NCBI GenBank assembly: GCA_965644295.1
Contig: CBFFRP010000440.1
Coordinates: 11,032-75,031, forward strand
Source: Paraphysomonas bandaiensis
Lineage: Eukaryota; Protista; Chrysophyceae
DNA length: 64,000 nt
Direction: 5' to 3'
Shown here: positions 1-64,000 of the stretch, piece by piece
How positions within the stretch are numbered: the stretch's first letter is position 1
Layout: each line of letters opens with the position of its first letter
Program-made: the position numbers and the translations under genes
The notes under the pieces: generated by a model
What the model was told of the DNA's origin: nothing
The model's input: the letters and a program-made list of their open reading frames with translations, nothing else
Databases searched by the model: none

Positions 1-2259
1 GTGGGGTTCATCTGCCGTAGTTGACGTCGAGCTCTCAGTGACAAGGAGACTGCAATTACTTCCCTCTGTTCCTGTTGCTCTCTTTGCTCATGTAGCATAG
101 ATGGTACAGTTGACGGTTCAGAAGTCCAGATGATGTTGGTGCTCTGTCTGGAGGTCTGGTGTTGTAGAAAACAGGATAGCCGCTCCTGAGTTCGTGTTAG
201 AGCGTGCATGATGGAGGTGGGGATATTTGTTGCATTTAGTATGTGAAACCCATGCTGGCTGCGTATGATGTCATGGGTTACCACAGTGTTGGTAGAAGCG
301 TGCACTGTTAGTGCCTGTCTGGAGAATGGTGATAGCTGTGCCCAACCAGGCGCCAGGTGCGGTTGACCAGCGTCCCATAGTCTGCATGGTATGGAGAGAA
401 GATCGAGTAGCAGTTGGAAATCCTCCGTGTCTAGATGTAGTCCTGTGTGTGGATTCGAGGATTCATATTGCATAAGTGTCTTACGGAGAGTGACAGTGGC
501 TGTTGAGGGAATACCCTTTGTCAGGCAAAGGGTCCGCACATGCCTAGATACAACATGAGTGGAGTCTGCCCAGGGTTTGTTGCCATTCGCGAGATGCTGG
601 GCAACTAGTAGGGCGCTGTGCGTGGTGTCCAATTTGTGCTCTGGTAGCGTGAATGATATCATGAGATCATAGTTGTCCGTCCTGGAAGCCTTGGCTATGA
701 ATCCTTCCCATATGTCTAAACAGGCAGGGGATAGCATGTGTGCGTATATTTCTTTTAAAAGGTTTCCCTGTGGGGAGGCAGCAATAGTTTGGGTTTCATC
801 ATATCTAACCCAGTTGTTCAGCAGATCGGAGTGAAAGGGCGTGTGACCCCGGCCCTCTGTGTAGTGTAGGGGGTATGTGGCAATATCCTTGGGCAGTACA
901 TCCGGCCTGAGGTCAGGAGTGGTAGTGGAGAGTGAGGATGGGCCGTCTGGGGCTAATGCTGGAGTTCCCATGGTGTTCAGTTGAGTAAGGTTGGTGGTAG
1001 GTGGCTTCCGTTTGACTGGGAAATAGTCAAATAACGTTGCATACGGTGTGGTGGCATCCTTAGTGGGTAAGGGTAATGTGTGGGTGGATTTGCTAGGTCC
1101 GTCACCGCTGTTATCGGAGGAGAATTCCTTCCCCTGAAGGGCGTGGGAGGGATGGTTGATGGACCTGGCACGGTGGACTCCTTGCATTCCCTTGGAATGA
1201 CATTGCAACACATTTTGGAGACGCATGATGACGAGGTCAGGAATTCTCTCGAGTAGCGCGTGTAGTTCCAACTCCACCGGGTATTTGGTGTCCAGGAAGA
1301 AGTGATCGTTGGAGCAAAACACATCATAAGATGGAAGGAATTGAGTTTGTGGAAGGAAGGAGGAATAGTGGGTGGACCAGTACGCCCAGTAAGGGAGAGG
1401 CGATAGTTTGTCTGGGGGTTTTCTAGGAGGAGGTAGAGTGTACTGTGTGTGTGTATGACACTGCAGTGGTGTTATGAGTGTGTTGGACAGTGAGAGAGAG
1501 CTGGTGATGTGTCCAACAGTACAGGTAGACAGGTACATGGACATGGTGATGTGTCCAACAGTACAGGTAGACAGGTACATGGACATGGTGATGTGTCCAA
1601 CAGCAGTAGAGGTATACACGGAATGGTATACATCCTGTAGGACACAGTAGTACAGTAGTCGAGTATACCGTATGCGGAATACAGTGTCTATCCAATGAGA
1701 TGGATGGGCTGTGGGGGTGATAGGTGAACAGGGTGAGGGGGTAGCCTGCTGGGTGCATAGACCACAGACAAACCATGTTGGGTTGGGTTGAGTGGGCGGC
1801 AGAAGGCAGCCCTGTTGCACAGTTGAGAGGGATCGAGAGTATTCAGTGATTGCATAGGGGGTCCATGGGGGTCGTTTTCGTGAGCCTGCTCGCACGAGCC
1901 ATGTTCTGAGAGGTTGTAGCCGTAGAAAGCGATGGGTGAGACGAAGTTGTCTGCTGAGGGGATAGCACGTAGGTGCGGTCAGCGCTGCATTGGTGCAGGC
2001 ACGTGGTTTAACTGAAGTAGTTGAGTAGGGTGAAGGTTGCAAGGCCAGGCAGGGGGGCTTGGAGCGTGTACAACATGGTGTGACAGGTAATTTGTCAGAA
2101 GCGTGGTGGTCAACAAAATGCAGCAGTAAGGGAGTGTAAAAGGCCCTGGGCACACTGATGTGACTCAGCCACAGTCTCAATAGAGACATTGGGCTTGGAG
2201 CTGGTTAATAGAGTGAAACTTTATGTTGGACTGTATTTGCCATCGTAGGGCAGAGAATT
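1..2259 (-). mobile_element. 5' part of a probable non-LTR retrotransposon with one long ORF (ATG 2189, open past position 1)
   Basis: Manual translation finds no stop from 2189 to the window edge (729 codons: MSLLRLWLSH...TLPPPRKPPDKLSP...MGTPALAPDG...RQMNP). C/A-rich coding strand, no introns. 1603-2259 is duplicated at 12398-13054, and ~1395-1500 is homologous to ~34770-34880. Confidence 0.6.
1502..1603. repeat. 42-bp tandem repeat (~2.4 copies), in frame within the retroelement ORF
   Basis: Unit tggtgatgtgtccaacagtacaggtagacaggtacatggaca; encodes VGHITMSMYLSTCT on the minus strand. Confidence 0.9.
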
Positions 2260-2313
2260 TTTATGAATTACTAACAAGCATTAAAGCATAGAGCTCTATA
2301 TAATATTTTCTAA

Positions 2314-3492
2314 CATTTTGTCTCAAAAAAGCTTTTTTGACCTGATTTGGGCTCAACAGAACGCTCATATCAGCACCGGACAAATATAGACATTCCATTG
2401 CATTTAACTTCGATATTCGGTTTACCAGAAGCTCACTTCTATCTTAATTATGATATTGACAGTCATATGTATGTGCTTTTATTATATTACACTAGAGAAA
2501 CCACAATGATGACATAAATCATTAGACACTTCAAGTTATACTCCACCCTTCGTCTCTTCGTCTGACGATGTGGAAGATCATAATGATGTCAGTGCAAGCG
2601 ATCTATCTTCATAGCCAGGGCTTTGAAACAACTTCAAGTATATTTCAGGTGAGTTTAAGTGCCTTATCTGATGCTGTATAGGTGGTAAATGGCAGGAATC
2701 CAGTTCTTTCAGTGTTCGGGTTACATTGTGCTTATGAGAGGATATTGTGTGCCTCACATCATTTAATCAGGTGCATTAGCAGAGGTTAAGCGTATTGTAT
2801 ATAAATGTATGTGATGATGATGCTAATTAAGCAATAAGAAGCCTTTTGTGCGACTACAACTGATCACATTCATCATCACATTTATGTACGAATTTTAACA
2901 ACTCGCAGTTGCTATTTCATCAGTATCCTTCTGTGGTAGGAGTGCAGTTGTTGTAGCTATTATATATATAGAAATTTGGGGTTTTTGTTATAAATAGAAA
3001 ATTGCTATTCCCAAAGCATACACAGTCAGTATACATATATACCATTCATTTGAAACAATACAAATTCCCGTTTGTTTTCTTAATGTTAATCAGGAAACAC
3101 CTATTTCTTATTACAGCAAGCAAGCTACTAATAGCTATACAATCTAATATTATTAAGTTCTCAACATCATAAGAATAAGCTACAATTTATCTAGAAGAAG
3201 TAAACAATGTGCAAACGTGGGAAATTTAAAAAATTTGGGAAAATCTAGTAGATTTTACTAGACTTTTAAGAATTGTTGTAGAATGGCTCTAAAAGTGCTT
3301 GAATGCAATAGTACAGTGTGAATATTAGTTTTATTAATATTTAGGTCTTATAGGACACACCAACAGCACGTTTCCTTTTACCAGTAACTATTCCTTAAGG
3401 GATAAGGAGTATTGTCCCTTGTCTAAATTTTAAAACTCTGGCTTTTCGCCCTCGTTTCAAAATTTTGAGCGCGGGACGATATAGCCTCCTTT
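2314..3492 (+). repeat. Dispersed ~1.2-kb repeat, copy 1 (probable non-autonomous DNA transposon)
   Basis: Collinear with 55861-57160, from cattttgtctcaaaaaa to gcgcgggacgatatagcctccttt. Partial inverted copy at ~18240-18627. Confidence 0.85.
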
Positions 3493-4057
3493 CTCTTTAT
3501 TGCCCGTGGATAAATATAACTATATATGGACGACAGAAGAGTGATCACGCTTCCAGTTCTTCAGTGTGATGTGTGATGCGATATATAATTGAAGTGAGTT
3601 AATAGAGTGCAATTAGTGAAATCAACTCATTGGTGTGACGGGTGATTGTAATTACAAAGTGAAGTAAATTCAGTTACTGATGTGTGACTATAGAACATTA
3701 TAAGATATAGGAGAAACTGGTGAACATATATATGATAAACATATGTCTCTGCGAAGTATATACTGCAACCAATACAGCTGGACTACGCGACCATATAAGT
3801 TTGCTTTAACTTTATAGCAGATCTCAAAGACAGCAGATCATAGTCTGACGTCATCATTATCAGCAGCCCAGTCATATCAATCTTCGCAATAGCGTAGCTA
3901 GTTTGTTTGTAAAATCTTGCGGCTGAAGGACAAACAGAAAATGTCAACAACTATTCGAATTCTGCGTTCTACGTTCAGAAAATTAAGTTCAAATGCATCG
4001 ACATCGCCTATATGTATTATATTTTAATTATTAGCTCATTGTAATAAATACGATACT

Positions 4058-7000
4058 CTATGATGGAAGAAGAGTCTGAATCTTTGAGTGTACTTCACAT
4101 AAGTGATCAACATACGACATGCACCCTGTAGCCACAAATCAAAATCACATAAACAGTAAATCAATTCAAACAAACCATATATGGAGTCTTCTATCAAGCG
4201 AATACCAAACCGCAACACATCAGCTGAGTTGGAATTTAACTCTCCTCCCCAAACAATCTTCAACTCTACATAAAGAACACGGTGAATACGCAATAACATT
4301 TGATGGTAGAATGAATTGAACCTGGAGGGTAGGAACTATCCTCCCTTGCACACTGCACTATGTTATGGACTCGCAGAGAACGCTCCGAACGTGGAAGAAG
4401 GGCAGGTGGAATACTTCCGCTACTGTTGCATCTCATATTCCCTCGTCTAGAATCTGAGGCTGCGGAGGTGAAGGAACTAGCGCGGGAAAGGCAATCGCTC
4501 TCGACCACCTGATATTCTTTTCTATCAGCAGGAGGGATGGGGGAGGCATTGCTTGCAGGGGGAGAACTCCCAGGATTTGCGCCAAGGAGCTCACGAACTA
4601 TGTCCTGACTTGCACACCGACCAATATAGAGCCATAGAAACTCTCCATCATCCAGTAGATAGACACCTTCAGAGTCTATACTCTCAGCAGAACACTTCTT
4701 CCAGTCTGGCATCTGAATCTGTGACCCCTATACTCATGGCACGACACAATCATACTGTGATTACAACAAATGTAAATGGAGCGTACCTCCTCATCTCTAG
4801 TTGCATCAGGGATTACTTGGTACCCATCCCCCTCCTGAAGTGAATGCAGCGCGTAGAGCCTCGGATAGAGGCTGCGTACAGTCTCGCGCACAGACATTCG
4901 TAACATTGAAGTCAATTGGTAAGCACGTTCGCAGCACCCCGTACCCAACTTGTCAGACTGCCCCCCTGGTAGCCCAGCGCCACCTCTGTTCACAGCACTG
5001 TTGTGGAGTAGCATTGGATGCTTAAGCAAACTCAAAACATACAGCGGGAGCACTTTAAGAGCCTCGGGAAGGATCAGCTGGCCTTTTGGAGAGTGGGAGG
5101 AGCAGAGCACACGATACTTGAGCAATATATCAATGCACATATCCAGCAGACGTTGTCTGACGTTTTTCACGTTTCTGCTCCCGTTCGGTGTGTATGCATT
5201 GGCGGCTACTTTATCTGATGATAGTGGATACCGCAAAGCGCTGTCTGCAGCACATTTGCACATGTACGTTATCAGACAATCACAATCCGCATGTCGAAAG
5301 ATGACCACAGGATCTGTGGATGTATGAACCACTAAAGTGTGCACTCGCACAATGCGCTGCGCGGCGGGCTGAGACGTATAGAGCACAGCTAGTTGTAAAC
5401 AAAGTGGGTCACCATCCTTGAGAGAGCTTGAATTAGCTTGCAATAATAGACAGCAAGTTTGGTTGCGGTCCACACCACTGAGAATCACTTCCCCATCCTC
5501 AGGAATATAGCGGCCATCACCGTAATATTCACTCACTCTAAAACCCGCAGAGCATCGCAGCTTCATCACTGCCTCCGACCCGACAACACTCTGCACCGCG
5601 CCCAGCAATTGCTGTTTACATCATAAAGAGCTGCTGTAAAAAATACAAAATACTTACCGCTTGAAGTCTGTTTGCATTATCTTCCAGATGCAATGAGCCG
5701 GAAAATAAATGTAATACGCCTCCTGATGACCGGCAGATCTCTGCAAAGATTGCGCTGTTATCTGGGCTCGCGCGTCGTTGTTGCGTCATCAAATGAGCAG
5801 ATGAGGTTCCAGAAGGTCTTTCGGTCGATATATATTCCTCCTGCATCTCTGCGCTCAGACATGGTACGAAGAAGAAAATATCTACGCATGTGCCTTGATT
5901 GCTGAAAGTTTGCCCCAGGTCAATGTAACTCTGTAACGTCGCACGTTCCTCAGGTGAGAGATTCTTTTCTTGCTCTAATACACTCTCCAGGGAACCATAG
6001 TAACTATGCTCCTCAGGCGTACCGTATGTCGACAGCTTTGGCTTTCTTTTAATCTTTCCGAAACCTGGTTAGTATAGACATCGTGATAAATTATCCCATG
6101 AAATTTGCATCATACGTACCTATATCTGGGTTACTATCCGTCAGCAACAGCACACGGCCCCCTATCCCCTCCAGAGCCAGTTGTACTGCCTTGAGCGCTG
6201 CCGTTGGGCAAGAGTACGACAACATGTGACGACTACTATCCAGAGCTGCGGTGGAAGCTACACGTCTGCTGCCTGGCGAGTGACCCCCAGACAGAGGAAG
6301 TCGGGGGCCACGGGAGTTTAGAGGTGGGGCGGAAGCATCGGAACAGGAATCAACTAGTTCCGGGATGCGATCCAAAAGGATGTCAATGTCATCCATCTGC
6401 TCGCACAAATTCATTAGCCAGCTGGAAGGTGGAATGGCTGGAAAGGGGTCTTCCGGGTCTACCACGAACATACCTATACAGTATAAGGGATACATGGAAA
6501 GCGACAAAGAACATACTTATTGGTTCTGGGGCACCTCGTCTGACCCAATAGAACTGAAGTTGACTGCTAAATGTAAAAATTCCAACACGAATTAGTTCTG
6601 CTTCAACAGGACTGCCTTCGTCTTCCACTACAGTAGCTCCCTACATACATGTATTATGAATAATGATCCACATTACTGTTCCAAAGAAACTGTACCTCAT
6701 TGAGATCACTGAGTGGGTCGGTAGAGGGTGAAACCGAGCGGTCGGAAGTGGCCCACATAAATAGCTCCTGCAATGTGTGACGTACAGCATCCAGACTGGC
6801 AGATGCTGCTCCTGAAGCAAGAGCACGAGGAGAGACATCGATGCAGAATACATAAACTGGTTCCTGTGGGTCCTTAAGGCAATAATCTTTCGAGACTCTA
6901 AAGTCCACTGACCCACAGCATAGCTCAAATTTCGAATACCTATCAACTCGTTGAGAGGCTCCATCTAAAGAAGAGTAGTACCATGGTGCGGTCGTGTTAG

Positions 7001-8330
7001 TAGCAAAGCAGAGGTTACAGACCCACTTGTTCCCACCCTCCGTCCATGTTACATGTGGATTGATGTATGCACGACATCTCTCACATCTGACGGGGTTTCC
7101 ATCGTCACTACCATATTCCAAGCAGTCCACAAGTGGAACCTCACATTCTCCGCTCTCTGGTAGCGCAAAAGGGGTAGCAACCACAGCAAGGGGTAACATC
7201 ACCCTGGATGCGGTGGACCGGTCGGAAGGTGGCGCAACGGTGGACACCCGCATATATCTAGGGCCAGCATTGCCAGTGTCCACCGCTGTAAAGTTAGCAG
7301 TGGCTGAAGGAGGCACTCTCCGCGTTCCAAGTGAAGGGCGAGTATGATACAAGGATGGTGGTCCTCTTGTTGGAGGGCGAGGTCGGGGCATTTGGTTGAC
7401 ATCGATCCTTGAGCGGGGTGGGCTTCTGGATTTTTTCTTCGGTACCCCCACACCGCCCATGGCTGCACCTCCATCACGTTGAGCTCGCCGCATAGATGGA
7501 CTGTTGCACGTCCCTACTCCCTCCACATTTCTTGACCATTGGGGAGATTTAGAACGAGATCGAGAAATAGGAGGGCCTACCGTAGGCGGACCTAATTCTC
7601 TGCCCCGCTGTGTTTCAGAAGTTTGAGCACGCATCTTGGGTGCAGGTAAGGTGTGATTTGCCGGTGGTGGAGGGACACTATGAAATTCTGCCGCTGAAGA
7701 ATTGAGAACACTACCATACTCTGGACGGGTCTGCTGAAAAGGTTGATAGGCCTGATATTGGTTTTGCTGAACTGGTGGAGGAGGGATAGAAGGTGGTGGG
7801 AATGTGGGGGGAGGAGCCCCACTTTGCGGAGGAGGAGGGGCCAAATTCAGTGAAGGGGACTGGCTGATTGTACTGCTGTTCATAACTCCTGCTGCGGTGT
7901 TCGCCGTCTGAGATGGTGGAGATGCCACAGTAGCAGACGATGGCGGAGGCTGAATGGACGTCTGACTCGCCGGAAGGCGTGGAAACCGAGGATCCACAGA
8001 TCCAGGTGGACTATTGTCACGACTACTTGGAGTAATTGGAACTGCAAAGGGTTCATTTGGAGGGCTACTACTGAGTGATGGAGGGCTGTAGTCAGCCGGT
8101 CCGCTCTGTGATCGCTGTATCGGACCTCTGCTGTGACTCGGAGACGTAAACGACGGCAATTTCTTCAAACTCTTCGGTTCTGTGCTGCTCCCTCTATTGG
8201 TCCGAGGTGTGGAGAAACTGTTACCAGTCATAGACGACCCCTGTCTATTTAATACTTTAGGGTTATCACTAACTGGAGTCGTCACACTGCTGAACGACGC
8301 CGCTTTCTTTCTCTCGGGTGTTGTTGCCAT
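4058..8330 (-). CDS. SEC24: COPII coat subunit Sec24 (multi-exon)
   Basis: Pro/Ser-rich N-terminus, zinc finger CERCRAYINP...WVCNLC, trunk VYVFCIDVS, beta-sandwich AVMKLRCSAG...QLAVLYTS...RIVRVHT, helical QLILPEALKVLPLYVLSLLK, gelsolin-like GVYLLDDGEFLWLYIG, last exon MSYVDHLCEVHSKIQTLLPS* (stop 4058-4060). First ATG at 8330. Confidence 0.95.
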
Positions 8331-8884
8331 GCCTCTTGTGTTCAATACACGTAGCTGGCGTGCAGTGAATACACCCGATAGATGAAGGGGACGATGATGT
8401 TAAGGGATGACTAATAAAGAGATCACTGCGACCGACTGTCTCTCGCCTCTTGAAATGAAGCAATGAGGTACTGCTGTGTGTGTCTACAGCAGTACGGAGT
8501 ACTTCTCTATACACACACGTACTGCGGTACTTGTACAGCCTACAGACATCTAGACATTGTCGGTGTGCACTATACATACACCAGTACACACAATATAGTG
8601 TATAAAACCCGTATATCCTAACGAATATCTGTGTATTTGTGTATTCCAGGAGGCAGGTACAGTATTTCATAGTATTTCATGGTTGTGCAAACAACAAGCA
8701 TACAGGAACTTCTGCATGTATTCCTGCAATATTCTTCTCTGTATTCGTATGGTATACTGCTGTATATTGTACTGTGGTTTTAGTTGTGCTGTATGTGCGT
8801 CTGTGCATTGAGTTTATTTATTGGCTTGTGAACTGAAGCAGTCAGCCATAACTTCATCTCTGCTATTGACTCTCACCCTCCTAT

Positions 8885-10263
8885 ATGGTTCAATTGTTCC
8901 TAGTAGGCGTGGGACCTAGCAGGTCCCTCTGTGTGGAGGATTCATGCAGTGTTGAGGACTTTCACTCTATTGTTTCCAGCAGCCTTCAAATCCCTCGTGA
9001 GGGTTTTTATCTTTCGTCTTTGGGAGGAACTCGATGTTTTTCTTCTGGTTTGATAGGAGAAAATATTCAAGATGGTTCATCCGTGCAGGTGAAGCTGAGG
9101 GTCAGAGGAGGTATTGACTTTCAGCATCGAGAGGGGTCGAAAATAGGATCAGGCGGACACCTATCGGAGTCTCAGGCTGCATTGGAACGTAAAGAGCGCC
9201 TGAGAAAAATTGCACTCGAAACCATAGATATTACGAAGGATCCGTACATTATGAGGAATCACTTGGGTACATATGAATGCAAATTATGTTTGACACTACA
9301 CAGCAATGAAGGGAACTATCTTGCTCATACACAAGGAAAGAGGCACCAGGTATGCAAGATATGACATACTCATATACACTTCAGTTTCATTACACTGTTT
9401 TTATCATTTGAGTGCCTCAGATTGAAAGTTTGTTTTACTAGAATACCTTATTGATGCATCGATTATTTGCACACATCTTGTAGTCATGGTGTCTGTGTGT
9501 ATAGTCTAATCTTGCTCGACGAGCGGCGATGGAAGCTCGCAACGCTCCGTCGAAGCCCATAACATCTACTGGGGAGACCACAGTAAAACACACGATACGC
9601 ATTGGCCGGCCCGGGTACAAGGTAAGTTGTCTACATTATTTCATCTACACACCTTTACTATGTGTACTGATTTTCAAGCTTCTATTTGTATGCTGGGATT
9701 TGATTACACTTCTGCCGTATAAATATCTATCCATGCATAATATGCATTGACTAGCCGAGTACATATGCGTAAATGTTTCACTTCTGTAATATTTAGGTCA
9801 CGAAGAGTAGAGACATGCTGACGCGGCAGAGATCTCTTACTTTTGAGGTTGATTACCCGCAGACAGAAGAAGGAGTTCAACCTCGACACAGATTCATGAG
9901 TGCGTATGAGCAGAAAGTCGAAGCCCCTGATAAAAACTACCAATATGTTCTTTTTGCTTGCGATCCGTACGAAACTATCGCATTCAAGGTAGCCGCAATC
10001 AGCATTTTTGTGTGCATCGTGTTTATTATATATGGAATCACATTTGTCCTCAATATTTTAATAGTTTATTGTTTAACTGGTTTACCTTCTAGATCCCTAA
10101 TGTCCCTGTGGATAAGAGCGAAGGACGGTTTTTTACAAACTGGGATGCGAAGAACAGAAAATTTATCCTACAACTCTATTTTCTGGAAAAGGAGCAGCAA
10201 GCAGAAATGGGCCAGAAAAGCTCTGCTCCCCCGCCTCCTAGACCTGTTCTCAGATACAACTAG
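8885..10263 (+). CDS. SF3A2: Splicing factor 3A subunit 2 (Prp11/SF3a66) with a 76-aa N-terminal ubiquitin-like leader. Exons 8885-9349, 9505-9621, 9797-9988, 10093-10263
   Basis: DFQHREGSKIGSGG, ERLRKIALETIDITKDPYIMRNHLGTYECKLCLTLHSNEGNYLAHTQGKRHQ (U1C-type zinc finger), IGRPGYKVTK, PRHRFMSAYEQKVE, ACDPYETIAFKIP. GT-AG introns preserve the frame. Confidence 0.97.
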
Positions 10264-10779
10264 TCTACTACCTGAATTCTTGGCTTGATAGCAGATACAT
10301 GTCTAGTATTTTGGAACCTAGCAGAGTGTGGTGTTTGGTATCGTGCAGTTGAGAGCAGAGATAAGAGCAGATCGCATGTGTTGATACGGTCACAATGGCA
10401 CGTGCTCTTTCTTGCAGTAAATTAATATATATTGTCATTGCTGAATCTTTTTGTGATATTTCCTCGTAGCGACACAACGCGAAACACTTTTGGTTTTAGT
10501 CGTTTGTTTTGTGTGTGTTAACATGAATTCATCAGATAAGTACCATGTGATAATATATCTATTATATCCTTTATCCTTTCCATAGCTATTTCATGTGATT
10601 CCTACGAGATCAATAAGGACTACACGACTACACGATTAATATCTACCTCATGTGAGGAAAAAAAATACAAATATAGGACTGATGGATTTTATTATTTTAA
10701 TGGAGCACTGACCTCTGTACACTAGGTACCTCAGTATATATATTTTGTAAGGGGGATATCTTACAAAATCGAGCGCAAT

Positions 10780-11000
10780 GCTTACATCTTCAGTGTCTAC
10801 AACTGTCCGCGGCTGCGGGACAATAGACGCTCTCTTGGCCATACTCTCTAGCCGTTGTCGTAAGCACCCAAGGGGCCACATCGACTCCCCCCAGACCGCG
10901 TCAAAAACGTGGCAGCACATGATTGAAACATAGCAACACACAGCGGAAAACCGCACATACAGCTTTCGTAGCGTTACATGATATATATAGTAGACTATGA
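10780..11000 (+). mobile_element. 3' fragment of a non-LTR retrotransposon
   Basis: ggggccacatcgactccccccagac (HRLPPD) closely matches the end of the LINE relic at ~44900-44930. Followed by gcggaaaaccgcacatacagctttcgtagcgtta, which resembles the short-retroposon 3' tail. Confidence 0.55.
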
Positions 11001-11199
11001 GAAGTTACAGGTAGAAGTTTATCTAGCGTGACTAGTTTTTATCTAGTAAATTATCAGGTGCGGATTCTTGACATCTATATTGCTAATAATAAGCTTTTCA
11101 TATATATAGGAAAGTCTGATTATTACATGAAAACGGTTGTGTACAGAAACTAGTTTATATCTATAGACTAACTACAGTAATAACTAGATTTGCTAAATA

Positions 11200-11760
11200 C
11201 TACTAGTGGCAGGCAGCCGTCTCGGGACTGCTTGTGCATCGCTGCGAGCACTATGGTGCAACCGTCCCTGTTGTAGTGATGTTAGTCGGGGGGTCTACCT
11301 TTGGGCAATGTGTCTGGCGGGCCTGTGCCATGGGTTATGTGAGGGGTGGATGGGGCGAGATGTATATGAGAGTGTAAGTCGGTGGTGGAGATGGTGCTAG
11401 TTGTCGAGGTGGGGTTTCGGCCACAACTAGGAGGAGTTGTTTCCGGAGCGGTTGCGCTTGCCTCTGGGTTCGGACTCTTGCAGAGAGTGTAGTTCTTGGG
11501 GTGGATGTCGCCTGGAGTATTTTTGGTGTCGGGTGAGTATCCTGGGACTGGCGTTGCTGTGAGTGTGTCGGTGTCGTGACCGGTGTTACTGGTGCCGTGT
11601 CTGCGTTGTGGTGTCTGAGTCCCCTATTTCGAAGCATGAGGAGCCCTCCATTATATAGGGGGAGCAGGATAGAGGTGATGGATTTTTCGAGGGCGTGGAA
11701 CTGATGTTCGAGCAGTGAGCTGGATATGTGGCGTCCGATTTCATATATATAGCCGTACAT
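11200..11760 (-). mobile_element. 3' fragment of a non-LTR retrotransposon (ORF end plus 3' UTR)
   Basis: SITSILLPLYNGGLLML resembles AVVTLLQPHYAAAKQML of the 44 kb relic. ORF ends GPPDTLPKGRPPD*, followed by ggttgcaccatagtgctcgcagcgatgcacaagcag. Confidence 0.6.
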
Positions 11761-12229
11761 CACTTGTGAAATATATGTGTATATTATATATATATCTTAC
11801 AATCATGTAAGTGCTACAGTGCTACTAATCACTATGTTACAGGCATCGCATTCTATGTATGGTTTTCGAGAGGTCCCTTACAAAATCAATTACAAACCCT
11901 ATATATATCGCTTGCGAGGTATGTGTAATACATTTATATCTCTCTACATTACATCATAATAATATCGACATTGATTTATCCACATGTCGTGATCAATCAG
12001 GCCAGCAAGGACTTGCGGCCGGCCTCGCCAAGCAGCGAGGACCGTCATCTATGATGAACCCGTAAATGTACTAGAACTGGAAGAATACGTACGTGCGCTA
12101 CCCACAGTACCTGAATGGTATGTGCGTATATTTGGAGTTACTGATGTTTTTACGAATGGACCGCTGCCTCTGGAATAAAATGACAGTTGAGATAGTTATA
12201 AGTTATATTATTATATTTGGCAGCTAATG

Positions 12230-12334
12230 TAGCTTAGTGTTAAATAATTGCAATAATGAAATTGGGAGACAGCAAGTAATAATTGCAATTATAATTGACT
12301 ACAACCTGCGTCAATTAATTGATACGCAGCCCTG
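12230..12334. mobile_element. hAT-like MITE end
   Basis: caattaattgatacgcagccctg (12312-12334) matches 17569-17591 and is the inverted counterpart of cagggctgtgtaacaattaattg at 33794-33816. Confidence 0.55.
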
Positions 12335-12397
12335 ATGTGCGTGGGTTACCTAACTACAAGAATAAAGAAATTATTTTCGATGTCAGTATCTGTTAGG

Positions 12398-13054
12398 AAT
12401 TCTCTGCCCTACGATGGCAAATACAGTCCAACATAAAGTTTCACTCTATTAACCAGCTCCAAGCCCAATGTCTCTATTGAGACTGTGGCTGAGTCACATC
12501 AGTGTGCCCAGGGCCTTTTACACTCCCTTACTGCTGCATTTTGTTGACCACCACGCTTCCGACAAATTACCTGTCACACCATGTTGTACACGCTCCAAGC
12601 CCCCCTGCCTGGCCTTGCAACCTTCACCCTACTCAACTACTTCAGTTAAACCACGTGCCTGCACCAATGCAGCGCTGACCGCACCTACGTGCTATCCTCT
12701 CAGCAGACAACTTCGTCTCACCCATCGCTTTCTACGGCTACAACCTCTCAGAACATGGCTCGTGCGAGCAGGCTCACGAAAACGACCCCCATGGACCCCC
12801 TATGCAATCACTGAATACTCTCGATCCCTCTCAACTGTGCAACAGGGCTGCCTTCTGCCGCCCACTCAGCCCAACCCAACATGGTTTGTCTGTGGTCCAT
12901 CCACCCAGCAGGCTACCCCCTCACCCTGTTCACCTATCACCCCCACAGCCCATCCATCTCATTGGATAGACACTGTATTCCGCATACGGTTTACTCGACT
13001 ACTGTACTACTGTGTCCTACAGGATGTATACCATTCCGTGTATACCTCTACTGC
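12398..13054 (+). mobile_element. Near-identical inverted copy of the first 657 bp of the element at 1-2259
   Basis: Reverse complement of 1603-2259 with only a handful of substitutions. ORF 12468-13082 is the same N-terminus, truncated. Confidence 0.95.
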
Positions 13055-13422
13055 CGTAGAGCTAAATGATGATTCGGTATAGAAGTCTTCGAGTGATGGA
13101 AATGAAAGTCAACGTGCACATTCGTTTTTGTCACAGTGATTATGTTTTCAGTTATTGTACATGTGTGACTCTGTAGGATACGAGTGAGAGTGTACAGTAG
13201 AACATGATCAGCTGTAGTATTATTGTGTTGTAGGGAGACACCATAATTTCCTATCACTAACGATTTCTGTAGTATTTGCAAAGAGACTTGTCTTTTGCCT
13301 ACCGGTAGTGTAGTTTGAACGGAGGACAACGGGCGAACTGGATCCGTGAGTGTTTGATTGATCCGTAGTATCAGTGTTGTATTTTCGATCCAAGTACGTA
13401 TTTCTCTACGTGATAGAAAATT

Positions 13423-14148
13423 ATGAAGAAGTCGAGCAACGAGAAGCTCAAGAAGTTTAGGAACAAGGCGTTGGACCAGCGGTCCAGGGGCCAAGGGGCA
13501 GAGGCATTGACCCCAACGGTGCCGATTCTGAAGTATGGGACGAACACCAACCTGGCGGTATTTAAGCAGAAGCTCACAGTGGCCGCCATGATGCTATTTG
13601 GTGACCTAGCGAGGCTCGTGGAGACCGATGAGTATTATGAACCACCCAAGATAAAGATTGAGGACTACGATCTCGATAATGACCCCCACGGTCTGAACCT
13701 GGAAGAACTTAAGGATGCGAGAAAGACACGCCAAAGGAAGATTGACCAAATGCGTGACAACAGATCAGCTTTCTATGCGTTCATGTATGACAGACTGAGC
13801 AACGAGTCCGTGGACGCGATTAAGCAATTGGAGGAATACGAAGAGATTAACTCCTCCAAGGACCCTCTACTGTTGTGGCTTGCTATCAAGCAGACTCACA
13901 AAACAGCGACGAACTCCAATGTAGGGACCATCATGCGTGCAGAGACGAGAAAGAAGTACCAAGACGTGCGTCAGGGTCCATTTGAGAGTATCGTGGCCTA
14001 TAAGGAGCGTTTCGATTTTCTTTTGGAAGCGTACAATGATATGGAGAATCCGAAGATGGAAGAAGAAGATATAGCTATGGACTTCTTCAGGGGTCTGGAC
14101 GACACCAGATATGAGGAGTTTCTTGTCCCGCCTCCCTCGTTTTTTTAA
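13423..14148 (+). mobile_element. Truncated Ty1/Copia-type gag
   Basis: Intronless ORF with gag-like motifs DPLLLWLAIKQTH, VRQGPFESIVAYKERF and DIAMDFFRGLDDTRY. Breaks off at ~14120 with no pol. Confidence 0.75.
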
Positions 14149-14249
14149 TCATTGTTTTGTATGTTGGATGGCAGAAGGAGATTCTGATGTATGTATGTAT
14201 GATGGATTTTCATTCTCTTGGATGAAATTACTGGAATAATAGTTTCCTA

Positions 14250-14400
14250 AGAGCGAAAGTGGTTGCGCCATGGTGCTTGCGGTGACGCACAAGCAGCTTT
14301 CGTAGACGAGTTAAATAGTAGGATGTCAGATTTAAGCACTAGGTAGTTAAATTGCAATGCTAAATTAGTTCTGAATCTTACAAGCCTACTGCTAATTGCT
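14250..14400 (+). mobile_element. 5'-truncated copy (3' tail) of the short retroposon family
   Basis: gagcgaaagtggttgcgccatggtgcttgcggtgacgcacaagcagctttcgtag...gctaaattagttctgaatctt matches the reverse complement of ~17680-17806. Confidence 0.85.
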
Positions 14401-14590
14401 AATAATGAGACACTCACTACTATAGTTTGCTAGAATTACTTGGATTTACAACACTGTTGAAAATTTCGATTTCACTTGTATGTGAAAGAAAATGCTACAA
14501 TAAATTCGGCCTATTCCCACGCCACACTACAGACGAGTGCACTGAAGTATGCTGCCAAAAAATATGCTGAATAGAATATATTTAGTACAC

Positions 14591-15465
14591 TTAAAATACA
14601 GCTTCTGCTTCATTATCACTCCCTCCATAACCATCATCCGATGCATAGTGATCCACACCGTAGTCATCATCTAACTCCAATTCATCTGCTGCGCCAGCAT
14701 CGTCCTCGCCCTACATTAAAGTGTCAATCATACTATGACACATGCATGTCATATTCACCTCTGAGGCATCATCCGCTTTCTCGTCCTCCCCCTGTCCGCT
14801 TTTGTTGGACAAACCTGATTTTTCCACCTGTTCCAGATGGCTAAGACTCAACAAATCTTCCCCTCCTTTCTCTAAACTGCTTCTGCTCTTCTTTGTCGAT
14901 CCCCGTAACTTCTTACCGACAACATTCCTAATCGCAAAACTGTCAGGTGTATGATATCAATCGTGGTTTCACTCACGATGGGTTCAGCAAATCGTACGGA
15001 ATGTACCGCTTTTTTAACAAAGTTCGCGCGGATATGAAGTCAAAAATATCTGTTTCCTTTCCATTCCTGAGGCACTACTCACAACACTATATTTCATTCC
15101 AAGGCACATTACCTCCTATACTTGTCCGAGTATCGCATTATATCCTTCTCCTGCTTTTTTTGGGTCAAGAAATACGGAGATGTTTGAAATCTGTTGGCGG
15201 TATAAACACAAAGTCGATTAAAATACACGTAAACCAACCTGTGTGTAATTTCTTGCATCCTCTTCACCATCATCGTCTCGTTATCTGTCAACTTGGTTGC
15301 CTGTTGCAGAGATATAGGGGGATATAGCGGAGGGGGCCCATTCTCCTGTAAAGAGAACTGCTGCTCTAAGCCCAGGTCTTCTAAATTGTCTCGAAGTAAA
15401 TCCTGTGTGGCGCTTCCACGACCTCCTCTCCCTCTCCCTCTACCACGACCTCTTCCTCTACTCAT
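14591..15465 (-). CDS. POLR3G: RNA polymerase III subunit RPC31/RPC7 (multi-exon)
   Basis: MSRGRGRGRG start, GPPPLYPP, SPYFL, DIMRYSDKYR, acidic tail DDDYGVDHYASDDGYGGSDNEAEAVF* (stop 14591-14593). Confidence 0.88.
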
Positions 15466-16241
15466 ACTAACACAGTTCAGATATATATACTACACTACGA
15501 CAACACTGAGCTGAGCAGTCAGCAGAGGCATGTGCAGTGTGCTGAGTTGATATGTATGGACTGCATATGTGAAACTTTACTGGGTTTTTGGGCTTATAAA
15601 ACCCCTCTGTGAATATTACTGTAAAATCCATAGGAACTCCGACTTGATAATGCATAGAGCTTCACATAAAAACTGGCACTTTTCTTTACGAAAACCCCCA
15701 TAATAAAGTAGAATTATACAATACGATAGTTGTGTATGTATCTTCTGAGCACTGTGTGAGTATCATAAACGACACAGAATCACACACAGACACTCCAGTA
15801 AGGCTTGAACCACCCCTCAAATGAAGAGAAAGAGGCCATAGAACCCCGTCTGGATACTCTAGAGGACACACGTGATGACATGAGGGGTCATGACCAGACA
15901 TAAGCTGACTGGTAGTCTCCCCTTTTCACATCCACGAGTGTTTGCCTCAGATCGATTGATAGAACTAGAGATGCATGCACTGCTTGTGATAGAGGGGGTC
16001 CTACACAGGCACTGCAGTTAGGAGAACATTCCCAATCTGAAGAGTCTTTTTAGTTGCAGTGCCTAAAGTTGAGCGAGAAATGGATAGTAGCATGCTCCAT
16101 GCATAGCACACTCTACATTCAATAGCATATCACCACAATTACTGCAGAGATATCTTATTGAACCTAGTCAACACGATTCTAATAGACTTGGTTTCGTAAA
16201 TGTAATAAATGATTCGAACTAGAGTCAACTTTAAGTTTTAA

Positions 16242-16300
16242 ATGTATGTATGTATGTATGTATGTATGTATGTATGTATGTATGTATGTATGTATGTATG

Positions 16301-16330
<30 letters not shown>
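16242..16330. repeat. (ATGT)n microsatellite
   Basis: About 22 perfect tetranucleotide units. Confidence 0.97.
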
Positions 16331-16331
<1 letters not shown>

Positions 16332-17259
16332 GTTTGTATGTATGTTATGCTGGTTGTTATAGTGTAATATAGAATAGTGTATTATGTCATATCATAATAT
16401 AGAGTACTAGCAATGAGTCACGGTGGTTGTGAAGGATGTGTGACTTGAGAAGTGGTGACAGCGATGAGAGGGAGGCAGTAACATTATGATACTCCAATGC
16501 GATACCAGTGCAGAGTATGAGCCCATATTATTCGACTATGACAATGGAGTTGAGATATGAGCACCTTCATATGATATTATGAATTAGAGCTTATGTATGG
16601 GTGACGTGTATGTGAAGAGGGTATATTAATCGTCATCCGCTGGATGCTATTATAGTTAGGCGCTGACTGCTCTGTGTGGGCATTAGTCGGACGGAGAGAC
16701 TATGAATAACGGTATACAGGGCAATTGGATGGGGTAACGGCTCGAATCAAATACGAGGAAGAAGCTCAGTATATGTGTGAGTTAGTGTCCTGCTTGTTGT
16801 GTCTGTTGGGGCGGGTTTACGGTAGATGCTAGAGTAGATTATCTCATGCTAAGATAATCTATAGGAGTTTATGTGCATGAGCAATATGTGAGCTTAACTA
16901 TGGAGCTGCTTGGTCCACTTCACCAGAACCTGTAGGAGGATAGAGGATATAAAATGGGTGGCCTGGGTTTCTATCTGCTAACAATGAGGATAGCACAAAC
17001 GGCGCGACTTCAATAGGAGATTTGGCATATATACCATATATCGATGGTAGTAATGATCGTTATGTAGATGCACAGCAACCGAAGTCGGAATCATGTGTTA
17101 AATGTCTTTATTAGAATCTCTTTGGTGTTCTCTACTTTTTAGAATGGAAATTTATTTGAGCAAGTTCTTTGGATGATGCTGCTGCCATCATCAATGTCAC
17201 CTAACTTGTGTCTACAAGGCTATCATGTATGCCTGGATGTCTTCATAAATTAGGCTCCT

Positions 17260-17510
17260 CGAAATTAGTTTAGGACTCAGAATTAATTTAGCAAACTAAT
17301 TTAACTAACTAGTGCTTAACTCTAATATCCTACTATCTATCTAGTGCGGGGCCTCTAGACGTCTACACAAGTGATACTAAGTAGTGTCCCTTGTACCACA
17401 CAAGCATTTGGCTATGAGTGGGAAAAGCAATTTCTGCTGACTATATGCGGCTCACGTTAGTTTCCCGAAAAAATATCCCCTTCTTATCGCCCAGAGCTCC
17501 GACTTTGTTT
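17260..17510 (-). mobile_element. Internally deleted copy of the short retroposon family
   Basis: Minus strand has aacaaagtcgga...gggaaactaacgtgagccgc...gtggtacaaggg...cacttgtgtagacgtct joined directly to the tail atagtaggatattagagttaagcactag. Confidence 0.8.
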
Positions 17511-17514
17511 AGAG

Positions 17515-17591
17515 CAATTATTACGTATATTCTATGCAACTTAATTGCAACTACAATTACTTGCAATTCAATTAATTGTTACGCAGCCCCG
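17515..17591. mobile_element. hAT-like MITE end
   Basis: caattaattgttacgcagccccg terminus. Internal attattacgtatatt is also present near 33856. Confidence 0.55.
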
Positions 17592-17639
17592 ATGTTGAAT
17601 GAAGGCCTCTCTACAATGTCGTAGCTAATGTATATACGG

Positions 17640-18204
17640 TTTAATTTAAGCAGTGCATGTTTTACTAGTAGCAATGGACCTGCAAGATTCAGAACTAATT
17701 TAGCAAAGCTATTATCTAACTAGTGCTTTTAACTCTGTCTACTATTAAAGCTACGAACGCTGCTTGTGCGTCACCGCAAGCACCAGGGTGCAGCCGCTTT
17801 CGCTCTATCACTCGAAGCAAACGCAGTCAGCAAGCACAATGTTGCTATACCTGACATCTGCTGACTTCAGGATCTTAGAGTCCTTAAGGTGAACAGCCCG
17901 GATGCTTGACTTCAGCAGGCAGACCTATACCCCGGTTGCCCATCAGGTAGGTCCAGTCCCGGTTACCCTTGAGGTGAGCCCATTCCCGGATGCCTGTTTA
18001 TAATTCGCCAAGGTCCAAAGACGTCTGCACAAGTGACACTTACTTGTTTTCCCTTGTATACCACACCAGCATTAGGCTATGAGTGGGCAGAACATTACCT
18101 GCGGACTATATATATGCGGCTCACGTTAGTTTCCGGAGAAATATCTCCGGTACTTATTCCATAGAACGCCAGGTAAAGGTGCGAGTCCGACTTTGTTGAG
18201 GGAA
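17640..18204 (-). mobile_element. Apparently full-length (~560 bp) non-coding short retroposon
   Basis: Minus strand runs from ccctcaacaaagtcggactcgcacc to tgcttgcggtgacgcacaagcag...aattagttctgaatctt; collinear with 34287-34730. No ORF and no terminal inverted repeats seen. Confidence 0.85.
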
Positions 18205-18239
18205 CAGCAATAGTATGACACACACAATCCTAATAAACA

Positions 18240-18627
18240 CGAACCCTAAATGAACTCCCTAAATAAATCATCTTCAGTATCAGATGTGATATTTGAGCTC
18301 TCCAGTAATATTCTGGAAGTATCGTTGCGAAGTTATGGCTATAAAGATAGATTACTTACACTTGATCTTCTACAGAAGTCGAAGGGTGGAGTACAACTTG
18401 GAGTGCTTGATTATTTGCTCTTGAAAGTTGACTCATCATTGTGGTTTCCCTAAAATTGTGTAATTATAAATAAATCACTTCCAAATTACTGTCAACATTA
18501 TAATTAAGATAAGAGATAGTTTATGTTCGAACCGAATATTGAAATTGAATGTCTATATCTGCCCGGTGTTAATATGAGCATTCTGTTGAACCCAATTCGG
18601 GTCAAAAAGAACATTTTTCAGACAAAT
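18240..18627 (-). repeat. Partial inverted copy of the ~1.2-kb dispersed repeat
   Basis: Reverse complement aligns to ~2315-2720 and ~55863-56265. Confidence 0.8.
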
Positions 18628-18860
18628 AAGGATGATAAAGGTATATTATATTTAGTTTAGAATTGTGCCTTGATCTATATCAAGGCCAACATTATTCAAT
18701 CGATATACGCTCTCTAGCTCAACTATAGTCTATAGGCTTACATCTTGCTAATATGAAAATCGTAAACACACTTTGGTGGTATAGCTCAGAGTTTAGAGTA
18801 AAATCTAAGCGATTCTAATATATATACTATATATCATATCGAGGCATTCGAAAATATACT

Positions 18861-21497
18861 TTACACGTCGTCCTCGCCCTCATCATCATCGAACAAAAAT
18901 ATATCGTCATTTTCTCGCACATCGTCCTGTGATGCATCTGCACCCCTACTAGGAATGCTACTGCCACTATTCATACTCCTTAGACTGCTCAGTTTACTGC
19001 CATCCTCGGACATTACAATGCTGAAGGCAAGTGCCTCTAATTCACGAAGACCACCTCCAGTCAATAATAAAAAAGGCTCAGCTTTCCTGTGACTGTATTT
19101 TAAAACAATAAGATCACAAATATGCGGATAATTACCTCGAGGCAGAATTCGAAATTGAATTCAAAATATATATTGGTCCCGGATGCCCCGGTGTCTTCAA
19201 AAACGCCTTTACATCTGCATCATCCACAGCCTAAGGGCATTTAGTGCACTGTTACACACTCTGTAGCAATTACCTGACGCACTGAAGTTTTGGTTTGCAT
19301 TTGTCCCCAATCAGACTCGTCCGATAAAATATGACGGCGCCTCTGCTTCCACAATATACTTTGAAGCACCTTGGTGTACTTGTTTCCGCCACTTCTCTGC
19401 CACGACTGTGCTCTGTTGTAGTTACGCTTTCCTGTCATATTAATTACCGACAGCTAGCAGAAAATATTGCATGTTGTGCTCACCAGGTGATCGAGTGTCC
19501 ACCAGGTTCTCAATATGCCGCTGCTGATTCATTAGCGTTTTATACACTTGCTGCTTTTGTGACATCAGCGCTGATAGATTGTTGTACACCTGACAAGTAG
19601 CCAAATTATAAAACTACCATTGTTGGCAGAATCCAAACCTCATCCAGTTTTTGAACAGTCACCCCGAAGAATTTCGTTTTTTTCATTTTGCTGACTGCAC
19701 TACGTTCACTCAGACTGATCTCATTGTTGCGAGTAATACGCGTTTTCACCAACAGCTTTTGAAGAGACAGCCACAATATCTGCATCAGCGGTCAGCGAAA
19801 TCGTAAACCCAATGCAGAGCTCACCAGAATTCTGGCATTCTGACATTCCAAGAAACTCCTCACCCACCGCTGAATCTTAACGACACGAGCTCGATAGCGA
19901 TACACTTTTTGTGTCCTGTCGCTTACCCCACCGATATCAACCAAAAACCTCTGTACCAGACAAATCACTACCAGCGACACAACTCTGCTCACTCAGAATT
20001 CTCACCTGAATCATGTCTATCGCAGTTGACCTCTCTCCAACCTTACGTCGCCTCCAGTATACCATCACCGCAACTCGGATCTTTGCAAGGGATTCGGGGT
20101 TCCTCCGCATCTTCGATATAACACGGTGACTCTTCCAGAAACTGGGCATTCCACACCAATCATTACATAGTTCACAAACAACGAGAATAGACTCACAGTT
20201 CTATTCTTCGGATCGCACCCCGTTGCACCTTACGAACAGCTTTTTTAAATCTCGCTAAGCGCTTGTTCTCGAGAGCCGCCGCCAGTTTCCTTTTGTTTCG
20301 TCAACATTATCACGGGAAATAAAATACAATTAACCTGGTTCTAAGAAGAGTGGCCAATATAACAAGCCACATATTCTGTCTGTTTCGCAGGGATACAAGC
20401 TGAGTACGCTCAACGCTCCTACGCTTCTTATCCTCGATTAACATCGCCCGACGCTGCTCTTCTTCACATATGAGGTCGTCGCGTTTTCTAAGAATACTGT
20501 CTCTCTCCACTAACGATGACCTGACAACAACGATGAAATTAGTGCGTGAAGAAGAGATGATATACCTGGACTCCCTTCTTGAAGCCACCGTGCGAACATC
20601 ACTAAGGCGCAGATTCTTCGGGGGGCCCGGGCTGTGAGGTCTATTCCCTGGTTGAGGAATTTCCAACGGCACTAGCCCACCACCTCTCCTAGGGTTTTCA
20701 TTAACCTCTTTTCTATGCTGCGCTTCACCCCCTGGGCAAGTGTCTCCGCTGTCTGAGAAAGGAGCCTTCTCTGACAAGCAGGCGGAGTTTTCCATAGACC
20801 GTGCCTGCCGAATACGTCGAGCCTTTACTCTGTTAGAACAATCCTGCATCTTGCAGCTCTCGGTTGACATTATCTCCGATATTATGCTGGCAGAAATAGG
20901 TCTCAGATTGGCAGCGTTCTTTTTGGCTGTGGCCTCTTCCTCGTGTCGCCGCTCCTATGTTACTTTATTAACACAGCCTATATCATTACCCTCACTACAC
21001 CATACCGGAGAGGTCTTTACTCTATGATGGTATGCACTTTGGGCTTCCTTATATATGTCTTCAACATTGTGCAGTACAATCGGTGCTTCATTTTTATATG
21101 ATAAGGAGGGGCTACATATGCAACGCAGAGTTAAAACCAGACTACGAATATAGACAGAGTCGTACACTTTATTCGGTGGCTTCTTCAAAGTCTTCGGGGA
21201 GCTTTTATCGGGTGTGGTGGGGCGACCAACCTTCCGAATCAACCGAAGAGCTGTTGCCTGATAAAGCAGTTAGGCACTCGTCTGATATGTAATGCTCCTC
21301 ACAATATTCGCCTCTCGCTGTCTGCTCATGGCATCCCCCAGAGTCAGTTCACTGGCAGCATCAGATGCATTCCCTATAGAGGCTTTTCTACTGCCGTTAG
21401 ATGATCCATATGCACTGGAAGCTGCTACTGCAGTGCTTCTCTTTCGTGATGATGTGCCGATCTGACTGATGATTATCTCTGGTGTATTAGTGTCCAT
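18861..21497 (-). CDS. Multi-exon protein of unknown function with IQ-like calmodulin-binding motif(s)
   Basis: Chain of minus-strand ORFs separated by short GT-AG introns. VVKIQRWVRSFLECQNAR fits IQxxxRxxxxR. Basic helical middle and acidic tail. Exon structure approximate. Confidence 0.7.
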
Positions 21498-21882
21498 ATC
21501 AGTGGATTCAGAGTGTGACTAATATCTCATCTCAGATGGTGGCAGTGCGGCAGTGTAGTTAAGTTTATGTTATGTATGGTAAGTATGTATGTGTATGTGT
21601 GTATAGTGTACAGCCTATTGATAATATAGCGCTGAAGTTGCTCTATCCCTACGATCCAATCGAGGTCAGGCTATATGTGTATATGTAGGATGTAAGGGGG
21701 AGAAGTGAAGTGAAGTGTGGTGTTGTATTCGATGCATCCTTCTGCTTGAATGCATTATTGTTCTGCGGTTTCGAAGCACTTCATTCGCTAACCATTGGCG
21801 GTATAGCTACCGTCATACCGCATACAGAGTATACGTTCGTACGAATGCAATATACATACACAGTACCTACGTACATGTGGCG

Positions 21883-21939
21883 GTACATCTCATCTACAGC
21901 AGTACATCTCATCTACAGCAGTACATCTCATGTACAGCA
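21883..21939. repeat. 19-bp tandem repeat x3 in a divergent promoter region
   Basis: Unit gtacatctcatctacagca. Confidence 0.8.
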
Positions 21940-22084
21940 GCAGTATACAGCACCGGGAGATGTACCGGTGTACTCTCCGCGCATCATAACACACACAGTT
22001 ACATCATATAGTACTTAAGTAATTCCCATGTATGCATGATACAGAGCCATACATCTCCTTCAATTTTCATCTCGTTGATCTCTA

Positions 22085-23195
22085 ATGGCATTAAAGGGAA
22101 ACAAAGGGTCAAATGATATCGCCAAAACCCTCATGACATATTCGAAGAAGACGAATTATCCAGACGTGGCTCTTCCTAATGTACGCGTCTATCTACTTGT
22201 TCATATTGGAGTAGTTATTGTTTATACGCAGGAGAACTGGACCCCCCTTCAGTTCGCATGTGCTATAGGTTAGATTAACGTGCTATTCTCATTATAACAA
22301 CAGTGAGTTATATACTTACATACATACATACATACAGGGGACTTGTCGTGTGCACAGTATCTGATAGAATCAAAAAAAGTTGACTTCTGCAAGTACAGTG
22401 AGGTCTGTATGTTTTGAACTCTTGCTATACCTGACACTTTGATAGAGTAAAGCTGTCCCAATGATGAGCCCTATCCATATCTGTGCACTTCACGGACATG
22501 TCGATATATTGCTTCTACTTGCTAATTCCGCTACTGTAGATGTTCAAGATCAGGTACATCCTTGCCATTGTAGTGTTGTATTTTTGTCATATTATTGTGC
22601 CACAGTGGGGATTTACTCCTTTACACTATGCGGTGTATGGCAGGGCGATATCGGCCGTCAAGTGTCTCTTAGAATTTGGGGCAGATGCCACCATATGCAG
22701 CAAGGTAAATCTACAAGTGATACCCTCATATTGTTCATCTTACGATATCTCATGTACGAGTGCAGTCCGGAAGCTCTCCCTTACAAATAGCGCAGGAGCT
22801 CCGCTTCCATGACATAGCAGATGTTCTTGCATCCAGAGTTAATATAGCGGAAGGTATTCGTGCAGATGTGATTCTTTTTATTCTAATCGCGGAAATTAGA
22901 CCCCTCAGCACCACAATTTAGAGAGTGGTTACGTTGCCTTGGTGCAGGATCATACACTTCTAGTTTCTTCGGTGCTGGATACGACCTTGCTTTCATTGCA
23001 AAGCATGGACTCAGCGATGAAGATCTCGACTGTGTGGGCATTCCATCTACTCAAATGGGTTTGCGGAGGAAGCTGAAAGCCCTCCACAAAATCGATCGTT
23101 TCGCGCCAGCAGCTGATGGTGCAGATGAAAGTGTGGCTGACAGTGAGGAAGAGGAGTCAAGTGGTGGTGAATCTGATGGAAGCGAAGAGAGTTAG
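22085..23195 (+). CDS. Small ankyrin-repeat + SAM-domain protein (multi-exon)
   Basis: WTPLQFACAIG, SPIHICALHGHVDIL, GFTPLHYAVYG...CLLEFGAD, then the SAM-like FREWLRCLGAGSYTSSFFGAGYDL...LSDEDLDCVGIPSTQMGLRRKL. Acidic tail, stop 23193-23195. Confidence 0.85.
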
Positions 23196-23785
23196 TTGTA
23201 GGTTTTGTTCGTGTATATTTGCAATTTATTTTAGCTTGACTTTGTAGTATGTTATAATAAGCGTGTAGTTACGTAGTATTTAAAAGCTGTATTTTTTCTA
23301 CAAAACTGCATATGCATAGAAGTTATTTCACAACAATAGTACGGCTGTATTTTAAGTAAATAGTATTGTGATACTCCGTGAAAATTCCTGCCACGAGCGT
23401 CATGCTTTAATAAAATCTACATAGATGGCGTGGTACTACAAATATGATTTCTTAGAGGTGAAAAATAACACTCTGGACACTATGATCTTCAGTATAAAAA
23501 GCAAGGAAGGTGGTCCATATTTTCAGCTTTCAGTATGTCAATTTCTAGTCATGGCACTTCGCCGTACATGTGTATACATGCTCCACTAAGAACACTTTTT
23601 TTCAATTGCAAAAATGTAGTCATTAATTTCTACGAAAGGCGCTAATGTTGCAGCTCTATGTTGAACGAAGCCAAATATTAAACCAATTATTACAGGCAAC
23701 CTTGACACTCTAAACACCACATCGTAGTTTTTTTGGGTATATAAATGGTCCTAACATCTAATTCAAATATCCAAACTAATTAAAA

Positions 23786-25998
23786 TCAAGTTTTCTTGTT
23801 GCGTTTGGCCTTAGGAGGGGCTGCAGCAGACTTAATAACTTCCGGTTCACCGCTGGATTTCTTTACAGCGGGAGTAGGGTCCTCTTTTTTAGTCTGCAAC
23901 ACCTCATGGTACCTTTCTCTCTTCTTTCCCTTCGCTTTCTTTGGTTTGGACTCAGTTTCTAACTTCTGGTTCAACTGATCATTTAAGTCGCTAGCTTTCT
24001 GTTTCCAATACGCCAACTCATTATCAGGATCAGCAGAAACAGAAAAGTCGGCATCTCCATCGTCTCTCGACTCCCCAGTTACAGCCACCGACTTGTCCCA
24101 GTTGTCATAGAACTCATCACCGAATGTGTCTTGTCGTTTAATCATGGGCGGCCTCATGAAAGTGCCAGTCTCACTATCTGGTGGAGGTGCTTGGGGATAC
24201 GAGTCAATAGCACTTGGCAGTTTTATCACGTCATCATCTAGCGCGGATTTTCCTACCAACTGTGCACTGGCGAGCGGGGCAACTTCCATATAGCTCTCAT
24301 TGATCCGGTTGCTAGAGGAAAGATTCTCACTATCCTTCCCCAAAGCCACCCGAGATGAACCTATGATTCGACGACCAGGCAATAAACTAGAGGAGGGTTG
24401 CTGCTGCTTGCTACCACCGCCTAATTCCACAGCTTGATGATACTTCTTAAGGTGGCCAATTGGACACAGATGAGGTCTATGAGTGCCTGTACTCCCTGCC
24501 CCACTGTCGATAACATCTGGTTTAGGCAGCACCTGGTTAAGAAATATATTACAATGCACCATACCGCATCTGAAAAGCACGTACCATTATATTAGTCAGA
24601 GCAATCTTCGAAAATGGAGCCAGAATGCGCACACACTGCCTGGTAATCACATTCCAGACACGAACATCCCCATCCATGGAGGCACTTGCCAACGTAACAT
24701 TATCCTGGGAGTGCGCGATACTCGTAACAGCCTTGTCATGACCAACTAAAACGTCAATTTCAGGATCTGATATGGATCCGTCGTGCTGCGCTTTTGCATG
24801 AGCGGAGGCGAGTGATAGAGCCGCAAGAGACAAAGAAGATATATATATCTTTCCGCTGTTGGATCCACTGAACGCATAATCATACGTGGGATTGGAAACA
24901 CAGCACGTAAGGGGTTCTGGATGGCTTACGCGTAAAACCTCTCTCTGAGGAAAGAGGTCGTACACGACTAGTGAGCGATCTAACGATACGGTCATCACTC
25001 GGGTAGAGGCACAGGGTCCTCCAGAACTCTGCAGCTCAAGTCCCGTAATTGGAAGAGAGTGTGGGGACCATGAGCGGAAGTGGGGAGCATTCTTATTGGC
25101 CGATCGCTCTGCCATCAACTTCGCCCCGGTGCTGCCGCTAAGGATATTCACAATGTCCCAGCAACGAGCCATTCCATCCTCAGAAGTAGACACACAGAAA
25201 TTTCCACATGGAGTGAATCTAAGGCAAGACACAGCCTTAAAATGGGCTTGCCATGATAACACCATATTTCCCGTGGAGAGTTCCCAGCAGAATATGCGTC
25301 CCGCTTTCGTCCCACCAAGTAGATAGAAGCCATTCGAGTCAACAGCCACAGCCGTGGTTATTTCTTGTATGTGACATTGCATTAGCGCCTATGCGACCGT
25401 TAACACAAGTCACACAAATGCACACGTACGGTGCTATATCACCACACCCTCTCACCTGAGGCTTGCCCCACTGCCAAACATTTATCTGAGGCTTCTTCGA
25501 CTGTGCCGCGATAATATAGTCTCCACATTTGGCGCCCATACCACTGAAAGAAGACATCCCCCCCACTGTGGTAACACCTGTACATATATACGGTGAATAT
25601 CTCTAAGTATACTCATAGAAACATCACTAACACACCACTCCTACATAACAGACAGTAGCGCGATATACATATATATATATACTTATCAACCACCAAACAT
25701 AATACATGACTCACCCACACTATACTCATAATCTACTCACATACCACTGCATATAAGCAAAACCCCTACACTACTCACACACCAGCTATAGCTATCTATA
25801 GGAGACAATACCTTCCGGGGAGCACATACAATTCTTCAGCACATTCGAGAAGGGACTACCGGTCGATAGATCGAAAAACCCTATCCCTCCTATGAAACAG
25901 TCAAGATACACGTAACTTTATTAATGACAAGAAGCACACAGAGATAGTAACCCACCAGTGTCCTTATTCGATGTTATGAGAAGGATCTCGTCATCCAT
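23786..25998 (-). CDS. WDR18: WD40 protein WDR18/Ipi3 (Rix1 complex, pre-60S processing), multi-exon
   Basis: YIIAAQSKKPQINVWQWGK, YLLGGTKAGRIFCWELSTG, WQAHFKAVSCLRF, STSEDG, SWSPHSLPITGL, TVSLDRS, LASASMDGDVRVW. ATG at 25998 (MDDEILLIT). Confidence 0.88.
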
Positions 25999-27859
25999 TT
26001 GATTCACTATAAGATAAAAGAAAAGTCTGTCTGTTGATTCAGTGTGTTCTATTTAGTTACCAACAGATCTGTTCTCGTGTATTGTTGATAGGGTCATGCT
26101 GTTAATTCAAGGTGTCTCCTCACTGTTCCAGTCCTGTCGGAGCTGCTAATTCCCTGCCCAATCCGACATACTCCAAACAACAAGAACCACTCAACCAAAA
26201 TATGATACAGGAAACAGGAATCCGTGTTTTTGATAAAGAAATGCCGATATTTGTTAACAAAATAGCCGAAAAATCCACTATATGATCCCTCAGTACTGCA
26301 TCTTTACATGAGTTCAAGTATCAGCTTAGCTTAGCTGCACCACACTGCTGTGCTATCTGCCCTGATAAGAGCATGTTCCAAAAGAGGCGTGACGCTACTC
26401 TTTGCTCTAGTATGATTACGCTAGCTAGAAGCTGGAAGGTGACGACCACACTATACAATCACCACACACAGAGAGGCTGAAGGGAGGTGCACACATCAGT
26501 GATAAGGTGGCCATCTACCCACACAGACGTTCCCTTCTTGCACATATTAAGTCTCCTGTTAGTTTAGAAGCATGCGACACACGAACAGTAGAGTGCGATC
26601 AGTTTGTATGGATCTGGTAAGTTAAGAGCCGAATGACGAGAGTTGGGTAAACTACTTTGAAGTGAAACACTGAAGACGATAAATGAGTAACTTAGCCAGT
26701 GAGTAAGTTGATGATACCGTCAAAGGACATCAACGAGGACCGTATGAAAAGCATGGTGAGCAACACGAAAGAAGTGACAAGAGTTGAAGTCTTATGTTTG
26801 CCAGTAATCATGACTTTGACAGATAAAGCATTCATGTAAGCACTGTGAAACCAGTGGATATCTTAAGACATAACATGATTGAAAAAGTCATGGTATCAAG
26901 AGTCACCAAACCTTACAGATCTACAAAAAACTAATCGAATAGTCATCAGGTTCGTGAACAACCTCGTTCTGTTACTAAATCACATGGAATGGAATCAAAA
27001 AGGGTCCTTATGAATTGCAGGTCTCCATCTTTAAAACAAGCTGTGAAGGTTAAAGTAGATATAAATTCTCTAGACACAGCAACACTCTCCAGACAGCAAG
27101 GCACCCCACGCACTGCACACAATTCAAACATCCTACGTCTATTTTGAGTCACATCTATCGCAAGACGCCCCTCCATCGTCTGGACACAACAACGGCCAGA
27201 ATGTAGTACTGCTAAGTACCAGAAAGCCCCTAACTATATACCATGGCGGGAGCTGTACAAATAAGGCGCACACATACTGAAGTTAAAGTACATTAACTTA
27301 CCAAGATAAGATTGCACACGTACAACCATAATGGGCTAAGAAAACTCTTTGTTTCGTGCTTAGCTCGAACTACAGTAATCATAATCTACCCACTGCAATA
27401 CAATAAGAAATTGATTTTATATTGGTCATAATTGCATATTGCTATCGTGTAAGCATCTTCATGACCTGAATACTGAATATGGTCTTACATCATGCACATC
27501 CACCTGTCGGTGACTGGGTTTCTGGCAGTCAAGAACTTTGAGTGGTATATGCCTCTGAGTGATTCTTTTGTCTATAGCTGTGAATTGTGAATACCCTGTG
27601 GATTGAATATTCAGCAAGCGGTTCTAAGCTGCTAATATGCTGACACAAAGCACTACATACTACATTCATAATGGTGTATCCATCTAAAATAATATTGAAA
27701 AGAGTTTGACAGTCGTTAACACATGCTTTTCATAATTTGTTAGATCATCTATTATTTACACCAAGAGAGTTACCGCAAATGCTTATAATATAGTAGCTAT
27801 ATCGGTTTTCAATCATTGACTTTTTTCATGAGCATAGATAGCACTTTAGGAATTTAAAG

Positions 27860-27980
27860 CAGAAATTTATCAGCTGACTATACATTATGCGGCTCACGTT
27901 AGTTTCCCAGAGAAATAACTCCGGTACTTATCCTCAGAACACACCACGAAAAGGTGCAAGTCCGACTTTGTTGAGGGATT
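27860..27980 (-). mobile_element. 5' fragment of the short retroposon family
   Basis: Minus strand atccctcaacaaagtcggacttgcaccttttcgtggtgtgttctgaggataagtaccggagttatttctctgggaaactaacgtgagccgc. Confidence 0.85.
27890..27979 (-). ncRNA. Candidate HDV-like self-cleaving ribozyme (non-canonical)
   Basis: Hand fold gives the P1-P2-P3-L3-P3'-P1'-P4-J4/2-P2' order, with L3 UUUUCGU and J4/2 CUAA. Same region at 18117-18204 (-) and 34287-34371 (+). Confidence 0.45.
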
Positions 27981-28771
27981 CTTTTTACGTTTTTATAAAC
28001 TATCCACTGACTGCTATCATGATCATCAACGTTTCTCATTCAGAAGTATATAATTTTACTTAATACGTCCAGCATTATTCGCTGCTTGTATAGCAGTATT
28101 TTAAATCTCTACAACATTAGTATGTTAAGAAAATGAACTTGGATTTTGGATAGATGTTAGAATGTTTGTGCTGCAGAGCCAAATTTGGTTTGTTTTCATC
28201 AATGTAACACATGTTAAACTTCACATCACGAGACATCAATACAGCTAAGATCAAACTCGAGAAGTCAATGGTGATTATATTCGAAGTCAAGTGGACGGTA
28301 GAATATTGATGATATAGGATAAACGATAAACAACGATATATATGAGAAACTGATATGTCTTATGTCTGATATGTTATATTTCACGTGTGATATATCATGC
28401 TATGCAGAAGCAAAGATATATAACTAGATCTAACAAAATCAATAACAATGTGAAAACATAATAAATTCTACGAAGGTAACAATATAAGGACGCAGTAAAT
28501 AATTTATAAGGTATATGCTATCTACAGAGGATTCGAACATACATGTAACATGAATTGCTATTCCAACACAGTTTAACGAAAGTCGAAATTCAACAATACT
28601 ACTAAATCAATATTTAACAATAGCCTTACAAATAATGGAAATGATTATGGAAACCCCTGAACAGTCTACTTATATATATAACAGGTCATATCCATAATTA
28701 CGGCTCTATTTCCATTTTTACAAAACACCGGTGCTGGTTTCTACGGAATATATCACCTTACTATGTTGTCA

Positions 28772-31226
28772 TTAAGACTCGTGTGAATCCTTTCCACCAC
28801 TACAAATATCCTCACTATCAGCAATAGGTCTCACTAAGTGTATTTGTGACACATTAGATAGCTGCTTGTTTCCAGATAAAAGTTTCCCATCATTTTGTGA
28901 GTTCGAAGTATTTGTATAGCGCGATATCCCTGCAACATTAGGGTCAGAGCAAACCATAGACAATAAGTAAATGTAATACCAGGAATCATTTGCTCAGCGA
29001 GTTCAGAAGGTCGACAATCTACTAGAATGTATCAAATAACACTGAATATATTTTTAACAGGAATTATACCTGGTGCGGATAGATGATGCTGGGGTATTGA
29101 ATTGTTGCTACCTTCCCCTGTCGGTTTCAAATCTGAATATGAAATCTGCCCACGCAAAAATGCAGTAACAATTGCAAGTGCTGCATCTTCAGCTTGGGCT
29201 TTGTTGTATATAGGCCTACAATAACATCAGCGGTGCAACAAACACACCCAGAAGTGTTTTACCTATCATCGGCATCGTCTGATTGCGAGGGCAACGGAAA
29301 ATTGGAAGACAGCACAGATGTCGACGCACCAGAACTTTTATTCATACTTCCTGATGTGCTCGTTCTGGTTTCCGCAGTCACAGGCCACTGCCCACTTGAG
29401 AAGAGTGCCGAATTCGTCCTTCCGCCTGCACTCTCATTGGCCTTTGTTTGGTTCTGAAAAATCGCATTATCCGGTGTATTTTTGCAGTCTACGCATCGGC
29501 AGCGATCAAAACATGGAACCCCAGCCTGTAAAGTTGTTCACAAAACTACGCTCCAGAAAAATACTACATACCTGGAAACACTCGCAGTATTTTTTCAGGC
29601 ATGCCGACTTTTTGCAATGACAACCTGACTGATGTTGTCCCAACACACGAGTACCACTAACAGCAGCAGGGCCATCTTTTTTCAAATTTTCATTATAGCG
29701 AGATATCCGCGGCCTGTGGCAATGTTATACATACATCACAAAGTGTAGAGTGGGGCCTACTTGAAGGCTTCAGGGTTTCTATCAATGATCGCATTTTTCG
29801 CTGCTATTCTCTCTGCCTCACACGACTCCTACGGTCATAGATAAGGTGGTAGTATTAGCACAATGTATCACGTACTCGATTAGCACAGTCTTTACAATGG
29901 CATCCCTGACAATATTGCTGTGCCCTGAAACAGTCACAATACCTACACACGAGGAAGTGGTACAGGCGTTAGCACAGAGCCAGTACAGTATGGCATGACG
30001 TACAGCTTCAGGCAGCGACTCTTCTTGCAATTACATGTGACACTTTTTACATCAGGAGATATAGATGGCTGACTCACACCAGTTTGCACAGCCTACGAGC
30101 GACTGTCAGAGACACGGGAATGGTACTGAGATGACAATCACACCTGCGGGCTGCTCATCACTTGATCGCCAACGCTAAGTGACTTGGCCTGTGTGGAAGC
30201 AGTCACGCGAGAGATAGGAAGAGAGACTGAAGGGCTGTCGTTTTTTTGACTCTTTCGTCCAGCTACCAATGACATTGTGCCACTCTCATCATTTACTGCT
30301 GCCTTTGATATTTCTTGGTGCTCCTGCTGCGCAGGAGCGACGGGGTCCACACGTGGCGACAAAATACTGTTTTCAGTTTTCTTTTTTCCTTCGATTCGTC
30401 CACCTGTCCTGGCACATTTAGAGGCTTTCTTCCGTCGGTCGCAATTGCGTAAAGCTGCAGCTAAAACTTCTACATCTGTCTCGCAAAAGAATCGTGTATA
30501 AGCAACATTGATGAAAAAAAACTTCCTATACCTGGAGAAGGTGGTACATTTCTCCCACTTTCACCCAAAGAACCATCTTCCTCCCCTTCAGATGACACCC
30601 TACTATTGCTTTCCCGCACACGGCGACGTTTCTTTGTGGTTTTTTCATCAGACTCGCTTCCTGCTGGTGAGGTGTTAAACAAGTTCATGCTCTTCGAAGC
30701 GGAGCTCATTCCAGTTGCTCTCTTCTGCTGGCTATCTACTCGATTCATGCCAATCATGCGCTCTAAAAAGTGCCTGTCGCCGGGAGAGTGTATAGAAGAG
30801 CTTTCATATATACCTGTATGTGCTGAATCGAACATAACCTCATCCATACTGTTGATCTTCTTCGATTTGCCTGATGGAGAAGGCCTCGGTGTGCCATCTG
30901 CACAACCAAACAAATCACACCCTGAACTAGTTGGTTGTTGATAAGTGGACCACTCCCTGTACATATAATTACAAACTAATCAGTTGAGTGTGCAGTGAGT
31001 ACCGTGAATACGGTGTCTGAGGAGTCTGCAGGTGGGAGAATGGGGTGAATATGCCATCAAAGTTATACATATCCGAATTAGGAGTGTTAAGAGAAGGCAT
31101 GGAAACATGCTCTGGAGTACGCTGTGCTTCATCTATTCGTGATGATTTACTATCACGGAGTGGGGTTCGAACAGCCACTGAGTCATCTGAATCTCGAGAA
31201 AACTCCTTTGAGTCACTCGATGACAT
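28772..31226 (-). CDS. LIN54: Tesmin/TSO1/LIN54-like protein with two CRC (CXC) domains, multi-exon
   Basis: [32 protein letters not shown], hinge IIDRNPEAFKPRI, and [34 protein letters not shown], read across introns at ~29460-30040. Confidence 0.88.
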
Positions 31227-31949
31227 AGATGTCTATTCAAATATATCGTAAGCTTATGGTGATTGAGTGTATGGCGATAAGCAGGTTAGTTATGTGAATT
31301 TCTTATACGTGAATTTGCTTATAGTGAAATCTTCAGAAGAAACCAGCGTGTCTGCTGCTTTTATAGTAAACTAAACTGGCGAGGGAGAGCGTTGGTGTGT
31401 GTGTAGTGTGTGCTGGTGTTGTATAGTATACCTACAGTAGTACTGTATACCATAACTGTATATGAGTACTATCGTACATATCGCTAAATTAAAATACTGT
31501 ACAGAATACCGGAATACATAGCAGTACCACGAAGGAGCTGAGCGAGGCAGGATGTTGCTTGCTTGCATATCTAGCTGGACTCCGAGTAGCTATCACACCA
31601 TTAACAGACCATCACAGCTGTGATATATGAGTCAATGGTAAAGCAGTATCACCAGTGTATTGTTCTGTGTAGTGTCATGGCACCAGAACGAAAAAAAGGA
31701 AGAGAGAGAGCCCTGGAGAGCCAGAGAAGCAGCAACTCACTCATATCTACATGTTTATGACCAATATATACATAAGAGACAGTTAGAACCACTAAACAAA
31801 AGAATAATGATGAAGTGACAACATAATTCATTGCCAGTTGTTCAGTTATGGATGCATCGCTGCCTTGATTTGGGAAGCACGCCTGTGTTCGCTCAAGAGA
31901 ATCTCACTGTAGATGGTGGCATCACCCTCAAACATGTTAAGAAGTTGTG

Positions 31950-32800
31950 GACAGAATTAAAAGTATGAGTGATGAAGAGAGAATGCATCGTAGTACGCAT
32001 CACCCAAGAATACACCCCAGACACACTTTTGAACAAAATGAAGACAATAAAGATTACGTTGATAAAATGTTGGTGATGAATCATAGCGTCAACTTGTGAC
32101 TGTCTCTTCGATACGAAGAGGAGTTCATTTGGGCAGCATTGTCCAGATTCTACTTCATTAGCAACAGTGTACAAGACCATGAGATTGAATAATACTCGAA
32201 AGACGTGGCATGGAAACATATCAAGAATCCATAGAAGCAGTTGTGCTCTCACCTATCTGCTGGACGCGTTGTGAAATTGATGGAAGATGATTTTTTAGCA
32301 AGATATGGTTAGGCACCAAGGGGTAAAGATTGTGAACGCGCATAGATAGGTGGCGGTCGTTCTTTTGCTGTTGACACTGCATGCACTGAATTGGGATTAC
32401 TTGCATGGCATGTTTTTGAAGGTACTGTTTCCGAAAACGAAGTCGTTTTTTTCTTGAAGTCGATCGCACCGTTCCTTAACGATGATTTTTTTTATAATTC
32501 TGCTAATCAACGAATAGCAGCTGTACGGATTATAATCGGGATGAGAGACATTGAACTACGTTTGGGGGATGACCCAGTAGGACATTAATTTTGCATTTAG
32601 ACACTACAACATTGAGCAGCTGGTGGTTTACATTTTTATGCACAGAGACAATTTCGACGTTGCTGCCTGCCTGCAGCATTAGTTGATCGTAAGGAAATGG
32701 TTTCCATTATATAGTATACATTAACATTAATTACGTGCAGTGATTTCAAGTAGGAAATTAATGACATCAATTTGGTGGGCGTTTATGTAGAATCTGAATT
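31950..32800 (+). pseudogene. Decayed Tc1/IS630-type transposase
   Basis: RYG*APRG (32301 onward) followed by GLLAWHVFEGTVSENEVVFFL, typical of DDE_3 transposases. Multiple stops; boundaries approximate. Confidence 0.55.
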
Positions 32801-33793
32801 AACAAATTCAGTTTTATCGTCAATCACGTGTAGGCTGTTAATGTCAATCGTGAGATTGTTCGTAAATCGTTATTGTGTCGTAATCCGTAATGTTTATAAT
32901 AAAATGTATCTGTTTTTATGATGATGTTGTGTATGAATGGTGAATGGTTTTGACCTGTACGTAACCAATTAAATCACTACAGTAGTTTGTAGTTATTATT
33001 ATCTTTTCTGAGGTGTTCGCTATCCTTAAAGCTATATAGGAGGTGGACGGAACAATGACAACATTGTTGACATTCATTGAAAAGTAAATCTGACCTCGAC
33101 AAAAAGAGAAGTATGAAATTAGTTTGGGGGAGGCATGAGGGAGTATAATGGTCCTTTACCCAGGTTCATGTGATAGGACAGATATATCACTGTTTAAAGA
33201 TAGAAGATCGGCATCCAAAGTAATGAAACTCTTCCACCGTATTCGAACTGCAAGAGCCACAACGAAAGTGGGGCTATTATTTTGTTTCGTTGTTCTAACA
33301 ATCGCTTTATGTATATTGGTCATGAATATGTAAAGATATAATAGTTATTTCGTACCTGGACAAATTGCTGCTTCTCTGGTTCTCCGGAGTTCTTTCTTTT
33401 CCTTTTTTCCGTTCTGGTGCCATTACACTGCACAGGACAACACATTGGTGACACTACTATACCATTGACTCATATATTACAGCTGTAATAGCTTTTCAAT
33501 GTTGAGTGATGTGAAGGGGTTTCCAAATCACTTCTTTCGAAACTAAAAAGGAGGTCAAATACAAACATACAAAAACCATCAGCGCTACTTCAGCGGACTT
33601 GTTCACAACAGACTGTCGAATTGTCATTTCATTTAAATAACATTCAAAATCAAAATTAATGAAAGCTCTTATTCTTTCGAACAGAACATCATCAAGTTGA
33701 ATATATAATTTACTACTGTTAATATATCAGTGTTCAAGTCAACTTTTTAATAAACAAAATGGGGATAGGTACTTAGTTGTACTTTTTGTTAAC

Positions 33794-33910
33794 CAGGGCT
33801 GTGTAACAATTAATTGCAATTAAATTTCAACATTCCAGTGAGCAAGTAAATTGAAATTATTACGTATATTTCATGCAATTTAATTGGAATTACAATTAAT
33901 CGCAATACTC
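33794..33910. mobile_element. hAT-like MITE end
   Basis: Begins cagggctgtgtaacaattaattg. Related AT-rich fragment at ~43285-43400. Confidence 0.55.
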
Positions 33911-34286
33911 AACTCTTACATACTTGTAGATTATTGGAATTTAACTCTAGCATCTAGGTATCTAGTCTATATTCTGTTGCGATGAAGCACATAAATATGT
34001 ACAACTAGAAACACACCTTCTATGTTATTTTCTATCTAACGTATAAGCACTTAAATATTTCAAGTTCCCAAAATAATTGCAAACACAGGAAAAGGAAATA
34101 GCCAATATACACAAGGCCATTACTAACAGCGTATACGAAAGAAGTGTCACTTGATGAAAAGACTAAAGATACAACTATAGCCACAGTTTCATCATAGTAC
34201 GTTGTTAGCATTATCAAGTCCAACAAAGGTTCAAAAGAGTAGCAGTTGAAGCTATATACTGTCACAGGCACAACTAGTTAATCATA

Positions 34287-34730
34287 ATCCTCAACAAAGT
34301 CGGACTCGCACCTTTTCGTGATGTTCTGGGGATAAGTAGGAGATGTTTCTCCGGGAAACTAACGTGAGCCGCAAACATATAGTCAGCAGATAATTTTCTA
34401 CCAAATGCTTGTGTGGTACAAGGGACACCAATAAGTGTCACTTGTGTAGGCGTCTTTGCGTCTTTGGGCCTTGACGAAAAAACAGGCATCCAGGAATGGG
34501 CCCACCTTAAGGGTAATTGGGGTATTGGGCTGCCTGCTGAAGTCAAGCATCCGGGATATTAAGCTTGAGGACTCAACAAACCCGAAGTCAGCAGATGTCA
34601 GGTATATCAACATTCTGCTTGCTCACTGTGTTTGCTTTTAGTGAGAGAAAGTGGCTGCACATTGGTGCTTGCGGTGACGCAGAAACAGTTTCTTAGCGTT
34701 AAATAGTAGGATATCAGAGTTAAACGCTGA
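34287..34730 (+). mobile_element. Near full-length copy of the short retroposon family
   Basis: Collinear with the reverse complement of ~17725-18204. Confidence 0.88.
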
Positions 34731-34769
34731 CTCTGAAACGCCTATTATATAATAATACGACATTCACTT

Positions 34770-35430
34770 CGCTCTCTCTCTCTGTCCAACACACTCATAA
34801 CACCGCTGCACTGTCATACACACGCATCTTACACTCTACCTCCTCCTCGAGAACCTCCAGACAAACCATCTCCCCTCCCTTCGTCTCTGATACGTTGCCG
34901 TCATCTTCCTTCCACACACACTCTATGCCTCAGCCTGTACCCCCCTGCACCAACACAGACACTAACAAGGGCAGCTGAGGACGTCCGAGTCTCTCCTCCA
35001 GACCATCATCATCATCATCATCATCTCGTGCATAGGTCTATCAGAGTACCCGACCTTAACAGACCTACTAGTTCTGTTGCGCAGTCCCACTCTCCTCTAT
35101 CAGATGTTGCCTCTTTTGCACCATCACACTCCCTCTCGACTCCCTGTTGCTGGACACACCGGGTAACCCTCATATCTCACCCCTATCCAGCTATACACTC
35201 TCTTGCATGTGCTCTCTACCACTGGCTATAAGACAGCAAAAGAGTCGATTTCGACGCTTCTTCACAGTAGGCCATAACCTTTTGCAAGACTATCATCCAC
35301 ATACCTCCGAGCCACTTGGCACAATGCCTAAAGGCAGGCCACCAGATCGCCAATCTCAGCAGGGTATAGTGCTGTGTTCCCCTGGTTGCCATGAGGTACA
35401 TAAGGCAGTCCCCGATGCAAATTGCAAATA
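34770..35430 (+). mobile_element. Internally deleted derivative of the non-LTR element family
   Basis: Start matches the reverse complement of ~1395-1500 (ctgtccaacacactcataacacc...cactctacctcctcct). End encodes MPKGRPPD, like LPKGRPPD* at ~11285-11310. Confidence 0.65.
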
Positions 35431-35609
35431 ATACACAATGTATGTGTAGTCTTAAGCGTTCCAGTGTTGTAGTAGTAGACGTAGATCACTGCTTTCACTT
35501 GTCATGCTGTACGTTGCACAACGTGCCTCCTACATACACACCTATCATATAGCGCCGGTGAGTCCTATGACACACGACAATGGCAAAACTCGCAATCAAC
35601 ATCAAGAAC

Positions 35610-35715
35610 GGAAGTGGTCGCACCTTGGTGCTTGCGACGACGCACAAGCAGCTTCTGTAGCGTTAAATAGTAGGATAACGGAATTTGTGCTGAGGTCTAA
35701 CTAGTATGTCTAGCA
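35610..35715 (+). mobile_element. 3' tail fragment of the short retroposon family
   Basis: aagtggtcgcaccttggtgcttgcgacgacgcacaagcagcttctgtagcgttaaatagtaggat. Confidence 0.8.
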
Positions 35716-35981
35716 TTCAACTAGCCAATATATTGGCACAGGTTTTTAACGCCTATTGCTAAATAAAAAGACTTTCAATATAGACATTCACTTGTTAATG
35801 ATAATATTCAGGCACTCGTTTTGGAGGATGCTTGCGTCATTCATCGAAAAATTCAATCGAAAATTATACTTTATTGATTGTAATATGATAATCCATATTG
35901 AAGCACATACTGTAGGTATTCAATGACCAAGCTACATAAAAATAAACCAATACCTCACTCAATTTTATTATTGGGTCATGC

Positions 35982-38896
35982 TCAAACTTCTTCCACAGAA
36001 TCTCCTGTCAAACCTCTTGTACCGTCGGGCACATGCTGCACTTCGTCCTGTGCTGAAAAGCGTGGGATGAACTGGGGAAGCGGACTTCGATGATCCGCAA
36101 TACAATTTGGACTACCCGGCGATGCGGAGGAGCTCCGACGAGAAGATGGAGAGAGAAAGGAAAAAAGTGGCACAATATTGCCGGATTCTGTGGGCGAAAT
36201 ATTAGCATCTGCAATTGATCGTCGAGATGCCACTTTTTGCAAAAGGTTGGTCCGACGTAGAATATCTTCCTCATTTGCAGAGTTGGGAAATATTAGGCGG
36301 TGGATCTCCGTCATACTTAAGGTACCGCTCCGATCTTTGTCGATTTCTTGGAATATGAGAGTGAACTTTCGGTCACTATAATGTAGATGAAGAGCACCCA
36401 ACATATCACGAAACTCCGATGTACTTATATAGCCACTATAATCAGAATCAATTTCCTCAAACAAATCTCTGAGAATCTGAGAAGAAATATCGTTTAATAC
36501 AAGCAGTAGAGTGAGCTGTAAAACAACATACAACAAAACCACAAGGCGATTTCGCACCTGCTTTTGCTCTAGTTCACTTCCACGAATACGTTTCAACACT
36601 TTTCTTCTTAGCTCATCAACAAGGACTTTTCTATCTTCTTCATCTTCCAGTATCATACCTGTGATGATATTACATGTGAATATTTGCCATACATACATAT
36701 TGGCCACATACTTTTGCCAACACCATACACACATTTAACACAGTATCCAAATTATTACTACGGCATGCACACAAATATACTATAATTTACACATACCGAT
36801 TATATTCATATCCAGCTCCGCAATAGCTTCAAGCAATGACGCATCTTTAACAATCTCCCCGATACATGGTAACACGATGGCTATAGGGATCAGCATAATG
36901 ATCTGCCACAGCAAGGAGTTGGAGATATATACATCAACCACAGTGATAAAATTCGTAATCCAGAGAGATAAATAAAGGGAGTTCAGCATGATCGCAACTT
37001 CTACTGATAAACTATATAGCTTTGGACTGTGGAACAAATAAATTTCACTGAAGTCTTCTTTGACTTTAAAACCCTTTTTATCATTTCTAGCACTTCTTCC
37101 CTGTGTAGTAAATATTAACTCGCCTCGCTGTGATTGGCTCGCCTTTTTCAGTCGAAATTGCTCCACAACAGTCAGGATCTCGGGCGATATATTTGCTTTG
37201 ATATGAGAACGTCGACGCCGTTGAGCGTAATTAGGCTGCTTTGTAGAGTTTGTTCTTCGAATAACATTAGGCGGTGACTCGTTATCGTCATCAGGGCAGC
37301 TACTGAGAGAACTGGAGAGACGAAAAATCATATTACTTCGGCGAGATGCAGCCGCAGAGAGACGACCCACACTCGCTTCATCGCTCACTGACAAACACAG
37401 TTAGAACACATAGATGGAGCTCATCAGAACAGAATAAAAGAAATCAGAGTACTACAATTGTCAGCATTCAATACCTTTTGTTCCCTTCGCTAAATTGACA
37501 AAGTTCGTATACGCTGAAACCTTTTTGAATGCTTTTTTCCACAACAAAGCTGCGTGAGACTCGTTTTCGGGAGCCACATTGCTCTGCATCGCTCGCATTT
37601 GGTCCACCTGGGTTTTGAAATTTGATGTAGACTCATGTCGGTCAATAGCGGTCTCTGGAGTGTCGGACTCAGAATTTTGCAGAACCTCTAAACGTCTCTT
37701 CTCGTTCTGTGCACACACAGAGAGTTAGTTCGAATAGGAAACAAGGTTATCCCCACCGGGATTTTCATGTGGGCATTACAAGAACGATACGACATCACTG
37801 ATAAATATACTAATATAACACACTACTTCATACTTATATTCTTAAATGTACAGCAACATACGAATAGCAGTGGAAAATAATTGGACCATTCTCACAACCG
37901 TACATTACACCTCACAGAAGTACACACCTCAAGAAGAGCTCCTTCCTCAAAAGTAAGAAACTCCTCGTACTCATCTGGTCCATTGACGCCAACACGAGTC
38001 ATTAGCCGTTCTCCATATACGCGGCCCACAACCAATAAACCCAATGTATAGAGTACAAGCATGCCCCCACATATCATATACAACTGGAGATGTTGTTTAT
38101 GACATTCTACCGCTATCGTGGTCAGACTTCGACGTGCGGCATAGTTATATTCGTCCAGTATATCATTATTTACATTGTCGTTTCGGTCTCTACTTATATA
38201 TTTCGAGCAATTACCGAAATCTAAATGTAAATACTTCACGCGACTGTAATTTAGCACCGCCAATAATATCATAACTGCCCAGCTTGATATATTGATATTG
38301 ATCATCTTCGACGAGAACTTAGATAAGCAGTGACTCAAATACATGCCGTAGTCAAATCCCGATGGTATGGAATATGTATCACGAAACAGGGAGTAAATAA
38401 TTTTAAACTCCACATTCCGAAGAGGAGTAGGGACATATAAATAGCGCAGAAATATAAGAACCCTCTGGAACGGATTTGTTGTGGCATCAATGAATGAATT
38501 AAGGCAGTCCGCAACAGACATCTCGTGCAAAACCACATAACGAGATTCCATTACAATAGAGATAAACATTATAAAGAGTGCATGGGCCACGAAAAAAATT
38601 GCTACAAAGAATAAAATAAAACCAATAATGTCGGCAATATTTATCGCTTCTGTGGCATCTTCTGATAATTTGTGAGAGGCTGTGTACATCGCTAATATCA
38701 GAGTCACGAACCCCATAATCATGAGCTCTTTATATATCTTCTGAAGCATTCCGTTATACACAGTTGAGTGCTTGACACTCCGTTCCACAATCTTCGTCAG
38801 AGATTCCATAGCCAGCATAAACAGAACAGTCACAATGAAGGCCAAGGTTGCGATGTCGATATCGATGTTGCTGAGCCTTCCAAAAGAAAAGGCCAT
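35982..38896 (-). CDS. MLO: MLO-family multi-pass membrane protein with a C-terminal EF-hand pair (multi-exon)
   Basis: MLQKIYKELMIMGFVTLIL, FILFFVAIFFV, GFDYGMYLSHCLSKFSSKMININISSW and EIYLFHSPKLYSLSVEVAIMLNSLYL match MLO blocks ([43 protein letters not shown]; FWFxRP...QNAF). EF loops DSDYSGYISTSE and DKDRSGTLSMTE. ATG at 38896. Confidence 0.85.
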
Positions 38897-39150
38897 TTCT
38901 TCCTCTTCTTTACTACAGCAGAACGACAAACATCAGGAAGCACTCATATATACATATGAACGTATGAAGCTCAACCCTATCAATGTTTACTATACATATA
39001 CACTATAGATAATCAAGCACATCTACTTGTGTACTGTGAGCAGTGGTGGGATCGGTACAGATAGCGTAACGATCCCTTCCCTCAACACCAACAGCTGTCG
39101 GTCCATTTAAATACACACCTCCACAGGTCATCGTCACATATATAATCCTT

Positions 39151-39330
39151 ATGCTCTTCCCTAGACCAATCATAGAGCAGAAACGATTAATGATTGGATC
39201 ACAAAAAGCAGATGGAACATTGGCTCCAACAAGTTCATGTCCAAAATGGGAGACCATCCCATCGCATTTCAGCGGGAGTAGGAAGGACATACTGTATGTA
39301 TGTATGTATGTATGTATGTATGTATGTATG

Positions 39331-39364
<34 letters not shown>

Positions 39365-39922
39365 TGTATGTATGTATGTATGTATGTATGTATGTATGTA
39401 TGTATGTATGTATGTATGTATGTATGTATGTATGTATGTATGTATGTATGTATGTATGTATGTATGTATGTATGTATGTATGTATGTATGTATGTATGTA
39501 TGTATGTATGTATGTATGTATGTATGTATGTATGTATGTATGTATGTATGTATGTATGTATGTATGTATGTATGTATGTATGTATGTATGTATGTATGTA
39601 TGTATGTATGTATGTATGTATGTATGTATGTATGTATGTATGTATGTATGTATGTATGTATGTATGTATGTATGTATGTATGTATGTATGTATGTATGTA
39701 TGTATGTATGTATGTATGTATGTATGTATGTATGTATGTATGTATGTATGTATGTATGTATGTATGTATGTATGTATGTATGTATGTATGTATGTATGTA
39801 TGTATGTATGTATGTATGTATGTATGTATGTATGTATGTATGTATGTATGTATGTATGTATGTATGTATGTATGTATGTATGTATGTATGTATGTAGGTA
39901 TGTATGTAGTTCTTAATGTATG

Positions 39923-39956
<34 letters not shown>

Positions 39957-41293
39957 TGTATGTATGTATGTATGTATGTATGTATGTATGTATGTATGTA
40001 TGTATGTATGTATGTATGTATGTATGTATGTATGTATGTATGTATGTATGTATGTATGTATGTATGTATGTATGTATGTATGTATGTATGTATGTATGTA
40101 TGTATGTATGTATGTATGTATGTATGCATGTATGTATGTACGTATGTATGTATGTATGCATGCATGTATGTATGTATGTATGTATGTATGTATGTATGTA
40201 TGTATGTATGTATGTATGTATGTATGTATGTATGTATGTATGTATGTATGTATGCATGTATGTATGTATGTATGCATGTATGCATGTATGTATGTATGTA
40301 TGCATGTATGTATGTATGTATGTATGTATGTATGTATGTATGTATGTATGTATGTATGTATGTATGCATGTATGTATGTATGTATGTATGTATGTATGTA
40401 TGTATGTATGTATGTATGTATGTATGTATGTATGTATGTATGTATGTATGTATGTATGTATGTATGTATGTATGTATGTATGTATGTATGTATGTATGTA
40501 TGTATGTATGTATGTATGTATGTATGTATGTATGTATGTATGTATGTATGTATGTGTATGTATGTATGTATGTATGTATGTATGTATGTATGTATGTATG
40601 TATGTATGTATGTATGTATGTATGTATGTATGTATGTATGTATGTATGTATGTATGTATGTATGTATGTATGTATGTATGTATGTATGTATGTATGTATG
40701 TATGTATGTATGTATGTATGTATGTATGTATGTATGTATGTATGTATGTATGTATGTATGTATGTATGTATGTATGTATGTATGTATGTATGTATGTATG
40801 TATGTATGTATGTATGTATGTATGTATGTATGTATGTATGTATGTATGTATGTATGTATGTATGTATGTATGTATGTATGTATGTATGTATGTATGTATG
40901 TATGTATGTATGTATGTATGTATGTATGTATGTATGTATGTATGTATGTATGTATGTATGTATGTATGTATGTATGTATGTATGTATGTATGTATGTATG
41001 TATGTATGTATGTATGTATGTATGTATGTATGTATGTATGTATGTATGTATGTATGTATGTATGTATGTATGTATGTATGTATGTATGTATGTATGTATG
41101 TATGTATGTATGTATGTATGTATGTATGTATGTATGTATGTATGTATGTATGTATGTATGTATGTATGTATGTATGTATGTATGTATGTATGTATGTATG
41201 TATGTATGTATGTATGTATGTATGTATGTATGTATGTATGTATGTATGTGTATGTATGTATGTATGTATGTATGTATGTATGTATGTATGTAC

Positions 41294-41324
<31 letters not shown>

Positions 41325-43073
41325 TGTATGTATGTATGTATGTATGTATGTATGTACAGGTATTTTTGTTATCGGTAGGTACACCAGAGCGGTACAGCTG
41401 GAATCTAGGGCGGGGCTGGTTGTGCGATATGTGTGTCTATAGCTTGTTCCAGTCTTCGCCACATGGGCACACCTCTGATCTGATCAAGACTAAGGTGCAA
41501 GTGGATGGGTTCCGATGAAAGTGTACCTGTGGACTGTAGAGTATCTTCAGTATCAGGCCTGACTGCTGATTCCAATCAGTGTTACTTTCGATGTCAGTTA
41601 TTCTGGCAGGATCTGCAGTCGTGGCATATCGCCGACGCCTCCTTAGAATTCAAGATGAATTTTTCCAGTGGTGTGAATCGGGCTCGCTATGTTTGTGATG
41701 TAGACTTAGATAACGGCCCCGCAGACAGACTGCAGAATGCAATAAAGGCCGCCACTGTGATTGTTGCTGATTCTGAAGGAAAAGATGATAAAGACGCCAT
41801 TACGATCCGTTTGATGCAGGCAACTACTTGGAATGATGCCGAACAAGTTGCTTATTTGCTGCGCTCTTGTTATGTCACAGAATCGTCAGCCTTACCAGCA
41901 CTGGCGGAGGCTTGTCGCAGTGGTGCCACTGATTGTGTAGAAGTTTTCCTTTCTTCTGGAGTGTCGCCATGTGCTTCAATTCCAAGTCCTTTTATTGGTG
42001 GTAAAAATGCACTACATATTGCGTGTGAAAATTGTCAAGAGGCGTGCGCTAGTATTCTTGTTACAGCGCTGGGGTGTGCAGCTGATGCTTACATGACGTG
42101 TGGTTCATCCGGTCTCACGGCCTTTGACATTCTTCGAGAAAATGATTGTCACGGTATGGCACGCAGACTAGAGGCTCAGGTGAAAAACTTGTTTTGTCTG
42201 CCTTCTTTACCGAGTGGTACGAGTTCCCCTGATCTGTCACATTCCGTTCTGACTCTGTCAACTGGATGTGGTGCATTCGCCGTTATTCACCCTCCTTCTG
42301 GCTACAAGTTACAAGTTTACTACTACAAGTCAAGTGAATACAATGGTAGCGCCCCACCTATTTTTATATTTCATGGTAATGGCCGCGATGCCGGGGGTTT
42401 GCTCGAGTCTTGGATCAGAATAATTGGGAATCGTCCCTGGCTAGTTCTTGCGCCCTTGTTTAGCGAAGAGGACTTCCCAGGGTCTGAACGTTACATTCTG
42501 GGCAATATAAGTAACGCTGCGACTATAAATGACCAATCGGAGTGGAGCATTCAGATTCCTGACTATATCTTTAACTACATGAGAGATTCGGGTTTGACTA
42601 GGGCGCAGGGCTATATTGCCTTTGGACACAGCGCTGGAGCGCAGTTTTTGCATCGCCAGGTCGCACTTGTGAGTAATAGCAGCAGACTTGCTGCTATCGT
42701 TGCTAATGCCGGCTGGTATACAATCCCAGATGCCGACGAGACATGGCCATACGGTCTGGGTCTTGATGGCCTTGTTTTAGATGATATACTTCCAAGATTC
42801 TTATCGTCGAGAGTGATACTATTGCTCGGAGGTGCTGATACCGACAGAGATGATCCTGTGTTACGAAAAACATGTAAAGCTATGAAACAGGGCGTATGTC
42901 GGCTCGATCGTGGCAAATACTTTTATAAATGTGGTAGTCGAATGGCCAATGTGCTTGATGTGCCATTCGGGTGGATTTGTGAAGTGGTGCCCGGAGTTGG
43001 CCACTGTCAGTACGAAATGGGAGAGGCAGCACTGAAATATATAGTAGATATAATTCGGAATCATACAGTTTAA
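39151..43073 (+). CDS. Ankyrin-repeat + alpha/beta-hydrolase fusion (poly(aspartate) hydrolase PahZ1-like). Proposed exons 39151-39293, 41360-41374, 41443-41494, 41580-43073
   Basis: Ankyrin motifs ALAEACRSGATDCVEVFL and GKNALHIACENCQ. Hydrolase motifs FHGNGRDA, FGHSAGAQFLHR, ANAGWYTIP, LLGGADTD, VPGVGH. The proposed GT-AG junctions keep one frame; the 5' exons are less certain than the last exon. Confidence 0.8.
39294..41356. repeat. ~2.06-kb (GTAT)n microsatellite
   Basis: Nearly perfect array with one interruption at 39896-39917 and scattered GCAT/GTAC variants. Confidence 0.99.
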
Positions 43074-43619
43074 TATTTTGCGATTCGTTACTGGTGATGG
43101 TAGGGTGTGTATGTATATTTAAGCTTTTCGGCGTACAACTAATGCATGGTGTGTAAATGTTAGCAGTTTTGACTTAAGGGAAGAAGTTTTGCTTAAATTG
43201 AGTTGAAGGTTGCACAATCCCTAATTGCACTCGCGTTATTTTTGTTTTACCTAGCACAGTACACTGAATTTAGTGAATAAATAAATGCGTAACAATTAAT
43301 AGTCAATTATGGCATTGCAATAAAATAGAAATTGGGACAGCATATAATATTTGATCAAATACTTGTGTTCAATTGTTGCAATTAATTGGAATATGTTAAT
43401 ACCATCAATTTGGGTGCGTATATTAGCTACTACATAATCACAAACGGTACAAACGTACAGACCAGAGACTGGTAACTGGTAACCATTAATGGTAGTCCAG
43501 TTCCCGGCAATTAAAATGGCCACTAAATGCCATTAATAATTCAGTAGATAATACCGCTCATAACAGATAGTGTGATGCACCCTTAATTACTAATTTAGTT
43601 AAATAACAGACTACGAATC

Positions 43620-44950
43620 TGAACTATTTTGCAGGGCTTCATGGAGAGTGTAAGCATCCCACAACATGTAATTGGCTCGTAGGAATAGCAAAGATTCTCT
43701 AGACAATACGGATTCATGTTTCTACGCTCAGGTGGGTGTCATAATCAACTTTGCATGACCACAGAGCCTCTCAACCACAACATTCGATATGAAGCAAGCA
43801 GCGGTAGTTGGACTCATATCGGTACCAAGTCAGCTCTCATGCTATCCTCACATGCTCCCGTCCACATTCCTATTAATACAGATTGTAAGCCAGTGTGTAT
43901 GAGAACTGAGGAAGCCCTCTCCAAGACATCGTGCTAAAAAGGGGTCTTCCTCTAGAGGGCGCGAGAGCCAAGATGTGCACCACGACTCTTAATAGGGTTC
44001 GCTCACACCCTGAAAGGCGCACGACTGACGAAACGCTATGAACACATGTAGACACAGGAATTTACGTAGCAGACGCGGTTGCAGGTGGTGACTGGTTGAA
44101 GGTTGAACGTATGATAGGCCGTAACAAGTGTACTTTCGGTAAAATTTCGTCCGGAATATGGCACTGGCGTCTGTCCAGAACACGCCGGCCGTATATTACC
44201 CACCCCATGATCACTGATTTTCAATCTCGTCGTAATCAATGGACTTTAGAGAATTAAACTGCGCTCCGTGAGCAACTCTACGGTCATATTCTGGAGCGTG
44301 TACCTGGATACAGGAAAGAGAGCGGTGTCTTGCTTCCGCACAAACTATATCTGGCAGATCGCGGTAGATCCAAGGTTAAGGACAGTTCACAACTACGACT
44401 GCACATATATTATACTCAATACGGCCCTGACATGGGACAAATCCTTCAGCATTAGTAGGAATAGGGCTAAAACAAAATTTGGACTCGACTTGAACAAAGC
44501 CAGATGCTCTGACTGTGGCTTTCGACTTGACTCTTCTCTCAAATGCATGTTGTGTCTTGATTGCCCACACGCCTCCGTCTCTCAGATATCGAGAATCCGC
44601 CTTTCAGAGACACAAGAAGAAGTGTCTTCGGGAACTTCTACGAGACCCAACCGTACCCCCTTTCTCAAGAAACTCTCCAGCAGTGCCTGGAATGCCCCAC
44701 TCCAGCAGGTTGAACGATTCTGGACAGGAACTATCACCGATGCTCAATGGAAAGCGTTTCTGGAGCACAATACAACTGCACCTTTAAATCGCATGGACCT
44801 CGTGCCCTCGAAATAGCAGTTGTTACCCTTCTTCAACCGCATTATGCTGCAGCCAAACAAATGCTCCAGGATTGCAGTTGTCATCATGCTATCACACCTA
44901 TGGGGTCACATCGACTCCCCCCCAGACCACATCCTGCTTTCCCCTTTCAC
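43620..44950 (+). mobile_element. Decayed 3' part of a non-LTR retrotransposon (RNase H + CCHC-type zinc finger)
   Basis: INTDCK, RVRSHPERR and GIYVADAVAGGDW (RNase H motifs); CSDCG...DS...CLDCPH zinc finger; ERFWTGT; ends HRLPP. Stops and frameshifts present. Confidence 0.75.
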
Positions 44951-44961
44951 CCTTAACACCT

Positions 44962-45875
44962 TTACCCCCATGCTTGTGCGGCCATATGCGGTATATTAGA
45001 TCTGTAGGTTAAACAAATCGCATACACCAAACTTCTTTTTGTATGCATCAATAGCAGGACGATGGTGATGAGTACCTCGTCGACATATCGTGTGTATGCA
45101 TTGCTCATAGCAGTCCTAATCTTAGCATCTTTTTGGCCATGCTGTGGCTTAGCATAGTACAGAACAATTATCTTGTCCGTAGTCTTATTATAAACACCAG
45201 CAAAGTCCCCCACCTTGCGTATCTTCTTTAACATTTCAGTTTGAAGTTTGAATCGATTAGGGTTGACGGCTCCAATGTACTTAACGTTTTGTCGATTCAA
45301 GAATTCCCTAGTTGAGCTAGAATGGTAAAACAAGTCAGAGACTAGCAATGTATCGACATCTTTGTCCGCATATGGCACTTCTAATACATGCCGACACCAC
45401 ATTTGTACCACTTGAGAACCGGAAATGACCCTTCGTCTAATTTATTAACACCATATAGGCATAAATGCAACACGTAGGACAAACTATTGGACAAAATTGA
45501 TGCTAGCTGATAGAACCACAGCCCCACTCTATCAGGCTTGCTAAGAGCCACACGGACATTATCACTTTCACCAAAAAAGCAAAGCAATTTTTCGTCCCCT
45601 GCAACATAGGTACCAATGTGTCTGACAATACTGATGAAATTAGCTGACAACTCTTCCAGATACGTGCTATCAACCAGAAAATGAGACAAAATAAGTTCAC
45701 ACCCAACGATTCCTAATGTCTTGACGAGGTATTTCTCCTCGAAATATTTCTTGAACGCCTTGACTTGAAGAAGTTTCTCGTGCGCTTCTTTTTGGTCCCT
45801 TTCGTGCGCTTTTGACTTGCTCCTGAAACCATTTTTAGTTGTCAGCAAGTGGCAATTAATGTCAATTACCTGCAT
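44962..45875 (-). pseudogene. piggyBac-like transposase relic
   Basis: VAGDEKLLCFFG...SKPDRVGLWFY, LLVSDLFYHSS...YIGAVNPNR and PAIDAYKKKFGVCDLFN give the three catalytic Asp regions. Frameshifted, and cut off at the LINE relic. Confidence 0.8.
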
Positions 45876-46139
45876 TTTAAATTTATATTGAATTGACTGA
45901 TCAGCAGTGCAGATGCAAGTGTCACAAGTGTTGAGATGTTTTAACAGATACAGGTTTTTGCAGTTGGTACAACAAAATCCCGTACCTATCCTATGAGAGG
46001 GGACAAAAAAACGAAGAAAAAGAAGCTACTTGTGGGTAGCCCTAATTGATAACTCTAACCCTAATCGAATAATATGTCGTATTGTTATTATTTAGTCAGT
46101 TAATTCTCAAAACAAAAACTACTTGTTGATGCATATCGC

Positions 46140-49100
46140 TTATACAATACTGTTGACGTAATCACGAGCTTTCTGCCTCACTATTTCTTGTTCATGTTCT
46201 GATCCGTGCGTCAGCTCGAAATTTAGATACTTCTTGAAAACAGACTTGATATTCTTGGAACTTATCTTGAGAGTGATCATGCGAGAAAATATTCTGCGAG
46301 CTGCGTCATAATTCTTGTATTTGATTTCTTTGTCAACGAACACATTCCATATATCCGTGCGCTTGGGATAACTGAAGATAATGTTAACATCAATCACACA
46401 CTTGGTTTTCAAGTACATACCTCATCAGCAAGTCTTCGAACACCTCACGTCCCCTTTCAAACCTTCCTAATTCAAACTCCAATGATGCATATTGCAATAT
46501 AACTTCGATGTGTTTGTGCTTTGACAACGACAACATGGACCGATTCAGCAGCGAACGGGCTTCCTTATCTCTCCCGCCACGCTGCTCAAAGTGTTGATAC
46601 GCCATCCACACCTACACACATACCTGTAAAAAGTAACAAATAATACAATTATAATTTCTCACTTTTTTGCTTGTTTTGTGTTTTTTCAACGTTTTCTCAA
46701 ACATTTCACGAGCCCCGTCAACATCGCCACTTTTTTCATACAATTCGGCCAAATGAAGATGCAAATACTTGCTCTATGAAACAGTTAGAAGCGATGACAT
46801 AAAAATATCCTTCTTACCTTGCTTTCAGATATCGCTCGTCTAAATAAAGTTGCCAAACTATCAGTCGTTCCAAACTTATGTTCCATATTTAGAAGTGCTA
46901 TCCAAACATTGTATTTCTCCTATAGAACAAATTAGAACCGATTTCACAGTATATAGACTCGTTGCAACCTCTTCCTCTCTGAAGCCGATAGTTCTAATAG
47001 CTCGCAAACCAACTGCTCTGGCGGCATGTACATCAGCTGAAAGTAGATGAAACGACATGTATTGTATCCATAGCAACGACGAATTCGGCTCGGTTATTAG
47101 CAGTCTCTCAAAGTCCTCGGGCGAACCGGGCTCATCTGTACCAGTAGCAATCGCATTCTTAACAAAAAGTTAAGACAAATTATGAGATAAATAAAAGTAT
47201 GCACCTCTCGTTTCCTGATCTCCTCTTCCGCTTTCAGTGCATCTGCCGGGCGTCTCTTCTTGCCTTTCTTCTTCCCGGTGGCATCATCATTACTTTCATC
47301 ACAGCTAGTTGCAGAGTCGTTATCCGATTCCTCATTTTCCGATTGTGCACCAGACAATGTAGAGGGTTTAAACGAGTCTCCCCAGTCCAGCATCATAGGA
47401 CCGGATTCATTATCATCATCTAATGGAACCAGATCTTTAGCACTGCTAGATGGTATGTTTGTAGACAATGGCTCCACTTTCGCCCGTTTACTCTGTTGAA
47501 CAACCTCACCCCCATCATCAGAGTCCGAATCTTCTCCTGAATCATCACTCTGTTTATCTTCTGAATTATCATCCAATGATTCTTCTTCATCCGAGCTTGC
47601 AACTTCATCAGCCTCATCACCACTTTCACTTTTTAAGGATGCTTGCCTAATTATAGCCTGAACCTCTCGTTCATCCTCGCTGTCCGAGTCACCATCTACG
47701 AGAACGATACCCTCTTCGTCAACATCCTCTTCCATATCACTACTAGTATCCTCTACATCTGACTCATCAGAACTCTCACCCTTCGTATCATTGAAACAGG
47801 AGGGCTTCAAACCGAGTGCTATCTTGTGGCCAGAAACACCGAGAATAACAGCACGTACACGATCTCCCACGTCATACACGTCATTCAAGTCATCAGATAA
47901 AGATTCAACTGCCATTGGCTTCCGACAAAGCCCAATGAGAGAAGAGTTTTCAATAGTTACGAAGACACCGAAGTCGGTAATGCGGTGTACGCGACCAGCT
48001 ATGACGTCACCAGGGGAGAGTGACTCGATTTCACGCTGTGAATCTTCACCTAATACCACGGAGCCACGAAGGCTTAGACTCACCTGTATCATTCCCGATA
48101 CAGATGGCTCTGATACTGACAAAACCCGGGCGGTAACTAACTTACCAGGGGGATATGATGCAATAGGAGAGTGTACATACTCATCAGATAGATCCTTCAG
48201 CAAAACGCGGCCAGTAACAGATGATGACAACCTCAAAAAACACCCCTTCGACGATGTGTTAGCAACGTATGCTTGAACTGTTGACCCTACAACAGGAACG
48301 CTATCAGGTCGTATAGAAGCCTTTTTGGAGGAAGAATTCTACATTAAAAGATTAATGAAATAGGTTACTCCATTTTTACTATACTTACCACTCTTGATGG
48401 TCGCATTGACAGTTCAATGGGGGCATGGGAGTCAGGCACGCAAACAACCCGGCACTTCACAATATCTCCGTGTTTTGGCCCGGCAGCAGAATCTCTATCG
48501 TCGGTAATGACTGCGCTCTCCGTGGAGTGCACGCTGCTGGCGCTAGTTGTACTATCACTGCGTGGACGCTTTGAAGCACTCCTACCTCCATTGTCAGAAA
48601 ATAGGGCAGAGTAGTCGGCCTTCCAATCCCCAACATCAGCAATTTCAGTCACACAAACACGTCCTGTTCTATTATGGGCTACATTGATATATATTACTGG
48701 AGTATCGTAATTAATACATAATACATACCTAGTAAGATACTCAACGCTGGAGGTTTCTGTACATTGATGCTTGATTTCAGGTCAACAATGCCTGTAATCA
48801 CGCTACCAGCTTTCACAGTTTTTGACTCTACAGTTCCTCCTACAGCTTCTATTGTGACATTCTTCGAGAGATCAATAATGGTAGATCCCGAGGCTGCATC
48901 TTCAACAACCAAACGACTAATTGTTACAGAACTACGACCTCCAATTGTCTTCACAGAAGTCACAGCAACTACTATTCTCATTCCCACGTAACAAAATAGT
49001 TGAAATTTCTTGATCAATGCAATGTCAGATGATATGTCCAACATATTAAGGTTGCACGACACATAAGGACTCAGAGCAACAGTACATTTGGCATTGTCGA

Positions 49101-52100
49101 TCGATGTCAACACACCAGCATACAAAACGCCCTCGCGGACAGCATCTCGACCTTTCCACTGGACAAGGCGCCTCCACCTGTTGCTGGTGCTTATACCTGT
49201 GAAGATTCATTTAAACGAATGGTTCCACAAACCACATAACATTACCAGGGGATGAAACAAGTGCCAGAAGGACGACAATACACTTGCTCTTTCCAGCACT
49301 ATCATCGTCGTCTTCATTATCCACGTCAACATGACGAATCTGCACTATGCGTGCAGACACCTTCTGTCCCTTGCGAAGAGAACTAAACGGGTGCAGTTTA
49401 CTGATGCCTTTCCTAGCGCTGTCTGTAAGTTCCGCAGACATAGAGTTCTCCAAGGACTTCTCCAAATCGTCACAGCCATCACATGCATCAGTGCAGCACG
49501 AAACGTGAATCGATGCCTGAATGTTGACATCTACATGATCAGGGTTCTCGGGAACTACAGTGGTTTCCATGCGGTTGACGTTTTGCACCTCCCAGCGCAA
49601 AATAGCACCCATGCGAATGCTCTCAACAAATTTCTGACGGGCTACACTGGGCTCCACTGCCTTGGTCAGGCCCTTCGCTTTCGTAGCTGCAAACTTTTCA
49701 TGAATCTTAATATCAGATTGCTCCACTTCCTTCTGCAGTTGTGCCGCCTAAAATGAAAATTATTACTAGCCACTACGACCACCTTACATATAAAAACCTG
49801 TTTCCTATGACGGTCACTCTCTTCGGTGTACAGACTGCCAATGGTTACGTGATCATAAGGAGTCGACATATTCGAAGAAAAGAGTTGTTTCGTCAAAACT
49901 TTTTCGATACGAACAGGCAGAATTTGTCCAAGGGTATAGCCCGTGGTATCTTTATATGGACAGTTGTAGTCGGCCACCATAACAAAGCATAAAGTACTCT
50001 CGTTGAGTGCAACCACAAGATAACGTTCTTTAACAAGAACGACACTTGTACTCGTGCATATCTCTCCAGCAGAAAAACATTTCGTTGGTGCGATCACGAC
50101 ACCGCTGCCAACGCCTGACTCAGCCTTCTTTTTCTTCTTTGCTTTCTTGGAATCACGACATTGCGCAGCACTCACAAGTGCTTGATCTAAAGTTCCCTCC
50201 AACACACTGTGGCTCAGATCGATATCTACGACCACAGCGTCCAAAGAGTCACCTTCACTAACGTTTTGTGTGTTGTCGGATGTCTTTATAAGCATCATCG
50301 TTACGTTATCTGGACACATTAAAACAATTCCATATTCTTTGATAGAGGCTACTGTACAGCTTACGACGTGGCCAACAGGGTACATTTCCCAAGCAGGAAT
50401 AGATACCGACGACGTTGAAGCAGCCACCTCGGCAAGAGTCGACTCGTATGATTCCCGTAAAATAGTTGACAAATATGTGACCATCCCTGTAGAAGGTGGA
50501 ACAATAGCTGGCTTTAATGTGACAATCGCTCGGTCACGTGCTAGATCCACACGCTGCACAACACATCGAACGGAGTCACCAACAGAGAATAGGCCAACAG
50601 GAGTAGCTATGAATTTATCAGCAACATTAGGACGCGGGGCTAGAGCTGTCATCGCATCACGGAATCTAACAAGTATACCATACGCCTCAACCTTCCACAC
50701 ATAGCCTACTACAATCTGTCCAGGTGACAAATCGCTAATGCGTGACGGGATAGAGACTGCTTCCACGTCACGAGAGGAAAAGTTGGCTGATGCACTATTC
50801 TTTACACCTGCAGCAGCACGAAACAGCGGCTTCATCGAAATAGTTATCGTTCCCCCTTTCCCAGTAGAACTCAACACAACGGCATTTTCGATTCGCGAAC
50901 CATTTGCAAAAGCACTAGCACTGCAGTAGAACTGACTGTATTGGGCAATATCACAAGTGTGGTCTTTGTGGAGGATTCCCAAGCGGCCATCATCTAGTCT
51001 GACCTGAAAGATACCATCCTCTTGTTTAATTACAATTCCTGATACTAGTTCCAATGTAACATCATTGCTTATTGATTCCTCAGCAGTTGATTCCTGCATG
51101 GCACCGTTTTTATCAGCTTCCGTTTCCTTGTCACTTATTGCTCGAATGATAGAAGACGTGTCACCAATGTCCAGGCCAAGCAGCAATTTAGCCTTCGCAT
51201 TAGATTTCTTTGAAGATGGAGACTTCTTCTGTAAAACTACACACCGAACCACTTGTCCTATTCTATATGCACCTTCAACGTCTGCATCAAAACATCAAGA
51301 GATCATATTTCTATATATTAACCCCCACTACCTGCCACTCCTTGCTTGACAAGTACACTCATTGGAATCAAACCTTTCACTTTATTAAAAAAGTGGATCT
51401 GAAGACCCTCATGAGACATTTTGGAAACAACACCCACGGCGGTTTTACCCTCCACTGCATCTTGGACTGATGTTAGAATATTTTCTTCTGACGCTTGCAC
51501 TAAGCTTTTTTTATTCGTCATGACAATGGCAGAGTCTTTGGCCTCCCATACCCTCATGGTCAGCTTTTGTTTAGCTTTATACCGCTTCTGAAGTTGAATG
51601 GAGTGCCCCGAATCTGTCAAGTGCATGGACGGGCATATCGCACGAACCTTACCACCTAGCTGCACCACTAGGCCAAAATCTGACACTTTTAACACTTCTA
51701 CTTCCAATACCTGGCCAACCTCCACCTGTGATGAGTGAACTACGGATCCATCAACAAACTCTGATATTGTAGATCCTACAGAAATGCCTTCCACTAAATG
51801 GTATCCCATTACTCTGACATCCATCTCCTTTCCTACTTTGTAAGTACTTTCCCAATCTCCTCCAGAAGTCTGCAGAGATGACTTGTGGACAAAAATACCA
51901 CTCACTGCAGAATCATCGGCGTCACGTTTCGCCTGCATGGCAATCGCCTGAGCCTTTTTATTTTTCTTCCCAGTCGGAGCTGATTCCTCTTCATCAATAT
52001 TTTTTGACACGGTCAAAACCACCCCGACTTTGTTGATGACACTTGTGACAGTGTAGGAGGAGAGAACATCCCCTGCACGCAGAAAGTAAACATGTATAAA

Positions 52101-53529
52101 ATAAAGGAGGAAATGAAGCGCACCGAGTGCAGGCAAGTTTCTCGGGGATCTCATCTCTATCACATGGGGTCGCATGGATAGTCGGACACTTTTACTGCAC
52201 AAAAACCGGGTGAGACAACTGTTAACCCCAGCGCATAGAGATCTACGCACCTGCCGTGATCTATGAATATGATTCTTGCCTGCAATACGTCTCCTTCAGA
52301 AAATCTTGACTTCCATTCATCACTGCCGGTGCTAATACGAGGGAGACTCCACATATCAATAGATCCATGAAATATGCCGAGAAAATTAACAGTCAAGCCA
52401 TTCTACGAACATACCATTGAATTGAGTAGAATAGATGAAACAATAAGATAACGCACCACTGCAACGTTTTCCACCACGGCATTGACCATCATACCCGCCT
52501 GTAAAGATGTGAATGCTAATTTGCTTCCGCGAGTAATCGCCTCGGAAACAGCTTTGCGATGGGCGCGCAAAGTGACAGTGTGGGCAGCAAAGTTGACATC
52601 TTCCACGATAGTCTCCACTGACTGTCCTATGGAGAGAAATGCAGTCAGCGCAAATAAATGTACAGTGGTCGTGACATTAAAAGTAACAAACAGCACTTAC
52701 CAACACCAAGGGTTCCCATTGCATTCGGAACTGCTGTAAAAGGAAGAAAGCAAGTTGTTCCATAAATTCCGGTTACTATGACGTATCTGGAAGTATGTTA
52801 AAAGAATGTAACACAGACTAGATACGGACCCTTTATCCTCCACACTCCCTACGCAACCCTGTATGGGAAATCCTGGAAGAAGATGTTGTATATTAAGGCC
52901 ACGATTGATTGAACTGGAGCGCAAGCTAGCAATAAGTGTCTTCTTCTTCCTATTCGTCTCCTGCTGAGCTAATATGTGGCACCGCACCGGTAGCATAGGC
53001 TGCTCTCAGAGTACCGTCGTTAAAAAAATATATCAATACGTATAAATCTGCACACCTGAAATATTTCACTGAGGGGAGCCACAGATGATTCATCGCCTTC
53101 AGAAGAATGCACACTGCGATGATGCACATCTGATGCCTCAGAAAAGGGGACGGTAGCTGTCACCCCTCCAGGGAGACTAATAATCAATGCGTCTTCGTTA
53201 ACTTGTAGTACATATCCCATCGCTTGGCATCCTATTAAATACTTTCCGAAATTAATTCCGTCGATCTTCAGTACTTTACTATTTCCCAACGACTTGGTCA
53301 TGCCTAGCCCAATGCCAGGCAGAGGAGTGGCAGATAAATTGCTCTTCGGAGCATTTCGCTTCCTTTTATTTGATGCTTTCTTTGATTTCTGTGGAGCAAT
53401 TTCAACTTTTCTAGTTTTCTTGACTTTAAAGAGATCATCATTGGTGGAAGTATGGCTCCCTTGACCACCTGATGCCTTACCATTCGATGTCGAACTGTTA
53501 CTATTGCCTCGAGGAAAAGGTACGTCCAT
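46140..53529 (-). CDS. RRP5: rRNA biogenesis protein Rrp5/PDCD11 (multiple S1 domains + C-terminal HAT repeats), multi-exon
   Basis: FPRG N-terminus; repeated S1 motifs (GYVWKVEAYGILVRF, GRVHRITDFGVFVTI); SSLLWIQYMSFHL, ERGREVFEDLL, YPKRTDIWNVFVDKE, KSVFKKYLNFELTHG, KARDYV. Confidence 0.96.
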
Positions 53530-54162
53530 TTTTATTAATTAAACAGAAATTAAGACTCACAGATAGAAAATTGTATAGAATAAGAACAAACGAATGTATG
53601 GAGAGTCTAAACTAGATCTACAAGAGGTCCACAAGCATGCTGTGTGTAAAGCACGTACAATGTGGGCAAGAACTCCTTGCTAAGAGATTGAGGATGTGTG
53701 CGTGTATATGAGCCCTGGCCATTGACGTGAGACTATTGGTGGGTGGACAGGACAGAGACGAGATCGAAGTCACAAGCAGCAGCACAGCTATTCTTACAGT
53801 GGCAATGATTGGCCACAACCCCATGAACATATACACTGCTGCTGGTCATTTCGATACTCTGACAACTGCTGTATATGCTTGTAAAATACATGAAATACAG
53901 ATGTATGGAATACCGTACACCATCATGGTACAGCAGGAGGCAGATACTGACGAGAGCCGCGTATTGGCATCCTTTGTGTATTTTTGTTCAAATATGCCTC
54001 TAATATTGAGACAAAAATTGTCTCTATTTAAGCTGTAGTTTTATTGCAATAATATAGAGTATATTTACTTCAATTTATTTCCGAAAAATAAGATGCTGAC
54101 TGCCGATACGCGGGACGGGAATAATCCACGCACACACACAGCATTAACCACTCAGTGTTCCG

Positions 54163-55640
54163 ATGTCACAGTGCACCGATCACGATAGATCACTCTACGA
54201 GTTGCTGCATTTCGTTCTCCCTCGATACGTCAGGTGCACATTGAATACAAACACACGTCTCGTATTTAATGCTACCTGCGACAGGGTGTCATCATGCCAA
54301 GATTCGTTGTTGACGCCAAGCTCTTGGTGCGCAGTCAAGTGGATGCCTGGATTTATTGCTATTCCAGGGTACGTATCTATCAAAGAATTTCTGTCACTAC
54401 ATGAGAGGCAGATGAAACATAGCTTTCCAATGGATGCGTCGTCAGGCATTCCCGCAAAAGTCATTGCTCTTTCTTCTCCTGATCGCATTCTGGATGTATG
54501 CTGCTGCCCTGGAGGAAAGCTCATAGCAGTGGCGGACCAGGTGAAACCTTCTGGATCTGTTATTGGTGTGGATATTTCGTCTCATCGACTCAATACTTGC
54601 CGAGCATTGGTCAACACTTATATCCGTTGCATGCACGATCCTAAAAGCGATCCAGTTTCTCCCCCTAGAATCCTACTATTCTGTGCGGACGGAACAGATT
54701 TTAGTAGCACTTCCTGCGGAGAGTTGTTGTATGACTCATTAGTGGCGATAGAGGACTTGACAGTCCATGGCGGGAGTCGAAAGCGACATAATAAGAGCAG
54801 CAGGTCACGGGAAAATAAGAGATTGCGTAGTATTCAACGGGCCATTGAGACGGGCTTCCCATCGGAATTAGACGACGTACAGCTGGACAGTTTTGACGCT
54901 GTTTTAGTAGATGCTCAGTGCACTCACGATGGGTCATATCGACACATGCGCTATGTGGACTCCGACGTCAGCTGCAGTCGTGGTCTGCCTACGCCAACTA
55001 CGGGTGACTCCTTAGCTTTTACTCGATTACGAAAGACCGCTGTCAAAAAACATATTACTGACAGCTCCCGACCGATACTATCCGATCCTGAGGGAGTCTC
55101 TCCGGCGGTTTCTCTTCAGCGTAAGTTGATCCGCAATGGATTACGTCGTCTTCGACCCGGAGGAACACTGGTATATAGCACGTGTAGTACCGACACAGAG
55201 CAGAACGAGGGCGTCATTAGGTGGCTGCTCTCCCAGGAAAGCGAGGTAGAAGTTGTACCGATTGACTGGACGAAATGGCCGATGAACAAGACGTGCTCTG
55301 ATGGCTCAGGTATATATATTTTTCGTTTGGTGATGTTTACCTAATTTCTCAATTTCGGTGTTTAGCTGAATCAGAAGTAAGCACGAAAGAAGACTGTGAT
55401 AGTACACACCCCCTACTTGATGTCGTACTGAATAGCAGTGATACGGATGTTCTGTCTGCACTGGAAAGGCTGTATGGAGAGAACCCGGAGAGTCTAAAAG
55501 CATTAGCGCGAGACGTTTGCCGTCACGTTTCTTCCTTTGACATGCCACCTTTTAGGTGTGGTGAGATAAATGGGACATACTACTTTGGAAGATGGGGCGG
55601 AACATCAGGACTTTTCGTCGCGAAATTGGTTAAGAAATAA
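54163..55640 (+). CDS. NOL1/NOP2/Sun (RsmB/RsmF-type) RNA m5C methyltransferase, two exons
   Basis: ILDVCCCPGGKL, FDAVLVDAQCTHDGS, LVYSTCS...EQNEGVI. After an intron at ~55310-55365 the frame ends GTSGLFVAKLVKK* (55638-55640). Confidence 0.92.
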
Positions 55641-55860
55641 AATTGATGCGCAGTGCCACGCTTATTTTAACAGAGTAGCACGCTCATAGCGGTATATTGT
55701 GTATGTTTTGGAGTAGGGTACTTCGCACGCAGCACATGATACAATTCTTACCGTTGTAAATTTGAAATTTGATTCTGCTGTATGTGTATTTGTATGTTAC
55801 AGTTTAGGCTTGTTGCGATAATTAAGTTCACTGAGATACGTGTTTATCAGTACGTATCCC

Positions 55861-57160
55861 CATTTTGTCTCAAAAAAAGTTTTTTTTGACCTGATTTTGT
55901 CTCAACAGGGCGCTCATATCAGCACCGGGCAAATATAGGCATTCAACTTCAATATTAGGTTCAACAGAAGCTCACTTCTATCTTTATTATGATAATGACA
56001 GTCATATGTACGTGATTTCATTATAGTACACAATTATAGAGAAACCACAACCATGAGCCCAATATCAAGAGCAGATCATCTAACACTCCAAGTTTTATTC
56101 CATCCTTCGACTGCTGTAGAAGATCATAACGATGTCAGTGCAAGTGATCTATCTTCACAGCCAGGACTTCGAAACAACTTTAAGTATATTACAGGAGAGT
56201 TTAAGTACCATATCCGATGCTATATAGGTGGTTAGGAGCAGTGGCACCCAGTTATTTCAGGGTTTGGGCCATATGATATCGTGCTTCTTGTCAAGTTATG
56301 ACACAATTGGATGATTTACTAAGTTAACAGGACGTTTATTTACTCATTAATCAAGTTAAGATTAGGGAAGATTATAATAAGTATAATAAGCAATATATAT
56401 CATGTTATCTCTAGTACCACTCATTCCTCATACGATCTTATATGGTCACCGCCCTTCATGACCACTTATTTCAGTTTCACTACTATATAGACATCGTCAT
56501 GATATCACTTCTCATAATACAGCTCATCACTACTGTATTCTTCGACTAACGGTCATAATTCCAATACCTTAGAATTACAGCTTTTAATTGCTTAAACAGC
56601 AAAACTCAACACTTCTCAGGATATTGTGTGCCTCATATCATCACACATCATTCGATCAGGTGCACTTGCAGAGGTCAAGCCTGCTGTATATAAATGTGAT
56701 GATGATGCTAATTAAGGGAATAAGAAGCCTCTCTTGCGCCTACAACTGTTCACATTCATCATCACACTTATGTACGAATTTCAACACTTCGCAGTTGCTA
56801 TTCCCTCAGTATTCTTCTGTGGTAGGAGTGCATTTGTTGTAGCTGTTATAGAAACTTAGGGTTTATTGCGTTGAGTTGATCTTGTACTATTGCTACTCCA
56901 TAAGCATACAGCATACATATCTGATTTGAAACTATATGAGTTCTCATTTGTGTTCTTAGTGTTAATCCGGAACATCTATTTCTTAATACAGCAAGCATGC
57001 TACAAATAGCTATACAATCTAATATTAACTTTTCAACGTCATGAGGATAAGCTACAATTTAACCTAAGGATAAGAAGTATCGTCCCTTGTCTAAATTTTA
57101 AATCTCGGGCTTTTCGCCCTTGTTTCAAAATTTTGAGCGCGGGACGATATAGCCTCCTTT
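55861..57160 (+). repeat. Dispersed ~1.2-kb repeat, copy 2, with a ~330-bp extra segment
   Basis: Collinear with 2314-3492 except for ~56287-56618. Ends agcctcctt followed by ttaa. Confidence 0.85.
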
Positions 57161-58424
57161 TAACTATATGGGATCTATTATTGGACCTTGCCAATTTGGT
57201 GTAATTTCCTAGTCACTCAAATAGTGCAAAAACCTAGTCAAAGGATTGAATAGTTAGTCGTTAATCGAATCATATTTCAGCTTACGATGACTAGGTGTTT
57301 GTGGTATTCTTCACCTAGCCATCATTTAATGAATGTAGAATGCAGATATTGAATCATTTACTTTAAGACTAGTTTTTTACACCAGAATTAGTGTGACTAG
57401 AGAATTCAATCAATTTGATTTACTTCCCAATTTCAAAACGTTCTGATACACTAAGTTCTCAGGTATATAGCAATACAGTATCATAGATCAATAGGTGATT
57501 GTTACTCGTATTGTAGAACGTATTATAACACATTGCCGTATGGGATACGTAATGAATTGTCCAGTCGCTAACACTCTAAGATTTAAAGATTTCTCTATGT
57601 TAAAATTACGGGAATGGAAAATGGAAGCACAGTGTCTACTCCACCCCCGCCCTTTCGACCGAATTAATGCCGTATGTCAAACATGTACGTTGAAATGTAT
57701 AGTCGATTCTAAGCAGACAGTTGTGCAGCAGTAAGCGATACACTCAAGTTGTAAATATACTGTCCTCCGTCCTCCTATTGAAAAGAGTTCTTCAAATGTA
57801 GCTAATTTTGTCTGCAATGAATGCCTTGCTAAAGTTGTTCCTTGTCGCTTCTATACAACAAATACAAGCACTGAGGAGTCATCAAGCCGTATTTCATTAA
57901 ACTGTTGAGAAAGCCTTCCACGGCGAATTAAATATCAGGGCTGCTTTCATAGCTAGCCATAATCACTTCTCCACTGCAGGGTGAGAGTCGCCAAAGTCTA
58001 CCGCACTACTCCGCTACGAAATACTGACGGAATGATAGTTTTGGAATCCGATTTAAGATAACTTTGTGGTGCCAGAGATATCGTCGGTTCATTTGATCTG
58101 ATTAAGGCACAGAGAGTCACTCTGCAAATGCATGTTTTCATGAGCTCCAAGTAGAGCCGTGAAGTGAAGAGGACAAGAACAGAATACAACACCACTACAG
58201 TCCTGTACTCTGGTGGCCACCTTCAAGCCATTTTTTCCATAAACTGAGTATCTTAAATCGACACAAACTGAACACAATTCCTTACTTGACTAGGAACCAC
58301 AAGTTGATTGGTCAATAGCAGTGGAATTGTGTGGTTTTGTGGGTGAAGAAGTCGCAGTGGAAGAATGCATTCTGAAGTCTTCTCTAAATTCACTGATTCT
58401 TAACCCCCCCTTTATTTAACTATC

Positions 58425-59243
58425 ATGAGCCAGTGGAAACTAGTTGAAGCCGAGCCTCTTGGGGGTCAGAATGGCTCTGATAATATACACCATAAATACG
58501 GAGGTGTGTATATGTGTGTCACATAGTCCGCACAGTAACTCTATGCAGGCAATAATTATCAAAGCCGACACCGTCGAAATAGTAGAGGCGGGGGAGATTA
58601 TAGAAGGCGTGGAGGGGGAAGGCGGGGGAACAACCATTATGACAACATGCTGGTCTCAGATACCCCTGAATCGCGACGTTATTACGCTCAAATGGCAGTG
58701 CAAGTAATGTATGTACAGAATTATATGCCGACAAAGCCTGATGATATGATGTATTCAGAGAGTATTACTTCTCTCCAGATAGTTTATGTGCCGATATGAC
58801 TATCCGGTCGTATATGGACGAGGAGGGATATGTTCCTATAGCTTTGGTGTGCAATTTTCCTGATGTTTTGGCAGTTGGAGCATACTATGAGGACATCATC
58901 TCTGCTCTCGGCGAGTCTAGTGCGTTTGAACTCGACTTGGAGAACGAAACGATGCGTCTTCCTGACTACCGTAAGGTGAGACTTTACCAATTTACTTGTA
59001 TCATATGCTTCTGACTCGCTCCCCTCTTAGTGGCTCATGCCTAACGGCAAAGGAGGATTCGGTCTTCCCCGCTATATTATTCAACAACCTTGGACAGGGG
59101 CTGAAAGTGAAGACTCTGCCGTAGTTGCGTCGCAGCAGGAAGTGGGAAATGAGGAAAATAAGTCCGAAACCCGAGATAGATCTCTCAGTAAGGAGCTGTC
59201 GGCTGCCGCAACTGTTTACACTCCCTCTTCTCCCGAAAAGTGA
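58425..59243 (+). CDS. Small La-motif (LARP-type) RNA-binding protein, multi-exon
   Basis: RG-rich segment, then EYYFSPDSLCADMTIRSYMDEEGYVPIALVCNFPDV (La motif). C-terminal ELSAAATVYTP resembles PAM2. Confidence 0.88.
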
Positions 59244-59874
59244 AGGTGGTGCAATAGTAGACAACGGATTAACATTGGCGCTGAAGCGTTCTTTAGTGTT
59301 TTAGTCTCAGCTCGGTGGTATTATGTTTGGTGAATAGTGGATATGACGCCATTTGTATTTAAAGGCCTTATATGGTGTGGGATTATTCTCACTTTGAGCT
59401 CTCTCGGTAGTCAGTACATATAAAACAGCCCGGTGAAGATGTGGTATTTGAATAGGGGCATGAATGGTGAATGGCTTATAGTATAGACAACTATAAAAGA
59501 TTAAGATCGAATATATGGTATCAATTCTGCACATTTTCGCATAAAAGAACTTGTTGGAATACGTATGGTTCTCTAATATAGGACTGTAGATATAGTAATA
59601 TAATATACGTTTAAATACATTGTGATAAACAGTAAGCGTAGTGCGGGTGCTGTACCAAGTGGGGTCAGCGGAAGTAATCGTGTCTGTGAAAGTGTACCTT
59701 TTGTGTCTAATGAGACTAGTAAAACGAAGAGATGGGAGAGCAAGGCTCTTTTTTAGCCCCAACCCCAATTTCAATTGGGGCTATCTCTTCGAGAGTTTCC
59801 AATTACAACCGAAAGGCTTTCGGTTGTAATTCTCTCTCTTTGCCAGTTTAACTTCATATCTTATTATTAATAAC

Positions 59875-59984
59875 TTAATTACTTTATATATTATTTTTAT
59901 TCTTATAATAAAATTAATTACTTTATATATTATTTTTATTCTTATAATAAAATTAATTACTTTATATATTATTTATATTCTTAT
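59875..59984. repeat. 39-bp AT-rich tandem repeat (~2.8 copies)
   Basis: Unit ttaattactttatatattatttttattcttataataaaa. Confidence 0.9.
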
Positions 59985-60195
59985 CTATTAGGAGTCATAG
60001 ATTCACCTATATCCCTTAACGCGTGAATACAACACATGTATACAATGAAATACCTAATAGAGACTGAATAATTACCAAACTATACATGATACGCGACTGT
60101 ACATGATACGCACATATGTGTGGTGCTAACGCTCTGCTCAAACGTGTCTTGCTATTATACTATTAGGCCTTATCGTTCAATCTTTATCTCTAATA

Positions 60196-60404
60196 ATGAT
60201 ATGTTATATATGATATGTTATATATGATATGTTATATACGATATGTTATATATGATATGTTATATATAATATGTTATATATGATATGTTATATATGATAT
60301 GGTATATATGATATGTTATATATGATATGTTATATATGATATGTTATATATGATATGTTATATATGATATGTTATATATGATATGTTATATAATATATTG
60401 ATAT
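60196..60404. repeat. 14-bp subtelomeric minisatellite (~15 copies)
   Basis: Unit atgatatgttatat. Confidence 0.95.
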
Positions 60405-60585
60405 ACGGGGACTCTGTGACACTTTTAGTGTCACATAGTTCCCCAAATATCAATATATACCCCTTCCATCAATTTATAGGCGATAGCACTTCCTGAAACT
60501 TGGTGGGAGCACATACCGAAAGAAGGGTGGTTCAGTCAAAGGTTTTGGTAAGTGTCAACAACTGCAAAGCACCCAAACTATTCGA

Positions 60586-63370
60586 TTAGGGTTAGGGTTA
60601 GGGTTAGGGTTAGGGTTAGGGTTAGATTAGGGTTAGGTTTAGGGTTAGGGTTAGGGTTAGGGTTAGGGTTAGGGTTAGGGTTAGGGTTAGGGTTAGGGTT
60701 AGGGTTAGGGTTAGGGTTAGGGTTAGGGTTAGGGTTAGGGTTAGGGTTAGGGTTAGGGTTAGGGTTAGGGTTAGGGTTAGGGTTAGGGTTAGGGTTAGGG
60801 TTAGGGTTAGGGTTAGGGTTAGGGTTAGGGTTAGGGTTAGGGTTAGGGTTAGGGTTAGGGTTAGGGTTAGGGTTAGGGTTAGGGTTAGGGTTAGGGTTAG
60901 GGTTAGGGTTAGGGTTAGGGTTAGGGTTAGGGTTAGGGTTAGGGTTAGGGTTAGGGTTAGGGTTAGGGTTAGGGTTAGGGTTAGGGTTAGGGTTAGGGTT
61001 AGGGTTAGGGTTAGGGTTAGGGTTAGGGTTAGGGTTAGGGTTAGGGTTAGGGTTAGGGTTAGGGTTAGGGTTAGGGTTAGGGTTAGGGTTAGGGTTAGGG
61101 TTAGGGTTAGGGTTAGGGTTAGGGTTAGGGTTAGGGTTAGGGTTAGGGTTAGGGTTAGGGTTAGGGTTAGGGTTAGGGTTAGGGTTAGGGTTAGGGTTAG
61201 GGTTAGGGTTAGGGTTAGGGTTAGGGTTAGGGTTAGGGTTAGGGTTAGGGTTAGGGTTAGGGTTAGGGTTAGGGTTAGGGTTAGGGTTAGGGTTAGGGTT
61301 AGGGTTAGGGTTAGGGTTAGGGTTAGGGTTAGGGTTAGGGTTAGGGTTAGGGTTAGGGTTAGGGTTAGGGTTAGGGTTAGGGTTAGGGTTAGGGTTAGGG
61401 TTAGGGTTAGGGTTAGGGTTAGGGTTAGGGTTAGGGTTAGGGTTAGGGTTAGGGTTAGGGTTAGGGTTAGGGTTAGGGTTAGGGTTAGGGTTAGGGTTAG
61501 GGTTAGGGTTAGGGTTAGGGTTAGGGTTAGGGTTAGGGTTAGGGTTAGGGTTAGGGTTAGGGTTAGGGTTAGGGTTAGGGTTAGGGTTAGGGTTAGGGTT
61601 AGGGTTAGGGTTAGGGTTAGGGTTAGGGTTAGGGTTAGGGTTAGGGTTAGGGTTAGGGTTAGGGTTAGGGTTAGGGTTAGGGTTAGGGTTAGGGTTAGGG
61701 TTAGGGTTAGGGTTAGGGTTAGGGTTAGGGTTAGGGTTAGGGTTAGGGTTAGGGTTAGGGTTAGGGTTAGGGTTAGGGTTAGGGTTAGGGTTAGGGTTAG
61801 GGTTAGGGTTAGGGTTAGGGTTAGGGTTAGGGTTAGGGTTAGGGTTAGGGTTAGGGTTAGGGTTAGGGTTAGGGTTAGGGTTAGGGTTAGGGTTAGGGTT
61901 AGGGTTAGGGTTAGGGTTAGGGTTAGGGTTAGGGTTAGGGTTAGGGTTAGGGTTAGGGTTAGGGTTAGGGTTAGGGTTAGGGTTAGGGTTAGGGTTAGGG
62001 TTAGGGTTAGGGTTAGGGTTAGGGTTAGGGTTAGGGTTAGGGTTAGGGTTAGGGTTAGGGTTAGGGTTAGGGTTAGGGTTAGGGTTAGGGTTAGGGTTAG
62101 GGTTAGGGTTAGGGTTAGGGTTAGGGTTAGGGTTAGGGTTAGGGTTAGGGTTAGGGTTAGGGTTAGGGTTAGGGTTAGGGTTAGGGTTAGGGTTAGGGTT
62201 AGGGTTAGGGTTAGGGTTAGGGTTAGGGTTAGGGTTAGGGTTAGGGTTAGGGTTAGGGTTAGGGTTAGGGTTAGGGTTAGGGTTAGGGTTAGGGTTAGGG
62301 TTAGGGTTAGGGTTAGGGTTAGGGTTAGGGTTAGGGTTAGGGTTAGGGTTAGGGTTAGGGTTAGGGTTAGGGTTAGGGTTAGGGTTAGGGTTAGGGTTAG
62401 GGTTAGGGTTAGGGTTAGGGTTAGGGTTAGGGTTAGGGTTAGGGTTAGGGTTAGGGTTAGGGTTAGGGTTAGGGTTAGGGTTAGGGTTAGGGTTAGGGTT
62501 AGGGTTAGGGTTAGGGTTAGGGTTAGGGTTAGGGTTAGGGTTAGGGTTAGGGTTAGGGTTAGGGTTAGGGTTAGGGTTAGGGTTAGGGTTAGGGTTAGGG
62601 TTAGGGTTAGGGTTAGGGTTAGGGTTAGGGTTAGGGTTAGGGTTAGGGTTAGGGTTAGGGTTAGGGTTAGGGTTAGGGTTAGGGTTAGGGTTAGGGTTAG
62701 GGTTAGGGTTAGGGTTAGGGTTAGGGTTAGGGTTAGGGTTAGGGTTAGGGTTAGGGTTAGGGTTAGGGTTAGGGTTAGGGTTAGGGTTAGGGTTAGGGTT
62801 AGGGTTAGGGTTAGGGTTAGGGTTAGGGTTAGGGTTAGGGTTAGGGTTAGGGTTAGGGTTAGGGTTAGGGTTAGGGTTAGGGTTAGGGTTAGGGTTAGGG
62901 TTAGGGTTAGGGTTAGGGTTAGGGTTAGGGTTAGGGTTAGGGTTAGGGTTAGGGTTAGGGTTAGGGTTAGGGTTAGGGTTAGGGTTAGGGTTAGGGTTAG
63001 GGTTAGGGTTAGGGTTAGGGTTAGGGTTAGGGTTAGGGTTAGGGTTAGGGTTAGGGTTAGGGTTAGGGTTAGGGTTAGGGTTAGGGTTAGGGTTAGGGTT
63101 AGGGTTAGGGTTAGGGTTAGGGTTAGGGTTAGGGTTAGGGTTAGGGTTAGGGTTAGGGTTAGGGTTAGGGTTAGGGTTAGGGTTAGGGTTAGGGTTAGGG
63201 TTAGGGTTAGGGTTAGGGTTAGGGTTAGGGTTAGGGTTAGGGTTAGGGTTAGGGTTAGGGTTAGGGTTAGGGTTAGGGTTAGGGTTAGGGTTAGGGTTAG
63301 GGTTAGGGTTAGGGTTAGGGTTAGGGTTAGGGTTAGGGTTAGGGTTAGGGTTAGGGTTAGGGTTAGGGTT
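60586..63370 (+). repeat. Telomeric (TTAGGG)n array, ~464 units
   Basis: G-rich strand points rightward. Variant units (TTAGA, TTAGGT) occur only at the proximal end. Confidence 0.99.
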
Positions 63371-64000
63371 CCACTACATGGCTTGTTGTATGCAACGCGC
63401 CTTCTTGTTCTTGTATGCACTGTTGTTACTGTTAGTGTTTATGCAACATATTCGCTCCGGTGGAGAGTACGCGTTTGTAGTATGCGTATGTTTTTGTCTG
63501 GTTGATTCATTGTACTGAGCGCACGGTTCATCTAGGAGTTAGTGCTGTCGCGGTGCATTTCTTCTACCAAGTGAATGCTGGCTGTGTTTATAATATATTA
63601 CATAGAATACAAATTGATGATGTGACTGTTCAAGGCATATCTTAATCATTTCGTGTTCTGAGAAACGCATTTCTTAGTCACGTAGTATGTTGTATCATAT
63701 ATTTTGATGTTGAGTATTTAGGGTTGTGTAAAGAGTTTGTATTTAGTCCACAAATAAATTTTATTGCATAACTCAAATTTGAAGAGTTCATTTGCCCCAT
63801 ACTGACGAGCGTAACTAATCACCGTGCGCCCCTAGTGGGTGCTGCTGAGTGCACGATTGCTCGCCTCTACCTATGTACACATTGCTCAGTTCAGCGGTTC
63901 CCCACTCGGGGTCTCGCATATATTTCAGCGCGTACCATGTGATAATGATGTAGCTAGTTGGGTTCAGTAGGTAGCTAGCAAATAACAGCAATACGTAGTT

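Follow-up and report, generated by a model that had tools for sequence, protein, structure and literature searches.

In Paraphysomonas bandaiensis, the core spliceosomal protein SF3A2 is encoded in frame behind a ubiquitin-like leader of 76 residues, which ends in di-glycine and abuts the native first residue of SF3A2 with no linker between them. In our opinion, the product is a precursor of the ubiquitin-fusion type, consisting of an N-terminal ubiquitin-fold leader and SF3A2, which would be cut after the di-glycine by housekeeping deubiquitinases; the probability of this reading may be put at about 0.7. The gene is situated in the window, i.e., the whole stretch of 64,000 nucleotides that was analysed, and comprises the following features.

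8827–8884, + strand: 5′ UTR, placed by contig ends and direct reading of the sequence, with an in-frame TGA at 8867–8869 and without an upstream ATG.
8885–9112, + strand: ubiquitin-like leader, 76 codons, terminus LRVRGG (from translation; the beta-grasp fold is predicted).
9107–9115, + strand: junction Gly75-Gly76/Ile77 (GGA GGT ATT), the presumed deubiquitinase cleavage site.
9113–9349, + strand: rest of exon 1, equivalent to SF3A2 residues 1–79, with the N-terminal peptide, a helix and a matrin-type C2H2 zinc finger (Pfam and human alignment).
9272–9346, + strand: zf-met domain within exon 1, residues 130–154 (Pfam).
9350–9504, + strand: intron 1, GT..AG, 155 nt (joint present in RNA contigs of four runs).
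9505–9621, + strand: exon 2, 39 codons (sequence and RNA contigs).
9622–9796, + strand: intron 2, GT..AG, 175 nt (RNA contigs).
9797–9988, + strand: exon 3, 64 codons, SF3A2 domain PF16835 (Pfam, 87.4 bits; RNA contigs).
9989–10092, + strand: intron 3, GT..AG, 104 nt (RNA contigs).
10093–10263, + strand: coding part of exon 4, with the end of the SF3A2 domain, a short Pro-rich tail and the stop codon TAG at 10261–10263 (sequence, Pfam and RNA contigs).
10264–10445, + strand: 3′ UTR, poly(A) at about 10445 (contig X6 with a loose A22 end).

The first exon (8885–9349) is translated as 155 codons free of stops, and the four-exon model (8885–9349, 9505–9621, 9797–9988 and 10093–10263) gives a protein of 315 residues. 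The translation of 8885–9349 bears out the initial annotation, in which a 76-residue leader ending in di-glycine had been described as fused in frame to SF3A2; neither a stop codon nor an intron stands between the two parts. Gly75 is encoded at 9107–9109 and Gly76 at 9110–9112, followed by Ile77 (ATT, 9113–9115) and then by DFQHREGSKIGSGG. This ATT occupies the site of the start ATG in other SF3A2 genes. The next in-frame Met after the ATG at 8885 is residue 123, which is located within the conserved SF3A2 region, so full-length SF3A2 can be translated only via the leader. The earlier statement that the start codon of SF3A2 has been lost and that its product needs the leader is thereby upheld, Ile77 being aligned opposite human Met1.

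Transcript evidence was obtained from Logan RNA contigs of four runs placed on positions 8300–10700, one run being a poly(A)-selected marine metatranscriptome and three coming from organisms A–C, with at least three studies represented; such contigs are taken as mRNA-derived when they are spliced and polyadenylated, and they carry no information on transcription start or expression level. In each of the four runs, one contig extends unbroken from 8827 or 8852 to 9349, and the contigs of all four omit exactly 9350–9504, 9622–9796 and 9989–10092. Their 3′ ends fall at 10371–10445, the A22 tail being attached at 10445. No ATG occurs from the contig start (about 8827–8852) to 8885, and the ATG at 8885 is the first AUG of the transcript. 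Thus, a single spliced and polyadenylated mRNA contains the leader contiguously with SF3A2, as had been supposed earlier. The sequence GAG/GTATTG at 9110/9111, which had been pointed out as a possible splice donor that would separate the two parts, is not used in the contigs of any of the four runs, and no splice joint was found inside the leader in these contigs; the same data rule out an upstream exon providing the Met of SF3A2. The possibility that the fusion is only apparent, the leader being untranslated 5′ sequence or a part of another gene or exon arrangement, has a negligible probability. It is at variance with the absence of any joint over 8852–9349 in the four runs, with the in-frame stop upstream of the first AUG and the want of an alternative start for full SF3A2, and with the occurrence of the same arrangement in hundreds of homologues.

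The part following the leader shows the features by which SF3A2 is recognised, namely the xDFQ(H/N)R peptide, the helix, the C2H2 finger, colinearity with the human protein from its residue 1 and the domain PF16835. Residues 77–155 are aligned without gaps with residues 1–79 of human SF3A2 (E 1.5e-36). In Pfam searches, which were run exon by exon on separate exons, zf-met was matched in exon 1 at 29.5–30.9 bits and PF16835 in exon 3 at 87.4 bits against a cut-off of 27 bits, and exon 4 weakly extended the latter match over profile positions 73–96. A genome search revealed no other SF3A2 locus in the 62.6-Mb assembly. Judged by its sequence, the locus encodes the U2 snRNP protein SF3A2 (SF3a66/Prp11) as a single-copy gene.

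The nature of the leader is less evident from sequence comparison. Pfam gave no match for the leader of the window at E<=1, and this leader is absent from the PF00240 matches of the genome; for this reason, the case for its fold is made through structure prediction. Leader residues 9–76 are aligned without gaps with ubiquitin residues 9–76, with E-values of 0.2–1 against single ubiquitin chains (phmmer, PDB). The very low phmmer E-values against polyubiquitin chains were discarded as a sum of nine weak repeats. AlphaFold2, supplied with an alignment of 65 sequences, predicted residues 1–72 with pLDDT of 91–95 as strands 2–7 and 13–17, helix 23–34, strand 41–45, a short helix 57–60 and strand 66–71, i.e., in the order of elements found in ubiquitin (beta-beta-alpha-beta-beta-3(10)-beta). 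The junction region 78–93 has pLDDT <50 and is predicted to be disordered. The top Foldseek matches in the PDB were ubiquitin, with a target-normalised TM of 0.78–0.84, rmsd of 1.6–2.6 Å and identity of 25–29%. Consequently, the similarity of the leader to ubiquitin, weak by sequence, is clear by predicted structure, and the ubiquitin (beta-grasp) fold proposed earlier for residues 1–76 is supported at the level of the AlphaFold2 model and Foldseek matches. Canonical polyubiquitin arrays occur in the same genome together with short ubiquitin fusion genes, and on comparison of the sequences the leader is distinct from the ubiquitin of the organism itself.

The distribution of the fusion was studied by a word-indexed search with exon 1, which gave more than 100 proteins aligned over the whole query, several of them with both PF00240 and zf-met, by further searches seeded with brown-algal and pennate-diatom homologues, and by an exhaustive HMMER scan of 1.84 billion representatives. 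These resulted in 512 proteins, counted, like all homologues here, as cluster representatives and not as independent lineages. Every named carrier of the fusion is a stramenopile. The fusion was found in brown algae (Ectocarpus, Hapterophycus, Choristocarpus and Discosporangium), xanthophytes (Tribonema and Heterococcus), raphidophytes (Heterosigma and Fibrocapsa), chrysophytes and synurophytes (Mallomonas, Dinobryon, Chlorochromonas and an ochromonad), other small ochrophyte lineages (Chrysoparadoxa and Phaeothamnion), Chrysophaeum, pennate diatoms (Nitzschia, Seminavis and Cylindrotheca) and oomycetes (Saprolegnia, Thraustotheca and Pythium). An MMETSP match of pennate-diatom type from the ciliate Tiarina is probably prey contamination, and not a carrier outside the stramenopiles. 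Brown-algal, oomycete and other orthologues match the Pfam ubiquitin domain PF00240 at the same place. Since oomycetes share the fusion with most classes of ochrophytes, it predates the split between them; as far as the sequences indicate, it is ancient and at least as old as the oomycete-ochrophyte common ancestor. This distribution, which covers the stramenopiles as a whole, was not known in the initial annotation.

Conservation of these proteins is concentrated at the junction. Two alignments, one of 28 and the other of 65 sequences, show G75, G76 and D78 without exception, against a background of variation over the remainder of the leader. In 378 proteins, the SF3A2 start motif is preceded by a leader of 20 residues or more, and in 360 of these the leader has GG at the junction, so that the conserved GG|xDFQ junction expected earlier in related protists was indeed recovered. 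Of the 18 exceptions, most are accounted for by a shifted register (GG-M-x-D) or by a spurious extension at the N-terminus of proteins of the animal type. The recurrence of the same junction in hundreds of homologues is far beyond chance. Among 179 leaders of 70–90 residues, the mean pairwise identity is 25%, against 82% for the N-terminal 79 residues of SF3A2. The leaders retain the hydrophobic core pattern of ubiquitin, the G-I/V-P turn and the GG; tail positions corresponding to ubiquitin L71, R72 and L73 are mostly kept, and position 74 varies. In pennate diatoms, leaders have grown to about 560 residues via low-complexity inserts, and these expanded leaders still end with ...L-x-L-x-GG right before x-DRQNRVGSK. 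One modelled pennate leader (P0271, 76 residues) is without a clear N-terminal beta-hairpin; judging by this model, the complete ubiquitin fold may not persist in all carriers.

In our opinion, cleavage after Gly76 is the most likely mechanism of maturation of this protein. Four features correspond to those of precursors processed by deubiquitinases, namely an N-terminal ubiquitin fold, a near-universal GG placed at residue 1 of the partner, a residue other than Pro in the next position and a flexible junction. The same genome encodes UCH-type and many USP-type deubiquitinases. Ordinary ubiquitin C-terminal hydrolases of the USP or UCH type would cut off the leader while translation is in progress or shortly after it, probably in a constitutive and co-translational way, as in ribosomal fusions, and the SF3A2 thus released would be mature and begin with a free Ile. 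With the similarity between the leader and ubiquitin being so weak, its recognition by deubiquitinases is not guaranteed. The published N-terminome supplement for Thalassiosira pseudonana contained no matching peptide.

The initial annotation referred to the position of the SF3A2/Prp11 N-terminus near the 5′ splice site in activated spliceosomes, and the literature agrees with this, since this N-terminus extends to the 5′ splice site once the spliceosome is activated (Bact) (PMC5835773). Homology with the Bact structures of human and yeast indicates that the conserved N-terminal peptide of the mature protein has to pass into the active site of the spliceosome, and a folded domain of 8.5 kDa fixed to this N-terminus would be hard to accommodate there.

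This circumstance bears on another explanation, according to which the leader is never cut off and serves as a permanent N-terminal domain of SF3A2, acting in the U2 snRNP as a module for interaction or RNA binding, similar to the C-terminal UBL of SF3A1. UBL domains inside larger proteins are mostly uncleaved, and such a role has a precedent in the same complex: the UBL of SF3A1, which has an RGG tail, is reported to bind U1 snRNA stem-loop 4 in the unprocessed form (PMC6795144, PMC8833184). Integral UBLs, however, normally do not keep GG exactly at the junction with the partner, whereas here it is near-universal over a leader body with 25% identity and remains fixed even where the leader tolerates insertions of hundreds of residues. 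No conserved surface patch was revealed across the 179 leaders, which also argues against a role of the uncleaved domain, as do the existence of leaderless lineages (see below) and the necessity for the SF3A2 N-terminus to enter the active site. Moreover, SF3A1 of this genome keeps its own C-terminal UBL with the end RSRGGKR, which rules out relocation of that domain onto SF3A2 within the complex; the SF3A2 leader is, therefore, an addition. Altogether, a permanent uncleaved domain seems improbable, and cleavage after the di-glycine is preferred.

The residue exposed by cleavage at the GG junction is variable. Among the 360 leaders with GG, it is Ile in 273 (76%), Met in 60, Val in 11, Thr in 10, Leu in 6 and Pro in none, and oomycetes, xanthophytes and Phaeothamnion have the GG-M junction. 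Several lineages have lost the leader altogether. In a compact marine genome (L003), SF3A2 starts with MSG-IDFQ; an upstream exon hidden there and encoding a UBL is ruled out by the in-frame stop two codons upstream and by the gap to the previous gene, which is only 245 nt long and contains no open frame. One MMETSP transcript encodes SF3A2 starting with M-IDFQ, and a second compact genome has a leaderless MDFQNR gene. SF3A2 of Fistulifera solaris starts with M-DRQNR, and a stop codon three codons upstream of its ATG excludes an annotation error. The MSG-IDFQ and M-IDFQ forms keep the derived Ile and hence descend from fused ancestors. The existence of leaderless lineages indicates that neither the leader nor the exact Ile N-terminus is indispensable.

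These variants are of importance for the idea, put forward in the initial annotation, of an Sde2-like proteolytic switch with an exact Ile N-terminus acting as a type-2 N-degron. Under this explanation, processing would be a regulated activation step, and the exposed Ile would be both a residue required in the spliceosome and a degron removing unassembled SF3A2. It draws on the position of the SF3A2 N-terminus at the 5′ splice site in Bact, on the predominance of Ile after GG and the strong conservation of the peptide IDFQHREG, and on Sde2 itself, whose function needs UBL removal and an exposed Lys (PMC9508853) and which is reported to be an N-end-rule substrate (PMC6486553). Both the switch and the degron are weakened by the leaderless lineages and by Met, Val, Thr or Leu following GG in about a quarter of the leaders; the MSG-IDFQ and M-IDFQ starts and the leaderless M-DRQNR pennates indicate that both the exact Ile and the processing can be dispensed with. 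Nothing in the data points to regulated over constitutive processing. To our knowledge, recognition of Ile as an N-degron is not established for stramenopiles. A regulated switch of this kind is, therefore, considered unlikely. It is likewise doubtful that UBL removal is obligatory, possibly regulated, and gates the entry of the SF3A2 N-terminus to the catalytic centre in stramenopiles generally, with unacetylated Ile doubling as a degron for SF3A2 outside SF3a. If true, this would provide a second, independently evolved splicing factor activated through a ubiquitin fold besides Sde2, and it would be a core subunit of the U2 snRNP.

The retention of such a variable leader may be due in large part to a ratchet. 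The change of the internal ATG to ATT, ATC or ATA would leave the leader as the only source of a start codon, and so the leader would be kept despite the drift of its sequence. Among the leaderless forms, those of pennates carry Met at the junction, as do their relatives with GG-M, and those bearing Ile had to acquire a new ATG just upstream, which is consistent with the ratchet. Like the cleavage itself, this ratchet and the class of the enzyme (USP or UCH) are inferred.

The fate of the leader after its release should also be considered. A free GG C-terminus formed after cleavage and a stable predicted beta-grasp would suit a protein that itself functions as a ubiquitin-like modifier or in signalling and is produced in equimolar amounts with SF3A2. 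The leader of the window, with G8, S44 and K70, contains the only Lys at position 70 and none at positions 6, 11, 27, 29, 33, 48 and 63. Equivalents of the ubiquitin L8/I44/V70 patch, K48 and K63 are not conserved across the 179 leaders, and the low mean identity, large pennate insertions and repeated loss likewise speak against such a function, which appears very unlikely. Since neither the interaction surface of ubiquitin nor its lysines are conserved, the leader released from the precursor is probably inert and not a modifier.

NCBI and UniProt already contain orthologues with the ubiquitin, zf-met and SF3A2 Pfam domains, labelled uninformatively as "Matrin-type domain-containing protein" or "unnamed protein product". 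The initial annotation knew of no description of the fusion, and no paper describing it was found in the searched literature, which left most subscription journals outside its scope, so that a prior description is possible; the architecture as such has been annotated in public protein databases without remark. It may be concluded that the fusion adds an apparently undescribed case to the ubiquitin or UBL fusion precursors, unusual in its cargo and spread across a whole lineage.

A core and universally conserved subunit of the spliceosome thus appears to be made as a ubiquitin-fold precursor across a major lineage, to which diatoms, brown algae and pathogenic oomycetes belong. Confirmation of the cleavage would place a core protein of the spliceosome on the short list of natural ubiquitin/UBL fusion precursors. 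Loss of an internal start codon would be a way to lock in an otherwise drifting leader. The variants with I, M, V or T after GG, the leaderless forms and the leaders of 76 to about 560 residues are natural experiments on the importance of the exact SF3A2 N-terminus at the 5′ splice site. As a rare genomic change, the fusion is a possible phylogenetic character for stramenopile relationships. Gene models in which SF3A2 starts at an internal Met or the leader is omitted merit checking.

Among known systems, Ub-eL40, Ub-eS31 and FUBI-eS30 resemble the SF3A2 fusion in having ubiquitin or a UBL, about 76 residues long, at the N-terminus, with its GG joined to residue 1 of a housekeeping subunit of a large RNP. 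Their leaders are cut by general deubiquitinases and, as here, the cargo cannot be made without the leader. The SF3A2 fusion differs from them in its spliceosomal cargo (U2 snRNP), in a fast-evolving UBL instead of ubiquitin and in its restriction to stramenopiles, and cleavage, which is known for the ribosomal fusions, is proposed here by analogy.

Algal fusions of the Ub-NiSOD type (Sibbald et al. 2019, PMC6332867) are similar in the N-terminal position of the leader, the non-ribosomal partner, patchy occurrence among protists and the ease with which automated annotation misses them; unlike them, the SF3A2 leader is far diverged from ubiquitin. SF3A2 and splicing are not mentioned in that 2019 survey of algal ubiquitin fusions, which dealt with Guillardia and Bigelowiella (PMC6332867). 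The UBL of SF3A1 (SF3a120) shares with the leader the ubiquitin fold, an RGG-type tail and membership in the same SF3a heterotrimer, and it is distinguished by its C-terminal position, the absence of cleavage and its reported binding to U1 snRNA SL4.

The splicing factor Sde2 of S. pombe and human is also translated with an N-terminal UBL ending in GG. It is activated by UBL removal, its GG being cut by the USP-type enzymes Ubp5/Ubp15 and USP5; the N-terminus formed in this way passes into the spliceosome (PMC9508853, PMC13572447). The profile of the Sde2 UBL (PF13019) had no match in the genome, in a search whose control also remained without a match. The cargoes of the two fusions are unrelated, and the exposed Lys of Sde2 is essential and acts as an N-degron, whereas in the SF3A2 fusion the corresponding residue varies among I, M, V, T and L, and leaderless lineages exist. 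Finally, the role of Sde2 is auxiliary and intron-specific, whereas SF3A2 belongs to the core of the spliceosome.

Immediately upstream of the SF3A2 gene, the window contains a long open reading frame on the opposite strand:

6654-8428, minus strand, long open reading frame whose product is rich in Pro and Ser in its N-terminal half and includes a Sec24-like zinc-finger region

Transcript contigs from the RNA runs X5 and X6 stop at about position 8428, and this gene and SF3A2 are thus divergently transcribed, with some 400 nt between them (8428-8827).

The length of the predicted ubiquitin-like (UBL) leader of SF3A2 varies widely in pennate diatoms. Predicted precursors of the homologues P0274, P0276, P0277, P0379 and their relatives carry leaders of 300-560 residues, which abound in Ser, Thr and Gln runs and keep the terminus ...LxLxGG, followed by xDRQNRVGSK. 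Such very long leaders may be UBL folds interrupted by insertions, and some may stem from wrongly joined gene models. In the raphid pennate Fistulifera solaris (GCA_002217885.1, L006:1490-1510), SF3A2 has no leader and starts M-DRQNR, with a stop three codons 5' of the start; the leader is retained in the related pennates Nitzschia, Seminavis and Cylindrotheca. A leaderless SF3A2 was also found in the compact genome of a marine eukaryote, represented by ENA metagenome contigs (L003:2755-3010, likewise L002 and L004). Its protein begins MSG-IDFQHREG, retaining the derived Ile without the UBL leader; the reading frame is closed by a stop two codons 5' of the start, and the end of the upstream neighbour, a MOZ/SAS acetyltransferase gene, is just 245 nt from SF3A2. 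The leader seems to have been lost secondarily here.

A UBL-SF3A2 of the pennate-diatom type was found in the transcriptome MMETSP0472, labelled as the ciliate Tiarina fusus (P0461); it probably comes from contaminating prey, not from a carrier outside stramenopiles. The ENA proteins P0197, P0214 and P0280 form a divergent group with a canonical, MQIF-type ubiquitin-like leader and the junctions GG-MDMQNR or GG-IDRNNR, and with this group the fusion could reach past the named ochrophyte and oomycete carriers.

In the genome of P. bandaiensis itself, the SF3A1 gene (L005:2278-2982, contig C59 of assembly G000) encodes a C-terminal UBL with the tail RSRGGKR, similar to the RGG tail of human SF3A1, which binds stem-loop 4 of U1 snRNA.
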